NCBI GenBank assembly: GCA_029907165.1
Contig: JARYMK010000001.1
Location: 6,661 to 70,660, forward strand
Reading direction: 5' to 3'
Source of the DNA: Anaerolineae bacterium
GTDB taxonomy: Bacteria > Chloroflexota > Anaerolineae > DTLA01
DNA length: 64,000 bases
The notes below the pieces were generated by a model, which worked only from the letters and a program-made list of their open reading frames with translations, did not search any database and had not been told where the DNA came from. This document shows positions 1 to 64,000 of the stretch, one piece after another (position 1 is the first letter of the stretch; each line of letters opens with the position of its first letter). A program made the translations under genes and the position numbers.

Positions 1-1076
1 CCGAATACCGCCTGCCGCGCGACATCCTGAACATTGAGATTGAGAACATCAAGCGGGCCGGGGTGGAGATTCGCCTGAACCAGGAAATGGGCCGCGACTT
101 CACCATGGATGACCTGATGAACGGCATGGGCTACAGCGCCGTCGTGCTGGCCATCGGCACGCACAAGAGCCGCAAACTGGGCATCCCGAACGAGGACCTG
201 CCCGGCGTTTACCACGGCGTGAACTTCCTAAAGGATGTGGCCCTGGGCAAGAAGCCGGACATCAAGGGCAAGCGCGTGGCTGTTGTGGGCGGCGGTGCGG
301 TCGCCGTGGACGCAGCGCGGACGGCCCTGCGGCTTGGCGCCAGCAAGGTGCACATCATCTACCGCCGCACGCGGAGCGAGATGCCGGCCTGGGAAGAGGA
401 AGTCCACGCCGCGGCGCTGGAAGGCATCCAGTTCCACTTCCTGACCAACCCGGTGGAAGTGATTGGAACCGATCACGTAACTGGCGTGAAACTCCAGGCC
501 CAGAAGTTGGGCGAGTTTGACGCCAGCGGCCGCCGCAAGCCCGTTCCGATTGAGGGGTCCGAGTTCGTGCTGGACGTGGACCTGCTGATTCCGGCCATCG
601 GGCAGGCGCTGGCGGTGGAGTGCCTGGACTCCTGCGGCGACATCAGTTTCAACCGCGACGGCACCATCACCGTCGGGCCAGACCTGGCGACGACCCGCGA
701 GGGTGTCTTCGCCGCGGGCGATGCGGCCCTAGGGCCCGCCACCGTCGTGGAAGCCGTGGCCCAGGGCAACAAGGTGGCCGTGGCCGTGGATGCGTACCTC
801 AAGGGCCAGAAGGTGGAGCGGCCCAAGTACGTAACCCGGTACCACGAGGTGCTGCAGGTGTTCAACATGGACGACTACGCCGACGCCAAGCGACCTCAGA
901 TGCCCGAATTGCCCGTTGAGCAGCGCATTTGCTGCTTTGACGAAGTGGAACTCGGGTTTGACGAAAAGACGGCCCGCGAAGAGTGCAAGCGTTGCCTGCG
1001 CTGCGACCTAGAATGGGTAGAGACCATGGGTGTGGAAGCGGTTACGCAGGCGGACAAAGACGCGGTCGTGATCTAG
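1..1076 (+). CDS. GltD-like (glutamate synthase small-chain family) NAD(P)H-binding FAD oxidoreductase; putative diaphorase subunit of the adjacent hydrogenase. The 5' end lies outside the window.
   Basis: The frame is open from nt 3 with no upstream stop. The translation matches the central and C-terminal part of GltD/NfnB-type proteins (GYSAVVLAIGTHKSRKLGIPNEDLPGVYHGVNFL, VAVVGGGAVAVDAARTALRLGA). A C-terminal CKRCLRCD Cys cluster is present. Confidence 0.75.
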   Translation, partial: EYRLPRDILNIEIENIKRAGVEIRLNQEMGRDFTMDDLMNGMGYSAVVLAIGTHKSRKLGIPNEDLPGVYHGVNFLKDVALGKKPDIKGKRVAVVGGGAVAVDAARTALRLGASKVHIIYRRTRSEMPAWEEEVHAAALEGIQFHFLTNPVEVIGTDHVTGVKLQAQKLGEFDASGRRKPVPIEGSEFVLDVDLLIPAIGQALAVECLDSCGDISFNRDGTITVGPDLATTREGVFAAGDAALGPATVVEAVAQGNKVAVAVDAYLKGQKVERPKYVTRYHEVLQVFNMDDYADAKRPQMPELPVEQRICCFDEVELGFDEKTAREECKRCLRCDLEWVETMGVEAVTQADKDAVVI

Positions 1077-1123
1077 CGCGGGCGCGATTCTACGCAACCA
1101 ACGGAAAGGAGGCGACTTGCCCG

Positions 1124-2839
1124 ATGGCAACCGTCAACATTAAAATCAACGGACAACAGATTCAGGCGCGGGCGGGGGTCACGCTTTTGGAGGCGGCGAA
1201 AGAGGCAGGAATTGACATCCCCACCCTGTGCCACCACCCTGCCCTTGCCAACATCGGCGCGTGCCGCGTTTGCCTGGTGGAAGTGGCGAAGCAGCGCACA
1301 CTCCAACCCGCCTGCACCTTCCCCATCTCCGAGGGGATGGAAGTGGAGACCGAGTCCCCCAAGGCGGTGGAGGCGCGCAAGTTCGTCCTGGAGATGCTCT
1401 TCTCCGAACGCAACCACTACTGCATGTACTGCGAGATGAGCGGCGACTGCGAACTCCAGGCGCTGGCGTACCGCTACGGCCTGGACCACTGGACCTATCC
1501 CTCGCCGCACGCCAAGATGACGGTGGACGGCACGCGCAAGTACTTCATCATGGATCACAACCGCTGTATCCTGTGCCGGCGCTGCATCCGGGCGTGCTCG
1601 GACCTGGTGGCGAACCACACCCTGGGCGTGCGCTTCCGCGGCGCCAAGACCATGATCAGCGCCGACATGGACGTGCCCTTCGGTGACTCCACGTGCGTGT
1701 CGTGCGGCACCTGCCTGCAGGTCTGCCCCACGGGCGCGCTGGTGGATCGCAAGAGCGCCTACATGGGCCGCGAGGTGCACGTAGAACGCACGGCCAGCGC
1801 GTGCACGTTCTGCGCGGTGGGGTGCGGGACCAGCATCGTTACCCGCGCCGGGCATGTCCTGCGCGTGGAGGGCGACTGGGACGCGCCCAACCAGGGCGTG
1901 TTGTGCGTGGCGGGGCGGTTTGAGCCCCTCTACGACCGCCGCGAGCGGATCACCTCGCCCATGTTGCGCAAGGGCAACGGCCTTGTGCCCGTCTCCTGGG
2001 ATGAGGCGCTGGGTGCCATCGCCGCCAAGGCGAAGGGCAACAGCGGCAAGAAGGCCGCCGCATACGTTACCGGCAAGGCCCTCAACGACACGCTGGGCGA
2101 GTTCCTGAGGGTGTTCCAGGGGAAGATGCAGGCTACCGTTGGAACTGTGGAGCCGACGCTGGCGGACCTGGACCTGCCGGTGGGCGGCTCGCTGGCCGAC
2201 GTGGACGCGGCCGACTGCATCCTGGTGGCAGGCGGCGATCCGCTGGCCACGCACCGCGTGCTGGGCTACCGCGTCAAGCGCGCCCTGGACAAAGGCGCGC
2301 GGCTGCTGGTGGTTACCGACAAGCCCAATGGGATGCTCCCCTTCGCGCACCGGAAGTTCGGCATGGCCCAGTTGGACGAGGCCGTGAAGGTCTGCCAGGG
2401 CAGTGCCGCGCCGGTGGTCATCTACGGCGGTGACCTGGACAAGGCCAGCGCCCGGAAACTGGCCGCGTTGGCGGGCAAGGCCCGTTTCATCTCGCTGTTC
2501 CCCGCGAGCAACGGGTACCGAGCCAGGGAACTGGGCCTGACGAACGGCTTCAGCGCCAACGGTGTCAAGGTGCTCTACCTGCTGTTGGGCGACGAAGAAC
2601 TGCCCGACGAGGCCGTGAAGGAAGCGCGGCGCGCACCGTTCCTTGTGGTTCACGCGGCCTACAAGTCCGCGGCCACCGATGTGGCCGATGTGGTGCTGCC
2701 GGCGCCGCTGTGGTACGAGCAGGAGGGGAGTTTCACCGCGCTGGACGGCAGGAAAGTCGTCGTCAAGCCGGCGGTCGCCGCGCCCGAGGGTGTGCTTGCC
2801 GAGGCCGCTGTCCTTGCCCGGCTGGCAGAGAGCCTGTAG
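1124..2839 (+). CDS. hoxU: HoxU/NuoG-like iron-sulfur subunit: N-terminal 2Fe-2S ferredoxin, 4Fe-4S clusters, and a NuoG/molybdopterin-oxidoreductase-like domain.
   Basis: ATG at 1124 follows the RBS AAAGGAGG. The N-terminus MATVNIKINGQQIQARAGVTLLEAAKEAGIDIPTLCHH…CRVCLVEV is a plant-type 2Fe-2S motif. CxxCxxC…CP 4Fe-4S motifs and a C-x2-C-x3-C-x27-C NuoG-like motif (CTFCAVGCGTS) follow. The gene sits directly upstream of the hydrogenase small and large subunits. Confidence 0.75.
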   Translation: MATVNIKINGQQIQARAGVTLLEAAKEAGIDIPTLCHHPALANIGACRVCLVEVAKQRTLQPACTFPISEGMEVETESPKAVEARKFVLEMLFSERNHYCMYCEMSGDCELQALAYRYGLDHWTYPSPHAKMTVDGTRKYFIMDHNRCILCRRCIRACSDLVANHTLGVRFRGAKTMISADMDVPFGDSTCVSCGTCLQVCPTGALVDRKSAYMGREVHVERTASACTFCAVGCGTSIVTRAGHVLRVEGDWDAPNQGVLCVAGRFEPLYDRRERITSPMLRKGNGLVPVSWDEALGAIAAKAKGNSGKKAAAYVTGKALNDTLGEFLRVFQGKMQATVGTVEPTLADLDLPVGGSLADVDAADCILVAGGDPLATHRVLGYRVKRALDKGARLLVVTDKPNGMLPFAHRKFGMAQLDEAVKVCQGSAAPVVIYGGDLDKASARKLAALAGKARFISLFPASNGYRARELGLTNGFSANGVKVLYLLLGDEELPDEAVKEARRAPFLVVHAAYKSAATDVADVVLPAPLWYEQEGSFTALDGRKVVVKPAVAAPEGVLAEAAVLARLAESL

Positions 2840-2873
2840 CAGCCGTGTAACGAGGATAAAAGGAGGATAATCC

Positions 2874-3413
2874 ATGGCGAAAGTCAAGGTTGCAACAGAT
2901 TGGCTGGCCGCGTGCGCAGGGTGCCACATGTCCGTGCTGGACATGGATGAGCGGCTCGTCCAACTGCTGGACAAGATAGAACTCACGTCCACGCCCATCA
3001 CCGACCTGAAGCACCCGCCCAAGGAGGGCGTTACCGTCGGCATTCTCACGGGCGCCATTTCCAACACCACCAACATAGAAGTCGCCAAGCAGATGCGCGA
3101 GCGGTGTCAGATTCTCATCGCGCTGGGCGACTGCGCGGTGTTCGGCGGCATCGTAACCATGCGGAATTTCTTTGACATGAACGAGGCCCTGAAACGCGCC
3201 TATGTGGAGACCGAAGGCACCGTGGATGGCCAAATCCCCTGCTCGGAGGAACTGGGGAGGCCGGTGCGGGTGTGCGCGGTCAACAACATCGTCAAGGTGG
3301 ACATCCACATCCCTGGCTGCCCGCCGTCGCCGGACGCCATCTACTACGCCCTGTCGGAGTTGCTGGAGGGCCGGATACCCGTCCTGACCGGCGACAACCT
3401 GAAGTATGACTGA
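2874..3413 (+). CDS. hoxY: [NiFe] hydrogenase small (delta) subunit, group 3 (HoxY/HydD-like).
   Basis: RBS AAAGGAGG precedes ATG 2874. MAKVKVATDWLAACAGCHMSVLDMDE…GDCAVFGG…HIPGCPP carries the proximal 4Fe-4S cluster Cys pattern of soluble NiFe hydrogenase small subunits. Confidence 0.85.
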   Translation: MAKVKVATDWLAACAGCHMSVLDMDERLVQLLDKIELTSTPITDLKHPPKEGVTVGILTGAISNTTNIEVAKQMRERCQILIALGDCAVFGGIVTMRNFFDMNEALKRAYVETEGTVDGQIPCSEELGRPVRVCAVNNIVKVDIHIPGCPPSPDAIYYALSELLEGRIPVLTGDNLKYD

Positions 3414-3463
3414 CCGTCATGCTCGCCAGGTCCAGGATTTGACCCTAGACAAGGAGCGCAACC

Positions 3464-4885
3464 ATGCAAAAGATCACGATAGAACCCGTAACGCGAATTG
3501 AGGGCCACGCTAAGGTTACCATCCACCTGAACGACCAGGGCAAGGTGGAGCGGGCCTTCTTCCACGTGAACGAGTGGCGTGGGTTTGAGAAGTTCAGCGA
3601 GGGGCGGCCCTTCTTTGAGATGACGCAGATTACCCCGCGCATCTGTGGCATCTGCCCGGTCAGCCACCACTTGGCGTCGGCCAAGGCGTGCGACCGCGTT
3701 GCCGGTGTCGAGCCACCCAGGACGGCCAAACTCCTGCGCGAACTGATGCACATGGGCCAGTTCATTCAGTCCCACTCCATGCACTTCTTTGAACTGGCGG
3801 GGCCGGACCTCCTGCTGGGGTTTGACGCGGACCCCGCCATCCGCAACGTGGTGGGCATCGTCCAGGCGAACCCCGAACTGGCGCTGAAGGCGGTGCGTCT
3901 GCGCGGCTTTGGCCAGGACATCATCAAGCGTCTGGGCGGCAAGCGCGTGCACCCGGTCTTCGCCGTCCCGGGCGGCGTCAACGCGCCCCTGTCCGTCAAG
4001 GACCGCGACGCTATCCTGAGCCAGTTGGACGAGATGACCGAGGTCATCAAGACCGGCATCGCCATCGGCAAGCAGTGGTATGAGGCCAACCTGGACCTCG
4101 TCAACCAGTTCGCTGTGTTCTCGTCAGGCTATATGGGGCTGGTGGACGAGGAGGGCGGCCTGCAACTATACGACGGCAAGGTGCGACTGGTGGACAAGGA
4201 CGGCCGCAAACTGGAGGAGTTTGACGCCCAGGACTACCTGACGTACATCGGTGAGCACGTGGAAGATTGGTCGTACCTGAAGTTCCCCTTCTACCGCAAG
4301 ATGGGTTGGCCCAACGGCACCTACCGCGTTGGCCCGCTGGGGCGCCTGAACGCCGCCACCAAGATCAACACGCCCATGGCCAACGAGGAGTTCAAGAACT
4401 GGAAGTCCATCAACGGCGGCAAGCCGGTAGAAGGCACGCTCTGGTTCCACTACGCCCGCCTGATAGAAGACCTGTATACCATTGAGCGCGTCCGCGAGAT
4501 TCTGGAGGACCCCGACATCCTGTCCACGGACATCGTCGCGAATTCCACGGGGTTCGTGGGCCAGGGCGTCGGGTGCGTAGAGGCTCCGCGCGGCACGCTG
4601 TTCCACCACTACCAGACCGACGCCAACGGCATGTTGACCAAGGTCAACCTCATCGTCGCCACCGGCCACAACAACTGGGCGATGAGCAAATCGGTGGAAA
4701 TGGTGGCCAAAGCCTTCGTAGAGGGCACCAAGTTGACCGAAGGCATGCTCAACCGCGTGGAGGCGGCCATCCGCGCCCACGACCCGTGCCTGTCCTGCTC
4801 CACCCACGCCGTCGGGGCCATGCCCATCGTGATTGAGATGTACGGCCCGGATGGTGCACTGGTGCACTGCCTGACGCGCGACTAG
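3464..4885 (+). CDS. hoxH: [NiFe] hydrogenase large (catalytic) subunit, group 3 (HoxH/HydA-like).
   Basis: The N-terminal RIEGH and [10 protein letters not shown] motif (L1/L2) and the C-terminal [10 protein letters not shown] Ni-binding motif are present. Length is 473 aa and the RBS AAGGAG precedes the start. Confidence 0.9.
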
Positions 4886-4906
4886 ACGGGTAACCGAGGA
4901 ATCCCG

Positions 4907-4948
4907 CAGACCTCCGAGGGTCTTCCTGACCTCGGAGGTCTGCTTTTG
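4907..4948 (+). terminator. Rho-independent terminator after hoxH.
   Basis: A perfect 13-bp inverted repeat CAGACCTCCGAGG…CCTCGGAGGTCTG is followed by CTTTTG. Confidence 0.7.
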
Positions 4949-5029
4949 ACGCCCTTGCCCCGTCGGATACAATAACGTTCAACCGCAAAGACGCGCCAGG
5001 ACGGTCACGGGCGCGCTGGGACTAGACAA

Positions 5030-5515
5030 ATGAGACGGACCCTGGTCATCGGATACGGGAACCCCTACCGCCGCGACGATGGCGTGGCGTTGCACGTCGC
5101 CAACTTCCTGCGGGCCACGCAGGGGCTGCGACCTCTGGCCCTGGACGAAGACGGCCTGGACGATTGCGGCCATCCCCTGGACACGGTGGTGCTGCACCAG
5201 TTGCTGCCCGAAATCGCCCCCATGCTGGCCGACTACGACCTGGTCGTGTTCGTGGATGCCCATACCGGCGTGATACCGGATGACGTCCGCGTACTTCCCG
5301 TGCAGGAGGAGTACGGCTTCCAGGCGGTTACCCATCACATGAGCCCGGGCATGATGCTGGCGCTGGCCCGTGCGGCGCGGGGCCGTGCACCGGAGGCCGT
5401 GCTGGTCTCCATCCGGGGCGAGGATTTTGACTTCGGCGACGGGCTGTCGGCGGGGTGCAAGGCCCGCGCGGAGACGGCCGTCCGTGCCATCTTGGACATG
5501 GCCTGCAGGGAGTAG
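5030..5515 (+). CDS. hoxW: Hydrogenase maturation endopeptidase (HoxW/HycI/HybD family).
   Basis: The N-terminus MRRTLVIGYGNPYRRDDGVALHV is the GxGNxxxxDDGxG signature of hydrogenase C-terminal processing proteases. It sits adjacent to hoxH and the hyp genes. Confidence 0.8.
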   Translation: MRRTLVIGYGNPYRRDDGVALHVANFLRATQGLRPLALDEDGLDDCGHPLDTVVLHQLLPEIAPMLADYDLVVFVDAHTGVIPDDVRVLPVQEEYGFQAVTHHMSPGMMLALARAARGRAPEAVLVSIRGEDFDFGDGLSAGCKARAETAVRAILDMACRE

Positions 5516-5521
5516 GTCGCC

Positions 5522-5863
5522 GTGCACGAACTCCCCGTTACCGAGCAAATCCTCAAGGTTGTGCTGGATCACGCGCGCAAGGCGGAGGCGCACCGCGTCG
5601 TGCACGTCAATCTCGTCATCGGCGACCTGACCACGTTCGTGGACGAGAGCATCCAGTTCTACTTTGATTTCCTGTCGCGCGGGACCGAGGCGGAGGGGGC
5701 GGCTCTGCACATCCGCCGTATTCCGGCGCGCGTGCGGTGTCATGCCTGCGGCGGTGAGTTCGCGCCCGACGGAGTGGACTGGCGCTGTCCCCATTGCGGC
5801 GGCCTGGGCGGGGAAGTTCTCGCCGGCCGTGAGTCGTACATAGAGAGCATTGAGGTGGAATAG
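5522..5863 (+). CDS. hypA: Hydrogenase nickel insertion protein HypA.
   Basis: GTG start. MHELPVTEQIL…CHACGGEF…CPHCGG is the HypA MHE motif plus the CxxC…CxxC zinc site. The protein is 113 aa. Confidence 0.85.
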   Translation: MHELPVTEQILKVVLDHARKAEAHRVVHVNLVIGDLTTFVDESIQFYFDFLSRGTEAEGAALHIRRIPARVRCHACGGEFAPDGVDWRCPHCGGLGGEVLAGRESYIESIEVE

Positions 5864-5867
5864 CCCC

Positions 5868-6533
5868 ATGAGGAAAGTGGAAGTCGTAACCGACATCATG
5901 AGCGCCAACGACCAGATTGCCCAGGAGAACGCGGCGGCGCTGCAATCTCACCGCATCCTCGCGGTGAACCTGATGGCATCGCCCGGGGCCGGCAAGACCA
6001 GCCTCATCCTGCAGACTGCGCGGGCGCTGGACGGCCGCCTGCGCCTGGGCGTGATTGAGGGCGACGTGGCCTCGCGCATTGACGCGGACAAGGTGGCCGC
6101 CGCGGGGATTCCCGTGGTGCAGATCAACACCGGCGGCGCGTGCCACCTGGACGCGCCCATGATCCGCCAGGCGCTCCGTGCGCTCCCGCTGGACGAGATA
6201 GACGTGCTCATCGTGGAGAATGTCGGCAACCTCATCTGCCCGGTGGAGTTCCGCTTGGGCGAGACGCTGCGCGTCATGATCGCCAGCGTGCCCGAAGGCC
6301 ACGACAAGCCCTACAAGTACCCGGGCATCTTCACGGCGGTGGAGGCCGTCGTCATCAACAAGATGGATTTGGCGCCCTACGTGGATTTTGACCTGGACGC
6401 GCTGCGCGAGGCCATACGGGGCATGAACCCCCGCGCCGAAATCTTTGAGGTCTCCTGCCGCACGGGCGAAGGCATTGACCGATGGGCCGACTGGCTCTGG
6501 ACCCAGTGGCAGGCGCACAGGTCGGCGAAGTAG
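5868..6533 (+). CDS. hypB: Hydrogenase nickel-incorporation GTPase HypB.
   Basis: The ATG follows the hypA stop. The P-loop GSPGAGKTSL, the CH motif (GGACHLDA) and ENVGNLICP are present. An alternative TTG start lies at 5850. Confidence 0.85.
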   Translation: MRKVEVVTDIMSANDQIAQENAAALQSHRILAVNLMASPGAGKTSLILQTARALDGRLRLGVIEGDVASRIDADKVAAAGIPVVQINTGGACHLDAPMIRQALRALPLDEIDVLIVENVGNLICPVEFRLGETLRVMIASVPEGHDKPYKYPGIFTAVEAVVINKMDLAPYVDFDLDALREAIRGMNPRAEIFEVSCRTGEGIDRWADWLWTQWQAHRSAK

Positions 6534-6554
6534 GGGGAGAAGGCGGTCCCGGAC

Positions 6555-8942
6555 ATGGCCTCGGTTGTCGCCAATCGGTTCAAGGTAACTGGCGTTGTGC
6601 AAGGGGTGGGCTTTCGCCCGTTCGTGTACGGCCTGGCCACGGGGCTGGGCCTGCGCGGTTGGGTCATCAACACGTCGTCGGGCGTGGTGATTGAGGCGGA
6701 AGGCTCGCCCAAGGCCCTGGATGTCTTCGCGCGCGACCTGGTGGCGAAGGCCCCACCCGTGGCGCGCATAGAGACCGTGCAGCGGGAGGAGATTCCGCCC
6801 AACGGCTGGGAGCGGTTTGAAATCCGCGAGAGCCGGGCCGAGGCTGGGTATGTGCTCATCTCGCCGGACATCGCCACCTGCCCCGAATGCCTGCGCGAAC
6901 TGTTTGACCCCAACGACCGCCGCTACCGCTATCCGTTCATCAACTGCACCAACTGCGGGCCGCGCTTCACCATCATCGCCGACGTGCCCTACGACCGGCC
7001 CCTGACCACCATGGCCGCGTTCCAAATGTGCCCGGAATGCCAGGCCGAGTACGACGACCCGCTGGACCGCCGATTCCATGCCCAGCCCAACGCCTGCCCC
7101 GTGTGCGGGCCGCGGGTGTGGCTTGCGCCCGCGTCGGCGGAGGATGGCGAGGCGCTGACGCCGCCCGCAGGCGACCCGGCCAGCGCCGAGGTAATCGCCG
7201 AGGCCGCGCGCTTGCTTCGGGAAGGCGCCATCCTCGCCATCAAGGGCTTGGGCGGGTTCCACCTGGCCTGCGACGCGACCAACCCCGACGCGGTGCGCAC
7301 GCTGCGGGAACGCAAGCGCCGTCCGGCGAAGCCCCTGGCGGTGATGATGTCCTCGCTGGACGAGGTCCGCCAGCACTGCGAGATCACGCCCGACGAGCAG
7401 GCGCTCCTCACCTCGCGCCAGTGCCCCATCGTACTCCTGGAGTGGAAGCGCGACTCCACGGTTGTGGAGGAGGTGGCGCCGTGCAACCGCTACCTGGGCG
7501 TGATGCTCCCCTACACGCCACTGCACCACATCCTGCTGCGCGACGCCGGGCGGCCGCTGGTGATGACGAGCGGCAACCTGTCGGAGGAGCCCATCGCGCA
7601 GGACAACGAGGAGGCCTGGCGTCGGCTGCGCAACCTGGCCGATTGGTTTCTGCTCCACAACCGGGCCATCTACGCCCGCTACGATGACAGCGTCTGGTTT
7701 GTGCCGCGCGTCCCCGACGGCAAGGGAAGCGCCCAGTCGGTGCCCCAGCCGCTGCGCCGCTCGCGGGGCTACGCGCCGTACCCCGTGCGCCTGCCCTTCC
7801 ACGCCCGCACGGTGCTTGCCGCCGGCCCGGAACTCAAGAACACCTTCTGCATCACCCGCGATGAGCACGCCTTCGTCAGTCCCCACATCGGCGACATGGA
7901 GAACCTGGAGACGCTGGAGCACTACGAGACGGCGATGGGCCTCTACGAGCGGCTGTTCCGCCTGCGGCCCGAGGCGATTGTGCACGACTTGCATCCCGAC
8001 TACCTGGCGACGCGCTACGCCCACGAGCGGGCCGAGCGGGAGTGCCTGCCCCTTGTCGGCGTGCAGCACCACCACGCCCACATTGCAGCATGCATGGTGG
8101 ACAACGGCATCACCGAGCCGGTCATCGGCGTGGCCCTGGACGGCACAGGGTACGGCCTGGATGGGCGCATCTGGGGCGGCGAGTGGCTCGTCGCCGACCT
8201 GCGCGGGTTCCGCCGCGCCGCGTGGCTGGAGCCGCTCCCGCTCCCTGGCGGCGACGCGGGCATCCGCAACCCGTGCCGCATCGCCTACGCCTATCTCCGC
8301 GCGCTGTTCGGCGAAGTCCCTGCGCTGCCCTTCCTGGCGCAGATGGACGAAGCCGAAATCGCCGCCGTGCAGCGGCAGGTGGCGCGCGGGCTGAACACCG
8401 TTCTGACCACATCCTGCGGCCGCCTGTTTGACGCCGTAGCAGCGATGGCGGGAGGGCGGGGCCGCGTTACCTATGAGGCGCAGGCGGCCATTGAGATGGA
8501 GATGGCGTCGCAGGCTGACGAGAGCGAGTCCTACGGGTACTTCTTCCGCTGGGCAGAACCGCTCTCGTGGGGGAACACGGATGCCCTGCCCCCGCTGGCC
8601 TGTGCCTTTGAAGTCGCCCTAAAGCCGCTGCTGGCGGGCGTGGTGCGCGATGTCCAGGCCGGGCGAACGCTGGGCCAGGTGGGTGGGCGCTTCCACCACA
8701 CGCTGGCGAACATGATCGCCGACCTGTGCTGCATGATCGCGCAGGGCACCGGCCTCACGACGGTGGCCCTGTCGGGCGGCTGCTTCCAGAACCGCCTGTT
8801 GCTGGAACAGTCGGTGGGCGAACTCCGACGGCGCGGGCTGCGCGTGCTGTTGCATTACCAGGTTCCGGCCAACGACGGCGGCGTGTCGCTGGGCCAGGCG
8901 GCCATTGGCCACTTCGCCCTTGAGGAGGGGCGGGCGCGATGA
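6555..8942 (+). CDS. hypF: Carbamoyltransferase HypF.
   Basis: The N-terminal acylphosphatase domain (FKVTGVVQGVGFRPFVY), two Zn-finger motifs (CPECLRE…CTNCGPRF; CPECQAEY…CPVCGPR), a YrdC domain and a Kae1-like domain are present. Length is 795 aa. Confidence 0.9.
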   Translation: MASVVANRFKVTGVVQGVGFRPFVYGLATGLGLRGWVINTSSGVVIEAEGSPKALDVFARDLVAKAPPVARIETVQREEIPPNGWERFEIRESRAEAGYVLISPDIATCPECLRELFDPNDRRYRYPFINCTNCGPRFTIIADVPYDRPLTTMAAFQMCPECQAEYDDPLDRRFHAQPNACPVCGPRVWLAPASAEDGEALTPPAGDPASAEVIAEAARLLREGAILAIKGLGGFHLACDATNPDAVRTLRERKRRPAKPLAVMMSSLDEVRQHCEITPDEQALLTSRQCPIVLLEWKRDSTVVEEVAPCNRYLGVMLPYTPLHHILLRDAGRPLVMTSGNLSEEPIAQDNEEAWRRLRNLADWFLLHNRAIYARYDDSVWFVPRVPDGKGSAQSVPQPLRRSRGYAPYPVRLPFHARTVLAAGPELKNTFCITRDEHAFVSPHIGDMENLETLEHYETAMGLYERLFRLRPEAIVHDLHPDYLATRYAHERAERECLPLVGVQHHHAHIAACMVDNGITEPVIGVALDGTGYGLDGRIWGGEWLVADLRGFRRAAWLEPLPLPGGDAGIRNPCRIAYAYLRALFGEVPALPFLAQMDEAEIAAVQRQVARGLNTVLTTSCGRLFDAVAAMAGGRGRVTYEAQAAIEMEMASQADESESYGYFFRWAEPLSWGNTDALPPLACAFEVALKPLLAGVVRDVQAGRTLGQVGGRFHHTLANMIADLCCMIAQGTGLTTVALSGGCFQNRLLLEQSVGELRRRGLRVLLHYQVPANDGGVSLGQAAIGHFALEEGRAR

Positions 8943-10036
8943 AGTTCATAGACGAGTTTCGCGACCCCCGACTGGCCCGCTCGCTGGTAGAGCACATCCG
9001 CCAGCGCGCGCACAAACCCATGCGGCTGATGGAGTTCTGCGGCGGACATACCCACGCTATCCTACGGTTCGGCATCCGGCAGGCATTGCCGCCGACGGTG
9101 GAGATGCTGTCGGGGCCGGGGTGTCCGGTGTGCGTTACCGCCGCCGCAGACCTGGACCGGGCCATCGCCATGGCGGGCGTGCCGGGCGTCATCCTGGCCA
9201 CCTTCGGCGATATGATCCGCGTTCCCGGCAGCCGCGAGAGCCTGCAGCAGGCCAAAGCGCGGGGCGCTGACGTCCGCATCGTGTACTCGCCGCTGGACGC
9301 CGTGCGCCTGGCGGAACAGGAACCGGCCCGGCCGGTGGTCTTCCTGGGCGTGGGGTTTGAGACAACGGCTCCGGGCGTGGCCGCTTCCATCCTGGATGCC
9401 CATGCGCGCGGGATTGAGAACTACTACGTGCTTTGCCTGCACAAACTCACGCCACCCGCCACCCGCGCCATCCTGGATTCGGGCGAGGTCAACCTGTCGG
9501 GAATCCTGGGGCCGGGGCATGTTACCACCATCATCGGGACGAAGGCGTGGGAGTTCCTGCCGCACGAGTACGGCGTGCCCATCGCCGTCGCGGGGTTTGA
9601 GCCGCTGGACATCCTGCGGGGCATCTCCCTGCTCGTGGAGCGGATTGCAGGGGGCGAGGCGCGCGTGGACAACGCCTACTCCCGCAGCGTGCTGCCCGAA
9701 GGCAATCGCGCCGCACAGGACATGATGAACCGTGTGTTTGAGGTGGCCGACGCCGAGTGGCGCGGGCTAGGGACGATCCCGGCCAGCGGCCTGCGCATAC
9801 GGCTGGAGTTCCAGGTCCACGATGCCGCCCTTGCATTTCCGGTGGACGTGCCGCCGTCGCGCGAACCCCCTGGCTGCCGCTGCGGAGACGTCTTGCGGGG
9901 CGTCCTGGCTCCGCCTTCGTGCCCATTGTTCGGCAAAGCGTGTACGCCGGAGCACCCCGTTGGCCCGTGCATGGTGTCGGCCGAGGGGGCCTGCGCCGCC
10001 TACTATCAGTTTGGAGATGCGGGACATGAAGGATGA
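8939..10036 (+). CDS. hypD: Hydrogenase maturation factor HypD.
   Basis: The ATGA overlap with hypF indicates translational coupling. The motifs CGGHTH, GPGCPVCV and GFETT are present. Confidence 0.9.
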   Translation: MKFIDEFRDPRLARSLVEHIRQRAHKPMRLMEFCGGHTHAILRFGIRQALPPTVEMLSGPGCPVCVTAAADLDRAIAMAGVPGVILATFGDMIRVPGSRESLQQAKARGADVRIVYSPLDAVRLAEQEPARPVVFLGVGFETTAPGVAASILDAHARGIENYYVLCLHKLTPPATRAILDSGEVNLSGILGPGHVTTIIGTKAWEFLPHEYGVPIAVAGFEPLDILRGISLLVERIAGGEARVDNAYSRSVLPEGNRAAQDMMNRVFEVADAEWRGLGTIPASGLRIRLEFQVHDAALAFPVDVPPSREPPGCRCGDVLRGVLAPPSCPLFGKACTPEHPVGPCMVSAEGACAAYYQFGDAGHEG

Positions 10037-11033
10037 GGCCATCCTGCTCGCCCACGGCAGCGGCGGGCGACTGACGCACGAACTGATCCGCGACCTGTTC
10101 CTGCGCGAGTTGTCCAACCCGTTCCTGGACGCGCTGAGCGACGCCGCCGTCCTGCCGCCGCAGAGTGGCCGCCTGGCCCTGACGACCGACTCCTACGTGA
10201 TTCGGCCCATTTTCTTCCCGGGCGGCGACATCGGCAAACTGGCGGTGTGCGGCACGGTCAACGATCTCAGCATGGTGGGCGCGCGCCCGCTTTTCCTCAC
10301 CATCGGGTTCATCCTGGAGGAAGGGCTGCCCTTCGCCGACCTGCGGCGCATCGTGCGGTCGGCGGCGCAGACGGCCCGCGAGGCCGGCGTCCAGATTGTG
10401 GCTGGCGATACAAAGGTGGTGGACCGGGGCAGCGCCGACCAGGTGTTCATCAACACCGCAGGCGTTGGCATCATCCCCGACGGCCTCTCCCTTTCGTCGA
10501 GCGCCATCCGGCCGGGCGACGCCATCCTCGTCTCCGGGACTGTGGGCGACCACGGGATCGCCGTCATGGCCCAGCGGGAGGGGCTTGGGCTGAGCACATC
10601 GCTGGCCAGCGACTGTGCTCCCCTGAACGGCCTGGCACAGGCTGTGCTGGCGTGCGGCGGCGTGCGGGTTATGCGCGACCCCACGCGCGGCGGCCTGGCG
10701 ACCACGCTGGTGGAACTGGCGCAGGCAGGCGGTGTGGGTCTGGAGATTGACGAGAGCGCCGTTCCCGTCAAGGATGCGGTGCGGGGCGCGTGCGAACTCC
10801 TGGGCCTGGACCCGCTGTACGTCGCCAACGAGGGCAAGTTGGTGGCGGTGGTGGCAGCCGAGGCGGCAGACGCTGCCCTCGCCGCGATGCAGTCGCACCC
10901 GCTGGGCCGCGATGCCCGCATCATCGGGCGCGCCACGCAAGCCCATCCGGGGCGGGTCGTCCTGAAGACCCTGCTGGGCGTGTCCCGGGTTGTGGAGATG
11001 CTGACGGGCGAGCAGTTGCCCAGGATATGCTGA
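10026..11033 (+). CDS. hypE: Hydrogenase maturation factor HypE.
   Basis: MKDEAILLAHGSGG… is the AIR-synthase-like fold of HypE. The gene overlaps the hypD stop. An alternative start lies at 10017. Confidence 0.85.
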   Translation: MKDEAILLAHGSGGRLTHELIRDLFLRELSNPFLDALSDAAVLPPQSGRLALTTDSYVIRPIFFPGGDIGKLAVCGTVNDLSMVGARPLFLTIGFILEEGLPFADLRRIVRSAAQTAREAGVQIVAGDTKVVDRGSADQVFINTAGVGIIPDGLSLSSSAIRPGDAILVSGTVGDHGIAVMAQREGLGLSTSLASDCAPLNGLAQAVLACGGVRVMRDPTRGGLATTLVELAQAGGVGLEIDESAVPVKDAVRGACELLGLDPLYVANEGKLVAVVAAEAADAALAAMQSHPLGRDARIIGRATQAHPGRVVLKTLLGVSRVVEMLTGEQLPRIC

Positions 11034-11055
11034 AGCGCACAGGCCCGCGCTAACC

Positions 11056-11084
11056 TTGACGCGGCCCGCGTTTGGTCGTATAAT
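11056..11084 (+). promoter_or_regulatory. Sigma-70-type promoter (TTGACG-17-TATAAT) upstream of the formate dehydrogenase operon.
   Basis: An exact TATAAT lies 17 nt downstream of TTGACG, in the intergenic region after hypE. Confidence 0.6.
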
Positions 11085-11224
11085 GCGCTCACTTCGCCAT
11101 TTCGTTGGAGAGAACCCGCCATGTTGTGCAACGTGGCCAGCATGATGTTTGGAAAGCACCCTCATCCGCTTGGCATCCCCTCATCCGGCTCCAGTCCGGC
11201 GTCCATATCCAGCGGCTGTCCGGC

Positions 11225-11740
11225 ATGCATGTACGGCCGCTGCAACAGATTCGCTCGCGAAAGGAGGTCGCCTTGAACGACAAACTCCGAGAAATCCTGC
11301 AAGCGCCCGTAACCGGCAAAGGAGACCTCATCCCGCTGCTCCAGAAGGCCCAGGAGGCCGAGGGGTACGTCTCCGAGGAGGCCATCTACGCCATCGCCGA
11401 GAAACTCCGCATCCCCGCCAGCGAGGTATTCGGCGTGCTGTCGTTCTACGCGCAGTTCCGCCTGCGTCCCATGGGCAAGCACAACGTCAAGATATGCCGG
11501 GGCACCGCCTGCCATGTGCGCGGCTCGCCCCTTATCGTTACCGCTGTAGAAAGCGAACTGCAACTGGGAAATGGCGAGGATACCACGCCCGATGGCCTGT
11601 TCACCGTAGAGAAAATCGCCTGCTTCGGCGCGTGTAGTCTGGCGCCGGTGATGGTTGTGGGCGGGCGCACCTACGGGAACTTGAGTCCGGACAAGGCGCG
11701 CCGCCTGATTCGCAAGACCGCGGAGGAAGACCATGTATAG
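11225..11740 (+). CDS. NuoE-like 2Fe-2S (24 kDa) subunit, the FdsG/HoxE-type diaphorase component.
   Basis: The thioredoxin-like 2Fe-2S motifs CRGTACHVRGS…CFGACSLAPV are present. A strong RBS GAAAGGAGG precedes an alternative TTG start at 11273. The true start is either 11225 (ATG) or 11273. Confidence 0.8.
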   Translation: MHVRPLQQIRSRKEVALNDKLREILQAPVTGKGDLIPLLQKAQEAEGYVSEEAIYAIAEKLRIPASEVFGVLSFYAQFRLRPMGKHNVKICRGTACHVRGSPLIVTAVESELQLGNGEDTTPDGLFTVEKIACFGACSLAPVMVVGGRTYGNLSPDKARRLIRKTAEEDHV

Positions 11741-13592
11741 CGATTACGCATCCCTGCGCGCCTGGGCCGAAAGCGAAATCGCCCGCACGCGCCCGGCCGA
11801 CCGAACGCGCATCCTCGTGGGCCTGGGCACGTGCGGCATCGCCGCCGGCGGGCTGGATGTCCTGGCAGCCCTGCGTGAGAAACTGGCCGACATGCCCGTA
11901 TCCGCCGAAATCGTTCCCGTGGGCTGCATCGGCATGTGTTTTGAAGAGCCGCTGGTGGACATTGTAAGACCAGGCGAGCCTCGCATCTGCTATGCCAAAG
12001 TAACCCCCAAGAGCATCCCGACCATTCTGGAAGAGCACCTGCTTCACAACAACGTGCGCAAGGATTTGGCCTTCGCGGTCATCGGCGACGAACCGTATGA
12101 CGGCGTCCCGGCCTGGAAGCAGTTGCCGTTCTTCGCCACCCAGCGGCGCACGGTGCTGCGCAATTGCGGGTTCATTGACCCTGAATCGGTGGCCGAGTAC
12201 ATCGTCCACGATGGGTACGCCGCCCTGGCGAAGGCGCTGTTTGAGATGACGCCCGAGTCTGTGATTGAGGAAGTGAAACGGTCGGGGTTGCGCGGCAGGG
12301 GCGGCGCGGGGTTCCCGACGGGCATGAAGTGGGCCTTCTGCCGTCAGTCGCCGGGCGAGCACAAGTACGTCATTTGCAACGCCGACGAGGGCGATCCGGG
12401 TGCCTTCATGAACCGCAGCGTCCTGGAAGGCGATCCCCACAGCGTGTTGGAAGGGCTCATCATCGCCGCCTACGCCATCGGCGCCGACCACGGCTACATC
12501 TACTGCCGCGCCGAGTACCCGCTGGCCATCGTGCGGCTGCGCAAGGCGCTGGAGCAGGCGCGGGCGCTGGGCCTCCTGGGCGAGCGCATCTTCGGCACCG
12601 ACTTCAGTTTTGACGTAACCATCAAGGAAGGCGCGGGCGCGTTCGTCTGCGGCGAGGAGACCGCGCTCATGGCATCCATAGAGGGCAAGCGTGGGATGCC
12701 CCGACCTCGGCCGCCGTTCCCCGCCCAGAAGGGTCTCTGGGGCCAGCCGACCAATATCAACAACGTAGAGACGCTGAACAACATCCCGCCCATCATCCTG
12801 AATGGTGCCGATTGGTTCGCTGCCGTGGGCACCGAGAAGAGCAAGGGCACCAAGACCTTCGCCCTCACCGGCAAGGTGGTGAACAGCAGCCTTATAGAAG
12901 TGCCCTTCGGCATGACGCTGCGCGAGGTCATCTTCGGCGTGGGCGGCGGCATCGCCAACGGCAGGCAGTTCAAGGCGGCGCAGACAGGCGGGCCGTCTGG
13001 CGGGTGCCTGTCCAGCGAGCACCTGGACTGGCCGATTGACTACGAGACGCTCACGAAGGCAGGCTCCATCATGGGCTCGGGCGGCCTCGTCGTCATGGAC
13101 GACTCTACCTGCATGGTGGACGTGGCGCGCTTCTTCCTGAACTTCACCCAGAGCGAGTCGTGCGGCAAGTGCATCCCGTGCCGCCTGGGAACGAAGCGCA
13201 TGTTGGAAATCCTGGAGCGCATCGTCGCGGGCCAGGGGAAGATGGAGGACATTGACCTGTTGCTGGAACTGGGCGAGACGGTGAAACTGGGTTCGCTGTG
13301 CGGGCTGGGGCAGACCGCGCCCAATCCGGTTCTGAGCACGATCCGCTACTTCCGCGACGAGTATGAGGCCCACATCAAGGAGCACCGCTGCCCGGCCAAG
13401 GTTTGCAAGGCGCTCATCACGTACCGCATCTCTGAGGAGAAGTGCACCGGCTGCACCCTCTGCGCCCGCAACTGCCCGGTAAATGCCATCAGCGGGGAAA
13501 GGAAGAAGGTGCACGTGATTGACCCCGCCGTGTGCACGCGCTGCGACACCTGTCGCCAGGTGTGCAATTTTGACGCGGTCCTCGTGGACTAG
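11733..13592 (+). CDS. NuoF-like NAD(H)/FMN-binding subunit (FdsB/HoxF-type), with an N-terminal thioredoxin-like domain and C-terminal 2x[4Fe-4S].
   Basis: The FMN/NADH-binding core GRGGAGFPTG and the SLBB/4Fe-4S region ESCGKCIPCR are present. The C-terminal ferredoxin motifs are CTGCTLCARNCP and CTRCDTCRQVC. Confidence 0.85.
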   Translation: MYSDYASLRAWAESEIARTRPADRTRILVGLGTCGIAAGGLDVLAALREKLADMPVSAEIVPVGCIGMCFEEPLVDIVRPGEPRICYAKVTPKSIPTILEEHLLHNNVRKDLAFAVIGDEPYDGVPAWKQLPFFATQRRTVLRNCGFIDPESVAEYIVHDGYAALAKALFEMTPESVIEEVKRSGLRGRGGAGFPTGMKWAFCRQSPGEHKYVICNADEGDPGAFMNRSVLEGDPHSVLEGLIIAAYAIGADHGYIYCRAEYPLAIVRLRKALEQARALGLLGERIFGTDFSFDVTIKEGAGAFVCGEETALMASIEGKRGMPRPRPPFPAQKGLWGQPTNINNVETLNNIPPIILNGADWFAAVGTEKSKGTKTFALTGKVVNSSLIEVPFGMTLREVIFGVGGGIANGRQFKAAQTGGPSGGCLSSEHLDWPIDYETLTKAGSIMGSGGLVVMDDSTCMVDVARFFLNFTQSESCGKCIPCRLGTKRMLEILERIVAGQGKMEDIDLLLELGETVKLGSLCGLGQTAPNPVLSTIRYFRDEYEAHIKEHRCPAKVCKALITYRISEEKCTGCTLCARNCPVNAISGERKKVHVIDPAVCTRCDTCRQVCNFDAVLVD

Positions 13593-13623
13593 CCACGGTT
13601 CTCGGATGGAAGGAGACGCAGAC

Positions 13624-16335
13624 ATGACCATTACGCTGACCGTAGACGGCAAGAAGGTAACGGTAGAAGACGGGGCCACGATTTTGGATGCCGCAAAGAA
13701 AGCAGGCGTGTACATCCCCACCCTGTGCGCCGATGAGGACCTGCTGCCCTTTGGCGCGTGCCGCCTCTGCCTGGTGGAAGTGCAAGGCGACCGCCGCCCC
13801 ATGCTGCCCGCATGCACGACGCCTGCCACCGACGGCATGGTGGTGCGCACGTCCAGCCCGATCATTGACAAGACGCGGCGAAACGTCGTGGAACTCTTGC
13901 TGTCCGACCACCCGGAGGACTGCCTGACCTGCCCTCAGAACAACCGTTGCGAACTCCAGCGCGTGGCGGCCTATGTGGGCGTCCGCACCAACCGCTTCCG
14001 CGGTGAGAAGCATGCCTATCCGATTGACGATTCCAACCCGTTCTACCGCCGCGATTTGGATCGCTGCGTCCTGTGCGGCAAGTGCGTGCGAACCTGCGAT
14101 GAGGTTCAGCAACTGGGCGCCATCAACTTCGCCTACCGCGGCTTCCGCACCAAAATCGCGACGGTGTTGGATCGGCCGGTGGCGACCTCCACCTGCGAGT
14201 CGTGCGGGCAGTGCGTAGACAAGTGTCCGGTGGGGGCGCTGTACCCGGAGGCGTGGCTGCGGTACGGCTTGCCTACCCGCGAAACCAAGACCATTTGTTC
14301 GTATTGCGGAGTCGGCTGCGGGTTGATTCTCCAAACCCGCGGCAACACGGTGGTGGGCGTGCGCGGCGACCCCGACAACCCCGTGAACCGAGGCCGCACG
14401 TGCGTCAAGGGGCGGTTTGGGTATGAGTTTATCAATCACCCCGACCGTTTGAAGAAGCCGCTTATCAAGAGAGACGGGGCCTTTGTGGAAGCCACCTGGG
14501 ATGAGGCGCTGGACCTGGTCGCGCAACGGCTGGCGGCGGTCGTGCGCGAAAGCGGCCCCGACGCGGTGGCACTGCTGACATCCGCAAGGTGCACAAGCGA
14601 GGAAAACTACCTACTTCAGAAATTCGCAAGGGGGGTGCTGGGGACGCACAATGTAGACCATTGTGCGCGTCTCTGACACAGCAGCACCGTGACCGGTCTG
14701 GTCACCGCATTCGGCTCCGGAGCCATGACGAACTCCATTGAGGACATGAAGGAGGCCAAGGCGTTCCTGGTCATCGGCTCCAATACGACGGAGCAGCATC
14801 CTATCATCGGGCTGAACATCCGCAAGGCGGTGCGCGAGGGTGCGAAACTGATCGTCGCCGACCCGCGCTGCATAGACCTGGCCGCCCGCGCGGATATCTA
14901 CATGTCCATCAAGCCAGGAACCAACATCGCCCTGCTGAATGGCCTGGCGCATATCATCCTCAAGGAAGGGTTGGAGGACAAAGAGTTCATCGCCGCCCGA
15001 ACCGAAGGGTTTGACGAGTGGCGGGCGGTGGTGGAGCAGTACACGCCCGAACGGGTCAGCGAGATCACCGGCGTCCCAGTGGATCGCTTGTACGAGGCGG
15101 CGCGCCTTTACGCAAGCACCAAGCCCGCCACCTTGGTGTATGCGATGGGCATCACGCAACACACGTCAGGACACCAGGGCGTGCAAGCGTGCGCTAACCT
15201 GCAACTCCTGACGGGCAATATGGGCATTCGCGGAGGCGGCCTCAACCCGCTGCGCGGCCAAAACAATGTCCAGGGCGCGTGCGACATGGGCTGCCTGCCC
15301 GATTTCTTCCCCGGCTACCAGCGCGTAACCGACGAGAAGGCCCGCGAGAAGTTCGCCCAGGCGTGGGGCGCTCGCTTCGGCGACAAGCCGGGCCTCACCA
15401 TCGTGGAGATGCTCAACGCTGCGGAGCAAGGGCGGCTGAAGGCACTCTACGTTACCGGCGAGAACCCGGTCATGAGCGACCCCGATAGCCGGCACGCGAT
15501 CCACTGCCTGGAGAGCCTGGATTTCCTCGTGGTGCAGGACATCTTCCTCTCTGAGACCGCCCGCCTGGCCGACGTGGTGCTGCCCGCCGCGTCCTTCGCC
15601 GAGAAGGCAGGCACGTTCACCAACACCGAGCGGCGCGTCCAGTTGATTCGCCCTGCCATTGACCCGCCCGGTGAGGCCCGCCCCGATTGGGAGATCGTGG
15701 CCGACCTGGCCCGCCGCACGCTGAAGGCCCTCGGCCAGACACCCGAAGGCCCCTATGCTGGCTGGGACTACGCATCACCCGCCCAGATCATGGACGAAGT
15801 CGCGGCGCTGACCCCCATCTACGGGGGCATCCGCCACAGCCGGCTGGAGAACGGCGGAATCCAGTGGCCGTGCCCGTCCCCCGACCACCTGGGCACGCCC
15901 ATCCTGCACGTCGGCAAGTTCTCGCGCGGCCTCGGCAAGTTCAATCCGGTGGAGTACATCCCATCCGCCGAGACGCCAAATGAAGCCTATCCGCTCATCC
16001 TAACGACTGGCCGCAGGCTGGAGCATTATCACACGGGCACCATGACGCGCCGCGTGGACGGGCTGAACAAACTGGCCCCGGAGGAGCGCGTGGAGATCAA
16101 CACAGACGATGCGGCCCGTCTGGGCATTGCCGACGGCGACTGGGTCATCGTGGAGTCCAGGCGTGGCCGGGTGAAAGTGCGGGCGGCCGTGGGGCGACGG
16201 TGCAGGCCGGGCGTGGTCTTCATGACGTTCCACTTCGCCGAGGCGCTGGGCAACGTGTTGACCCACGCTGCGCTGGACCCCGTGTCCAGGATTCCGGAAT
16301 TCAAGGTTGCCGCCGTTCGCGTGCAGAAGGCATAG
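13624..16335 (+). CDS. fdhA: Formate dehydrogenase catalytic (alpha) subunit, selenocysteine-containing. An in-frame TGA at 14674-14676 is read as Sec.
   Basis: The N-terminal 2Fe-2S/4Fe-4S region and the molybdopterin domain are present. The ORF caller splits the gene at TGA, but both halves are in the same frame. The flanking sequence [42 protein letters not shown] aligns with E. coli FdhF VDCCARV-U-HGPSVAGLHQSVGNGAMSNAINE. The downstream half matches FdhF/FdsA throughout (GVNPLRGQNNVQGACDMG, etc.). Confidence 0.85.
14677..14706 (+). other. Bacterial SECIS-like hairpin immediately 3' of the Sec-UGA.
   Basis: The stem GTGACC/GGTCAC (14689-14694 / 14700-14705) has an apical GGUCU(G) loop, the same loop sequence as the E. 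coli fdhF SECIS. It begins ~13 nt after UGA. Confidence 0.6.
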
Positions 16336-16360
16336 AGGGCACGTCCTGCTGTTGAGCGCA

Positions 16361-16396
16361 ACGGAGCGCCGCGACGCGTGCGGCGCTCCGTTTTTC
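16361..16396 (+). terminator. Rho-independent terminator after fdhA.
   Basis: GGAGCGCCGC-gacgcgt-GCGGCGCTCC is followed by GTTTTT. Confidence 0.75.
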
Positions 16397-16424
16397 GCGC
16401 GCCTTCCCCACCCCGCATCCTCGT

Positions 16425-16452
16425 TTGACACCGCGGGTTTTTCCAGTAAGAT
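16425..16452 (+). promoter_or_regulatory. Candidate promoter (TTGACA-16-TAAGAT) of the ~200-nt transcript or leader preceding proC.
   Basis: An exact -35 hexamer with a moderate -10 lies between two intrinsic terminators. Confidence 0.35.
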
Positions 16453-16622
16453 ACGCCGCAAAGGTGGCAAGCACATGTTGGGCAATGGTTGGATTCCATG
16501 CGGCCGAGGGCAGCGCATCCCTATCCCTGCCAAGCCCCTGGGCACCGTCCAGGGGCGTCGGCACGTGGGGAGGTAGGGCGGCGATTGTCTTCGCCCGCGG
16601 CAATAGCGCATCGTTCGTCGTG

Positions 16623-16650
16623 CACGTGCCTCCCGTACGGGAGGCGTTTT
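16623..16650 (+). terminator. Intrinsic terminator/attenuator hairpin 30 nt upstream of proC.
   Basis: CCTCCCG-ta-CGGGAGG (16629-16644) is followed by CGTTTT. The 28-nt feature also includes the flanking CACGTG. Confidence 0.55.
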
Positions 16651-16679
16651 GTTAGGTTGACAGAGTGGAGACAGTTGAA

Positions 16680-17570
16680 ATGGAAAACACGCTACAGCAA
16701 GCGCGGCTGGCCTTCATCGGAAGCGGCACCATGTCCGAGGCCATGATCCAGGGCATCCTGCGGTGCGGCGTTACGGCGGCGGGGAACATCTGGGCAAGCG
16801 GCCCGCGCAAGGAACGCGCCGCCGAGTTGACCGCGAAGTACGGCATCCATGCCACGACCGACAACCGCGAGGCCGCCCGCAACGCCGATGTCGTCGTCCT
16901 GTCGGTCAAGCCGCAGCGGCTGCGCATGGTGCTGCACGAACTGCGGGGCACGGTCCGCCCCAATCAACTCGTCATGTCCATCGTGGCGGGCGCGAAGATT
17001 TCCTACATCGCGCAGGTGCTCGGCACGCCGTCTGTCATCCGGGTGATGCCCAATACCCCCGCGCAGATCGGCGAGGGGATTTCGGTCTGGTTCGCCACGC
17101 CCCAGGTTACGCCCGAACAGCGTGAGGTAGGCCGCCGCATTCTGACGGCCCTGGGCGAAGAGATTGAGGTGGATGAGGAGAAGTTCCTGGACATGGCGAC
17201 AGCGGTCAGCGGCACCGGCCCCACCTACGTATTCCTCATCATGGAGGCGCTGGTGGACGCGGCGGTGCACCTGGGATTCTCGCGGCGCATTGCCGAGGCT
17301 CTGGTTACCAAGACGGTGCTGGGTTCGGTGCTGTTTGCCCGCCAGTCCAACATGCACCTGGCGCAACTGCGAAACATGGTTACCTCGCCAGGTGGCACCA
17401 GCGCCGAGGCCATCTACCAACTGGACAAGGGAAGCATCCGCACGGTGCTGTCCAAAGCGGTCTGGGCGGCCTACCAGAAGTCCAAACTGCTGGGCGAGTC
17501 GTTGTCGCAGGAGGCCGAGTCCGAAAGCCGCCCGAACGGCAGCCCCCCGTCAGAGAAGTTGGAGGCATAG
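16680..17570 (+). CDS. proC: Pyrroline-5-carboxylate reductase.
   Basis: MENTLQQARLAFIGSGTMSEAMIQG is the Rossmann GxGxxG motif. The ProC C-terminal dimerization region (TSPGGTSAEAI) is present. An alternative GTG start lies at 16665. Confidence 0.85.
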   Translation: MENTLQQARLAFIGSGTMSEAMIQGILRCGVTAAGNIWASGPRKERAAELTAKYGIHATTDNREAARNADVVVLSVKPQRLRMVLHELRGTVRPNQLVMSIVAGAKISYIAQVLGTPSVIRVMPNTPAQIGEGISVWFATPQVTPEQREVGRRILTALGEEIEVDEEKFLDMATAVSGTGPTYVFLIMEALVDAAVHLGFSRRIAEALVTKTVLGSVLFARQSNMHLAQLRNMVTSPGGTSAEAIYQLDKGSIRTVLSKAVWAAYQKSKLLGESLSQEAESESRPNGSPPSEKLEA

Positions 17571-17577
17571 GCGCAGC

Positions 17578-18009
17578 ATGGCACGTCAGGATGCAGGCGC
17601 GGTCGTGCGGTACAAGGTCATCCCCGGTGGTCGCAGGCCCGTGAAGACAGGCGCGGCCTATGACCTGTTTGCGCGTTTGGGTGCGCCCCTCACGCTCCAC
17701 GGCCCCACGCTCGTGCCCCTGGGCATCGCGCTGGAACTGCCCCAAGGCTACGGGGCCATCGTCAAGGCCCGGTCCAGCTCCCCGCTGCGCCACGGGTACG
17801 AAGCGCACGTCGGCTTGATTGACCCCGAGTTCAACGGGCGCGAGGTGTGCACCATCCTGGAGCCGCTCCCCGGTGCGGGGCCGGTTACCATCCAGCCCGG
17901 CGACCGCGTGGCCCAGATGTGGGTCCAGCGCATGGACGTGGAACTGGTGGAGACGGACGAGGACATCCCGTTGGGCCCCAAGGAGGGGTTCGGCAGCACC
18001 GGAACGTAG
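17578..18009 (+). CDS. dut: dUTP diphosphatase.
   Basis: YKVIPGGRRP…GYGAIVKARSS…GLIDPEFNGRE…RVAQM are dUTPase motifs. The protein is ~143 aa. Confidence 0.8.
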   Translation: MARQDAGAVVRYKVIPGGRRPVKTGAAYDLFARLGAPLTLHGPTLVPLGIALELPQGYGAIVKARSSSPLRHGYEAHVGLIDPEFNGREVCTILEPLPGAGPVTIQPGDRVAQMWVQRMDVELVETDEDIPLGPKEGFGSTGT

Positions 18010-18011
18010 GA

Positions 18012-18821
18012 ATGGCGACTGCGATTCGCTGGACGGGAGTTGGCTTCGCCCATGTGGGCGTGATGGTGGGGCTGGCGGCGCTGGCCGACCATAGCCCCGA
18101 CCTCGCCTACAGCCTCGCCCTCGCCCTGCCCGTCCCGCTCCTGTACGCCCTGTTCCGACGCCGCACACCGCCGACCGCGCCCGCGCCGTGGTGGGCGGGC
18201 CTGGCGGTGTGGGCCTTCGTCGTGCTGTCGCGGGCAGGGGCGGCGGCGCTGGTCGCTGCGGGCAAAGCCCCGTTCGCCATCGGGCCGCATCTCGCCATCG
18301 CGGGCACCGGAAGCCTGTTTGCCCTTGTGGCGCTGGCCATTCTGCTGGGCGAACGGTCGGGCGGCGCTGCGTTTGGGTTCACGACGCAGGGCGCGTTGCG
18401 GCAGGTCCTCCTGGGCGTGGGGCTGGCGCTGGCGTTGCAGGCGATCATGCGCGCACCCGCCTGGGCGACAGGCCAGTTGCGCGTGGGCGCGGGCGGCTTC
18501 GCGGCGCTGGCGCAGAGTTTCCCTACCGAATTGATGACCATCGCCCTGGGCGAGGAGAGTCTGTTCCGCGGGTACATGCAAGTCTCGTTGCAGCGCCGCT
18601 ATCCGTGGTGGTTTGCGACGTTTCTCATCTCCATGCTCTTCGGCCTGTGGCATCTCCCCGCCGCGCTCTTCGCACCTAGCCTGCTAACTCTGTTCGGCGT
18701 GGTGGGCTTCCCGTTCGCCTTCGGGCTGCTGGCCGGGGTCATGTTCCGCCTCACGGGGTCCATCTTAGGGCCAGTGGTGGCCCACGCGCTCTACAACGCC
18801 GTGAATGCCATGTTCGCTTAG
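18012..18821 (+). CDS. CPBP-family (CAAX protease-like) intramembrane metalloprotease.
   Basis: The ATG lies 3 nt after the dut stop. The protein is polytopic and hydrophobic, with EESLFRGY, FGLWH and HALYNA (EExxxR / FxxxH / HxxxN motifs). Confidence 0.75.
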   Translation: MATAIRWTGVGFAHVGVMVGLAALADHSPDLAYSLALALPVPLLYALFRRRTPPTAPAPWWAGLAVWAFVVLSRAGAAALVAAGKAPFAIGPHLAIAGTGSLFALVALAILLGERSGGAAFGFTTQGALRQVLLGVGLALALQAIMRAPAWATGQLRVGAGGFAALAQSFPTELMTIALGEESLFRGYMQVSLQRRYPWWFATFLISMLFGLWHLPAALFAPSLLTLFGVVGFPFAFGLLAGVMFRLTGSILGPVVAHALYNAVNAMFA

Positions 18822-18872
18822 GTGTGCCCAATGCCAATGCCGCGACCCACTGGGCTGTGCCCTGCAACCGAC

Positions 18873-18901
18873 TTGACAAATCGGCTAAGATGGGGTATGA
18901 T
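18873..18901 (+). promoter_or_regulatory. Sigma-70-type promoter TTGACA-17-TATGAT.
   Basis: A near-consensus hexamer pair lies upstream of the lipoprotein gene. An imperfect inverted repeat TGACAAA-N16-TTTGTC lies between it and the start codon. Confidence 0.55.
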
Positions 18902-18979
18902 AACATTGTGACAAAACGTTCATCTTGGCGATTTGTCCACACACCGGTACCACGCCACGTGGGGGAGGGATTGACAATT

Positions 18980-19504
18980 ATGGGAGATGGAGGTTTAGGC
19001 CGCCTTCGGGTGGCTGTTTTGCTCTCCGCACTCCTGCTGGTTTTCTTGACAGGCTGCACAAAATTTCAAATTGAGACTCGCCAACTGGACGTCTTCACCA
19101 CGACGGTCCAGGACGTTTCGGCTAGGCCACCCGAACACGACATCGCCGTGCTGGCCATTGACTTTGACCCGCCTTTGGACACCATCCGTTCGCTGGATGA
19201 TCTGAAGGCGGTCAGTCTGCTTGTGGCCGTGGAGAACACGGGCCTGGTCTCGGAACGCAATGTCGTCGTCCGTGCGGAGCTCCGCCTGGACAACCGCGAG
19301 CCTTCGCCAGCCCTTGTCCGCACTGCGACCGTGGAGCAACTGGCCCCAGGTGAGGTCAAGGTCATTCGCATGCAGGGCCTTTCCGAGATTCCCATTCGCA
19401 GCGAGTACTGGCTCAGGGTGAGGGCGACGCCTGTCCTGGGCGAGACTGACATTACCGACAATCAGCGCATCTACCGGCTGCAACTGACGAACCTAACTCG
19501 CTAG
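18980..19504 (+). CDS. Hypothetical lipoprotein.
   Basis: MGDGGLGRLRVAVLLSALLLVFLTGCTKF is a signal peptide with an LTGC lipobox. There is no recognizable catalytic motif. Confidence 0.55.
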   Translation: MGDGGLGRLRVAVLLSALLLVFLTGCTKFQIETRQLDVFTTTVQDVSARPPEHDIAVLAIDFDPPLDTIRSLDDLKAVSLLVAVENTGLVSERNVVVRAELRLDNREPSPALVRTATVEQLAPGEVKVIRMQGLSEIPIRSEYWLRVRATPVLGETDITDNQRIYRLQLTNLTR

Positions 19505-19540
19505 GCACCATTCTTGCACAAGGAAAAGTGTTTCAGTCAG

Positions 19541-19565
19541 AAAGGCACCGAAAGGTGCTTTTCTG
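19541..19565 (+). terminator. Small intrinsic terminator hairpin.
   Basis: GGCACC-GAAA-GGTGC is followed by TTTTCT. Confidence 0.55.
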
Positions 19566-19714
19566 CGTTATATATGGTGAGTTCACCGGAAACGGCCATA
19601 TTCACCATAGAGCGCACAGAGGCCGCAGAGGTTTCGCCTGGCTAGCGCTTCTCTGTGCTTTCTGTTCTGTGAGCCGCCTTCTCACGTGGGAAAATTGTGA
19701 CGTAGGGCGATCCG

Positions 19715-20452
19715 ATGGAGAAACGGAAATTCCAGACACCTTCCATAGGGCTTCTTCTGGTCGGCGTGGCGCTGGGCCTGCTCTTGGCGCTCCAGTGGCG
19801 ATCGGCGCCCACCGCGCGCCTGACGGATACCAGTTACGCCCGCGATCGCACTGCGCTCACCATCGCGCGACTGGAAACCGAACAGGATGCCCTGAAGGCG
19901 CAGGTCGCCGAACTGCGCCAGCAACTGGACGAGCGCCAGCGTCGCGGGCAGTCCACCGACATGCTGCAGGGCCTGGCCGAGGAACTGGCGCGGCAGAAGA
20001 TGCTGGCCGGCCTGGTCGCGCTGCACGGGCCGGGCGTTGAGGTCGTCCTGAACGACAGCAACCGGCAGGTCGTCCCTTCGGTGGTGAACCCCGAGTTGTA
20101 CCTGGTGCACGACTACGACCTGCGCGACGTGGTAAACTTGCTATGGGCAGCCGGAACCGAGGCGATGTCGGTCAACGGCGAGCGCATCGTGGCCAGCACG
20201 TCCATCTACTGCGTGGGTGCTACCATCATGGTCAACGACACGCGCCTGTCGCCGCCGTATGTGATCCACGCCATAGGCCCGTCCGAGCAGCAGGAAGCCC
20301 TGCTCAAGAATCCCAAGTTTCTCGCCGAACTGCGCAACCGCGTGAGCGCCTACGGTCTGACTTTCAGCGTGGCGCAAGTTGCCGACATTGAGGTACCCGC
20401 CTATCGCGGCGGGTTCGGAGCGCTGTATGCAAGTGTCTCAGTATCTCCGTAG
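19715..20452 (+). CDS. DUF881-family membrane-anchored protein (YlxW/YlxX-like).
   Basis: An N-terminal TM segment, a coiled-coil segment (LKAQVAELRQQLDERQRR) and the conserved C-terminal DUF881 core (HGPGVEVVLNDS…VNGERIV…IMVNDTRLSPPYVI) are present. Confidence 0.7.
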   Translation: MEKRKFQTPSIGLLLVGVALGLLLALQWRSAPTARLTDTSYARDRTALTIARLETEQDALKAQVAELRQQLDERQRRGQSTDMLQGLAEELARQKMLAGLVALHGPGVEVVLNDSNRQVVPSVVNPELYLVHDYDLRDVVNLLWAAGTEAMSVNGERIVASTSIYCVGATIMVNDTRLSPPYVIHAIGPSEQQEALLKNPKFLAELRNRVSAYGLTFSVAQVADIEVPAYRGGFGALYASVSVSP

Positions 20453-21131
20453 AATCGCACACGACCACTGGGTTGCACGCATACTGCTGGCGGCGCTGTT
20501 CGTGCTCATCGGCATGCTCATCTTCGCCCAGTTCCGCAGCGAGAGCGCCCTGCGAGCGGCGCGCGTCGCGGCGTCGGGAACCGATCGGGCGGCGCTCATC
20601 AGCGGGCTTGTGGACGCCAACCTTAAGTTGCGCGAAGAGGTGGACTCCCTGCAGGCCAAACTGGCCGAACTGGAGCAGCAGGGCGGCTCGTTGGTCGTCA
20701 TGGTGGAGGAACTCAACCGGCTCAAACTCATCACTGGCCTCAGCGAGGTATCGGGGCCTGGCATTACCCTCACGCTGAATAGCCCCGTGAGCGCCACCGA
20801 GTTGCAGGACATGGTCAACGAACTCAAGAACTCCGGCGCGAAAGCCATCGCCCTCAACGGCCAGCGGCTCATCGTATCCTCGGCTATCGTCGGCACCGAG
20901 GCGGGCATCGCCGTGGACGGAACCCTCATCACCCGGCCGTTCGTGTTCCAGGTGCTCGGCGACCCCGATACCCTGCGGGTGGCGCTGACGCGGAAGGGCG
21001 GGATGCTCGCCTCGCTCCAGGCCGCCCATCCCGGATTCCAGGCCGACATCACCGTCGCCCCGTCCGTGGTGATCCCCATTTACGCCCGGAAGATTGAGTT
21101 CCGCTACGCGCAGCCGGTGGCTGTTCAGTGA
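20427..21131 (+). CDS. DUF881-family protein, tandem paralog of the previous gene.
   Basis: The architecture is the same (TM, coiled coil, SGPGITLTLNS…LNGQRLIVSSAIV…IAVDGTLITRPFVF). It overlaps the upstream paralog by 26 nt. Confidence 0.7.
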   Translation: MQVSQYLRRIAHDHWVARILLAALFVLIGMLIFAQFRSESALRAARVAASGTDRAALISGLVDANLKLREEVDSLQAKLAELEQQGGSLVVMVEELNRLKLITGLSEVSGPGITLTLNSPVSATELQDMVNELKNSGAKAIALNGQRLIVSSAIVGTEAGIAVDGTLITRPFVFQVLGDPDTLRVALTRKGGMLASLQAAHPGFQADITVAPSVVIPIYARKIEFRYAQPVAVQ

Positions 21132-21320
21132 TGCACGGGCCCGGCGAATGCGCTGCGACAACCACTGGCTGTCATTGCGCGGGCACGAAGTGCCCCAAGC
21201 AAACGCTGTGTAGTTGTCCAAGAACCCGGCTGCGCTGGGAACCCACCGCGCCCCGCAAGCGTCTACTACATGAAGTGTCGCGCGCTTCGGCGCGTTTTCG
21301 CTCGCTCAGGAGGCTTCCGT

Positions 21321-27176
<5,856 letters not shown>

Positions 27177-27285
27177 GCATAGAGAGCAGCCCTTGCGGTT
27201 GCCCCTTGCGCATTCATGACCTGCGAATGAGCGTGAAACTCGGCAGTGTCTTTCGTCTCCTTGCGTGGCGTGCATGATACAGATG

Positions 27286-27332
27286 CCCCTCACCCTAACC
27301 CTCTCCCGCCGGGAGAGGGCCGGGGTGAGGGG
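27286..27332. repeat. REP-like GC-rich nested palindrome between convergent genes.
   Basis: CCCCTCACCCTAACCCTCTCCCG / CGGGAGAGGGCCGGGGTGAGGGG. In frame it translates to the spurious 'PLTLTLSRRERAGVRG' / 'PHPGPLPAGEG' peptides typical of such elements. Confidence 0.6.
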
Positions 27333-27888
27333 TGGCCTGCGCCTGGCGGCGCTTGTCGCACTCCCACTCGTACCGCGTCAGATCAACCCGCAGAAACTCG
27401 CGATTGTACAGCAGGCAGCAGATGCGAAACCCGGCCGAGATGAGCGTGCGCTTGGCACGCTCGTTCGTCAGTTCCACCAGACCGAACAGCGAGTCTATGC
27501 TGGTCGTCTCAAACACCAGGTCTATGAACGCGCGGGTCGCGGCGGTTCCGTAACCCTTGCCCCACGATGACCGGTCGCCGATTTTGATGCCGTACTCGGC
27601 CTCGCGGAAATCCGGGTCAATGTACGCCACGCACAGGCCGATGAGTTTGCCCGTCTCCTTGACGACGATACCCGCGGCAATGCGCCTGGGGTTCGGGCGG
27701 ACGTACTTCTCCACGAAGAAGCGGCGGAACTCCTCGGGGTCGCGCGGGCCCAGCGGCGCCCCGCTCAACCCCTGCACGATGGGGTCACGCCACCAGTCGT
27801 AGGCGATGTCCGCATCCTCTTCGGTGAGGGGGCGCAGATAGACGGGCGACTCCTCCTCGCCCTGCGCGCGATTGGCCTCACTCGTCAC
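27295..27888 (-). CDS. GNAT-family N-acetyltransferase.
   Basis: The Acetyltransf fold motifs (…AYIDPDFREAEYGIKIGD…WGKGYGTAATRAFIDL…) are present. The 3' end runs into the REP-like palindrome. Confidence 0.7.
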   Translation of the reverse strand: MTSEANRAQGEEESPVYLRPLTEEDADIAYDWWRDPIVQGLSGAPLGPRDPEEFRRFFVEKYVRPNPRRIAAGIVVKETGKLIGLCVAYIDPDFREAEYGIKIGDRSSWGKGYGTAATRAFIDLVFETTSIDSLFGLVELTNERAKRTLISAGFRICCLLYNREFLRVDLTRYEWECDKRRQAQATPHPGPLPAGEG

Positions 27889-28669
27889 CGGTTTTCCCCT
27901 CGGGTGGCATGTTCCGCTCGCTCAGCAGGCGGACCCCGTCCAGTGTGAGCCATGGGTCCACGGCGTCCACGCACTTGAGCAGCGGGGCCAGCACCTGCAC
28001 CAGGCCGCCGGTGGCCACCACCTTGGCTTGGCCTCCCAGTTCGTGCCGCATCCGTGCGACCAGACCCTCCACCAGGCCCACGTAGCCGAAGATCAGGCCG
28101 GACTGCATGGAGTGGACGGTGTTCTTGCCGATGGCGGCGGGCGGCGGCACCAGGTTGATGCGTGGCAGTTGGGCCGTGCGCCCGGCCAGGGTGTCGGCGG
28201 CAGGCCCCAGCCCCAGCGCGATGGCGACGCCCAGGAAGTCGCCGTTGTCCGCCACGGCGCTGAGTGTCGTCGCCGTGCCAAAGTCAATGGCGATGCAGGC
28301 CGAGCGGAAGCGATGGTACGCGGCCACCGCATCGCAGAGCAGGTCCGCGCCCAGTTCGGCCGGGTTGTCAATCCGAATCCGCATGCCGGTCTTGATGCCC
28401 GGCCCGATGATGAGGGACGCGAAGCCGAAGTAGGTTTCGCACAACTCCACCAGCGCGCCCGTAACCGGCGGGACCACGCTGGAAATCGTTACCCGCCGCA
28501 CGTCGCGGAACGAGTACCCGCGGTCGTTCAGGAGCGCCTTCCACAGCATGGCGTATTCGTCGGGCATTCGGTCGTGGACAGTGCGGACTCGCCACCGCGC
28601 GACCCATTCGCCGTCCTTGTACAGCCCACCGACGGTGTTCGTGTTGCCCACGTTCACGCACAGAAGCAT
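27878..28669 (-). CDS. coaX: Type III pantothenate kinase.
   Basis: MLLCVNVGNTNTVGGLY… and …IAIDFGTATT… are the CoaX/Bvg accessory factor family motifs. Confidence 0.8.
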   Translation of the reverse strand: MLLCVNVGNTNTVGGLYKDGEWVARWRVRTVHDRMPDEYAMLWKALLNDRGYSFRDVRRVTISSVVPPVTGALVELCETYFGFASLIIGPGIKTGMRIRIDNPAELGADLLCDAVAAYHRFRSACIAIDFGTATTLSAVADNGDFLGVAIALGLGPAADTLAGRTAQLPRINLVPPPAAIGKNTVHSMQSGLIFGYVGLVEGLVARMRHELGGQAKVVATGGLVQVLAPLLKCVDAVDPWLTLDGVRLLSERNMPPEGKTGDE

Positions 28670-28700
28670 CGGTCTCCTCCTCAATCCAGGGATGATTGCG

Positions 28701-31007
28701 TTACTCGTCTCGGACGAAGTCCACTTCCACCAGCGCCCGCTCCTTCAAGCGGAAGCGCACGGCGACAAGCCCCGATGCCAGCACGCGGAAGGGCCATTTG
28801 CGCCCGTCCACGCGCACCTCGCTGGCCCGCCAGGGTGCCGGAGCGGTGAACACCAACTGTCCGCGCTGCGCCCCCGCCTTCTCCAGGGCAACGCGAAGCG
28901 TCTGCCCATTCGGGCCGTGGACGAGTCGCTGGATGCCTGAAATCTCCGCCGCGCCCTGGGTTACGTGGAAGGTGGACGTCAGCAGGTCAGGCTGGTTGGC
29001 GATGGGGCGCAGGCACAGCACGATGCTCTCGTGGGGCTGGTGGCGGCGGAACGACAGTTTGTCGGAGCGCGTGCCCACGTAGCGCTGTCGCCAGAAGTTG
29101 TACACGTGGTATTCGCCTTCGGGAAGCCCCAGGTCGCGCAGAGTTACCTCGGTCTTGGTCGTCCTGTCGCGCCAGTTCATGAGCGAAACGACCCACCATC
29201 GGCCCCAGGGCTTGTCCACGGCGAGCACGTGGAAACGCGGGTTCTCGCTGCGGAACAAGTCCACGGGCCGCGCCGCCAGGCCCGAAGGCGGGAGCGCCAT
29301 CCGAAGGTATTTCAGCCGCCCAGGGCGGATGGTGGGCAGGTTGTCGCTGTCCAGCGTGAGGCCGCCCGACAGCGCGATGCACGTAACCAGCGTCCGCATC
29401 TCGTTGAGCACCAGGTCCGACTGGTCGCCGCGCATGCGCACCAGCACGCAGTCGCCGTCGTTGAGCCACCAGCGGCGGTGCATGAAGTAGCGGGTGGCGG
29501 TGTTGCGCACGGCATTGGCCCCCGCCGGTGCGCTGAGATCGGCCCAGATGGGATCCCAGTTGAAAGCAACGTCGGGACCGATGCGCATGGCGTCCACCAC
29601 GCCTACGCTGGGCAGTTGGGGCGCGCCGCAGCCCAACAGGAACCGCTCGCCGATGACCTCGCGGATGCGCTCAATGCCGCGCCGGTAGGCTTCGGCGCGG
29701 GTAACCGTGGGGTCGTGGCGGATGCCCTCCATCGCCGCGGCGAACACGAAGTCAATCTTGAACAGGTCGTAGCCCCACTCCTGGCTCATGACGCGGAACA
29801 CATGGGCGATCCAGTCCAGCACGTCGGCGCGGGTCAGGTCCAGCGCGTAGATGTCCGTGCCCCAGTGCTGCCAGGCCACCACCGGCGAGCCATCCTCGCG
29901 CTTGAGCGTCCAGTCGGGGTGCTCTGCGTAGGCCGCCGACTCGCTGCTGATGCCGAACGGGGCCAGCCAGATGCCCGGGCGAAGCCCTGCGGTGCGGATG
30001 CCGTCGGCCACAGCCTTCATCCCCTGGGGGAACTTGGTCGCGTCAATCCGCAGCCAGTCGCCGATGGCCTGCTGGTAGCCGTCGTCTATGAGAACATAGT
30101 CCAGGGGCAGGTGATGCTTGCGAATCTGGGCGGCATTGGCCAGCACGTCCTCCGCCGAGTTTTCGCCATAGAAGTAGTACCACGTGCACCATCCGGTGGG
30201 GATATGGGCGGGGACGCGCGGGTTCATCCGCGCCGCGACGCGGTCGGCGTAGTGCTCCAGAAGGCCCAGCGGGTCGTCCGAGAAGGCCACCAGCAGCGGC
30301 TCCGACAGGAACCGCTCGCCGGGCTTCAGGATCACTCCGTCGGCGTAGCACGTAGCCGCGAGCCGCCGGAACGCGCGCCCGTCTAGATACAGCGCCACGT
30401 CCGCGAGGGCATGGCGGCCGTCTGTGAACCCCAGCAGCGCGGAGAGTCCGCCGTCTCGGTCGTGCAGCACCGCGAACCACTCGCTTTGGAAGTCTTCGGT
30501 ACCCGAGCCCGGGTGGGGGGTGTGCTTGCGGTCGTATTCCTCGCCGCCTGGGTTGACGTAGATTCCGTCGCCAATGTGGCGGGCAAAGGTGGGCGACCAG
30601 GATTGCCACCCGTGCTTGTAGAACGACCACCGGTGCGGGCCTGCGCCCAGGCTCACCACGCCGTTGGCCTCCCTCCGCACGTCCAGCACGGCCAGGCGGT
30701 CCAGGTTCACGGGCGCGGAGCCGATGTTCTGCACCTCCAGGACGAGTTCCAGGTCAGCGCCCAGGTGGATGTACCATTGCAACCGAATGTGCCCATCGCT
30801 GCGCTCCCAGCGGATGAATTCGGGCTTCACTTCCAGCGACGCGCTCGGCCCAGCGATGGCCAGAGCGCGTCGCTCGCCACCCGCGCGATACTCCACGCCG
30901 GCGCTGGCCTCTTGAATCACAGGCGCGGCCTGGAAGACGAAAGTTGCCGTGCCCCGTGCCCCGTGGAGAATCAACTGGTCGCGGATGTACGTATCGTCAG
31001 GGTTCAT
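28701..31007 (-). CDS. Glycoside hydrolase family 36-like alpha-galactosidase.
   Basis: WCTWYYFYGENS…LIDDGYQ…DLFKIDFV are GH36/GH27 catalytic-core motifs. The protein is ~768 aa. Confidence 0.75.
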   Translation of the reverse strand: MNPDDTYIRDQLILHGARGTATFVFQAAPVIQEASAGVEYRAGGERRALAIAGPSASLEVKPEFIRWERSDGHIRLQWYIHLGADLELVLEVQNIGSAPVNLDRLAVLDVRREANGVVSLGAGPHRWSFYKHGWQSWSPTFARHIGDGIYVNPGGEEYDRKHTPHPGSGTEDFQSEWFAVLHDRDGGLSALLGFTDGRHALADVALYLDGRAFRRLAATCYADGVILKPGERFLSEPLLVAFSDDPLGLLEHYADRVAARMNPRVPAHIPTGWCTWYYFYGENSAEDVLANAAQIRKHHLPLDYVLIDDGYQQAIGDWLRIDATKFPQGMKAVADGIRTAGLRPGIWLAPFGISSESAAYAEHPDWTLKREDGSPVVAWQHWGTDIYALDLTRADVLDWIAHVFRVMSQEWGYDLFKIDFVFAAAMEGIRHDPTVTRAEAYRRGIERIREVIGERFLLGCGAPQLPSVGVVDAMRIGPDVAFNWDPIWADLSAPAGANAVRNTATRYFMHRRWWLNDGDCVLVRMRGDQSDLVLNEMRTLVTCIALSGGLTLDSDNLPTIRPGRLKYLRMALPPSGLAARPVDLFRSENPRFHVLAVDKPWGRWWVVSLMNWRDRTTKTEVTLRDLGLPEGEYHVYNFWRQRYVGTRSDKLSFRRHQPHESIVLCLRPIANQPDLLTSTFHVTQGAAEISGIQRLVHGPNGQTLRVALEKAGAQRGQLVFTAPAPWRASEVRVDGRKWPFRVLASGLVAVRFRLKERALVEVDFVRDE

Positions 31008-31641
31008 CGTATCCTCCTGCGTTCTCTGGCGGGTGCGCCACGCCCCGCACCAGCGGCACGAATACCACGCCGGCCACCTCGCGCTGTTCTACATCATCGC
31101 CGCGCTTGCGCACGAGCATCAGCCGCTGCGACCACCCGGACTCGCCCACGGGGATCACCAGTCGCCCCCCGTCGGCCAATTGCGCCACGAGGGGCGGGGG
31201 TATCTCTTCCGCCGCGCACGTTACGATGATGGCCTCGTAGGGGGCATGTTCCGGCCAGCCCTCGTACCCGTCGCCGATGCGGATGTGCACGTTGTGGTAA
31301 CCCAGTTCGCGCAGGCGCTGGCGGGCCTTCTCGGCCAGTTGCGGGATGCGCTCCACGGTGTACACCTCGCGGGCCAGTAGCGCAAGGATGGCCGCCTGGT
31401 ACCCGGACCCCGCGCCGACTTCCAGCACCTTCTCGTGGCCCTTCAGTTCCAGCAACTGCGTCATCAGCGCGACAATGTACGGCTGGGAGATAGTCTGGCC
31501 GTAGCCGATGGGCAGCGGATGATCGCCGTAGGCGTCTTCGGCGTACTCGGCTGGCACGAACCGCTCACGCGGCACGGCTTCCATCGCCGCCAGAACCCGC
31601 GGGTCCGAGATTTCTCGCAGCACGAGTTTCCGCTTGCCCAT
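30997..31641 (-). CDS. pcm: Protein-L-isoaspartate O-methyltransferase.
   Basis: GYGQTISQPYIVALM…VLEVGAGSGYQAA is the PIMT signature. Confidence 0.85.
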   Translation of the reverse strand: MGKRKLVLREISDPRVLAAMEAVPRERFVPAEYAEDAYGDHPLPIGYGQTISQPYIVALMTQLLELKGHEKVLEVGAGSGYQAAILALLAREVYTVERIPQLAEKARQRLRELGYHNVHIRIGDGYEGWPEHAPYEAIIVTCAAEEIPPPLVAQLADGGRLVIPVGESGWSQRLMLVRKRGDDVEQREVAGVVFVPLVRGVAHPPENAGGYDEP

Positions 31642-31655
31642 GCGCCCCCCTCGCC

Positions 31656-32564
31656 CTAGCCGCGCCCGAGCAGGTCGAGCAGCAGCGGCTCCAGACGGAC
31701 GTACAGGTACGCCGCCAGTTTCCGGTAACCGCTCGCGCTCAGGTGCACACCGTCTTCCAGCCAGTCGCCCGCCTCAAGGCGGAGTTCCCCGTACACGTCC
31801 AGTACATGCACGCGTTCCTCACGCGCAACCGCCCGCACGCGGGCGTTGTAGTCGTCGCACGATTGCCGCAACTCCAGGCGCGATGCGTCGTCCACGTCGG
31901 GCCGGAAGTCCGGCGCCAGCGGCGTGGTGGTCAGGAGCACAGCCTGCGCTCCCGCTTTGCGCGCCCGTTTGCACATCCGGCCCAGCGCCTGGGCGAAGAC
32001 CGGCCCGGACACGCGCGGCTCCCACCGCTTGCCTTCCCAAGCCGCGTATTGCGCCTGCCATCTGCGCCAGCGCCGCTCCACCCCGACAAACAGCCGCGAG
32101 TGGCGCAGCACCCGAATCCACTTGGGTGCGGTGAAGGCGTCCTCCAGCCGTGCGTCGGAGTAAGACCGCGCCAGGTTGGCATCGTTCAGGCCGAATCCAA
32201 GGACCACGACCTGCGGTCGGAAGGTCCGCACAAGCAGAGGCAACAACTGCACGCCGTGCATCGTCGTCAGTCCGTTCGTGCCGCCGTTGACGAACTCAAC
32301 GCGGACATCCGGATGAGCGGCCTGCCACATGCCGCCCAGCAGGGCGGGGTAGGCCTGGTCGGGGGCCACGTCGTGCCCGTACACGATGGAATCTCCGACA
32401 AACAGCACGCGCACCGGGGCCGCCGCCTGGGCCGCTGCCAACGTCTCGCGGCGCAGCGCGAAGTCCGCCAGCGTCGGCCAGGGCCGCGACAGCAGCCTTG
32501 CTGCGCCTTCCATCGCCAGGAGGCCCACAATGGTCGCCCCTGCCCAGATGCACACCCGCTTCAT
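31656..32564 (-). CDS. SGNH/GDSL-family hydrolase (lipase/esterase-like), secreted.
   Basis: A signal peptide is present. Block I is VLFVGDSIVYG (GDS motif), Block III is GGTNG, and the C-terminus carries DGVHLSASG (DxxH). Confidence 0.7.
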   Translation of the reverse strand: MKRVCIWAGATIVGLLAMEGAARLLSRPWPTLADFALRRETLAAAQAAAPVRVLFVGDSIVYGHDVAPDQAYPALLGGMWQAAHPDVRVEFVNGGTNGLTTMHGVQLLPLLVRTFRPQVVVLGFGLNDANLARSYSDARLEDAFTAPKWIRVLRHSRLFVGVERRWRRWQAQYAAWEGKRWEPRVSGPVFAQALGRMCKRARKAGAQAVLLTTTPLAPDFRPDVDDASRLELRQSCDDYNARVRAVAREERVHVLDVYGELRLEAGDWLEDGVHLSASGYRKLAAYLYVRLEPLLLDLLGRG

Positions 32565-32716
32565 GCGCCCATTCTAGCACGTCGGCGTGCCTTGCGCAAG
32601 GTTCTGTGATATAATCAGGATGAAAGCGGTCGCACCGCAGAGGCGCAAAGGGCGCGGGGAGACAACCGTTTGTATCTCTGCGTTCTCTGCGGTGAAGATT
32701 CGGAAGCCTGGAGTAT

Positions 32717-32956
32717 GTGGAGATGCCTGTAGATTCCGAGTTGTTGGACATTCTCGTTTGCCCGCATTGCCGGACCAAGGTGCAGTTGCACGGCGACGCG
32801 TGGCTGATATGCCCCAACCCTGAGTGCCGCCGCAAGTACCCGATTGTGGACGACATTCCCGTCATGATGATTGAAGAGGGGGACAAGTACATTGACACAC
32901 CGCCCGAGCAACTGGACATCACCAAAGTATCGCTGGACACGGTGGGCAAGCCCTAG
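32717..32956 (+). CDS. Trm112-like small zinc-ribbon protein (UPF0434/DUF343 family).
   Basis: LLDILVCPHCRTKV…LICPNPECRRKYPIVDDIPVMMIEE is the hallmark of Trm112p-like proteins. Confidence 0.75.
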   Translation: MEMPVDSELLDILVCPHCRTKVQLHGDAWLICPNPECRRKYPIVDDIPVMMIEEGDKYIDTPPEQLDITKVSLDTVGKP

Positions 32957-34175
32957 AAGGGCCAGCCTGTTCGCCGTCGTCCTGCTGCTGTTCGCCCTCG
33001 CGCTGGCGGCTCCCGTTCATGCGCAGGAGCCGTGGCCCGGCAGCCGACCGAGCGCGAAGGCGGAATTCGGCGCGGGCATCACGTTCGCGCTGCAAGCGCA
33101 GGCGGCCTCGCCCGTGCAGGCGCTGTACCTGTTCTACCAACTGGAAGGCGAGCGCGCCCGCAACCGCGTCAACCTAGAAGACACCGGCACGCGCATCAAT
33201 GCCGAGTGGACGTGGGAACTGGAGCCGGGGACCATCCCCCCTGGACGGGCCATCTCCTATTGGTGGCGGGCCGAACTGGCCGACGGGCGAACCCTGGAGA
33301 CCGAACGCGCCACGGTAACCTACGACGACACCCGCTTCACGTGGAAGCAGCGGCAAGAGGGCAACCTCATCCTCTACTGGTACGGCGATAGCCAACGCGA
33401 GGCCGACAAGATCATGACGGCTGCGCAGTCGGCTCTCCAGCGCCTGCAGGCCGGTACAGGCGTGGAACTCCATAAGCCCATCCGCATCTTCTTGTACCGC
33501 AGCAAGTCGGACATGCGGCTCGCCATCCCGTCGCGCAGCGAGGGATACGACATCGCGACGATCACCCTAGGCATGGCGATGGGCGGGGATACCATCGTCA
33601 TCCTGTCCACGGCTGCCGACGCCGACCGCACCATCGCCCACGAGTTGAGCCACATCGTCATCGGAGCGTTCACCGAGAACCCGCTGGGCGGCCTGCCCAC
33701 CTGGCTGGACGAGGGCCTGGCCATGTACGCCGAGGGAGACCTGCGCGGCGAGAACCAGGCCGACCTGGACCGGGCCATCCGCGCCAACACGCTCATCTCG
33801 GTGCGTTCGCTTTCTGCCTACACGGGCGACCCCTCGCAGGTGGATTTGTTCTACGGCGAGTGCTACTCAGTCGTCAAGTTCCTGATAGACACCTACGGCG
33901 CGGACAAGATGGACGCGCTCCTGAAGACGTTTAAGAGGGGCGTGTACCAAGAGGATGCCCTGCGGGAGGTGTACGGGTTCGGGATAGACGAACTGGACGC
34001 GCGCTGGCGGGAAGCCATCGGCGCGCCGCCGCAGCCGACGCCGGCCCCCACCGCGCCGCCCGTTTTGCCGACCCCGCGCCCGCAGGAGGAGCCGTCGTCC
34101 ACGCCGATATGCTCGTCGGGGGCGCTGATTCTGGCGGCACTGGGCGTGCTCGTGTGGCGCAGGGTCAGCGGGTAA
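32871..34175 (+). CDS. Putative secreted zinc metalloprotease (HExxH) with a C-terminal Thr/Pro-rich linker and a TM/basic-tail anchor.
   Basis: HELSHIVIG…WLDEGLAMYAEGD is a peptidase MA-like motif. The N-terminal signal …SPRRASLFAVVLLLFALALAAPVHA has a weakly Tat-like RR. The C-terminus is PTPAPTAPPVLPTPRPQEEPSSTPICSSGALILAALGVLVWRRVSG. The start codon is uncertain: a TTG at 32871 overlaps the upstream gene. Confidence 0.55.
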   Translation: MKRGTSTLTHRPSNWTSPKYRWTRWASPRRASLFAVVLLLFALALAAPVHAQEPWPGSRPSAKAEFGAGITFALQAQAASPVQALYLFYQLEGERARNRVNLEDTGTRINAEWTWELEPGTIPPGRAISYWWRAELADGRTLETERATVTYDDTRFTWKQRQEGNLILYWYGDSQREADKIMTAAQSALQRLQAGTGVELHKPIRIFLYRSKSDMRLAIPSRSEGYDIATITLGMAMGGDTIVILSTAADADRTIAHELSHIVIGAFTENPLGGLPTWLDEGLAMYAEGDLRGENQADLDRAIRANTLISVRSLSAYTGDPSQVDLFYGECYSVVKFLIDTYGADKMDALLKTFKRGVYQEDALREVYGFGIDELDARWREAIGAPPQPTPAPTAPPVLPTPRPQEEPSSTPICSSGALILAALGVLVWRRVSG

Positions 34176-34241
34176 CTTGACGGCAACCGCGCACGACTGC
34201 GAGTCTCTGGTGGACTGTCATTACGAAGGCGCTGCGCGCCC

Positions 34242-34274
34242 GAAGCAATCCCGCCGCACACCTGGGATTGCTTC
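34242..34274. terminator. Candidate bidirectional terminator hairpin between convergent genes.
   Basis: The perfect 11-bp stem GAAGCAATCCC…GGGATTGCTTC has an 11-nt loop. No clear U-tract follows. Confidence 0.4.
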
Positions 34275-34348
34275 GCTTCGCTCACAATGACGACGGACGA
34301 TCTTCTCTGTGGTTCAGTACTACGCCACCCTATTCGTGCAGATTCGCG

Positions 34349-35320
34349 TTATTCGTGGATGACGTCCTGCCCTCCAGTCGCGGCTCCCTGCCCATGGGTG
34401 TCGGGCTCGCGCTTGACGATGCGGAACGTGTCAAAGTCGTTGGCCACGACGGTGTTGGGGAAGATGGGCGTCGCCTCGTCCAGAATCTGCCGCTCCGAGT
34501 AGCGCCGCGAGATGTGCGTCAGGATGAGCAGGCGCGCGTTCGCCTCGGCGGCCAGGCGCGCAGCCTGCGACGCCGTCAGGTGGCCGAACTTCCGCGCCAT
34601 ATCGGTTTCCTCGTCGGTGTAGGTCGCCTCAATCACCAGGGCGTCGGCCTGGCGGGCCACGCTGACCAGCCCCTCGGTGCTGCCCGCATCGCCGACGAAA
34701 ACCAGTTTGGCCCCGCCGACCGGCGCGCCCAGCACGTCGTCGGGGGTAACCACGCGCCCGTCGGCCAGCCTCACCGTTTCGCCGCGTACCAGCCGCGCCC
34801 GCTCCGGCCCGGCGGGAACGCCCAGCGCCTCGGCTTTGTCCACCAGGAACGGCCGCTTCTCCTTCTCGTAGAACGTGAAGCCGAAGCATCCGGGCCCCCG
34901 GTGCTGCACGGGGAAGGCGATGAGAGCGAAAGAGTCGTCCTGCAGGACAATGCCTGGCTCTAGCGTTGTGTACACGATGTCAATAGGCGGGATGCCTTCG
35001 CCGAAGACCACATTCATCAAGGCCCGCACGCGCTCCAGCGCCCACGACCCACCCATGATCTCCACGCGGTCTATGGACTCCCAGCGGGCGAACGTGGACA
35101 TCAGCCCACCCAGGCCGAGGATGTGATCCAGATGCCCGTGAGTGATGAGGATGCGGTCCATGCGCTTGAAGCCCAGGCCGCTCTTGAGCAACTGCCGCTG
35201 GGTACCCTCGCCACAGTCTATCAGAAAGCGGTACTCCTTGTGGAGCACCATCGCCGACGACAGCCCGCGCTTGATGGACGGTGCCGATGCCGATGTTCCC
35301 AGGAAGATGAGTTCAAACAT
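34349..35320 (-). CDS. rnz: Ribonuclease Z (tRNA 3' endonuclease, MBL fold).
   Basis: MFELIFLGTSASAP…LIDCGEGTQRQLL…ILITHGHLDH is the metallo-beta-lactamase HxHxDH motif, and the protein has the RNase Z architecture. Confidence 0.85.
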   Translation of the reverse strand: MFELIFLGTSASAPSIKRGLSSAMVLHKEYRFLIDCGEGTQRQLLKSGLGFKRMDRILITHGHLDHILGLGGLMSTFARWESIDRVEIMGGSWALERVRALMNVVFGEGIPPIDIVYTTLEPGIVLQDDSFALIAFPVQHRGPGCFGFTFYEKEKRPFLVDKAEALGVPAGPERARLVRGETVRLADGRVVTPDDVLGAPVGGAKLVFVGDAGSTEGLVSVARQADALVIEATYTDEETDMARKFGHLTASQAARLAAEANARLLILTHISRRYSERQILDEATPIFPNTVVANDFDTFRIVKREPDTHGQGAATGGQDVIHE

Positions 35321-35400
35321 GTTGTCTCCACCATAGCATCGTTGCGAGCGTAGGGGTCACACGTGCGTCGCCCCAGCACTCTGTGGTTCAGGATGACAGG

Positions 35401-36540
35401 TCAGGCCATGTCATTGCCGCGCAGGGCAGGACTTTCCACCCCTAGCCCGCGGCCGCGCACCCGAACCAGCGCGCCTGCTGGGTGCGGCTCAATCTCCACA
35501 CGCGGGCTCAGGAACTGCCCGATGGCCCAGGCGTTGGTGCGTAAGTGCTCGGTGGCCCGCGGCGTGGTGAACGCCACATCCGCGTCGGCCAGCACCGCAG
35601 GCAGCAGCAACTGGTCTGCCAGATGCTCGTCCACGGCAGCCTTCGTCTCGTGAAACCGGATGAGTTCGCGGGCGGCCTCCTCGGCGACGCGCTCCGCAGG
35701 CTTGCGCAGCGCGCCGTAGGCGGTGAACCCGCCGATGCCGCTCTCGTATTCGGCCACGAGGAAGACCACCGTGCCGAAGCCCGCCGCCGGCGCGTCCATC
35801 TCCTGTATGTCGGCGCGCAGGCCCGCCTTGCGGAGCGTCTCCGTCGCCTGGGCCTTCTGCCGCTGGATGATGTGCTCGGGCAGATTGGACGCTGCGCTGA
35901 TGCCCCAGACGCGGGTTACGCGTCCCCGCCGCGTCCAGTCCAGGGAGTACACATCCCCCGCCGGGGCATCCCGCGGCTGGATGATGGCCTGCACCACGCC
36001 CCCGCCTTTCGGGTACCATCCCCAGCGTTGGATAGCGAGGTCGGCCCTGTAGCCGAGCGCCGCGACCGCCGACAGGTACACATGCGCCAGATAGTGAAAT
36101 GGCGGACTCCAGGGCACATGGGTGCCGCCGACCAGCGTCAACCGCGACGGTGCACCGGCAAGCGACAGGGGCAGGAACAGCGTCTGGAAGACCAGCGACA
36201 CCGCGCCCGCGCTTCCCCCCGCCTCTGTGGCCCCCACGTCAAAGGTGTAATCCCCGCCTGCGGGCCTGTGGCGGGGAACGAACAGCAGGTCCTGGGACCC
36301 GACGTGGTCGCCCTCCACCGCCGCACCCGAGATGGCCGCAGCCGCGCGCACCGCCATCAGGTGCTGCGGGCGTAGGCCCGGCTTGGGGCGGCCCGCGCGT
36401 ATCCGCCGCATCCGAAAAGGCCGACCCAGCGCCACGGCCAGCGAAAGCGCCGTGCGCAGAATCTGCCCGCCGCCCTCACCGAAGGAGCCGTCTATCTCCG
36501 GAACATCGGCCTGCGCCCCCGCCATGGTCGCCCCGCTCAC
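35401..36540 (-). CDS. rtcA: RNA 3'-terminal phosphate cyclase.
   Basis: [41 protein letters not shown]…QHL aligns closely with the E. coli RtcA N-terminus ([46 protein letters not shown]). Confidence 0.85.
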
Positions 36541-39014
36541 GGACTCGCGGCGACGGAATCGGACGGAAGTTCCACGCTTTCCTTGCGGTAGAAGCGGATG
36601 CCCGTATCGCCCGCGTCCACGATGATGACGTCGCCCTCTCGGAACTCCCCGCTCAGCAGGCGCAGGGCGAGGGCGTTCTCCACGTGCTTCTGGAGCGCCC
36701 GACGCAGGGGCCGCGCGCCGAAGTTGGGATCGTACCCCTCCCGCGCAAGCCAGTCGCGGGCAGCCTCGGTCAATTCCACCTCCACGCCCTGCTCCCGCAG
36801 CCGCGCGCGAATCTCCTTCATCTGCAGGTCCACGATTTGCTTGACCTGATCCAGGGTCAGCGTATGGAAGATGATGATCTCATCCACGCGGTTCAGGAAC
36901 TCGGGCCGGAAGGTCTCCCGCAGGCCGCGTTCAATGGCCTCGTGGGCGGCGCGCTCCTCGGAATCCCGTGTGTCGGCAGCCCGGAAGCCCAGGGTTCCCC
37001 CCTTGCGCGTGTACTGCGACCCGATGTTGGAGGTCATGATGACCACCGTGTTGCGGAAGTCCACCGTGTGGCCCTGGCCGTCGGTCAGGCGACCGTCCTC
37101 CAGAATCTGGAGCAGCGCGTTCCAGACTTCGGGGTGGGCCTTCTCAATCTCGTCAAAGAGCACCACCTGATAGGGTCTGCGGCGGACGGCCTCGGTCAGT
37201 TGACCGCCTTCCTCGTAGCCCACGTACCCGGGCGGCGCGCCGATGAGGCGGGAGACCGTGTGCCGCTCGCGGTACTCGCTCATGTCCACGCGCACCAGAG
37301 CGTCCTCGTCGTCAAACAGGAACCAGGCCAGCGCCTTGGCCAGTTCGGTCTTGCCGACGCCCGACGACCCCAGGAAGATGAACGAGCCGATGGGGCGGCG
37401 CGGGTCCTTCAGCCCGGACCGCGCCCGCCGAATGGCGTTGGACACGGCGCGGATGGCCTCGTCCTGGCCCACGATGCGCTCGTGGAGCCGCTCCTCCATG
37501 TGGAGGAGGCGCTCGGCCTCGGTCTCCAGGAGCGCCGTAACGGGGATGCCGGTCCATGTGGCGACCACCTCGGCGATGTCCTGCACGTCCACCACTTCGT
37601 CAATGTTCTTCTCGCGCTGCCAGGCTTCGCGGGCGGCGTTGAACTCCTGCTCCAGGCGCAGGCGCTCGGCGCGGTGGATCGCGGCCTTCTCGTAGTCGCG
37701 CTGCTGCCAGGCGGCCTCTTCCTCCGCTGCCAGTTTGTGGATCGCAGCGCGCTTCTCCTTCAGTTCGGGCGGCATGCTATGGATGGCCATCCGCAACTTG
37801 GAGGCGGCCTCGTCTATCAGGTCAATGGCCTTGTCGGGCAGGTGGCGCTCGGTTACGTAGCGTTTGGACAGGCGCGCGGCGGCCACCAGCGCCTCGTCTG
37901 AGAAGCGCACCTTGTGGTGCGCCTCGTAGCGGTCGCGCACGCCGCGCAGCATCTGGATGGTCTCCTCCACCGACGGCTCGTCCACGTACACGGGGGCGAA
38001 GCGGCGCTCCAGGGCGGCGTCTTTCTCTATGTAGCGGCGGTATTCGTCCAGCGTGGTGGCGCCCACGCACTGGAGCTCGCCCCTGGCCAGGGCTGGCTTC
38101 AGCATGTTGGAGGCATCCATAGCGCCCATGGCCGCGCCCGCGCCCACCACGGTGTGGAGTTCGTCAATGAACAGGATGATCTCGCCCTGGGCGCGCTGGA
38201 TTTCCTCAATGGCCGTCTTTAGGCGCTCCTCAAATTCGCCGCGGAACCGTGTGCCCGCCACCATCGCGCCCAGGTCCAGGGCCAGGACGCGCTTGCCCAT
38301 CAGGACTTCGGGCACGTCCTCTTGCACGATCTTCTGCGCCAGACCCTCCACGATGGCGGTCTTGCCCACGCCGGCCTCCCCGATGAGGACCGGGTTATTC
38401 TTAGTGCGGCGCGACAGAATCTGCATCACGCGCATGATCTCTTTGTCCCTGCCGATGACCGGGTCCAGTTTCCCCTCGCGCGCCAGTTGGGTCAGGTCAC
38501 GGGTGTACCGCTCCAGCGTCCGGTAGCGGGTCTCGGCCTGGGGCGAGGTAACCCTCTGCCCGCCCCGCACCTGCTCAATGGCCTCCATCGCCCGATCCCG
38601 CGTAACGCCCATTTCCTCCAGCAGGCGCGATGCGGGCGACCCGCGCTCGGCGATGATGGCGAGGAACAGGTGCTCGGTGGAGATGTAGTCGTCCTTGAGG
38701 CGATTCGCTTCCTCGTTGGCCGTGTCCACCACGTGCTTCAGGCGCGGCGTGATGAACATCTGGCCCGGCATCGTACTGCCGAAGGTGGGCGTTCTGGGCG
38801 CGGCGCGCAAAGTGGTCTCCAGGCGCTGCTTCAGCGCCTCGGTGTCCACGCCCAGTTTGTCCAGAATCTGGGGAATCACGCCCCCCGGCTGTTCTATCAG
38901 CGCCAGGAGCAGGTGCTCGGTATCCACCTGCGTGTGGTTGTAGCGCTGCAAAATCTCGTAGGCGCGCATGGCTGCATCCTGCGCGCGCTCCGTGAAACGG
39001 TCAAATCGCATCAT
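36537..39014 (-). CDS. clpB: ATP-dependent chaperone ClpB (two AAA+ modules with a coiled-coil middle domain).
   Basis: The Clp N-domain repeats, Walker [14 protein letters not shown] and [14 protein letters not shown], and the sensor motifs are present. Length is 825 aa. Confidence 0.9.
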
Positions 39015-39059
39015 AGAGTTTCCCCTCGCCGGTATGCACCGGCTCTGTGGTTCAGGCCA

Positions 39060-40151
39060 CTAGTAGCGAAGGATGGCCCCAATCTGGCCTGCACGTTTCA
39101 GGTCCTCGTTCCCCTGCACGAACTCTATCTCTACGCCCCGCCGGATGGCGCGGCGGACGATGGCATCCACAGCGTCTTTGACAGGAACCATGGGGCCTCC
39201 GCAATAGACGCATGTCTTGGTCTTCTGCGCGCCGATATAGCCACAGTGGTCGCATCGGAATGCCGTGGCCTGAAACCCCTCTTCCACCAGAAGGATATGC
39301 ACGCGCTCCTCTTGCAACGCGGTCAGGGTGTCGGCCAGGCCGATGGCTCCCGGCCCGCCTTTGGTTGCCGCGGTGATCATCTGCTGAATCAGTGCGGCCT
39401 CGCGGTCGCGTTCGGCCTTCTCCAGCAGATCTTGCGCACGCGCCAGCGCCTCGCTCTCCGACGCGGTAATGTCTATGGGCATGGTGCCAATCACGCTGTC
39501 GCGGAGCGCCTTGGGCAGCATGGACAGGAAGCGCGACACGGTTTCCTCCTGCCCGCCCGCGATGAGCCGCTTGCACCGGTGCTTGTTGCAGAAATCCTTG
39601 ACCAGCGTTACGGCATCTTTCAAGTTCTGGTGGGCTTTCTCATCTTGGCGGCGCTGCAACCGCTGGGCTGCCCAGCCGCCCTTCTTGTGCCGCTTCAGTT
39701 CCGTGCCGAACGTCCCGGCCGTGTCCTCTACGATGCCCAGGTGGTACAGGATGACCCGCGCGCCTTCCTGGTCCACCAGCGCGACCGCAAAGCGGCCATA
39801 CTCGTCCAGCATGTCGCTGAGCGGCTTCACGTAGGGCCGATCGGCCACGAACACGTGGTTGCTGACCGGCACGCTGACCGGCAGGGCCCGCCAGAAGTCC
39901 TGCGCCTGGCAGGAGAACATGGCCAGCCCCTTGGCTTGCCAGTCGTATTCCAACTCCACGAAACGATCCATGCGGTCGGCGTCAGCCTGGGCCGCGCCCA
40001 GCGCCACCGCCTGCTTCAGCATCCCCCTAAGGCTCAACTTGACTTCGTCCTTGACGTGGCGGGAAGGATCTGTGCTAAGGTACAGGCTCAACACCGTGGC
40101 TCCATCTGCGTGGAAAGCAGCCAGTTCACGAACATCCTTTTCGTCAAACAT
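39060..40151 (-). CDS. eRF1/Pelota (Dom34)-like release-factor-family protein, bacterial type, with GGW in place of GGQ and a C-terminal CxxC…CxxC zinc ribbon.
   Basis: …GTELKRHKKGGWAAQRLQRRQ… aligns with the eRF1 domain-2 GGQ loop (KKHGRGGQSALRFARLR), with Q replaced by W. The overall length and alternating domain pattern fit the eRF1/Pelota fold. Domain 3 carries the insert CDHCGYIG…CVYCGG. Confidence 0.6.
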   Translation of the reverse strand: MFDEKDVRELAAFHADGATVLSLYLSTDPSRHVKDEVKLSLRGMLKQAVALGAAQADADRMDRFVELEYDWQAKGLAMFSCQAQDFWRALPVSVPVSNHVFVADRPYVKPLSDMLDEYGRFAVALVDQEGARVILYHLGIVEDTAGTFGTELKRHKKGGWAAQRLQRRQDEKAHQNLKDAVTLVKDFCNKHRCKRLIAGGQEETVSRFLSMLPKALRDSVIGTMPIDITASESEALARAQDLLEKAERDREAALIQQMITAATKGGPGAIGLADTLTALQEERVHILLVEEGFQATAFRCDHCGYIGAQKTKTCVYCGGPMVPVKDAVDAIVRRAIRRGVEIEFVQGNEDLKRAGQIGAILRY

Positions 40152-40188
40152 ACTGTCCTCCTGTCTGCATGATCCGATTCTGTTCCGC

Positions 40189-40530
40189 CTACTCGCTACT
40201 CTGCAACTTGCTTTTCAGCAAGGCGACCTCGCGCTCAAAGCGTGCCTGTAGGGCCTCCATCTCCGCCTTCATCTGTGCCACTTGATCCATCAGCGACAGA
40301 ATCGCCTCTACCCCTGCAAGATTGACGCCCAACTCCTCTGTGAGACGCTGAATCTGCCGCAATCGTTCAATGTCGCTGGGCGAGTACAGCCGCCGGTTGC
40401 CCGGCGAGCGGCAGGGCTTGATCAGCCCCAGGCTCTCGTAGTAGCGCAGAGTCTGGGGATGTACCCCTACCATTTTCGCTGCCACGCTGATGACGTAGCA
40501 GGGTTCCTGATGCGACGGACTGTCGCTCAC
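40189..40530 (-). CDS. hspR: MerR-family heat-shock repressor HspR-like regulator.
   Basis: GTG start. The HTH is YVISVAAKMVGVHPQTLRYYESLGLI…RSPGNRRLYS. The C-terminal coiled coil and the position beside clpB are typical of HspR. Confidence 0.7.
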   Translation of the reverse strand: MSDSPSHQEPCYVISVAAKMVGVHPQTLRYYESLGLIKPCRSPGNRRLYSPSDIERLRQIQRLTEELGVNLAGVEAILSLMDQVAQMKAEMEALQARFEREVALLKSKLQSSE

Positions 40531-40544
40531 GAGTGGCCTCCAGA

Positions 40545-41699
40545 CTACTCACGCGGGCGCTGGCCCAGTGTAACCTTGATGGACAACCGCTCCGTCCCGC
40601 GAATCACGTCCAGCACCACGACCTGCCCGGCCTCGGTGAAGTCCAGGTAACTGATGAGCGAGTCCATGCCGGTTACGCGGTTGCCGTCTATGCCCACGAT
40701 GATGTCGCCGCCCGCGCGGACAGCCTCCACGTAGCCGGGCACGCGCACGGTGCGCCGTCCACCGCGCAGGCCGGCCTTCTCGGCGGGACCGCCCGGCGTT
40801 ACCTCTCCCACGAGCGCGCCGCGGTCCACGGGCAGGCTCAGCGCCTCAACGAGTTCCGGCGTGATGGTGTAGCCCCGGATGCCCAGCCACGGGTGCGCGT
40901 AGAAGCCGTCCTTGATGAGCGCGGGCACCACCTTCTTGACGACGTTGACGGGGATGGCAAAGCCAAGCCCCGCCGATGCGCCTGTCTCCGAGATGATCAT
41001 GGTGTTGACGCCGATGACGCGGCCCCGCAGGTCTAGCAGTGGCCCGCCGGAGTTGCCCGGGTTGATGGCAGCGTCGGTCTGGATCAGGTTGGCGATGGAG
41101 AAGCCGCTCTCCTGCGGGAACACCCGCCCCAGGGCGCTGATGATCCCCCGCGTTACCGTGCGCTCCAGCCCGAACGGGTTGCCGATGGCGATGGCCCACT
41201 GGCCTACCTGCACCTTGCTGGAGTCGCCCAGTTCCGCCGGCACGATGAGGTCGGCGGGCGCGTCCACGACAATCACCGCCAGGTCGGCGTCGGGGTCGGT
41301 GCCCACCACCTCGGCCGGCACCTGCGAGCCATCGGCCAGCACCACGCGGATGGTCTCCGCGTCCCTCACCACGTGGTTGTTGGTAACGATGTGCCCTTCG
41401 CGGTCATAGAAGAAGCCGGAGCCCGAACCGGACCCCGTGGCCGTCGTTACCTGGATGTGCACGACCGACGGGCCGACGCGCTGGAACAGGTTCACCAGCA
41501 GGCGCTCCTCCAGTTCCAGCGCCTCGTAGTCTTGCTGGGGCAGCGGCGTGGCTGTGGCCACCACCAGGGGCAGCGTCGTTGGCTGGGCCGTGGGTCGGGT
41601 GGTGGATGCGCCGTCCCCCGTGAACCCGCAGCCCAGCAGCAGAAGCAGGGCCGCCGCGAAGAAGAGCCAGAACTTTCGTACATCAAACCGCGCTTTCAT
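40545..41699 (-). CDS. htrA: HtrA/DegP-family periplasmic serine protease with PDZ domain (lipoprotein signal).
   Basis: The signal with LLLLLGCG, the catalytic triad motifs (TNNHVV…DLAVI…GNSGGPL) and a C-terminal PDZ domain are present. Confidence 0.85.
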   Translation of the reverse strand: MKARFDVRKFWLFFAAALLLLLGCGFTGDGASTTRPTAQPTTLPLVVATATPLPQQDYEALELEERLLVNLFQRVGPSVVHIQVTTATGSGSGSGFFYDREGHIVTNNHVVRDAETIRVVLADGSQVPAEVVGTDPDADLAVIVVDAPADLIVPAELGDSSKVQVGQWAIAIGNPFGLERTVTRGIISALGRVFPQESGFSIANLIQTDAAINPGNSGGPLLDLRGRVIGVNTMIISETGASAGLGFAIPVNVVKKVVPALIKDGFYAHPWLGIRGYTITPELVEALSLPVDRGALVGEVTPGGPAEKAGLRGGRRTVRVPGYVEAVRAGGDIIVGIDGNRVTGMDSLISYLDFTEAGQVVVLDVIRGTERLSIKVTLGQRPRE

Positions 41700-41889
41700 T
41701 CGTGCATTGCTCCTCTGAGATTCAGGCTGTCCGTGTGCACGGTACAGCGAGCGGGGAAGTTCCTGCCGCGAAACGACTGCGAACCGAAGGGCATCATGCT
41801 ACACCACCCGCCTTTCGCGTACCGAGCGGTGCCGAGGTACGTCCCGAATTGACCGGTTGAGGCGCTAGGGTTGAAGAATCTCTATGCGT

Positions 41890-41919
41890 ATTATAGCACG
41901 AGTTGCGGCCGAATGTCAA
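41890..41919 (-). promoter_or_regulatory. Minus-strand sigma-70-type promoter (TTGACA-18-TATAAT) ~185 nt upstream of htrA.
   Basis: The reverse complement of 41890-41919 reads TTGACAttcggccgcaactcgtgcTATAAT. It is the presumptive promoter of the htrA–hspR–eRF1-like–clpB–rtcA operon. Confidence 0.55.
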
Positions 41920-42014
41920 TACCTACAGCCGCATTGTGAGGAAATCTTACACGGTGATTGTAAGAAATCGCCGCGGGCGAGGCGCTCCGACTCTCGCGCT
42001 TGCACGGGTGCGCA

Positions 42015-42407
42015 TCAGTCAGAGTCCAGCCAATTCACAAACTGGCGAGGTGTTACGATGGGAGTACCCTGGAATTCACCCAGAAGGAGGAGATACTGAT
42101 CGCCGGAGATGATGCAAACCACGCGGCCCGCCACCGCCGCTGCCAGCACAGCATTGTCCCCCGGATCGCGGCGGGCAGCCAGCGTCTCGGCAGGAGTAAC
42201 CCACTCCGCACCGAGCGCCACGAGGTCCACCCACTCCTCGGCAAGGCCGGGCTGCGCATTGACGCGCGTAGCGAGGGTGTGCAAGACACGGCCCAGTTCA
42301 TCCAATAGGGCAGGCGACATGACAGCCTCAAACTCGCCGTCGCGCCAGCGCAGCAACAACCGGTTTGGCAGTCCGGTCCAGAAGATGCCAGAGACCCGAG
42401 ATGTCAA
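42015..42407 (-). CDS. PIN-domain (PIN_3 / VapC-like) protein, apparently N-terminally truncated or interrupted and possibly a pseudogene.
   Basis: The C-terminal PIN motifs are present (…DPGDNAVLAAAVAGRVVCIISGDQYLL…). The ORF starts with TTG directly after an in-frame TGA. The frame upstream of that stop encodes …ACIVDVS, resembling the missing VVLDTNV N-terminal strand. Confidence 0.4.
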   Translation of the reverse strand: MTSRVSGIFWTGLPNRLLLRWRDGEFEAVMSPALLDELGRVLHTLATRVNAQPGLAEEWVDLVALGAEWVTPAETLAARRDPGDNAVLAAAVAGRVVCIISGDQYLLLLGEFQGTPIVTPRQFVNWLDSD

Positions 42408-42666
42408 GAAACATCAACGATGCAGGCAGGCCCAAGGCGAGTGTTCAGAGAGAGGCGTGGCGGCTGGGGATAGCCACCCTGCTGCAAGTCACCATCGGGT
42501 GCGCGCAACTGCCCAGCCCCGCGATCCCGCTCCACTTCTGCACAGGCCTGTGACAAAAGTTACAGGCGCGGGGCAACGAGTTGTGCTATCTTGTACTATG
42601 TAGGATTGCACTCTGCATCGCCCCGCGAATCCGCACCGGCATCAAGTCCTTGCGAGGAGGGAGGCT

Positions 42667-42771
42667 ATGTACACGACGGATGTCATCTGGTGGGCCTACA
42701 CGGCGTTCCTGGTCTTGGTGATCCTCTTCATGCTGGCCTTCGCCTGGAAGGTGAAGGAGAAAGGAGGGTAA
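42667..42771 (+). CDS. 34-aa single-TM small membrane protein preceding the oxidase genes (not in the ORF track).
   Basis: ATG 42667 to TAA 42769-42771 gives MYTTDVIWWAYTAFLVLVILFMLAFAWKVKEKGG. Its 3' end carries the RBS AAGGAGGG for the next gene. Confidence 0.45.
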   Translation: MYTTDVIWWAYTAFLVLVILFMLAFAWKVKEKGG

Positions 42772-42772
42772 G

Positions 42773-43195
42773 ATGGACAAACGCGAACGGAACTGGTTGT
42801 TCTTCCTCGCAGGCGTGTTTCTGCTCGTCAACGCCATCACGCTCTCGCCCCTCGTGCCCTGGCAGCAGTGGCTTCTCTGGTCTCGCCCCACGCCCGACCG
42901 CATCGTCCCCGTAGAGTTTGAGAACTACCAGATTCGGCTGCCGCGGGGCGGCGTGGAGGTGAAGGCCAACGAGTTCGTGCAGTTCGTCGCCACGTCCAAA
43001 GACGTAACCTACGGGTTCGGCGTGTTCCGGCCCGACGGCACAATGGTGTTCCAGATGCAGGTGCTGCCGGGATATGAGAACAAAATCACGTGGCGATTTG
43101 ACACCCCCGGAGTGTACGATGTGCGCTCCACCGAATACTCCGGCCCGCGGCACCCGGAGATGTACGTCCCGAACGCCATACGGGTGCTGCCGTAG
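42773..43195 (+). CDS. Heme-copper-oxidase subunit II-like cupredoxin-fold protein lacking the CuA ligands.
   Basis: An N-terminal TM segment is followed by a cupredoxin domain. SKDVTYGFGV corresponds to CoxB SQDVIHSW with H→Y. RSTEYSGPRHPEMY corresponds to the CuA loop QCSEICGxxHxxM with both Cys replaced by Ser or Tyr. Confidence 0.65.
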   Translation: MDKRERNWLFFLAGVFLLVNAITLSPLVPWQQWLLWSRPTPDRIVPVEFENYQIRLPRGGVEVKANEFVQFVATSKDVTYGFGVFRPDGTMVFQMQVLPGYENKITWRFDTPGVYDVRSTEYSGPRHPEMYVPNAIRVLP

Positions 43196-43206
43196 GGAGG
43201 TGCGAC

Positions 43207-44859
43207 ATGGCGAAACTCAACTGGCAAACCAAGTGGACCTTGCGTTTCGCGGTTGTTGGCCTGCTGTTCCTGGCGCTGTCGGGGTTTGAGGGCATCCTCA
43301 TGCGCATCCAGTTGGCCGCGCCCGACGCGCTGCACGGGATGGAGCAGGCGCTGATGGCGCTGCGCCCCGTCGGGCGCGAGGTTACGTCCGCCGAACTGTA
43401 CTACGCCATGCTGACGGCGCACCCCATCGTGGGCATCTACGGCTTCGCCTACATGCTGGTCTTCGGCGCGTTCTACTTCCTGGTGCCCCACCTGCTGGGC
43501 AAGGAGGTCCGCCACAAGAAACTGCTGGTGTTCAACTTCTGGGCGCAGATCGTTGGGGTGCTCACCTGCTGGGCGGCGGGCTTCTTCGGGCTGTTCAACT
43601 CGCTGTATACGCTCTACTGGCCGCTGCCCGTGTCCTACGACCGCGTGCCGCTCATCGGCAGCATCGCCTTCACCGTGGGCGCGGCCATCATCATGGTCAA
43701 CATCCTGCTGTTCTCGTACAACACCTTCAGCACCGTGCTCAGCAAGAGCAACCCAGGGTCGTACAGTTTCGGCGCGTTCCTGCGGGCGGCTTTCGGCATC
43801 TCGCGCCTGATGAAGCGCCTCGGCAAGGAGGATAAGGCCGCACCCAACCTGGACTACAACGGCCTGCCCGTGTTCATCGTGGCGGTGGCGCGCGGCTCCA
43901 TTGACACTGTCATCAACGCCATCGTGCTCCTGACGGCGGGTGCGCTGATCCTCGTCTATGGCATCGCGGCGCTCCTCAAGTCGCCGCTGAACCCCGCCGC
44001 CGTTGACCCGCTCATCTACAAAAACTGGTTCTGGTGGGGGCTGGACATGGTGGCTGACGGCAACGTGTTGATGTACACGGCGGGCGTGTGGTATCTGCTG
44101 GTGCCGCTCCTAGTGGGCCGCAAACTGTTCGGCGAGAACGTGGTCAAGACGGTCATCATGGTAGACCTGCTGGTGTCGCTGGGCGTGTGGAGCCACCACC
44201 TGCTGGGTGACCAGAGTCAGCCGCTGTGGATGCGGCTGATTTCCGGGCAGTTTATCACCTGGGGCGAGTTCTTCACCATGGGCCTGACGCTGTTCGCCAC
44301 GCTGATGACCATCTGGCTGGCGCGTCCGGTCAAGTTCTCGCCGGCGCTCAAATTCGTGCTGGGCTCCATGTTCGGGTTTATCATGGGCGGCGCGGCGGGC
44401 CTCATCCAGGCCAACGTAGGGCTGAACGTGGTATTCCACAACACCCAGTGGGTCGTGTCGCTTCACGCGCACACATTCCTGCTGACCGGCCTGGCGATGC
44501 TCCTGTTCGCCGTCGTGTACGCCCTGATTCCTATGCTGACGAACCTGCAGATCAAGAGCAACCGCCTGGTGAATGCCCACTTCTGGCTGTGGATGATCGG
44601 CTCGGTGGGGATGGCCTACGTAATGGGCATGGCGGGCGCGCGCGGAATGCTTCGCCGCACGTTGTACCCGGAAGGCAACCCCTACCAGACCAACGAGACG
44701 CTGGCTATCGTCGGCGGCGTTCTGATCGGCCTGGGCTTCCTTGCGTTCCTGGTCAACATCATCGCCACGCTGGGCTGGAAGAACGTCCTCAGCCTGGTCG
44801 TGCCAGAGCGATGGCTGGAGCGGCAGCCTTCGGCGGCGCTGGCGGAAGCGCAGCCGTAG
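43207..44859 (+). CDS. Heme-copper oxidase superfamily subunit I-like protein with an incomplete CuB site.
   Basis: It has 12+ TM helices. The helix II His (LTAHPIVG), the helix VII HH (GVWSHHLLG) and the helix X HNTQWVVSLHAH (H-x8-H-x-H, as in HDTYYVVAHFH) are conserved. The helix VI segment DPLIYKNWFWWGLDMVA aligns with DPVLYQHLFWFFGHPEVY, with the CuB His and the cross-linked Tyr replaced by Leu and Ala. Confidence 0.7.
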   Translation: MAKLNWQTKWTLRFAVVGLLFLALSGFEGILMRIQLAAPDALHGMEQALMALRPVGREVTSAELYYAMLTAHPIVGIYGFAYMLVFGAFYFLVPHLLGKEVRHKKLLVFNFWAQIVGVLTCWAAGFFGLFNSLYTLYWPLPVSYDRVPLIGSIAFTVGAAIIMVNILLFSYNTFSTVLSKSNPGSYSFGAFLRAAFGISRLMKRLGKEDKAAPNLDYNGLPVFIVAVARGSIDTVINAIVLLTAGALILVYGIAALLKSPLNPAAVDPLIYKNWFWWGLDMVADGNVLMYTAGVWYLLVPLLVGRKLFGENVVKTVIMVDLLVSLGVWSHHLLGDQSQPLWMRLISGQFITWGEFFTMGLTLFATLMTIWLARPVKFSPALKFVLGSMFGFIMGGAAGLIQANVGLNVVFHNTQWVVSLHAHTFLLTGLAMLLFAVVYALIPMLTNLQIKSNRLVNAHFWLWMIGSVGMAYVMGMAGARGMLRRTLYPEGNPYQTNETLAIVGGVLIGLGFLAFLVNIIATLGWKNVLSLVVPERWLERQPSAALAEAQP

Positions 44860-45037
44860 CCGCGGGTAGACGCGAACCTGCGCGAGTAGAAGCGCCCGTG
44901 CGACACACCTTCGGGAGTGCGTCGCACGCTGCTTTCGGCGACCAAAGTCACAGACAACACCTTCCAGATGCCCTATACTGAATGTGCAAGAAACTTGACA
45001 ATCGGGCCTGCGCCCGATGCACATAGGAGGCCGGACG

Positions 45038-45592
45038 ATGAAACCAACCGAAGTCCTCAAAGAGGAACACCAGGGCATCAAGACCGGGTTGCGCATCCTG
45101 GGCGGCATCGCCGACCGCCTCAAGGCGGGCCAGCCCGTCCCACCGGAGCACCTGGAGGAGATGGTGGACTTCATCCGCACCTTTGCCGACCGGTGCCACC
45201 ATGGCAAGGAGGAAGACCTGCTGTTCGTGGAGATGGAAAAGGCGGGCGTTCCCAAGCAGGGCGGCCCCATCGCGGTCATGCTCTTGGAGCACGACCAGGG
45301 GCGCGGATACGTGCGGGCCATGGCCGACGCAATCCCCGGGTACAAGGCCGGGGACCCCGCGGCCGCGCAGAAGTTTGCCCAGAACTCCTACAACTATATT
45401 GGCCTGCTCACCCAGCACATTGACAAAGAGGACAATATCCTCTACGTCATCGCCGACATGCACCTTTCGGACGAGCAGCAGGCGTGCCTGCTAGACGGGT
45501 TTGACCGCGTAGAAACCGAGCGCATCGGCCCGGGCAAGCACGAGGAGTACCACCGGATGTTGGAGCGCCTGAGCGGCGTGTATCTGGAATAG
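45038..45592 (+). CDS. Hemerythrin-like (HHE cation-binding) domain protein.
   Basis: The RBS AGGAGG precedes the start. MKPTEVLKEEHQGIK…FADRCHHGKEEDLLF…LLEHDQGRGY…HIDKEDNILY is the H-HxxxE-H…HxxxD pattern of hemerythrin-like domains. Confidence 0.75.
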   Translation: MKPTEVLKEEHQGIKTGLRILGGIADRLKAGQPVPPEHLEEMVDFIRTFADRCHHGKEEDLLFVEMEKAGVPKQGGPIAVMLLEHDQGRGYVRAMADAIPGYKAGDPAAAQKFAQNSYNYIGLLTQHIDKEDNILYVIADMHLSDEQQACLLDGFDRVETERIGPGKHEEYHRMLERLSGVYLE

Positions 45593-45635
45593 GGAGCAGA
45601 TGGCACATCGGGGGCCGGGGTGACATGCCGATGTC

Positions 45636-46454
45636 TCAGGACTGCTTTGCTCTGCTGCGAGCCCACAGATACAGCGACACCACCAACGCCCACACCAGAA
45701 TAGAGATGAGCATGCCCCACTCTAAAATCGCCATGGGCCAAACCATCGGGCGGGTTTCCATAAGGCGGCGAGTTGTTTCCTCTATGGTCATGGTCCCCGA
45801 CCCTGTGGGGTGCGGGTAAAATACGAATGCCACAAAGAAAGCGGTCGCCAACAGGCCAGGCGCGAGCATCCATCTGGGAAGCCTGCGCTGCCGTGAGAGG
45901 GCAATGTACAGCGAGAAGAGCAGCGTGGCAACCAGCCCCATGTTGAAGAACGTCATGGCCACCCTGGCGTGAGGAGCCAGGTTGTTCATGGGAAAGATGC
46001 CCACGAGCGCGCCCGAAACGCCCGTGATCAGGCCGATGGCGCCGAAGAGAGCGCTGAACCAGCCTGCCTTCATGTAGACTGCCAGCCCGAGCAGAAACAC
46101 CGTTAGGCACAGCCCTCCGGCGAACAGAGCCCCGTTGAACAGCCACGCCAGTTCCGACACGCCTACCTCGCCCAGTTCCGAGATGAAGTGATTGAGCAGG
46201 CTGTACGGTTCTCCCCTGCGGCCCGAATAGGCCAACGCCGTGATGAGCGAGGCGAGCGCCAGCACCACGGTTCCGGCAATACCTGCCAGGGCTGTAACCG
46301 CCGTACATCGGGGCGGCCGCAGGCAGGTACACACCATATGCCAAGCCCTTGGCCCCGAAGAATGCATCTTCTCAAGCGGCGGTTTGAGCATGGAGTTCAT
46401 CTCTTGGTCGCATGTGTACAGGCTAAGAGTACCACACAGGACGTCGCTAGGCAA
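45636..46454 (-). CDS. DUF998-family integral membrane protein (start codon uncertain).
   Basis: There are six predicted TM segments. LLNHFISELGEVGVSELAWLFN matches the conserved HFISE-type motif of DUF998. The true start is probably internal (MHSSG… or MVCTC…). Confidence 0.5.
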   Translation of the reverse strand: MPSDVLCGTLSLYTCDQEMNSMLKPPLEKMHSSGPRAWHMVCTCLRPPRCTAVTALAGIAGTVVLALASLITALAYSGRRGEPYSLLNHFISELGEVGVSELAWLFNGALFAGGLCLTVFLLGLAVYMKAGWFSALFGAIGLITGVSGALVGIFPMNNLAPHARVAMTFFNMGLVATLLFSLYIALSRQRRLPRWMLAPGLLATAFFVAFVFYPHPTGSGTMTIEETTRRLMETRPMVWPMAILEWGMLISILVWALVVSLYLWARSRAKQS

Positions 46455-46470
46455 ACCGACCGCGTTCCAC

Positions 46471-46499
46471 TTGTTTCATTCCACGCATCGTGATATAAT
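46471..46499 (+). promoter_or_regulatory. Promoter TTGTTT-17-TATAAT, ~170 nt upstream of the acyl-CoA dehydrogenase/etf operon.
   Basis: An exact -10 sits with 17-nt spacing from a -35-like hexamer. A long GC-rich leader follows. Confidence 0.5.
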
Positions 46500-46670
46500 G
46501 TGCCCAACAACAGGTCGGAGCCCATGGAGGTCTCGGACGTGCGAAGGCGCAATCCCACACGGGCGAAGCACTCGCGGCGGCAGGGGGGCTGACCCACCGC
46601 ATCCGCCGCTGACGGCTTCGCCTTCGTTTTCCTCCATGGCCGGGCTGAAGACAACAAGAGGAGGGACGCT

Positions 46671-47891
46671 ATGGACTTTACTCTGTCGGAAGAGCACCTC
46701 ATGGTGCAGAAGATGGTGCGCGAGTTCGCCGAGCGCGAGATTGCCCCCACCGTCAAGGAAAACGACCGCAAGCACACCTTTGACCGCAGTATCCTGCCCA
46801 AGATGGCCGCCCAGGGCATCCTCGGCATCTGCATCCCTGTCCGCTACGGGGGCGCGGGCATGGACTACATCTCGTTGGGCCTCACCTGCGAGGAACTGGA
46901 GCGGGTGGACACCTCGGCGCGGGTCATCATGTCGGTTCACGTGGGTCTGAATAGCCTGGGGCTGCTCCAGTGGGGCACGGAGGAGCAGAAGCAGAAGTAT
47001 CTCGTTCCCCAGGCGATGGGCCAGAAGATCGCCACCTACGGCCTCACGGAGCCGGCGGCGGGTTCCGACGTGCTTGGCATCCAGTCCACCGCCCGCCGCG
47101 AGGGCGACCACTGGATTCTGAATGGCGAGAAGATGTGGATTTCGCTGGCGGACGTGGCCGATCACTTCCTCATCTTTGCCTGGACCGACATGGAGAAGAA
47201 GCGGGTGCGGGATCATACGGGCATGTCCGCGTTCATCGTGGAGCGCGGCTGGCCGGGCCTGGAGACGGGCACCATCCACGGCAAACTGGGCGTGCGCGCT
47301 GGCAACACCGGCTTCATCTCTATGACCGACGTGCCCGTGCCCGCCGAGAACATGCTGGGCCTGGAGGGTGAGGGGTTCCGAATCGCCATGTCGTGCCTGG
47401 ACAACGGGCGGTACACGGTGGCTGCCGGCGCGACGGGCCTCATCCGCGCCTGCCTAGAGGCTTCGGTCAAGTACGCCAACGAGCGCCAGACCTTCGGCGT
47501 CCCCATCGGCCAGCACCAACTGGTACAGCAGATGATCGCCAACATGGTGCTGAAGTATGAGACGGCGCGGCTGCTCTACCTGCGGGCCGGTTGGCTCAAG
47601 AACCAGGGCATTCGCAACACCCGCGAGACCGGCCTGGCCAAGTGGTTCGCCACCCAGTCGTCCTTTGAATCCGCCGACGATGCGGTGGAAATCCACGGGG
47701 CCTATGGCTACTCCGACGAGTACGATGTGGAACGCTACCTGCGTAACTCCAAGGGCGCGGTCATCTACGAAGGCTCTAAGGAGATTCAGCAACTCATGCA
47801 GGCGCAGTACGCGCTGGGCTATCGCACCGACAAGCCGCTGCGCTGCGAACTGCCCGCCTACGATCCCGAGGAGTGGCAGCGGGAAGCGTAA
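46671..47891 (+). CDS. Acyl-CoA dehydrogenase (short/medium-chain, butyryl-CoA dehydrogenase-like).
   Basis: The ACAD N-terminal, middle and C-terminal domain motifs are present (…[12 protein letters not shown]…; the catalytic-base region [10 protein letters not shown]…). The RBS GAGGAGGG precedes the start. Confidence 0.85.
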
Positions 47892-48001
47892 GCAGCGGTA
47901 AGCCATCAGCCGACAGCCTTCAGCCCCATCGGTGTGTCCGCTAACGGCTGACTGCTGATCTCTGGTGGCGCTTCTTGATTCTCAGCAGAAGGAGGGAGAG
48001 C

Positions 48002-48802
48002 GTGCACGCCATTGTCTGCATCAAACAGGTGCCCGACACCACGGATGTCAAGGTGAACCCGGAGACGGGGACGCTCATCCGCGAAGGCGTCCCCAGCATC
48101 GTGAACCCCTTTGACACCTACGCCATTGAGGAGGCCCTGCGCCTGCGCGAGAAGTTCGGCGGCAAGGTAACGGTCATTTCCATGGGCCCGCCCCAGGCGA
48201 AGGAGGCGCTGAAGGAGGCCATCGCCATGGGCGCAGACGAGGCCATTCTCCTCAGCGACCGTGCCTTCGCCGGATCGGATACGTGGGCCACCGCCTACAC
48301 GCTGGCCAACGCCATCCGCAAAATCGGCGACTTTGACATCATCCTGTGCGGCAAGCAGGCTATTGACGGGGACACGGGCCAGGTAGGCCCCGGCATCGCC
48401 CGGCAACTGGACATTGAGCAACTGACGTATGTCTTCAAGATTCAGGAGATTGACTTCCAGGCCAAGCGCGTCCGGGTGGAGCGGCTGCTGGAGGAAGGGC
48501 GCGAGGTGGTGGAAACGCGCCTGCCCGCCCTGTTGACGGTGGTCAAGGACATCAACCAGCCGCGCTATCCCACCATCATGGGCATTCGGCGGGCGACCCG
48601 CACGGAGATACCGGTCTGGACGGCGGTGGATTTGCCCGACGCCAAGCCGGACCTGCTGGGGCTGAAAGGTTCGCCGACGCAGGTGGTGCGCGTCTTCAAC
48701 CCACCGCCCCGCAGCGGGCAGATCGTGATGATTGAGGGCGAGTCGCCCCAGGAGCAGGCCGCAAAACTGGCCGACCTGTTGCTCAAAGAGAAAGTGATAT
48801 AG
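48002..48802 (+). CDS. etfB: Electron transfer flavoprotein beta subunit.
   Basis: GTG start after the RBS AAGGAGGG. MHAIVCIKQVPDTTDVKVNPETGTL…NPFDTYAIEEALRL is the EtfB signature. Confidence 0.85.
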   Translation: MHAIVCIKQVPDTTDVKVNPETGTLIREGVPSIVNPFDTYAIEEALRLREKFGGKVTVISMGPPQAKEALKEAIAMGADEAILLSDRAFAGSDTWATAYTLANAIRKIGDFDIILCGKQAIDGDTGQVGPGIARQLDIEQLTYVFKIQEIDFQAKRVRVERLLEEGREVVETRLPALLTVVKDINQPRYPTIMGIRRATRTEIPVWTAVDLPDAKPDLLGLKGSPTQVVRVFNPPPRSGQIVMIEGESPQEQAAKLADLLLKEKVI

Positions 48803-48811
48803 GAGGCTGCC

Positions 48812-50005
48812 ATGGCGCTCTTGATCATTGACACCGAAGCGTGCATCGGCTGCGCGGCCTGCGTGGCGGCCTGTCCCTTCGGCGCGCTGCGCATGGAGAA
48901 CGACAAGGCGGTGGTGGACGATAAATGCACCGACTGTGGCGCGTGCCTGGAAGTCTGCCCTGTGGAAGCGTTGAGCCTGCCCGAGCGCGGCAAAGGCGCA
49001 GAGGACATCTCCGCGTACCAGGGCGTGTGGGTCTGGGTGGAGCAGTTCCGCGGCGAGGCGTGCGGCATCTCGTGGGAGATGATGGGCCAGGGCCGGCGCA
49101 TCGCCGATACCCTGGGCACGACCCTCACCGCGTGTGTCCTGGGCCACAAGGTGGAGGGCATCGCGCAACAGGCCATCTACTACGGCGCGGACCGCGTGTT
49201 CCTGGTGGACGACCCGTCGCTGGGCGTGTACCGCACCGCGCCATATGCCAAACAACTGACGCACCTGGTGCGGCAGTACAAGCCAGAGATTTTCCTGTTG
49301 GGGGCCAGCGCCCGGGGCCGAGATTTGGCTGGCGCCGTCGCCACCGAAGTCCACACCGGCCTCACCGCCGACTGCACGGGTCTGGACATTGACCCCGAGA
49401 CGAAACTCCTGCGCCAGACCCGCCCGGCCTTCGGCGGCAACATCATGGCGACCATCATCTGCCCCAACTACCGCCCGCAAATGGCGACGGTACGCCACCG
49501 CGTGTTTGAGATGCCGGAGCCGGATTCCAGCCGGCAGGGCCAGATTGTGAGAGTCCCGCCGGTGATGACCGAGGATCAAATCGCCGCCAAGGTGGTGGAC
49601 TTCATCGTGGAGGAAGGCGAGGTGAACCTGGCCGACGCCAAGATTATCGTGTCGGGCGGGCGGGGCGTGCGCGGGCCGGAGGGGTTCAAGCCGCTGCGTG
49701 AATTGGCCGAGGTGCTCGGCGGGGCGGTCGGCTCGTCGCGCGCTGCGGTGGACGCTGGCTGGATTCCCTACGCCCACCAGGTTGGCCAAACCGGCCGCAC
49801 GGTTCGGCCCGACCTGTACATCGCGTGCGGGATTTCTGGCGCGATCCAGCACCTGGCGGGGATGGGCACATCCAAGGTCATCGTCGCCATCAACAAGGAC
49901 CCGGAAGCGCCCATCTTCAAGGTCGCCAACTACGGCATCGTGGGCGACCTGTTCCAGGTTGTGCCGGCGCTCACGGAGGAACTCCGCAAGCGCCTGCGGA
50001 AGTAG
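48812..50005 (+). CDS. etfA: Electron transfer flavoprotein alpha subunit with an N-terminal 2x[4Fe-4S] ferredoxin domain.
   Basis: The N-terminus [12 protein letters not shown]…[12 protein letters not shown] is a bacterial ferredoxin. It is followed by the EtfA FAD-binding C-terminus (…[10 protein letters not shown]…). Confidence 0.85.
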
Positions 50006-50095
50006 GGAATTCACCGCAGAGGCGCGGAGGACGCAGAGGAACTAGAGAATTCCTCGCTCTGCGCTCTCTGCGTCTCCGCGGTGCAGGACGGGAAC

Positions 50096-51517
50096 ATGCC
50101 TGAAATCGCTATCAACCGAGACTGGTGCAAGGGGTGCTACATCTGCGTCAACGTGTGCCCCCGCCACGTGCTTGAGATTGACCAGGAATCGTTTGACCAC
50201 GGGTTCCATCCCGTGGTGGCCGCGCGTCCCGACGATTGCACCGTGTGCCGCCAGTGCGAACTCCTGTGCCCCGATTTGGCCATCTCCGTATCTGGTGAGG
50301 AGGCGGCAGGCGCGCCCGCAGGTGAAGCGCACGTAGAGCCGCTGGCCCCGGCGCCGCGCCCGCTGCCCCAGGGCTGGGCCACAGCCCCGTCGCCCCTGCC
50401 CGCGGGCCGGTACTTCCTGCAGGGCGATGAGGCCTGCGCCGAAGGGGCCATCGCCGCGGGGTGCAACTACTACGCGGGCTATCCCATCACCCCCGCCAGC
50501 GAAATCATGGAGCGCATCTGTGCGCGGTTTGCGGTGCTCCTCGGCAAGCGTGTCTTCGTCCAGATGGAGGATGAAATCGCGTCCATTGCGTCGTGCGTGG
50601 GCGCGGCATGGGCGGGCGCGAAGGCCATGACCGCCACCAGCGGCCCAGGCATCAGCCTCATGCTGGAGAACCTGGGCTACGCCATCATCACCGAGACGCC
50701 GGTGGTCATCGTGGACGTGCAGCGCGCCGGCCCCAGCACCGGGCAGGCCACCCGCCCTGGCCAGGGCGACTTCATGCAGGTCCGCTGGGGCGCGCACGGT
50801 GACTACGAACTCATCGCCCTGTCGCCGTGGTCCGTCGCCGAGATGTACACGGAAACCATCCGCGCCTTCAACCTGGCCGAGCGATTCCGCGTGCCGGTCA
50901 TCCTGCTGGCCGACGAGGGTGTGGGACACCTGCGCGAGAACCTGACCATCCCGCCAGAGGTGCGCATCTTCAACCGCATCGGCCCGTCGGACCGCGAGCC
51001 GCCCTTTGGGGGCAGGCCCGTCCCGCCCATGCCGGTCTTCGGCGAGGGGCACCGCGTGCTCGTTACCGGCTCCACCCACGACGAGTGGGGCTACCGCCGC
51101 ACGTCCAGCGCCAGGGTCCAGGCCGAACTCACCGCGCGCCTGTGTACGAAGATCACGGACAGCATGGACGAGATTGTGGAGAGCGAGACCTACCTCTGCG
51201 ACGACGACCGCCTGGACCTACTGCTGGTGAGTTTTGGGTTCACGGCGCGGTCGGCGCTTGGCGCGGCCCGCATGGCCCGCGAGGCCGGCTACCGGGTCGG
51301 GCTGTTCCGCCCGCGCACCGTGTGGCCGTTCCCCGCCGAGGCGCTGCGCGCCGTAGCCGCCAAGAGCGCCCGCGTCCTGGTGGCCGAGATGAACCGCGGG
51401 CAAATGCTCCGCGAAGTCCAGCGGGTTGTGCCGAACGCGCGCGGATTCGGCAAGACCGACGGCGAGGTTATCGCCCCCGACGAAATCTGGGACGCCGCGA
51501 AGGAGTACCTGCGATGA
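50096..51517 (+). CDS. korA: 2-oxoacid:ferredoxin oxidoreductase alpha subunit with an N-terminal fused ferredoxin (delta) domain.
   Basis: The N-terminus CKGCYICVNVCP…CTVCRQCELLCP is a 2x[4Fe-4S] domain. It is followed by the KorA/PorA-like domain (…GYPITPASEIME…). Confidence 0.8.
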   Translation: MPEIAINRDWCKGCYICVNVCPRHVLEIDQESFDHGFHPVVAARPDDCTVCRQCELLCPDLAISVSGEEAAGAPAGEAHVEPLAPAPRPLPQGWATAPSPLPAGRYFLQGDEACAEGAIAAGCNYYAGYPITPASEIMERICARFAVLLGKRVFVQMEDEIASIASCVGAAWAGAKAMTATSGPGISLMLENLGYAIITETPVVIVDVQRAGPSTGQATRPGQGDFMQVRWGAHGDYELIALSPWSVAEMYTETIRAFNLAERFRVPVILLADEGVGHLRENLTIPPEVRIFNRIGPSDREPPFGGRPVPPMPVFGEGHRVLVTGSTHDEWGYRRTSSARVQAELTARLCTKITDSMDEIVESETYLCDDDRLDLLLVSFGFTARSALGAARMAREAGYRVGLFRPRTVWPFPAEALRAVAAKSARVLVAEMNRGQMLREVQRVVPNARGFGKTDGEVIAPDEIWDAAKEYLR

Positions 51518-52287
51518 CCGCGAACACGGCGACAACCGCCTCCATCCAGAAGTGCATACGCCCGGAGGTCTTCCCCTCCACGATGTGCCCCGGCTGCGGC
51601 CATGGGATTCTCATGGGCGCCATCCTGCGAGCGGTCGACGAACTGGGCCTGGACATGCGCCGCATGTTGTTCGTGTCGGGCATCGGGTGCGCGGGGTGGA
51701 TTCCCAGTCCCCACTTCGCCGCCGACACGCTCCACACGACCCACGGGCGACCGGTGGCCTTCGCCACCGGTGCCGCGCTGTTCAACCCCGGCCTGAACGT
51801 GGTTGTCATCGGCGGCGACGGCGACATCGCGGCCATCGGCGGGAACCACCTGATTCACGCCGCCCGCCGCGACCTGGACATGACGGTCATCTGCGCCAAC
51901 AACCAAATCTACGGCATGACGGGCGGGCAGGTAACGCCCACCACCGACATCGGCACCATCACCGCCACCACGCCGCAGGGCAACGAAGAGCCGCCCTTTG
52001 ACCTGTGCAAACTGGTGGAGGGGGCGGGGGCGTCTTTTGTGGCGCGGTATTCGGTATATCACATCCGCCCGCTCATCCGCACGCTAAAGGAGGCGTTCCA
52101 GCATAGGGGGTTCGCCTTCGTGGAAGTCCTCAGCCCGTGCCCGACCCAATGGGGCCGCCGCAACCAGTTTGCCGACCCTGTGGCTCTCTTGGAGCGGTAC
52201 AAGACTCTCTGCGTGCCCAAAGACCGCGCCGAGAAGATAAGCGCGGAGGAGTTGGCGGGGAAGGTTGTGGTGGGGCGGTTTCGCTAG
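51514..52287 (+). CDS. korB: 2-oxoacid:ferredoxin oxidoreductase beta subunit (TPP-binding).
   Basis: The ATGA overlap with korA indicates coupling. CPGCGHGIL…GIGCAGW…GGDGD is the TPP/Fe-S motif of KorB/PorB. Confidence 0.8.
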   Translation: MTANTATTASIQKCIRPEVFPSTMCPGCGHGILMGAILRAVDELGLDMRRMLFVSGIGCAGWIPSPHFAADTLHTTHGRPVAFATGAALFNPGLNVVVIGGDGDIAAIGGNHLIHAARRDLDMTVICANNQIYGMTGGQVTPTTDIGTITATTPQGNEEPPFDLCKLVEGAGASFVARYSVYHIRPLIRTLKEAFQHRGFAFVEVLSPCPTQWGRRNQFADPVALLERYKTLCVPKDRAEKISAEELAGKVVVGRFR

Positions 52288-52292
52288 TAGGC

Positions 52293-54062
52293 CTAGCGCT
52301 TGCGCCTCGCCATCCTCACTACGCCCGCGACGGCCAGCGCGGCGATCAGCGCAAACGCCCCCAGCGGCACGTAGGGGAACGCGGGCGTCGGCGCGGCGCG
52401 TACCACAAACGCATCAATGCCGCACTTTGCGCCCGTGGCCGCGGGGTTCGTTTGCTCCGCCACCGTCAGCGTCAGCGTATGCGGGCCGTTCCCTGCGCCC
52501 TTGACGACCTGGGTTTCCGTCCACAGGTCACCATTGCTGTGCAGGTCCACGTACGAGCGCCCCTGCTCGTCCACCAGAAGCCCGGGCACGTTGCGCCCGT
52601 CCAGCGCCACCAGCAGCCGCCCCGCGTAGGGCGCTTTGTGCACCACCAGGTTGACAATCTGGCCGGTGAACGAGAAGGTGAGCGACGCGCCAGCCTGCGA
52701 CGCCTCTAGGTAGCCGCCCCCGCTCACCTGCGGCGCGAGGATGCGCTCCCACCCGCCCGAATGCGTTACCGCGGGGCTGGTCTCCTCGTGGGTACCCGGC
52801 CCGGCGGGGGGCATGGCCGCGGCGGCCTCCTTGATGGCGTAGTACAGGCGGCGGGGGGTGAAGTCGGGGTCCACCATGCGGAAGTAGTAGGCCGCCTCGT
52901 CCGCCGGGTACTGCCCCACCTGGCGGAAGTACCAGATGCAGAAGACGCCCGCCCACGGCCACCGCTGCCGCGCTATCTCAATCCCGCGCACCGTGTACTG
53001 CGCCTGCGTCTCCTCATCCACCCGCCCCCAAATGAGCGCACCCTTGGGGAACGACTCGGGTGCGGCGTTCCAGCCGTACTCGTTGAACCACACCGCCTTG
53101 CGCGTGTCGCCGTACTTTTCCATGATTTGCCGCAGGAGCACGACGCGGGAGAAGTTGAGTTTGTTCGGGTCGGGCGGGTCCTCCGGCGGCAGGCTCATCC
53201 CGAAGGCGTTGGCCGAGAGGATGTCAAAGTAGTCCTTGGCGCCCGCCTTGTACATCTCTTCCAGGAACTGGAGGTCGCTCATGGAGCGCCACTTGCCGGG
53301 CTCCGGGTGCGGCTCGCCCAGCGTGATGGCCAGCGGCGCGCTGAGGACTACGATGTTCGGGTCGGCCTCCTTCGCCCGCAGATAGGCGATCTTCAGCAGT
53401 TCCACGTATGCCGCCGGGTCCACAGGCCGCTCGCCCCATTCGGGGTAGATGTTCGGCTCGTTCCAAATCTGGATATAGTGGATGCGGCCCTTGAAGTGGC
53501 GGACGAATTCGTACACGAAGTTGCCGTAGTCGGCGAAGTTGTCGGGTGGGCGCTCCTTGTGGGTGTTGTCCTGGCGCGTCCAGTCGGGCGGACGGTCCAG
53601 GCGGGCGATGACCTCCATGCCGTACTGGCGAAACAGGTCCACGATTTGGTCGTACTTGCCCCAACTGCTCTCGCCGGTAGCGGGGATGCGGAAATCGCCT
53701 TTGCGCGGCTCAATCTCCTCCCAGGCGAACTGCTGCTTGGCCCAGCGGATGCCGGCGGCGGCTGCCATCTGAACGGTCTTCTCGCGCTTCCACAGTTCCA
53801 CCTCGCGGGCGAGGAAGAAGTTGGCGCCGTAGGGGTTCACGTCGGTGTTGTGAACCTCGCGCGGCGGCGTCGGCTGCACGCCGGACGAGCGCAGAGCCTG
53901 GCGGTAGTCGTCCAGGGTGCGGCCCACGCCCGCCAGTGCGCCCAGGAGCACGGCCACCAGCAGCACTATCGTGAGAATCTTCCGGCCGGGGAAGCGCAAT
54001 CCTACCTCCAGCGAATCGGTCAGCGTGTGGCGGATTATACCGCTCGCATCCTGCTTTGTCAA
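52293..54062 (-). CDS. Clan GH-A glycoside hydrolase (GH5/GH39-like) with an N-terminal signal-anchor and a C-terminal TM/basic tail.
   Basis: IHYIQIWNEPN is the NEP acid/base motif of clan GH-A. The N-terminal TM is ILTIVLLVAVLLGALAGV and the C-terminus is …FPYVPLGAFALIAALAVAGVVRMARRKR. Confidence 0.65.
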   Translation of the reverse strand: MTKQDASGIIRHTLTDSLEVGLRFPGRKILTIVLLVAVLLGALAGVGRTLDDYRQALRSSGVQPTPPREVHNTDVNPYGANFFLAREVELWKREKTVQMAAAAGIRWAKQQFAWEEIEPRKGDFRIPATGESSWGKYDQIVDLFRQYGMEVIARLDRPPDWTRQDNTHKERPPDNFADYGNFVYEFVRHFKGRIHYIQIWNEPNIYPEWGERPVDPAAYVELLKIAYLRAKEADPNIVVLSAPLAITLGEPHPEPGKWRSMSDLQFLEEMYKAGAKDYFDILSANAFGMSLPPEDPPDPNKLNFSRVVLLRQIMEKYGDTRKAVWFNEYGWNAAPESFPKGALIWGRVDEETQAQYTVRGIEIARQRWPWAGVFCIWYFRQVGQYPADEAAYYFRMVDPDFTPRRLYYAIKEAAAAMPPAGPGTHEETSPAVTHSGGWERILAPQVSGGGYLEASQAGASLTFSFTGQIVNLVVHKAPYAGRLLVALDGRNVPGLLVDEQGRSYVDLHSNGDLWTETQVVKGAGNGPHTLTLTVAEQTNPAATGAKCGIDAFVVRAAPTPAFPYVPLGAFALIAALAVAGVVRMARRKR

Positions 54063-54084
54063 CGGCTGTCCTTGCCGCTATAAT
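54056..54084 (+). promoter_or_regulatory. Sigma-70-type promoter TTGTCA-17-TATAAT upstream of the CCA-enzyme gene.
   Basis: An exact -10 sits with 17-nt spacing from a -35-like hexamer. The ATG lies 24 nt downstream. Confidence 0.55.
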
Positions 54085-54107
54085 CCGAGGCAGGGGATTG
54101 GGTTCGG

Positions 54108-56711
54108 ATGGAGATCATCGCAACGCACGAGAACACGGATTTTGACGCGCTGGCGTCGCTGTTGGCGGCGTCCAAACTATACCCGCACGCCACGCCCGTC
54201 CTCCCACGTCGGCTGAACCGCAACGTGCAGGATTTCGTTACGCTGTACTGGGAGCAACTGCCGTTCTGGCACGCCGAGGACTTGCCGCGGAAGCCCATCA
54301 CGCGCCTCATCCTCGTGGACACCCAGACGATTCCCACGCTCAAGGGCATGGGCAAGCACACGCGGATGGAGATCATTGACCATCACCCGCGCAGCGCCGA
54401 CCTGCCCGAGGGCGTTGCGTTCTCGTCGGCCGAAACGGGCGCGACGACGACGCTGCTGGTGGAGCAAATCTCGCAGGCGCTGGTGCCCATCTCGCCCATT
54501 GAGGCGACGCTTCTCCTGCTCGGCATCTACGAGGACACAGGCTCGCTCAGTTACCTGACGACGACGGCCCGCGACGCCAGGGCGGCTGCGTGGCTCTTGG
54601 ACCGCCACGCGAACCTGGAGGTGGCCAACCGCTACCTGCGCTATCCTCTCACCGAGCGGCAGCGTGCCCTCTACGATCAACTGGTGCAGAACAGCGAAAT
54701 CTTTGAGTTCAGCGGGCAGGTGGTAGCCATCGCTACTGCCACCGTGCCGGAGTACGTGGAGGAAATCTCCACGCTGGCCCACAAGTTGCGGGACTTGCTG
54801 GACCCCGACGCGCTGTTCGTCATCGTGCAAATGGACGAGAACGTGCAGATCGTGGCGCGCAGCACGTCCGACGCGGTCAACGTGGCTGACGCGGCGGCGT
54901 TCTTCGGCGGGGGCGGGCATAGCCGAGCCGCAGCCGCCCTTGTCCGTGGACAGAGCGCGGTGGAGGTCAAGGAGGCGCTGGTGGCCTACCTGAAGGAGCG
55001 GGTGATGCCCGCCGTTACTGTGGGCGAGATCATGTCCTACGGCGTCCACACGGTCAGCCCTGACACGACCATCGCCGAGGCCGCCGATCTCATGACGCGC
55101 TACGGCCACGAGGGCTTCCCGGTGGTGGAGCGCGGCAAGGTCATCGGCATCCTGACGCGCCGCGAGGTGGACCGGGCGTTGCACCACAAACTCGGCGGCG
55201 CGCCCGTGCGGCTGTACATGGTGGCGGGCGACGTAACCGTGTCGCCGACCGATCCGGTGGAGAAACTGCGCCAGGTGATGGTGGAGCATCGTGTGGGCCA
55301 GGTGCCGGTAGTGCGCGACGGCGAAGTCATCGGCATCGTAACCCGCACGGACTTGCTGAAACTGTGGGCTGTGCCCCCCAGCCCTCGCCGGGCGGAAATC
55401 GCCGCCAAACTGGCCGAGTCGCTGCCCCCGTCGCTGCTGCGGCTCATCCAGGAGGTGGGACGTGAAGCCGACGAGATGCAGGCATCGGCCTACCTGGTGG
55501 GCGGGTTCGTGCGCGACCTGCTGCTCGGCATCCCCAACTTTGACATAGACTTCGTGGTGGAGGGCGACGCCATTCGCCTGGCGCGCAGGCTGGCGCGACG
55601 CATTGGCGGCAAGGTCCGCGTCCACGCCCAGTTCAAGACAGCCAACTGGCTCCTGGAGGGCATCCCAGACGGCGAGCCGGAGTTCCCGGGCAACATTGAC
55701 TTCGTAACCGCGCGGACCGAGTTCTACGAGGAGCCGACGGTGCTCCCCAAGGTGGAGCGCAGTTCCATCAAGTTGGATTTGCACCGCCGGGATTTCACCA
55801 TCAATACCCTTGCCATCCGGGTGGACCCGGAGCACTTCGGCGAACTGCTGGATTTCTACGGCGGCGAGGCGGACCTGAACCACAAGATCATCCGCGTCTT
55901 GCACAGTCTGAGTTTCGTGGAGGACCCGACGCGGATGCTGCGGGCCGCCCGCTTTGAGACGCGCATGGGCTTCCACATGGAGCCGCGCACCGAGGAGTTG
56001 CTGCGCAACGCGGTGGATTTGCTGGACAAGGTCTCCGGGCCGCGCATTCTCCACGAGTTGCTCCTGATTCTGGAGGAGCAGGCGCCCGAGGCCATCCTGT
56101 GCCGCCTGCAGGAGTTGGGCATCCTGCGCCACATCTCGCCCAGCCTGGTCTGCGACGCATGGCTCCAGGAGCGATTCCGACGCCTGCGCGAACCGACGCC
56201 ACCCTGGGGCGAGAAGCCCGTGGGCGATGGGCTGCGCGACGCCTACCTGGCGCTGCTCACGGCCCGCCTGCCCGAGCGCGAACAGGCCGCCTTCATGGAG
56301 CGGTTCCGGCTCCGCCGCCAACTGGCCGACCTGCTCCTGGCGACGGCGCAGTTGTTGGCGAACGAGCGGCAGCTTGCCCGCCGCGCGATGCGGCCCAGCG
56401 AGGTCTGCCGCATCCTGGACGCCGCGCCTCTGGACGCCGTGAAGTTGCTGTGGTATGCCGCCTCGGCCGAGGCCGTGCAGGAGCGGGTAGCCGATTACGT
56501 CCTGCGCCTGCGCCATGTGCGCCCCGAAATCACCGGCCACGACCTCGAAGCCATGGGGCTGTCGCCGGGGCCGCTGTACAAGAACATCCTGGCGGCGGTG
56601 CTGGCGGCCCGCCTGGACGGCGAGGTGAGCACCCGCGAGGAGGAGAAGGCGCTGGTGCAGCGCATCCTGGCCGAGGGGCGCGAGTTGCCCGCTGCCTGGC
56701 CGCGCCGATAG
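54108..56711 (+). CDS. Multidomain tRNA nucleotidyltransferase (CCA-adding)/poly(A) polymerase-family enzyme with N-terminal DHH/DHHA1 phosphoesterase and tandem CBS domains.
   Basis: The DHH motif (LILVDTQTIP…IIDHHP), GGGGH (DHHA1), two CBS domains, and the PolA head motif LVGGFVRDLLLG…DIDFVV with the RxxRF tRNA-NT region are present. Length is 867 aa. Confidence 0.8.
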   Translation: MEIIATHENTDFDALASLLAASKLYPHATPVLPRRLNRNVQDFVTLYWEQLPFWHAEDLPRKPITRLILVDTQTIPTLKGMGKHTRMEIIDHHPRSADLPEGVAFSSAETGATTTLLVEQISQALVPISPIEATLLLLGIYEDTGSLSYLTTTARDARAAAWLLDRHANLEVANRYLRYPLTERQRALYDQLVQNSEIFEFSGQVVAIATATVPEYVEEISTLAHKLRDLLDPDALFVIVQMDENVQIVARSTSDAVNVADAAAFFGGGGHSRAAAALVRGQSAVEVKEALVAYLKERVMPAVTVGEIMSYGVHTVSPDTTIAEAADLMTRYGHEGFPVVERGKVIGILTRREVDRALHHKLGGAPVRLYMVAGDVTVSPTDPVEKLRQVMVEHRVGQVPVVRDGEVIGIVTRTDLLKLWAVPPSPRRAEIAAKLAESLPPSLLRLIQEVGREADEMQASAYLVGGFVRDLLLGIPNFDIDFVVEGDAIRLARRLARRIGGKVRVHAQFKTANWLLEGIPDGEPEFPGNIDFVTARTEFYEEPTVLPKVERSSIKLDLHRRDFTINTLAIRVDPEHFGELLDFYGGEADLNHKIIRVLHSLSFVEDPTRMLRAARFETRMGFHMEPRTEELLRNAVDLLDKVSGPRILHELLLILEEQAPEAILCRLQELGILRHISPSLVCDAWLQERFRRLREPTPPWGEKPVGDGLRDAYLALLTARLPEREQAAFMERFRLRRQLADLLLATAQLLANERQLARRAMRPSEVCRILDAAPLDAVKLLWYAASAEAVQERVADYVLRLRHVRPEITGHDLEAMGLSPGPLYKNILAAVLAARLDGEVSTREEEKALVQRILAEGRELPAAWPRR

Positions 56712-56743
56712 GGCATCATCCCCATCCCATTCGGAGAGAAGCC

Positions 56744-57058
56744 ATGAAGCCGATGGTTGCATTCGTTACCGCCGCGAGCACCGACGAAGCCACGCGCATC
56801 GCCCAGGCCCTCGTGGAGGAGCGCCTGGCAGCGTGCGTGAACATCGTCGCGCCCATCGCCTCGGTGTACCGATGGGAAGGACGGGTGCAGCAGGACGCCG
56901 AGGTGTTGCTGCTCATCAAGACCACCGACGCGCGCTTGCCCGACCTCATCCAGCGCGTCAAGGCGCTGCATTCGTACCAGGTGCCCGAAGTCATTGCCCT
57001 GCCCATCGCGGACGGAAGCCCCGACTATCTGCGGTGGCTTGTGGACGAGACGCGATAG
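56744..57058 (+). CDS. cutA: Divalent-cation tolerance protein CutA.
   Basis: VTAASTDEATRIAQALVEERLAACVNIV…SVYRWEGRV…YQVPEVIALPI is the CutA1 signature. Confidence 0.8.
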   Translation: MKPMVAFVTAASTDEATRIAQALVEERLAACVNIVAPIASVYRWEGRVQQDAEVLLLIKTTDARLPDLIQRVKALHSYQVPEVIALPIADGSPDYLRWLVDETR

Positions 57059-57110
57059 GCGCTCGCGGCCGCTGAGTCAAGAACACCATACGCAGAGGAG
57101 ACACAATCGC

Positions 57111-58085
57111 ATGAAGCCGCACGTGACAGAAGATAGGAGCACGAAGCGCGTCCTGGTAACAGGCGGGGCGGGGTTCATCGGCTCCCACGTGGTGGACCTG
57201 CTGCTGGAGCAGGGGCACCGCGTGGCCGTCGTGGACAACCTGAGTACGGGCCGCCGCGAGAACGTGAACCCCCAGGCCGAGTTCTTCCTGGCGGACATCG
57301 GTTCGCCCGACCTGGCGGCGGTATTTGATGCCGTGCGCCCGCAGGCGGTGGTGCACCTGGCCGCGCAGGCGTCGGTTTCCGTCTCCGTGGCCGACCCCAT
57401 CCGCGACGCCACCGCCAACATCCTAGGCTCCGTGAACCTGCTCCAGCAGTGCGTGCGGACCGGCGTGGAAAAGTTCGTGTATGTGTCCACAGGGGGCGCG
57501 CTGTACGGCGAGCCGCAGTACCTGCCGTGCGACGAGAATCACCCCATCAACCCGCTGTCGCCCTACGGCGTGAGCAAGCACACAGTGGAACACTACCTAT
57601 ACTTCTACCGGCAGGTGCACGGCCTTGCCTACACGGTGCTCCGCCTGGCCAACGTGTACGGCCCCCGGCAGGACCCCTTTGGGGAGGCAGGGGTCGTCGC
57701 CATCTTCACCCAGCGGATGCTGGATGGCGAGCAGGTGGTCATCTACGGGAGCGGCGAGCAGGAGCGGGATTTCGTGTTCGTGGTGGATTGCGCCCGCGCG
57801 GCGGTGCTGGCCCTGTGGCGCGGCGACGGCGAAGCGTACAACATCGGCTGCGGTCGGGGGACGACGGTCAACGCGCTGTTTGCCATGATGAAGTCGCTCA
57901 CGGGCTACGCGCGGGAGCCTCGCTACGACCCGCCCCGTCCGGGGGACGTGTTCCGCAGTTTTCTCAACGCCGACAAGGCCCGCCGTGAACTGGGGTGGGA
58001 GCCGTCGGTCTCGCTGGAGGAGGGGCTGCGCCAGACGATTGCCCACTTCCGGCAGGGCGGCCCCACGGGGCACGCAGGGGTGTGA
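57111..58085 (+). CDS. NAD-dependent epimerase/dehydratase (UDP-glucose 4-epimerase-like SDR).
   Basis: VLVTGGAGFIGSH (GxxGxxG) and the YxxxK catalytic motif (SPYGVSKH) are present. Confidence 0.8.
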   Translation: MKPHVTEDRSTKRVLVTGGAGFIGSHVVDLLLEQGHRVAVVDNLSTGRRENVNPQAEFFLADIGSPDLAAVFDAVRPQAVVHLAAQASVSVSVADPIRDATANILGSVNLLQQCVRTGVEKFVYVSTGGALYGEPQYLPCDENHPINPLSPYGVSKHTVEHYLYFYRQVHGLAYTVLRLANVYGPRQDPFGEAGVVAIFTQRMLDGEQVVIYGSGEQERDFVFVVDCARAAVLALWRGDGEAYNIGCGRGTTVNALFAMMKSLTGYAREPRYDPPRPGDVFRSFLNADKARRELGWEPSVSLEEGLRQTIAHFRQGGPTGHAGV

Positions 58086-58282
58086 GGGCATCCCGATTTG
58101 GCTTCACCTTTGCTGGTGACCGTGTACTGCGACGATTCCGCAACTGTGAGCCACGCAGCGGCGCAGAATCTCGCTAGAGCGATGCTTTGCTGCCACTTTC
58201 CTTATACTCGGGGTGCTGGTCAGCATGGCGACACGGGTGTAGTTACCAAGAACCCTTGAACCGAGTCGTGCACCCCTGGCCC

Positions 58283-58675
58283 TTATGGCCGCTGCGCGTT
58301 CCGTCGGAGACCTGCAAGCGTTCGCTTCGCAAGTTCGCGCACAAGGCGCGAGGGGTGGCGCGTCATGGCTCGCAACACGGTCTCGCTGTCCGCGCCGCCG
58401 ATGAGGGTCAGCGCCTCCACGACGGCCTGCGCTTCGTGGAAATCCTCCGTCGCCAGGGCAACGCGCCGCAGCGACGGCACCGCCTTGCGACTGCGCAGGC
58501 GGCCCAGGGCGACGATGGCGATCATGCGGTTCTCGCGGACAGGGTGGCCCAGCGCCAAAAGGAGTTTGTCCTCATAGGATAGGCGGTCGTATTCGGCCAA
58601 CTCGTACCCACAGTGTGAGCAGTGGGTGGCCTTCTCCTCCACGTCCTGCCAGCAGTTCGGACAGAAGTAAATCAT
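58283..58675 (-). CDS. Zinc-ribbon plus HEAT/PBS-lyase-repeat protein, uncharacterized.
   Basis: The N-terminus is CPNCWQDV…CSHCGYEL. It is followed by HEAT-like repeats (…AIVALGRL…AVPSLRRVAL…). Confidence 0.5.
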   Translation of the reverse strand: MIYFCPNCWQDVEEKATHCSHCGYELAEYDRLSYEDKLLLALGHPVRENRMIAIVALGRLRSRKAVPSLRRVALATEDFHEAQAVVEALTLIGGADSETVLRAMTRHPSRLVRELAKRTLAGLRRNAQRP

Positions 58676-58687
58676 GGGCTTCCCCCG

Positions 58688-59125
58688 CTACGTCTCGGCT
58701 CCGAAAAGCGCCGCCAGACGAAGCGCGTGTTCGGCCAGCGCGTCCAGGCGGGGGTCTAGCCAATCCTCCAGCGCGTTGTCCACAGCGCCGTACCGCGCCA
58801 GCCTCGGAGTCTTCACATCGGAGAGGTCGGCCCAACTCACGCTCATGAACGCCGAGGCCGCGGCCTCAATCGGCTCGTCGGCGGGCTGCGCCTCCAAGTG
58901 CTGCGCCAAATCTGCGATCGCCCGCAGGGCAGCGGCGATTTCGGCCCGAATTTCGGCTACCCTCTCCGAGGGCAGGTGGCGCGTGTAGCGGTAGAGAACG
59001 CCCTCGGGGAGAGCCTCGGCCAGCCATGCGTCGGCTTGCCGCAACCGTTCCTCAAACAGGCGGAGCGTAAGGATCACAGACTGATATTGCGATGCATTCA
59101 AGCCCTTGCGGGTGGTTTCAGCCAT
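58688..59125 (-). CDS. Hypothetical protein (145 aa, alpha-helical).
   Basis: The ORF has no recognizable motif. It is tightly spaced between neighbouring genes on the same strand. Confidence 0.4.
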   Translation of the reverse strand: MAETTRKGLNASQYQSVILTLRLFEERLRQADAWLAEALPEGVLYRYTRHLPSERVAEIRAEIAAALRAIADLAQHLEAQPADEPIEAAASAFMSVSWADLSDVKTPRLARYGAVDNALEDWLDPRLDALAEHALRLAALFGAET

Positions 59126-59131
59126 GGTATC

Positions 59132-59992
59132 TTATCCTGGGTCAGCATTTCCACCGTCGGGAGCGCACGGAGCAGATGGCGTGGTCATCTCTCGCCCACC
59201 GAAGAACTCCGCCGCCTTCCGGGGCGCATCGGCTTCGCCGCTCGTCAGCGGCTCGTCGCGGTACTGCCAAGCCTGCTTGCGGATGTAAGCGCCTAGATTG
59301 GCGACCAACGTCTCAAGCCTACCGGTCGCCTCGTCCGCCAGAAAGCGAGCGGTGTCCGGGTCATGCGTGGCCGCGAGGCGAAGGGCCTGGCGCAGGTGTG
59401 CGAGGCACAGCCCGTCCGACGCGGTGTATAGCGCGCGAAAGTCGGGCGCGTCGCACAGGCTGACCAGGGCGCGGACAACGGTCTCCTCCTCGTGAGCGGC
59501 GTGAGCGCACATCCGGCACTCGCCGACAGGGCGCAGTGGATCCAAAGCGCCCGGATGCCTGATCAGCGAGCCGACGACGAGGCGAAAACGGCCCCACGCG
59601 CGCCGCCACCAAACGTTGGGACGCGAGGCCGAAGTCGGCAAGCCCCGGCGGAATGCCACCAGGTCATCTCGCACACGCTCGGCCAGGTCTTCATAGAGGA
59701 TGCTGTTCCCCAGCGCGTCCCCGAAGCGAGTTGTCTCTGTGTGGTACAGGAGCCACGTGTGTTCGGGGCAGAAGCCCAGGCCATGCACGATGTAGGCTCG
59801 TGCGTCGCCGTCGTTCACGTTCTCGGCCAGAAGGAATCGCACGTAGCGATGCACGGTCTCCTCCTTGAGCCGACACACCGCGCACCCCTGGAGGCGGAGG
59901 GCCCGCTTCAGGTCCGCCGAAATCATGCTGAACCGACCTGTGGAAACCGCCTGCGGCTCGCCAATGGCTTGTTCTTGTGGCATCAAGGTCAA
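59132..59992 (-). CDS. Uncharacterized Cys-rich repeat protein (2x CxxC…CxxH modules), paralog of the next gene.
   Basis: The modules are CAVCRLKEE…GFCPEHTW and CRMCAHAAHEE…GLCLAHLRQ. The C-terminal tail …YIRKQAWQYRDEPL…AAEFFGG is shared with the upstream paralog. Confidence 0.5.
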   Translation of the reverse strand: MTLMPQEQAIGEPQAVSTGRFSMISADLKRALRLQGCAVCRLKEETVHRYVRFLLAENVNDGDARAYIVHGLGFCPEHTWLLYHTETTRFGDALGNSILYEDLAERVRDDLVAFRRGLPTSASRPNVWWRRAWGRFRLVVGSLIRHPGALDPLRPVGECRMCAHAAHEEETVVRALVSLCDAPDFRALYTASDGLCLAHLRQALRLAATHDPDTARFLADEATGRLETLVANLGAYIRKQAWQYRDEPLTSGEADAPRKAAEFFGGREMTTPSAPCAPDGGNADPG

Positions 59993-60044
59993 AGGACTCC
60001 TGTATGATAAGGTGAGTCAGTCGCCTGCACTCTAGGCTCTGCTC

Positions 60045-61241
60045 TCACCCGTTCACTCTCTCGCCGCCGAAGAAGACCAATGCGCGCAGCCACGAGTCCT
60101 TCTCCTTCCCCAGAGGCTCGTCGGAGAAGCGGTAATCGTGCTTGCGGATGAGTTCGCCCAGGTCGCGCACCAGCGGGCCCATGCGGGCGGCGATGGCCGC
60201 TGTCCAGGTGCGGGCTTCAGGAGGCGTGGACGTCTCCAGCGCGAGGCGGGCGTGGGGAAGGCAGGCACGCTCGCGGGCCTCGTCGCCCGCGGTTTCCAGT
60301 GCCGCCCAGGCTGCGTTGTGGGCATGGTCGCACATCGGGCAGTCGTACGGTTCGGACTCGCTCGCGGCGAGGGTCTGCTTCACCAGATCGTAGGCGAATT
60401 CGCTCCCATGGCGGTGGAGCGTCCACAGGGTGGCTTGGCCCTGGTGAGTTGGGCATAGCCGCAGCCAGATTCTGGCCAGGTCCTCGGGCGTGATGGCCTG
60501 CAAGAATTCCTGTTCGGCCATCGCCTCGGCATGGCAGCCTGGGCATTGCATCTCCAGGCGCGTGCTGGCTGTGATGTCGGCAGCGCCGCACTGACACAGC
60601 AGCAGATTGGCGATGGCATCAGAGTTATCCCGTTGGGCTTGCCGGGCCGCAGCGGTAGCGATCACGCGCCTGGCTTCTCCGCTGCGCGCGGTATGAATCG
60701 TCCGTTCCGCGTGCGCCAGGCACAGGCCATGGGATACGCCGTACCGTTCCCGCAGCGCGGGCGAGGCGTCCAGCCCTGCGACGAGCGCGCCCAGGTACGT
60801 GCGCTCGCGCTCCTCGGATTGCTCGCACAGCCAGCAGGGCTTTGTGGGCGACAACAGGCGCAGCACCCGATGGTTCTCTCGCGCGAACAGCCGTGCATAC
60901 AGCGGCGCGGGCCTGCTCACGCCCTCAAGGACGGTTTGCGCGAAATCGCGGTACAGGATGGCGATTCCTAGCGGTCCCACCCAGGGGTGATTGACCGCCT
61001 GCCTCACGGCGCGGGTGTGCGTCGCGCAGAAGCCCAGCGAGTCCCGAAGCCGCTTGCGGACGTGGGGCGAGTTGACGTTTTCCCAGAACAGGCTGAACAG
61101 GAACCGTTCCTCGGCGCGCCGCATCAGCCCGCAGATTGGACAGGGAGGCTGGCGCATGGCTTCCATGAGGTTGTAGGCGATGATGTCGGCCGGTGTAGGG
61201 AACCAGCGTTCATCGCCCTGGATAACCCTACGCCTCTCCAT
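60045..61241 (-). CDS. Uncharacterized Cys-rich repeat protein (4x CxxC…CxxH modules).
   Basis: The modules are CPICGLMRRAEERF…GFCATHTR; CWLCEQSEERE…GLCLAHAER; CPGCHAEAMAE…RLCPTHQG; CPMCDHAHNAA…ACLPHARL. The C-terminus is …LIRKHDYRFSDEPL…ALVFFGG. The start at MERRRV (61241) is preferred over 61307, to avoid overlap with the upstream gene. Confidence 0.5.
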   Translation of the reverse strand: MERRRVIQGDERWFPTPADIIAYNLMEAMRQPPCPICGLMRRAEERFLFSLFWENVNSPHVRKRLRDSLGFCATHTRAVRQAVNHPWVGPLGIAILYRDFAQTVLEGVSRPAPLYARLFARENHRVLRLLSPTKPCWLCEQSEERERTYLGALVAGLDASPALRERYGVSHGLCLAHAERTIHTARSGEARRVIATAAARQAQRDNSDAIANLLLCQCGAADITASTRLEMQCPGCHAEAMAEQEFLQAITPEDLARIWLRLCPTHQGQATLWTLHRHGSEFAYDLVKQTLAASESEPYDCPMCDHAHNAAWAALETAGDEARERACLPHARLALETSTPPEARTWTAAIAARMGPLVRDLGELIRKHDYRFSDEPLGKEKDSWLRALVFFGGERVNG

Positions 61242-61809
61242 CGGACCTCCCCAAGCCCAGCCGCCGGAGGATGCGGCGCACCAGTCCGGCCGGCCTCTGC
61301 GCGGCATGGACCTCGCGCAGTGTCGTAGGCGCGGGCTCCACCACCCCCGGAATGCGACGTGCGGTGCCCCCGCCGCGCCCGCTTTTCAGGGCTGCGATCT
61401 CCTCGTTGAGCCTCTGGATGTGGCCCTCCAGAGCGTGGATAGTGTTGCGCAGGGCCGCGTTCTGGATCTCCAGCGTCTGGTTGTCCTTCATGAGGTGGAA
61501 CGCTCTGTACTTCATCACCGCGTACAGGGAATCCAACTGCATGAGGCGATCCGAAAGGCCGCCAGGCGTGTCCAGCGACGCCAGGCTGTCGTCGGAGATG
61601 ACCTGGTCGGTCTTGATTTTGGCAAGCCCCAGCGTCAGCGCGATGCGCAGCCCCTCTTCTTCGGTCCAGCCGTTTGCGGCGAAGACCTGCTTGGCCTCCT
61701 CCAGCGTCTCGCGCAGGATGGATATGGCAACTTGAATCACCTCTGCGCCCCGGAAGAAGTCGCGCTCCATTTCCTCTGTGGACAGCTCATGCTCGTCCAT
61801 GTGAATCAC
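61228..61809 (-). CDS. Hypothetical coiled-coil protein (193 aa), first gene of the Cys-rich cluster.
   Basis: The N-terminal helical domain is followed by a heptad-rich segment (LEIQNAALRNTIHALEGHIQRLNEEIAALK) and a basic C-terminus. Confidence 0.4.
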   Translation of the reverse strand: MIHMDEHELSTEEMERDFFRGAEVIQVAISILRETLEEAKQVFAANGWTEEEGLRIALTLGLAKIKTDQVISDDSLASLDTPGGLSDRLMQLDSLYAVMKYRAFHLMKDNQTLEIQNAALRNTIHALEGHIQRLNEEIAALKSGRGGGTARRIPGVVEPAPTTLREVHAAQRPAGLVRRILRRLGLGRSDGEA

Positions 61810-62095
61810 CCCCTGAGACCCCTAAAGAAAAAAGCCTCTACACGCAATGGTGTAGAGGCTATCAGTCCGAACCGACGTGCTGGGCCTACGGCCCCGGCGA
61901 GCCTCATCGCCACGAATACTATATCACGGTCGGGCGCATGTGTCAACCCACGCACGACGGATTACTGAGGCACGGAGTGCCGAAGAATCTCGCCAACCGA
62001 GATGCTTCGATCAGCATGACGGACAAGGCCTGGGATTGCCTCGGGCACTCCGTACCCTCGCGATGACAACGGATAATCCTCTCTGTGGTCAAGCG

Positions 62096-63730
<1,635 letters not shown>

Positions 63731-63815
63731 CTACGCACAAAGAGCGGGGAGCCCAACCCGATCGGTCGGGACTCCCCACCCGTATTCACTCCGAGAACAG
63801 AAAGGGCGCTTGGCT

Positions 63816-64000
63816 ACAGCAGTTTGGCTAGGTCTTCCGCGGCGCGGCGCATGTCCAGGAAGATGAGTCCCAGTTTGGCGTCCTTGCGCGCCAACACAGT
63901 GAGCACGGCGTCCTCGCCGACTGCCGACAGGAAGACGTAGCCCTGCGCGCCGCGAATGTAAACCTGCTCCAGCAAGCCCCGACCCAACTCGCTTGCGATT
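63816..64000 (-). CDS. Roadblock/LC7-domain protein (MglB-like), C-terminal part only. The 5' end lies outside the window.
   Basis: The reverse-strand translation …GAQGYVFLSAVGEDAVLTVLARKDAKLGLIFLDMRRAAEDLAKLL* fits the Roadblock/LC7 C-terminal pattern. The stop is at 63816-63818. Confidence 0.45.

Follow-up and report, generated by a model that had tools for sequence, protein, structure and literature searches.

A probable fluoride-riboswitch operon built around DUF6062 proteins in an Anaerolineae bacterium

The gene cluster

The window, a 64,000-nucleotide stretch of an Anaerolineae bacterium contig (JARYMK010000001.1), contains five tightly packed open reading frames, A to E, on the minus strand at 58283-61809. 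The ORF list places all five where the first-pass annotation had described a five-gene minus-strand cluster, and the close spacing reported there holds as well: A and B overlap, and the remaining gaps are 52 nt (B-C), 6 nt (C-D) and 12 nt (D-E). The B-C gap becomes 61 nt if C begins at the ATG at 59983. Gene A (61228..61809, minus strand) encodes a coiled-coil protein of 193 aa, recognised as an ORF with a predicted long helix. Because of the Shine-Dalgarno spacing, the ATG at 61800 is its more likely start, giving a product of 190 aa, the length of NCBI protein P0045. In gene B (60045..61307, minus strand), a reading of the sequence places GGGGAGG 6 nt ahead of Met23 at 61241, and a start at this codon yields a protein of 398 aa, in agreement with the length of about 398 aa given earlier. 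The operon is flanked by housekeeping genes (PyrG, an epimerase and CutA1). A-E include no NTPase, no transporter and no gene with a known link to fluoride, and the window operon encodes neither an exporter nor a known fluoride-sensitive enzyme.

The leader of gene A

A sigma-70-like promoter (61918..61946, minus strand), with TTGACA and TATAGT separated by 17 nt and an extended -10 TG, matches the consensus at 11 of 12 positions. No other promoter-like site occurs in 57900-62400, where shuffled sequences average 0.6, and this one is recognised as a consensus match only. The predicted transcription start falls just ahead of a candidate fluoride riboswitch aptamer of the crcB motif type (RF01734) at 61849..61912 on the minus strand, which was located with Rfam and covariance models. 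The riboswitch element lies downstream of the promoter-like site and 23 nt upstream of the gene A start codon, the position expected of a 5′ UTR. A fluoride riboswitch with a terminator in the 5′ leader is absent from the first-pass annotation, and it is the most informative feature of the locus.

The aptamer consists of a P1 stem (GGCG/CGCC), a pseudoknot (GAGGC:GCCUC) and an additional 14-nt hairpin in the variable region. The full Rfam model matches 61846-61920 with 20 bits (E 0.0016-0.032), which is below the RF01734 gathering threshold of 34 bits. Covariance model R2, a leave-out model built without the window aptamer, scores it at 52.7 bits (E 1.7e-13), and the second-best site in the 64-kb window reaches 12.7 bits. 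When GGCGAUGAGGCUCGCC ... CUGAUAGCCUCUAC is aligned to the Rfam consensus, P1, the 8-nt loop and the GGCGAUG / CUGAU elements are kept. The pseudoknot retains five of its five pairs, three of which are unlike the Rfam consensus on both sides and are thus compensatory. Among 38 relatives, P1 is paired in 96.7% of cells; the pseudoknot is paired in 100%, in an alignment partly chosen with a pattern that demanded pairing, with double changes in three of the five pairs and only 37-54% pairing in slid controls.

A terminator scan finds an intrinsic terminator at 61823..61860 (minus strand), in which an 11-bp stem, AGCCUCUACAC/GUGUAGAGGCU, is followed by a U-run. The strand that forms the 5′ arm of this stem also serves the aptamer as its 3′ pseudoknot strand, and this sharing points to an expression platform of the ON type. 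The minimum free energy fold includes the terminator hairpin (-43 kcal/mol, z -2.6), and the same overlap of aptamer and terminator is present in about 45 related riboswitches.

The DUF6062 paralogs

The proteins encoded by B and C (59132..59992, minus strand) both match Pfam family PF19538 (DUF6062), whose gathering cut-off is 27 bits. B scores 73.1 bits over two stretches and is a double DUF6062 protein with four Cys3His modules, while C scores 59.8 bits and is a single one of 286 aa with two modules; NCBI annotates C, at 283 aa, as a "DUF6062 family protein". The earlier statement that neither the module arrangement nor the operon could be matched to a characterized system stands for the proteins, which have no characterised match, but B and C are classifiable. 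DUF6062 has no assigned function and no solved structure, and no paper on it was found in the literature searched. The family is large (5,231 clusters at 50% identity), and the double architecture, of about 450-520 aa, is common in it.

The four CxxC...CxxH modules reported for B and the two reported for C are borne out by the motif positions: C56/C59...C94/H97, C158/C161...C196/H199, C255/C258...C285/H288 and C323/C326...C349/H352 in B, and C37/C40...C75/H78 and C159/C162...C196/H199 in C. Their common tail, ...RK...Y(R/F)..DEPL...FFGG, was likewise described correctly. Searches found 36 homologs of C, and none of the eight ligand positions varies among 34 homologs with identities as low as 28%. 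Exactly two modules with a spacer of 33-35 residues occur in 111 of the 118 DUF6062 ORFs of related loci, and four modules in 4. The repeated Cys3His units are thus as strictly conserved as metal ligands would be. Within the DUF6062 domain, hhalign detects homology between the two halves (probability 96.5%, E 1e-9), and, judged from the sequences, the repetition of the module is far beyond chance.

The AlphaFold model of C (pLDDT 87, pTM 0.76) is entirely alpha-helical, has no beta-hairpin and has no fold match in the PDB. Each ligand pair lies at the start of a helix, with C37/C40 before H38-58 and C75/H78 before H76-90. The treble-clef-like fold suggested in the first-pass annotation finds no counterpart in a model free of beta-strands, and a treble-clef zinc finger is not supported for C by this predicted structure, in which the zinc knuckle on a beta-hairpin is missing.

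The partner proteins

The N-terminal domain of protein A is helical; the protein also has a long predicted helix at residues 82-144 and a Pro-rich linker, and its C-terminal tail, GLVRRILRRLGL, is basic and amphipathic. Its structure model is poor (pLDDT 64.5), and searches of Pfam and the PDB gave no relative besides generic coiled coils. Gene D (58688..59125, minus strand) encodes a protein of 145 aa with no family match in the searches, defined as an ORF with D-like genes in relatives. Gene E (58283..58675, minus strand) encodes a protein of 130 aa, and its earlier description as a zinc-ribbon/HEAT-repeat protein is well founded: residues 36-121 match HEAT_2 (PF13646) with 37.2 bits against a cut-off of 27.7, and an N-terminal CxxC-x10-CxxC ribbon is present, with zinc-ribbon models scoring just under their cut-offs (about 20-22 vs 25-29 bits). 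In related loci the ribbon is carried by 18 of the 21 HEAT partners of DUF6062, and in one of them (L042) the Zn-ribbon/HEAT architecture is fused to an MFS transporter.

Related loci

Riboswitches scoring 35.7-44.4 bits, above the Rfam gathering score, are found at the equivalent position in L001, L004, L007 and L010. In L001, L007 and L010 the gene immediately behind them is a DUF6062, A or D gene; in L007 the first gene is D-like, with enolase and pyrophosphatase after it, and in L004 the riboswitch precedes an operon of CPA2 antiporter, Usp, CrcB, DUF190/CBS, MFS, DUF6062, dynamin and DUF6062 genes. The tight or overlapping gene spacing of the window recurs in L001. A structural pattern search gave 51 matches in 1.45 Mb of loci and 0 in reversed sequence, and covariance model R1 detects about 60 sites with E<1e-4. 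A riboswitch lies upstream on the same strand in 39 of 80 species-level DUF6062 loci and in 25 of the 29 closest, in a sample that was recruited with the single motif ASDGLCLxH and so is biased toward one subfamily. The other 41 of the 80 loci have no riboswitch within the fetched flanks, which indicates that the DUF6062 family is not exclusively fluoride-linked.

The genes behind 64 riboswitches, called with our own ORF heuristic, comprise 71 DUF6062 genes (the first gene in 31 cases), 34 members of a cluster that merges HEAT/Zn-ribbon and MFS proteins, 28 A-like, 14 MutS_V, 12 D-like and 10 CrcB genes, together with 6 for pyrophosphatase, 5 for enolase and 5 for dynamin-like proteins. A-like genes are downstream of fluoride riboswitches in 21 related loci and D-like genes in 12. 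Riboswitch operons with DUF6062 also hold Na+/H+ antiporter genes, and in L010, L020 and L094 another Cys-rich family of no known function occurs under fluoride riboswitches beside CrcB. The conservation of the neighbourhood, on which the novelty claimed for the cluster depended, is evident in that A-, D- and E-like genes recur beside DUF6062 in many genomes, in varying order. Comparison of the loci shows that the predicted products belong to a Chloroflexota-centred fluoride-riboswitch gene set, with DUF6062 as its most frequent first gene. For DUF6062 itself, these sequence comparisons add a likely fluoride riboswitch link, an internal two-module duplication and a set of conserved partners.

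Comparison with known systems

Operons controlled by fluoride riboswitches carry genes for crcB/Fluc, CLC-F, enolase, pyrophosphatase, Na+/H+ antiporters and mutS-like proteins. The window aptamer resembles the crcB motif in its GGCGAUG...UCGCC P1, its pseudoknot between the loop and the 3′ tail and its CUGAU element, and differs from it in the additional variable-region hairpin and in scoring under the gathering threshold. Terminators that overlap the crcB motif imply ligand-induced expression (PMC2864571), and the terminator of the window shows the same overlap with its aptamer, which likewise implies an ON switch. The operons of the relatives contain the same companion genes as crcB-controlled operons (PMC2864571, PMC11139923). 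PMC11139923 gives a list of the canonical fluoride-response genes; DUF6062, A, D and the Zn-ribbon/HEAT protein fall outside the fluoride-riboswitch gene classes discussed in PMC2864571 and PMC11139923.

The crcB motif has also been associated with mutS genes (PMC2864571). These "mutS" genes (Weinberg et al. 2010) encode ATPases that contain only MutS domain V, and pairs of roughly 500-aa MutS_V proteins occur in relatives. Such a pair accompanies DUF6062 and HEAT genes in riboswitch operons of L007, L010, L018, L032, L041 and L083, and its members weakly match the model of KamC, a MutS-like reactivase ATPase (E 5e-20, below its cut-off). Unlike these systems, the window operon has no MutS_V gene.

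Zinc-centred helical stress proteins include the ZAS anti-sigma factors, such as RsrA, and Hsp33. B and C may resemble them as stress-induced proteins with a Cys/His-ligated metal, a functional analogy. They differ in their ligand order, CxxC...CxxH, which is repeated two to four times, and no sequence or fold similarity was found. Identity as a ZAS anti-sigma factor was rejected, as the HxxxCxxC motif is absent and Pfam gives no match. No sigma factor gene is present in the neighbourhoods examined, in the window and in the related loci.

Proposed mechanism and alternatives

Since a fluoride riboswitch lies directly ahead of the cluster, A-E are assigned to the fluoride-stress response, and they very probably form a single operon induced by fluoride. 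Transcription would most likely begin at the promoter at 61918-61946, and the leader RNA would fold into the aptamer at 61849-61912. When fluoride is absent, the aptamer 3′ strand GCCUCUAC would join the 11-bp terminator with its U-run, and transcription would end before A. When Mg2+/F- is bound, the pseudoknot GAGGC:GCCUC would keep the 3′ strand, no terminator would form and A-B-C-D-E would be transcribed. The riboswitch class as such is known to work by this ON-switch mechanism, which is taken to hold for the leader of A as well. We regard the regulatory part of the explanation with high confidence, as a fluoride-switched operon predicted from sequence.

B and C appear to be all-helical proteins, with each module of roughly 53 residues pinned by one Cys3His site that most likely binds a structural Zn2+. 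A may be tethered to the membrane via its basic amphipathic tail, and A-E together probably make up a putative stoichiometric complex, a scaffold or adaptor that would limit the damage done by fluoride. Because similar proteins are coupled elsewhere to a MutS-domain-V ATPase pair or a dynamin-like GTPase, as well as to transporters of the MFS, CrcB and Na+/H+ types, they may protect or repair metal-dependent machinery, at or near the membrane, that fluoride has poisoned, instead of exporting fluoride themselves. Taken by itself, this metal-stabilised scaffold mechanism is tentative and rather doubtful. As a whole, a fluoride-induced operon with scaffold-type products is the best explanation, at a probability of about 0.7.

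The same fluoride regulation would also suit an assignment of B and C as iron-sulfur or redox-active proteins, with a [2Fe-2S] or [4Fe-4S] cluster on each Cys3His set, that handle oxidative and metal-homeostasis stress after fluoride instead of serving as zinc-stabilised scaffolds. The Cys3His sets are invariant, and Cys3His is a known Fe-S cluster ligand set, as in mitoNEET and IscR. Disturbed divalent-metal homeostasis and oxidative stress responses are reported effects of fluoride (PMC11139923), and the second Cys-rich family beside CrcB in L010, L020 and L094 is consistent with such a role. However, B and C lack the mitoNEET CDGSH, radical-SAM and ferredoxin motifs, and the Pfam search returns no Fe-S family for them. 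The ligand pairs, located at helix N-termini 34 residues apart and repeated two to four times, resemble structural staples, and no Fe-S assembly genes recur in the riboswitch operons; we consider this assignment unlikely. Still less probable, to the point of being a minor consideration, is that the DUF6062 proteins, A or both are regulators, such as a zinc-containing anti-sigma-like or DNA-binding factor that widens the fluoride response. It would fit the putative zinc-binding helical nature of DUF6062, the 31 operons in which DUF6062 comes first behind the riboswitch and, on a reading of the sequence, the superficial likeness of the A N-terminus to a ribbon-helix-helix motif.

It is extremely unlikely that the riboswitch-like element arose by chance or is a decayed relic, the cluster then being a general zinc/redox stress module or a phage-defence module unrelated to fluoride. 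The sub-threshold Rfam score of the window aptamer and the half of DUF6062 loci in which no riboswitch is detectable could be read in this way, but the leave-out model score of 52.7 bits, the pseudoknot and P1 kept through compensatory changes, the conserved terminator overlap, the above-threshold riboswitches in the same position in relatives, the reversed-sequence control with 0 matches and the CrcB, enolase, pyrophosphatase and Na+/H+ antiporter genes of related operons all argue against it. These comparative data already largely refute a chance or relic origin. As to defence, combinations of NTPase, HEAT and zinc-ribbon proteins are known in such systems, and PADLOC gives a weak match to HEAT-ARM_XIII (E 2.6e-4); against this, there are no significant PADLOC matches and the flanks are housekeeping genes. 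A known anti-phage system was rejected, the best PADLOC match being to that generic HEAT-ARM model and the others having E values of at least 0.039.

Significance

Known fluoride resistance consists of exporters and the overproduction of sensitive enzymes, and reviews hold that further determinants exist that are not yet identified (PMC11139923). In the sampled Chloroflexota loci, the commonest first gene behind fluoride riboswitches belongs to the large uncharacterised family DUF6062, and the favoured reading, a fluoride-induced operon with scaffold-type products, would place the window operon in a fluoride-stress response of Chloroflexota bacteria that seems not to have been described before. 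Candidate fluoride-tolerance genes can thus be named, which may matter for organofluorine bioremediation and biosynthesis, both of them limited by the toxicity of fluoride, and NaF suggests itself as the physiological condition for studying DUF6062.

It is possible, if well short of probable, that DUF6062 and its A, D and Zn-ribbon/HEAT partners constitute a previously unrecognised, riboswitch-induced fluoride-tolerance machine distinct from export; in many genomes, pairs of MutS-like ATPases or a dynamin-like GTPase are coupled to these proteins. In such a machine, a metal-stapled scaffold would recruit NTPases to targets that metal-fluoride complexes have blocked, so as to free or repair them, or, alternatively, would protect membranes and transporters. 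The related loci provide context for the long-standing association of the crcB motif with mutS, and a tolerance machine of this kind would also explain the so far unexplained 2010 observation of "mutS" genes behind crcB motifs.

The gene cluster and its surroundings

The cluster consists of five minus-strand genes, A (61228-61809), B (60045-61307), C (59132-59992), D (58688-59125) and E (58283-58675), all present on ORF check as the first-pass annotation described them. The tight packing also stands, with neighbours overlapping or separated by no more than 52-61 nt. Judging by Shine-Dalgarno spacing and by the lengths of the NCBI proteins, the likely start of A is the ATG at 61800, giving 190 aa, and C may begin at 59983, giving 283 aa. 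For B, a Shine-Dalgarno-like GGGGAGG read in the sequence ahead of Met23 at 61241 leads to the same 398 aa as annotated earlier.

An Anaerolineae metagenome-assembled genome is the source of the window, whose G+C content is about 65% throughout. A CTP synthase gene borders the cluster at one end; at the other lie a convergent epimerase, CutA1 and a CBS/DHH poly(A)-polymerase-family gene. With housekeeping genes on both flanks and PADLOC giving no hits, the idea of a defence island or mobile element was dropped. The divalent-ion-tolerance gene CutA1 (56732-57058, plus strand, Pfam 133 bits) lies on the opposite strand, about 1.2 kb past the operon end. Elsewhere in the window, a 589-aa ORF (52293-54062, minus strand) has hydrophobic segments at both ends and no Pfam match at E<=1e-5.

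A fluoride riboswitch in the leader

The decisive addition to the earlier account is a fluoride riboswitch in the leader. Scanning the 290-nt gap from pyrG to gene A for consensus sites brings out a promoter that is close to perfect, TTGACA-17-TATAGT with extended -10 TG (61946..61918, minus strand), and a strong terminator-like hairpin of 11 bp followed by a U-run (61860..61833, minus strand), only some 23 nt ahead of the start codon. On the same strand, 61920..61846 matches the Rfam model of the fluoride riboswitch, RF01734, over its full length. The 20 bits of this match are below the gathering score of 34 bits (E 0.032 in 4.5 kb and 0.0016 in 221 nt), because the window aptamer carries an extra 14-nt hairpin, GGGGCC-GUA-GGCCC, in its variable region and its pseudoknot strands deviate from the consensus. 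The Rfam covariance model gives these strands no score as pairs. The consensus GGaGU/ACUCC is replaced in the window by GAGGC/GCCUC, in which all five pairs are kept by compensatory changes. A covariance model built from related loci without the window and without its closest relative, locus L013, gives the site 52.7 bits (E 1.7e-13), against 12.7 bits for the runner-up in the 64-kb window. Judged from sequence and predicted pairing, the element adds a new member to a known riboswitch class.

The 3′ pseudoknot strand of the aptamer is also the 5′ arm of the terminator. This overlap is predicted to act as a classic ON-switch expression platform, an arrangement described for the crcB motif (PMC2864571). 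Promoter, aptamer and overlapping terminator, together with the five tightly coupled genes behind them, make up an operon that sequence and comparison show to be induced by fluoride, provided that the established behaviour of the riboswitch class holds here.

Fluoride riboswitches in related loci

In nine related loci scanned with Rfam at the gathering threshold, fluoride riboswitches lie directly upstream of DUF6062, the family of B and C, in L010 (44.4 bits) and L001 (35.7 bits), and directly upstream of a D-like gene followed by enolase and pyrophosphatase in L007 (37 bits). In L004 (39.7 bits) the riboswitch heads a CPA2 Na+/H+ antiporter-Usp-CrcB-DUF190/CBS-MFS-DUF6062-dynamin-DUF6062 operon, and a second site in L010 (41.5 bits) is upstream of CrcB. 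A structural pattern with P1 paired 4/4 and the pseudoknot 5/5 matches 51 times in 1.45 Mb of loci and never in the reversed sequences. A terminator follows every match, and its 3′ arm (GGTAGAGGC) can pair with the tail of the aptamer. A covariance model made from 38 of these matches recovers about 60 sites at E<1e-4. In the 38-sequence alignment P1 and the pseudoknot are 98.5% paired, a figure that leans toward structure since the set was partly chosen by a pairing filter; 6/9 pairs are double-changed. Pairing in slid controls is 37-54%.

One genome per GTDB species was scanned, yielding 80 DUF6062 loci. A riboswitch lies <=400 nt upstream of the DUF6062 domain in 27 and within 8 kb on the same strand in 12 more, while the fetched flanks of 41 contain none; among the 29 loci closest to C, 25 have one. 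The loci were recruited by the DUF6062 motif, a biased sample that does not give the fraction of all fluoride riboswitches controlling DUF6062. The comparison shows that the sampled subfamily is, by prediction, fluoride-regulated.

Related Chloroflexota genomes have three or four fluoride riboswitches within 20 kb, often as back-to-back divergent pairs that drive operons both ways, and the fluoride-controlled gene set is unusually dense. Such pairs are found in L018 (9704-9762(-)/9868-9934(+)), L021 (2562-2628(-)/2709-2794(+)), L041 (17029-17090(-)/17214-17262(+)) and L010 (14149-14209(-)/14471-14533(+)).

The DUF6062 paralogs

B (73.1 bits, in two stretches) and C (59.8 bits) match Pfam DUF6062 (PF19538), which has a cut-off of 27 bits. 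The first-pass annotation could match neither the module arrangement nor the operon to a characterized system. DUF6062 is indeed functionally blank, but both proteins can be classified, so the novelty of the family was overstated. Searches of B and C against NCBIfam and PADLOC add nothing to the Pfam assignment, a PDB sequence-profile search with the family finds no relatives, and in the literature library searched, queries on DUF6062/PF19538 and on the fluoride riboswitch with its associated genes yield nothing on the family. Among 1.84 billion representatives searched by profile, 5,231 clusters match (3,794 of them at E<=1e-10), with either a single architecture of about 240 aa, as in C, or a double one of about 480 aa, as in B.

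The four CxxC...CxxH modules of B, the two of C and the C-terminal tail RK..Y(R/F)..DEPL...FFGG that both share are as first reported. Aligned with hhalign, one half of the domain proves homologous to the other (96.5%, E 1e-9, 53 columns), so the module recognized earlier by eye is a real evolutionary unit. In related loci, 111/118 DUF6062 ORFs have precisely two modules, with a spacer of 33-35 residues, and 4/118 have four. All eight ligands of C (C37, C40, C75, H78, C159, C162, C196 and H199) are invariant in 34 homologs with identity down to 28%, as are K239, E253 and G266 of the tail, which bears out repeated metal-binding modules. The treble-clef fold proposed for them is not upheld, the model of C being all-alpha. 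B and C are probably helical, with a predicted Cys3His metal site stapling each module. The invariant ligand sets are most readily read as Zn sites, Fe-S ligation by the same residues being the main alternative.

A stop-free 825-aa ORF in a Rokubacteria MAG (L085:8903-11377, plus strand), where no riboswitch is detected, joins DUF1499 (residues 165-300) to DUF6062 (residues 366-559); either a fusion or two genes sharing a frame could account for it.

Proteins A, D and E

A and D give only generic coiled-coil noise against Pfam, NCBIfam and PADLOC, and a PDB sequence-profile search finds no relatives of either family. A ribbon-helix-helix DNA binder was considered for A and rejected: none of 20 members of the A family hits an RHH family, and AlphaFold, in a poor model (pLDDT 64.5), puts a helix in place of the expected strand. 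A has a predicted long coiled coil and, like most long-form homologs, a basic amphipathic segment at its C terminus behind a Pro-rich linker (GLVRRILRRLGL, window 61228-61300; hydrophobic moment 0.87 versus a within-protein 95th percentile of 0.70). Basic amphipathic endings rich in W/F/L and R/K recur in the long-form A-like proteins of L001, L013, L017, L019, L038, L042 and L083, and are missing from short second copies of about 130-140 aa. Such a segment is compatible with peripheral membrane binding, possibly as a membrane-targeting helix.

In E, HEAT repeats follow a CxxC-x10-CxxC ribbon, and the ribbon is kept in 18/21 HEAT partners of DUF6062 in related loci. In L042, a single stop-free ORF (7174-8976, plus strand) with a fluoride riboswitch directly upstream (7105-7167) combines a zinc ribbon, HEAT repeats and an MFS transporter (Pfam DZR 27-49, HEAT_2 97-172, MFS_1 218-432). 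We infer that E is a Zn-ribbon/HEAT adaptor.

Gene neighbourhoods and riboswitch-controlled genes

The 80 loci are nearly all from Chloroflexota (Anaerolineae, Thermoflexus, Ardenticatenia and Ktedonobacteria), with a few labelled Rokubacteria, Methylomirabilales, Bacillota or Moduliflexus. Comparison of gene contexts shows the uncharacterised operon to be conserved across relatives, its components being modular in arrangement. L001 has DUF6062-DUF6062-A-D and then enolase (A-like E 5e-18, D-like E 3e-30 against the window proteins), L013 has A followed by a double DUF6062, and L024, L026, L031, L033 and L034 have DUF6062-A-HEAT. In L007 and L010 the order is DUF6062-HEAT-MutS_V-MutS_V with a D-like gene nearby, and in L004 and L054 it is DUF6062-dynamin-like GTPase-DUF6062-170-aa protein. 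Distant riboswitch-less DUF6062 genes (L044-L093) have no conserved neighbours, only local synteny such as ribosomal-protein genes in three loci.

Clustering of the genes downstream of 64 riboswitches gives DUF6062 the highest count, with 71 genes in 44 loci and the first position in 31 cases. Zn-ribbon/HEAT and MFS genes (34) form one cluster, merged through the L042 fusion; the other counts are for A-like (28), MutS_V (14), Usp/DUF190-CBS (14), D-like (12), CrcB (10), His_Phos_1 (7), Na+/H+ exchanger (7), pyrophosphatase (6), enolase (5) and dynamin-like (5) genes. Exporter, antiporter, pyrophosphatase and enolase are textbook fluoride-riboswitch genes (PMC11139923). Separate MFS genes of about 400 aa are found in riboswitch operons of L004, L010, L020, L021, L024, L028, L034, L038, L041, L083 and L092.

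A 'mutS' association was reported at the discovery of the crcB motif and is still without explanation (PMC2864571). Riboswitch-controlled operons contain paired proteins of about 500 aa that consist of MutS domain V only (L010:9236-12261, plus strand; L007, L018, L032, L041 and L083). Their match to NCBIfam KamC, the lysine 5,6-aminomutase reactivase ATPase, is weak and below cut-off (E 1e-10 and 5e-20), a hint that the 'mutS' genes behind crcB motifs act as chaperones or reactivases and not in mismatch repair.

Proposed function

The riboswitch class is known; the protein module under its control has no characterised counterpart. The products of A-E would form a scaffold or adaptor complex that eases fluoride damage rather than exporting fluoride. 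This is suggested by gene overlaps in several genomes, by the free recombination of the components with the weakly KamC-like MutS-domain-V ATPase pairs or with dynamin-like GTPases, and by co-occurrence with transporters. The proposal is speculative, with a probability of roughly three in ten. There is a substantial chance that the fluoride-responsive operon hides a new tolerance mechanism.

Other families in fluoride-riboswitch operons

A second uncharacterised Cys-rich family, of 160-215 aa and without Pfam or NCBIfam match, leads the genes downstream of a fluoride riboswitch in L010 (14590-15081, plus strand), L020 and L094, with CrcB and DUF190/CBS coming next. A protein of 292-313 aa, also without family match, is encoded beside pyrophosphatase and His_Phos_1 genes in fluoride-riboswitch operons of L007 (3874-4752, plus strand), L041 and L083.
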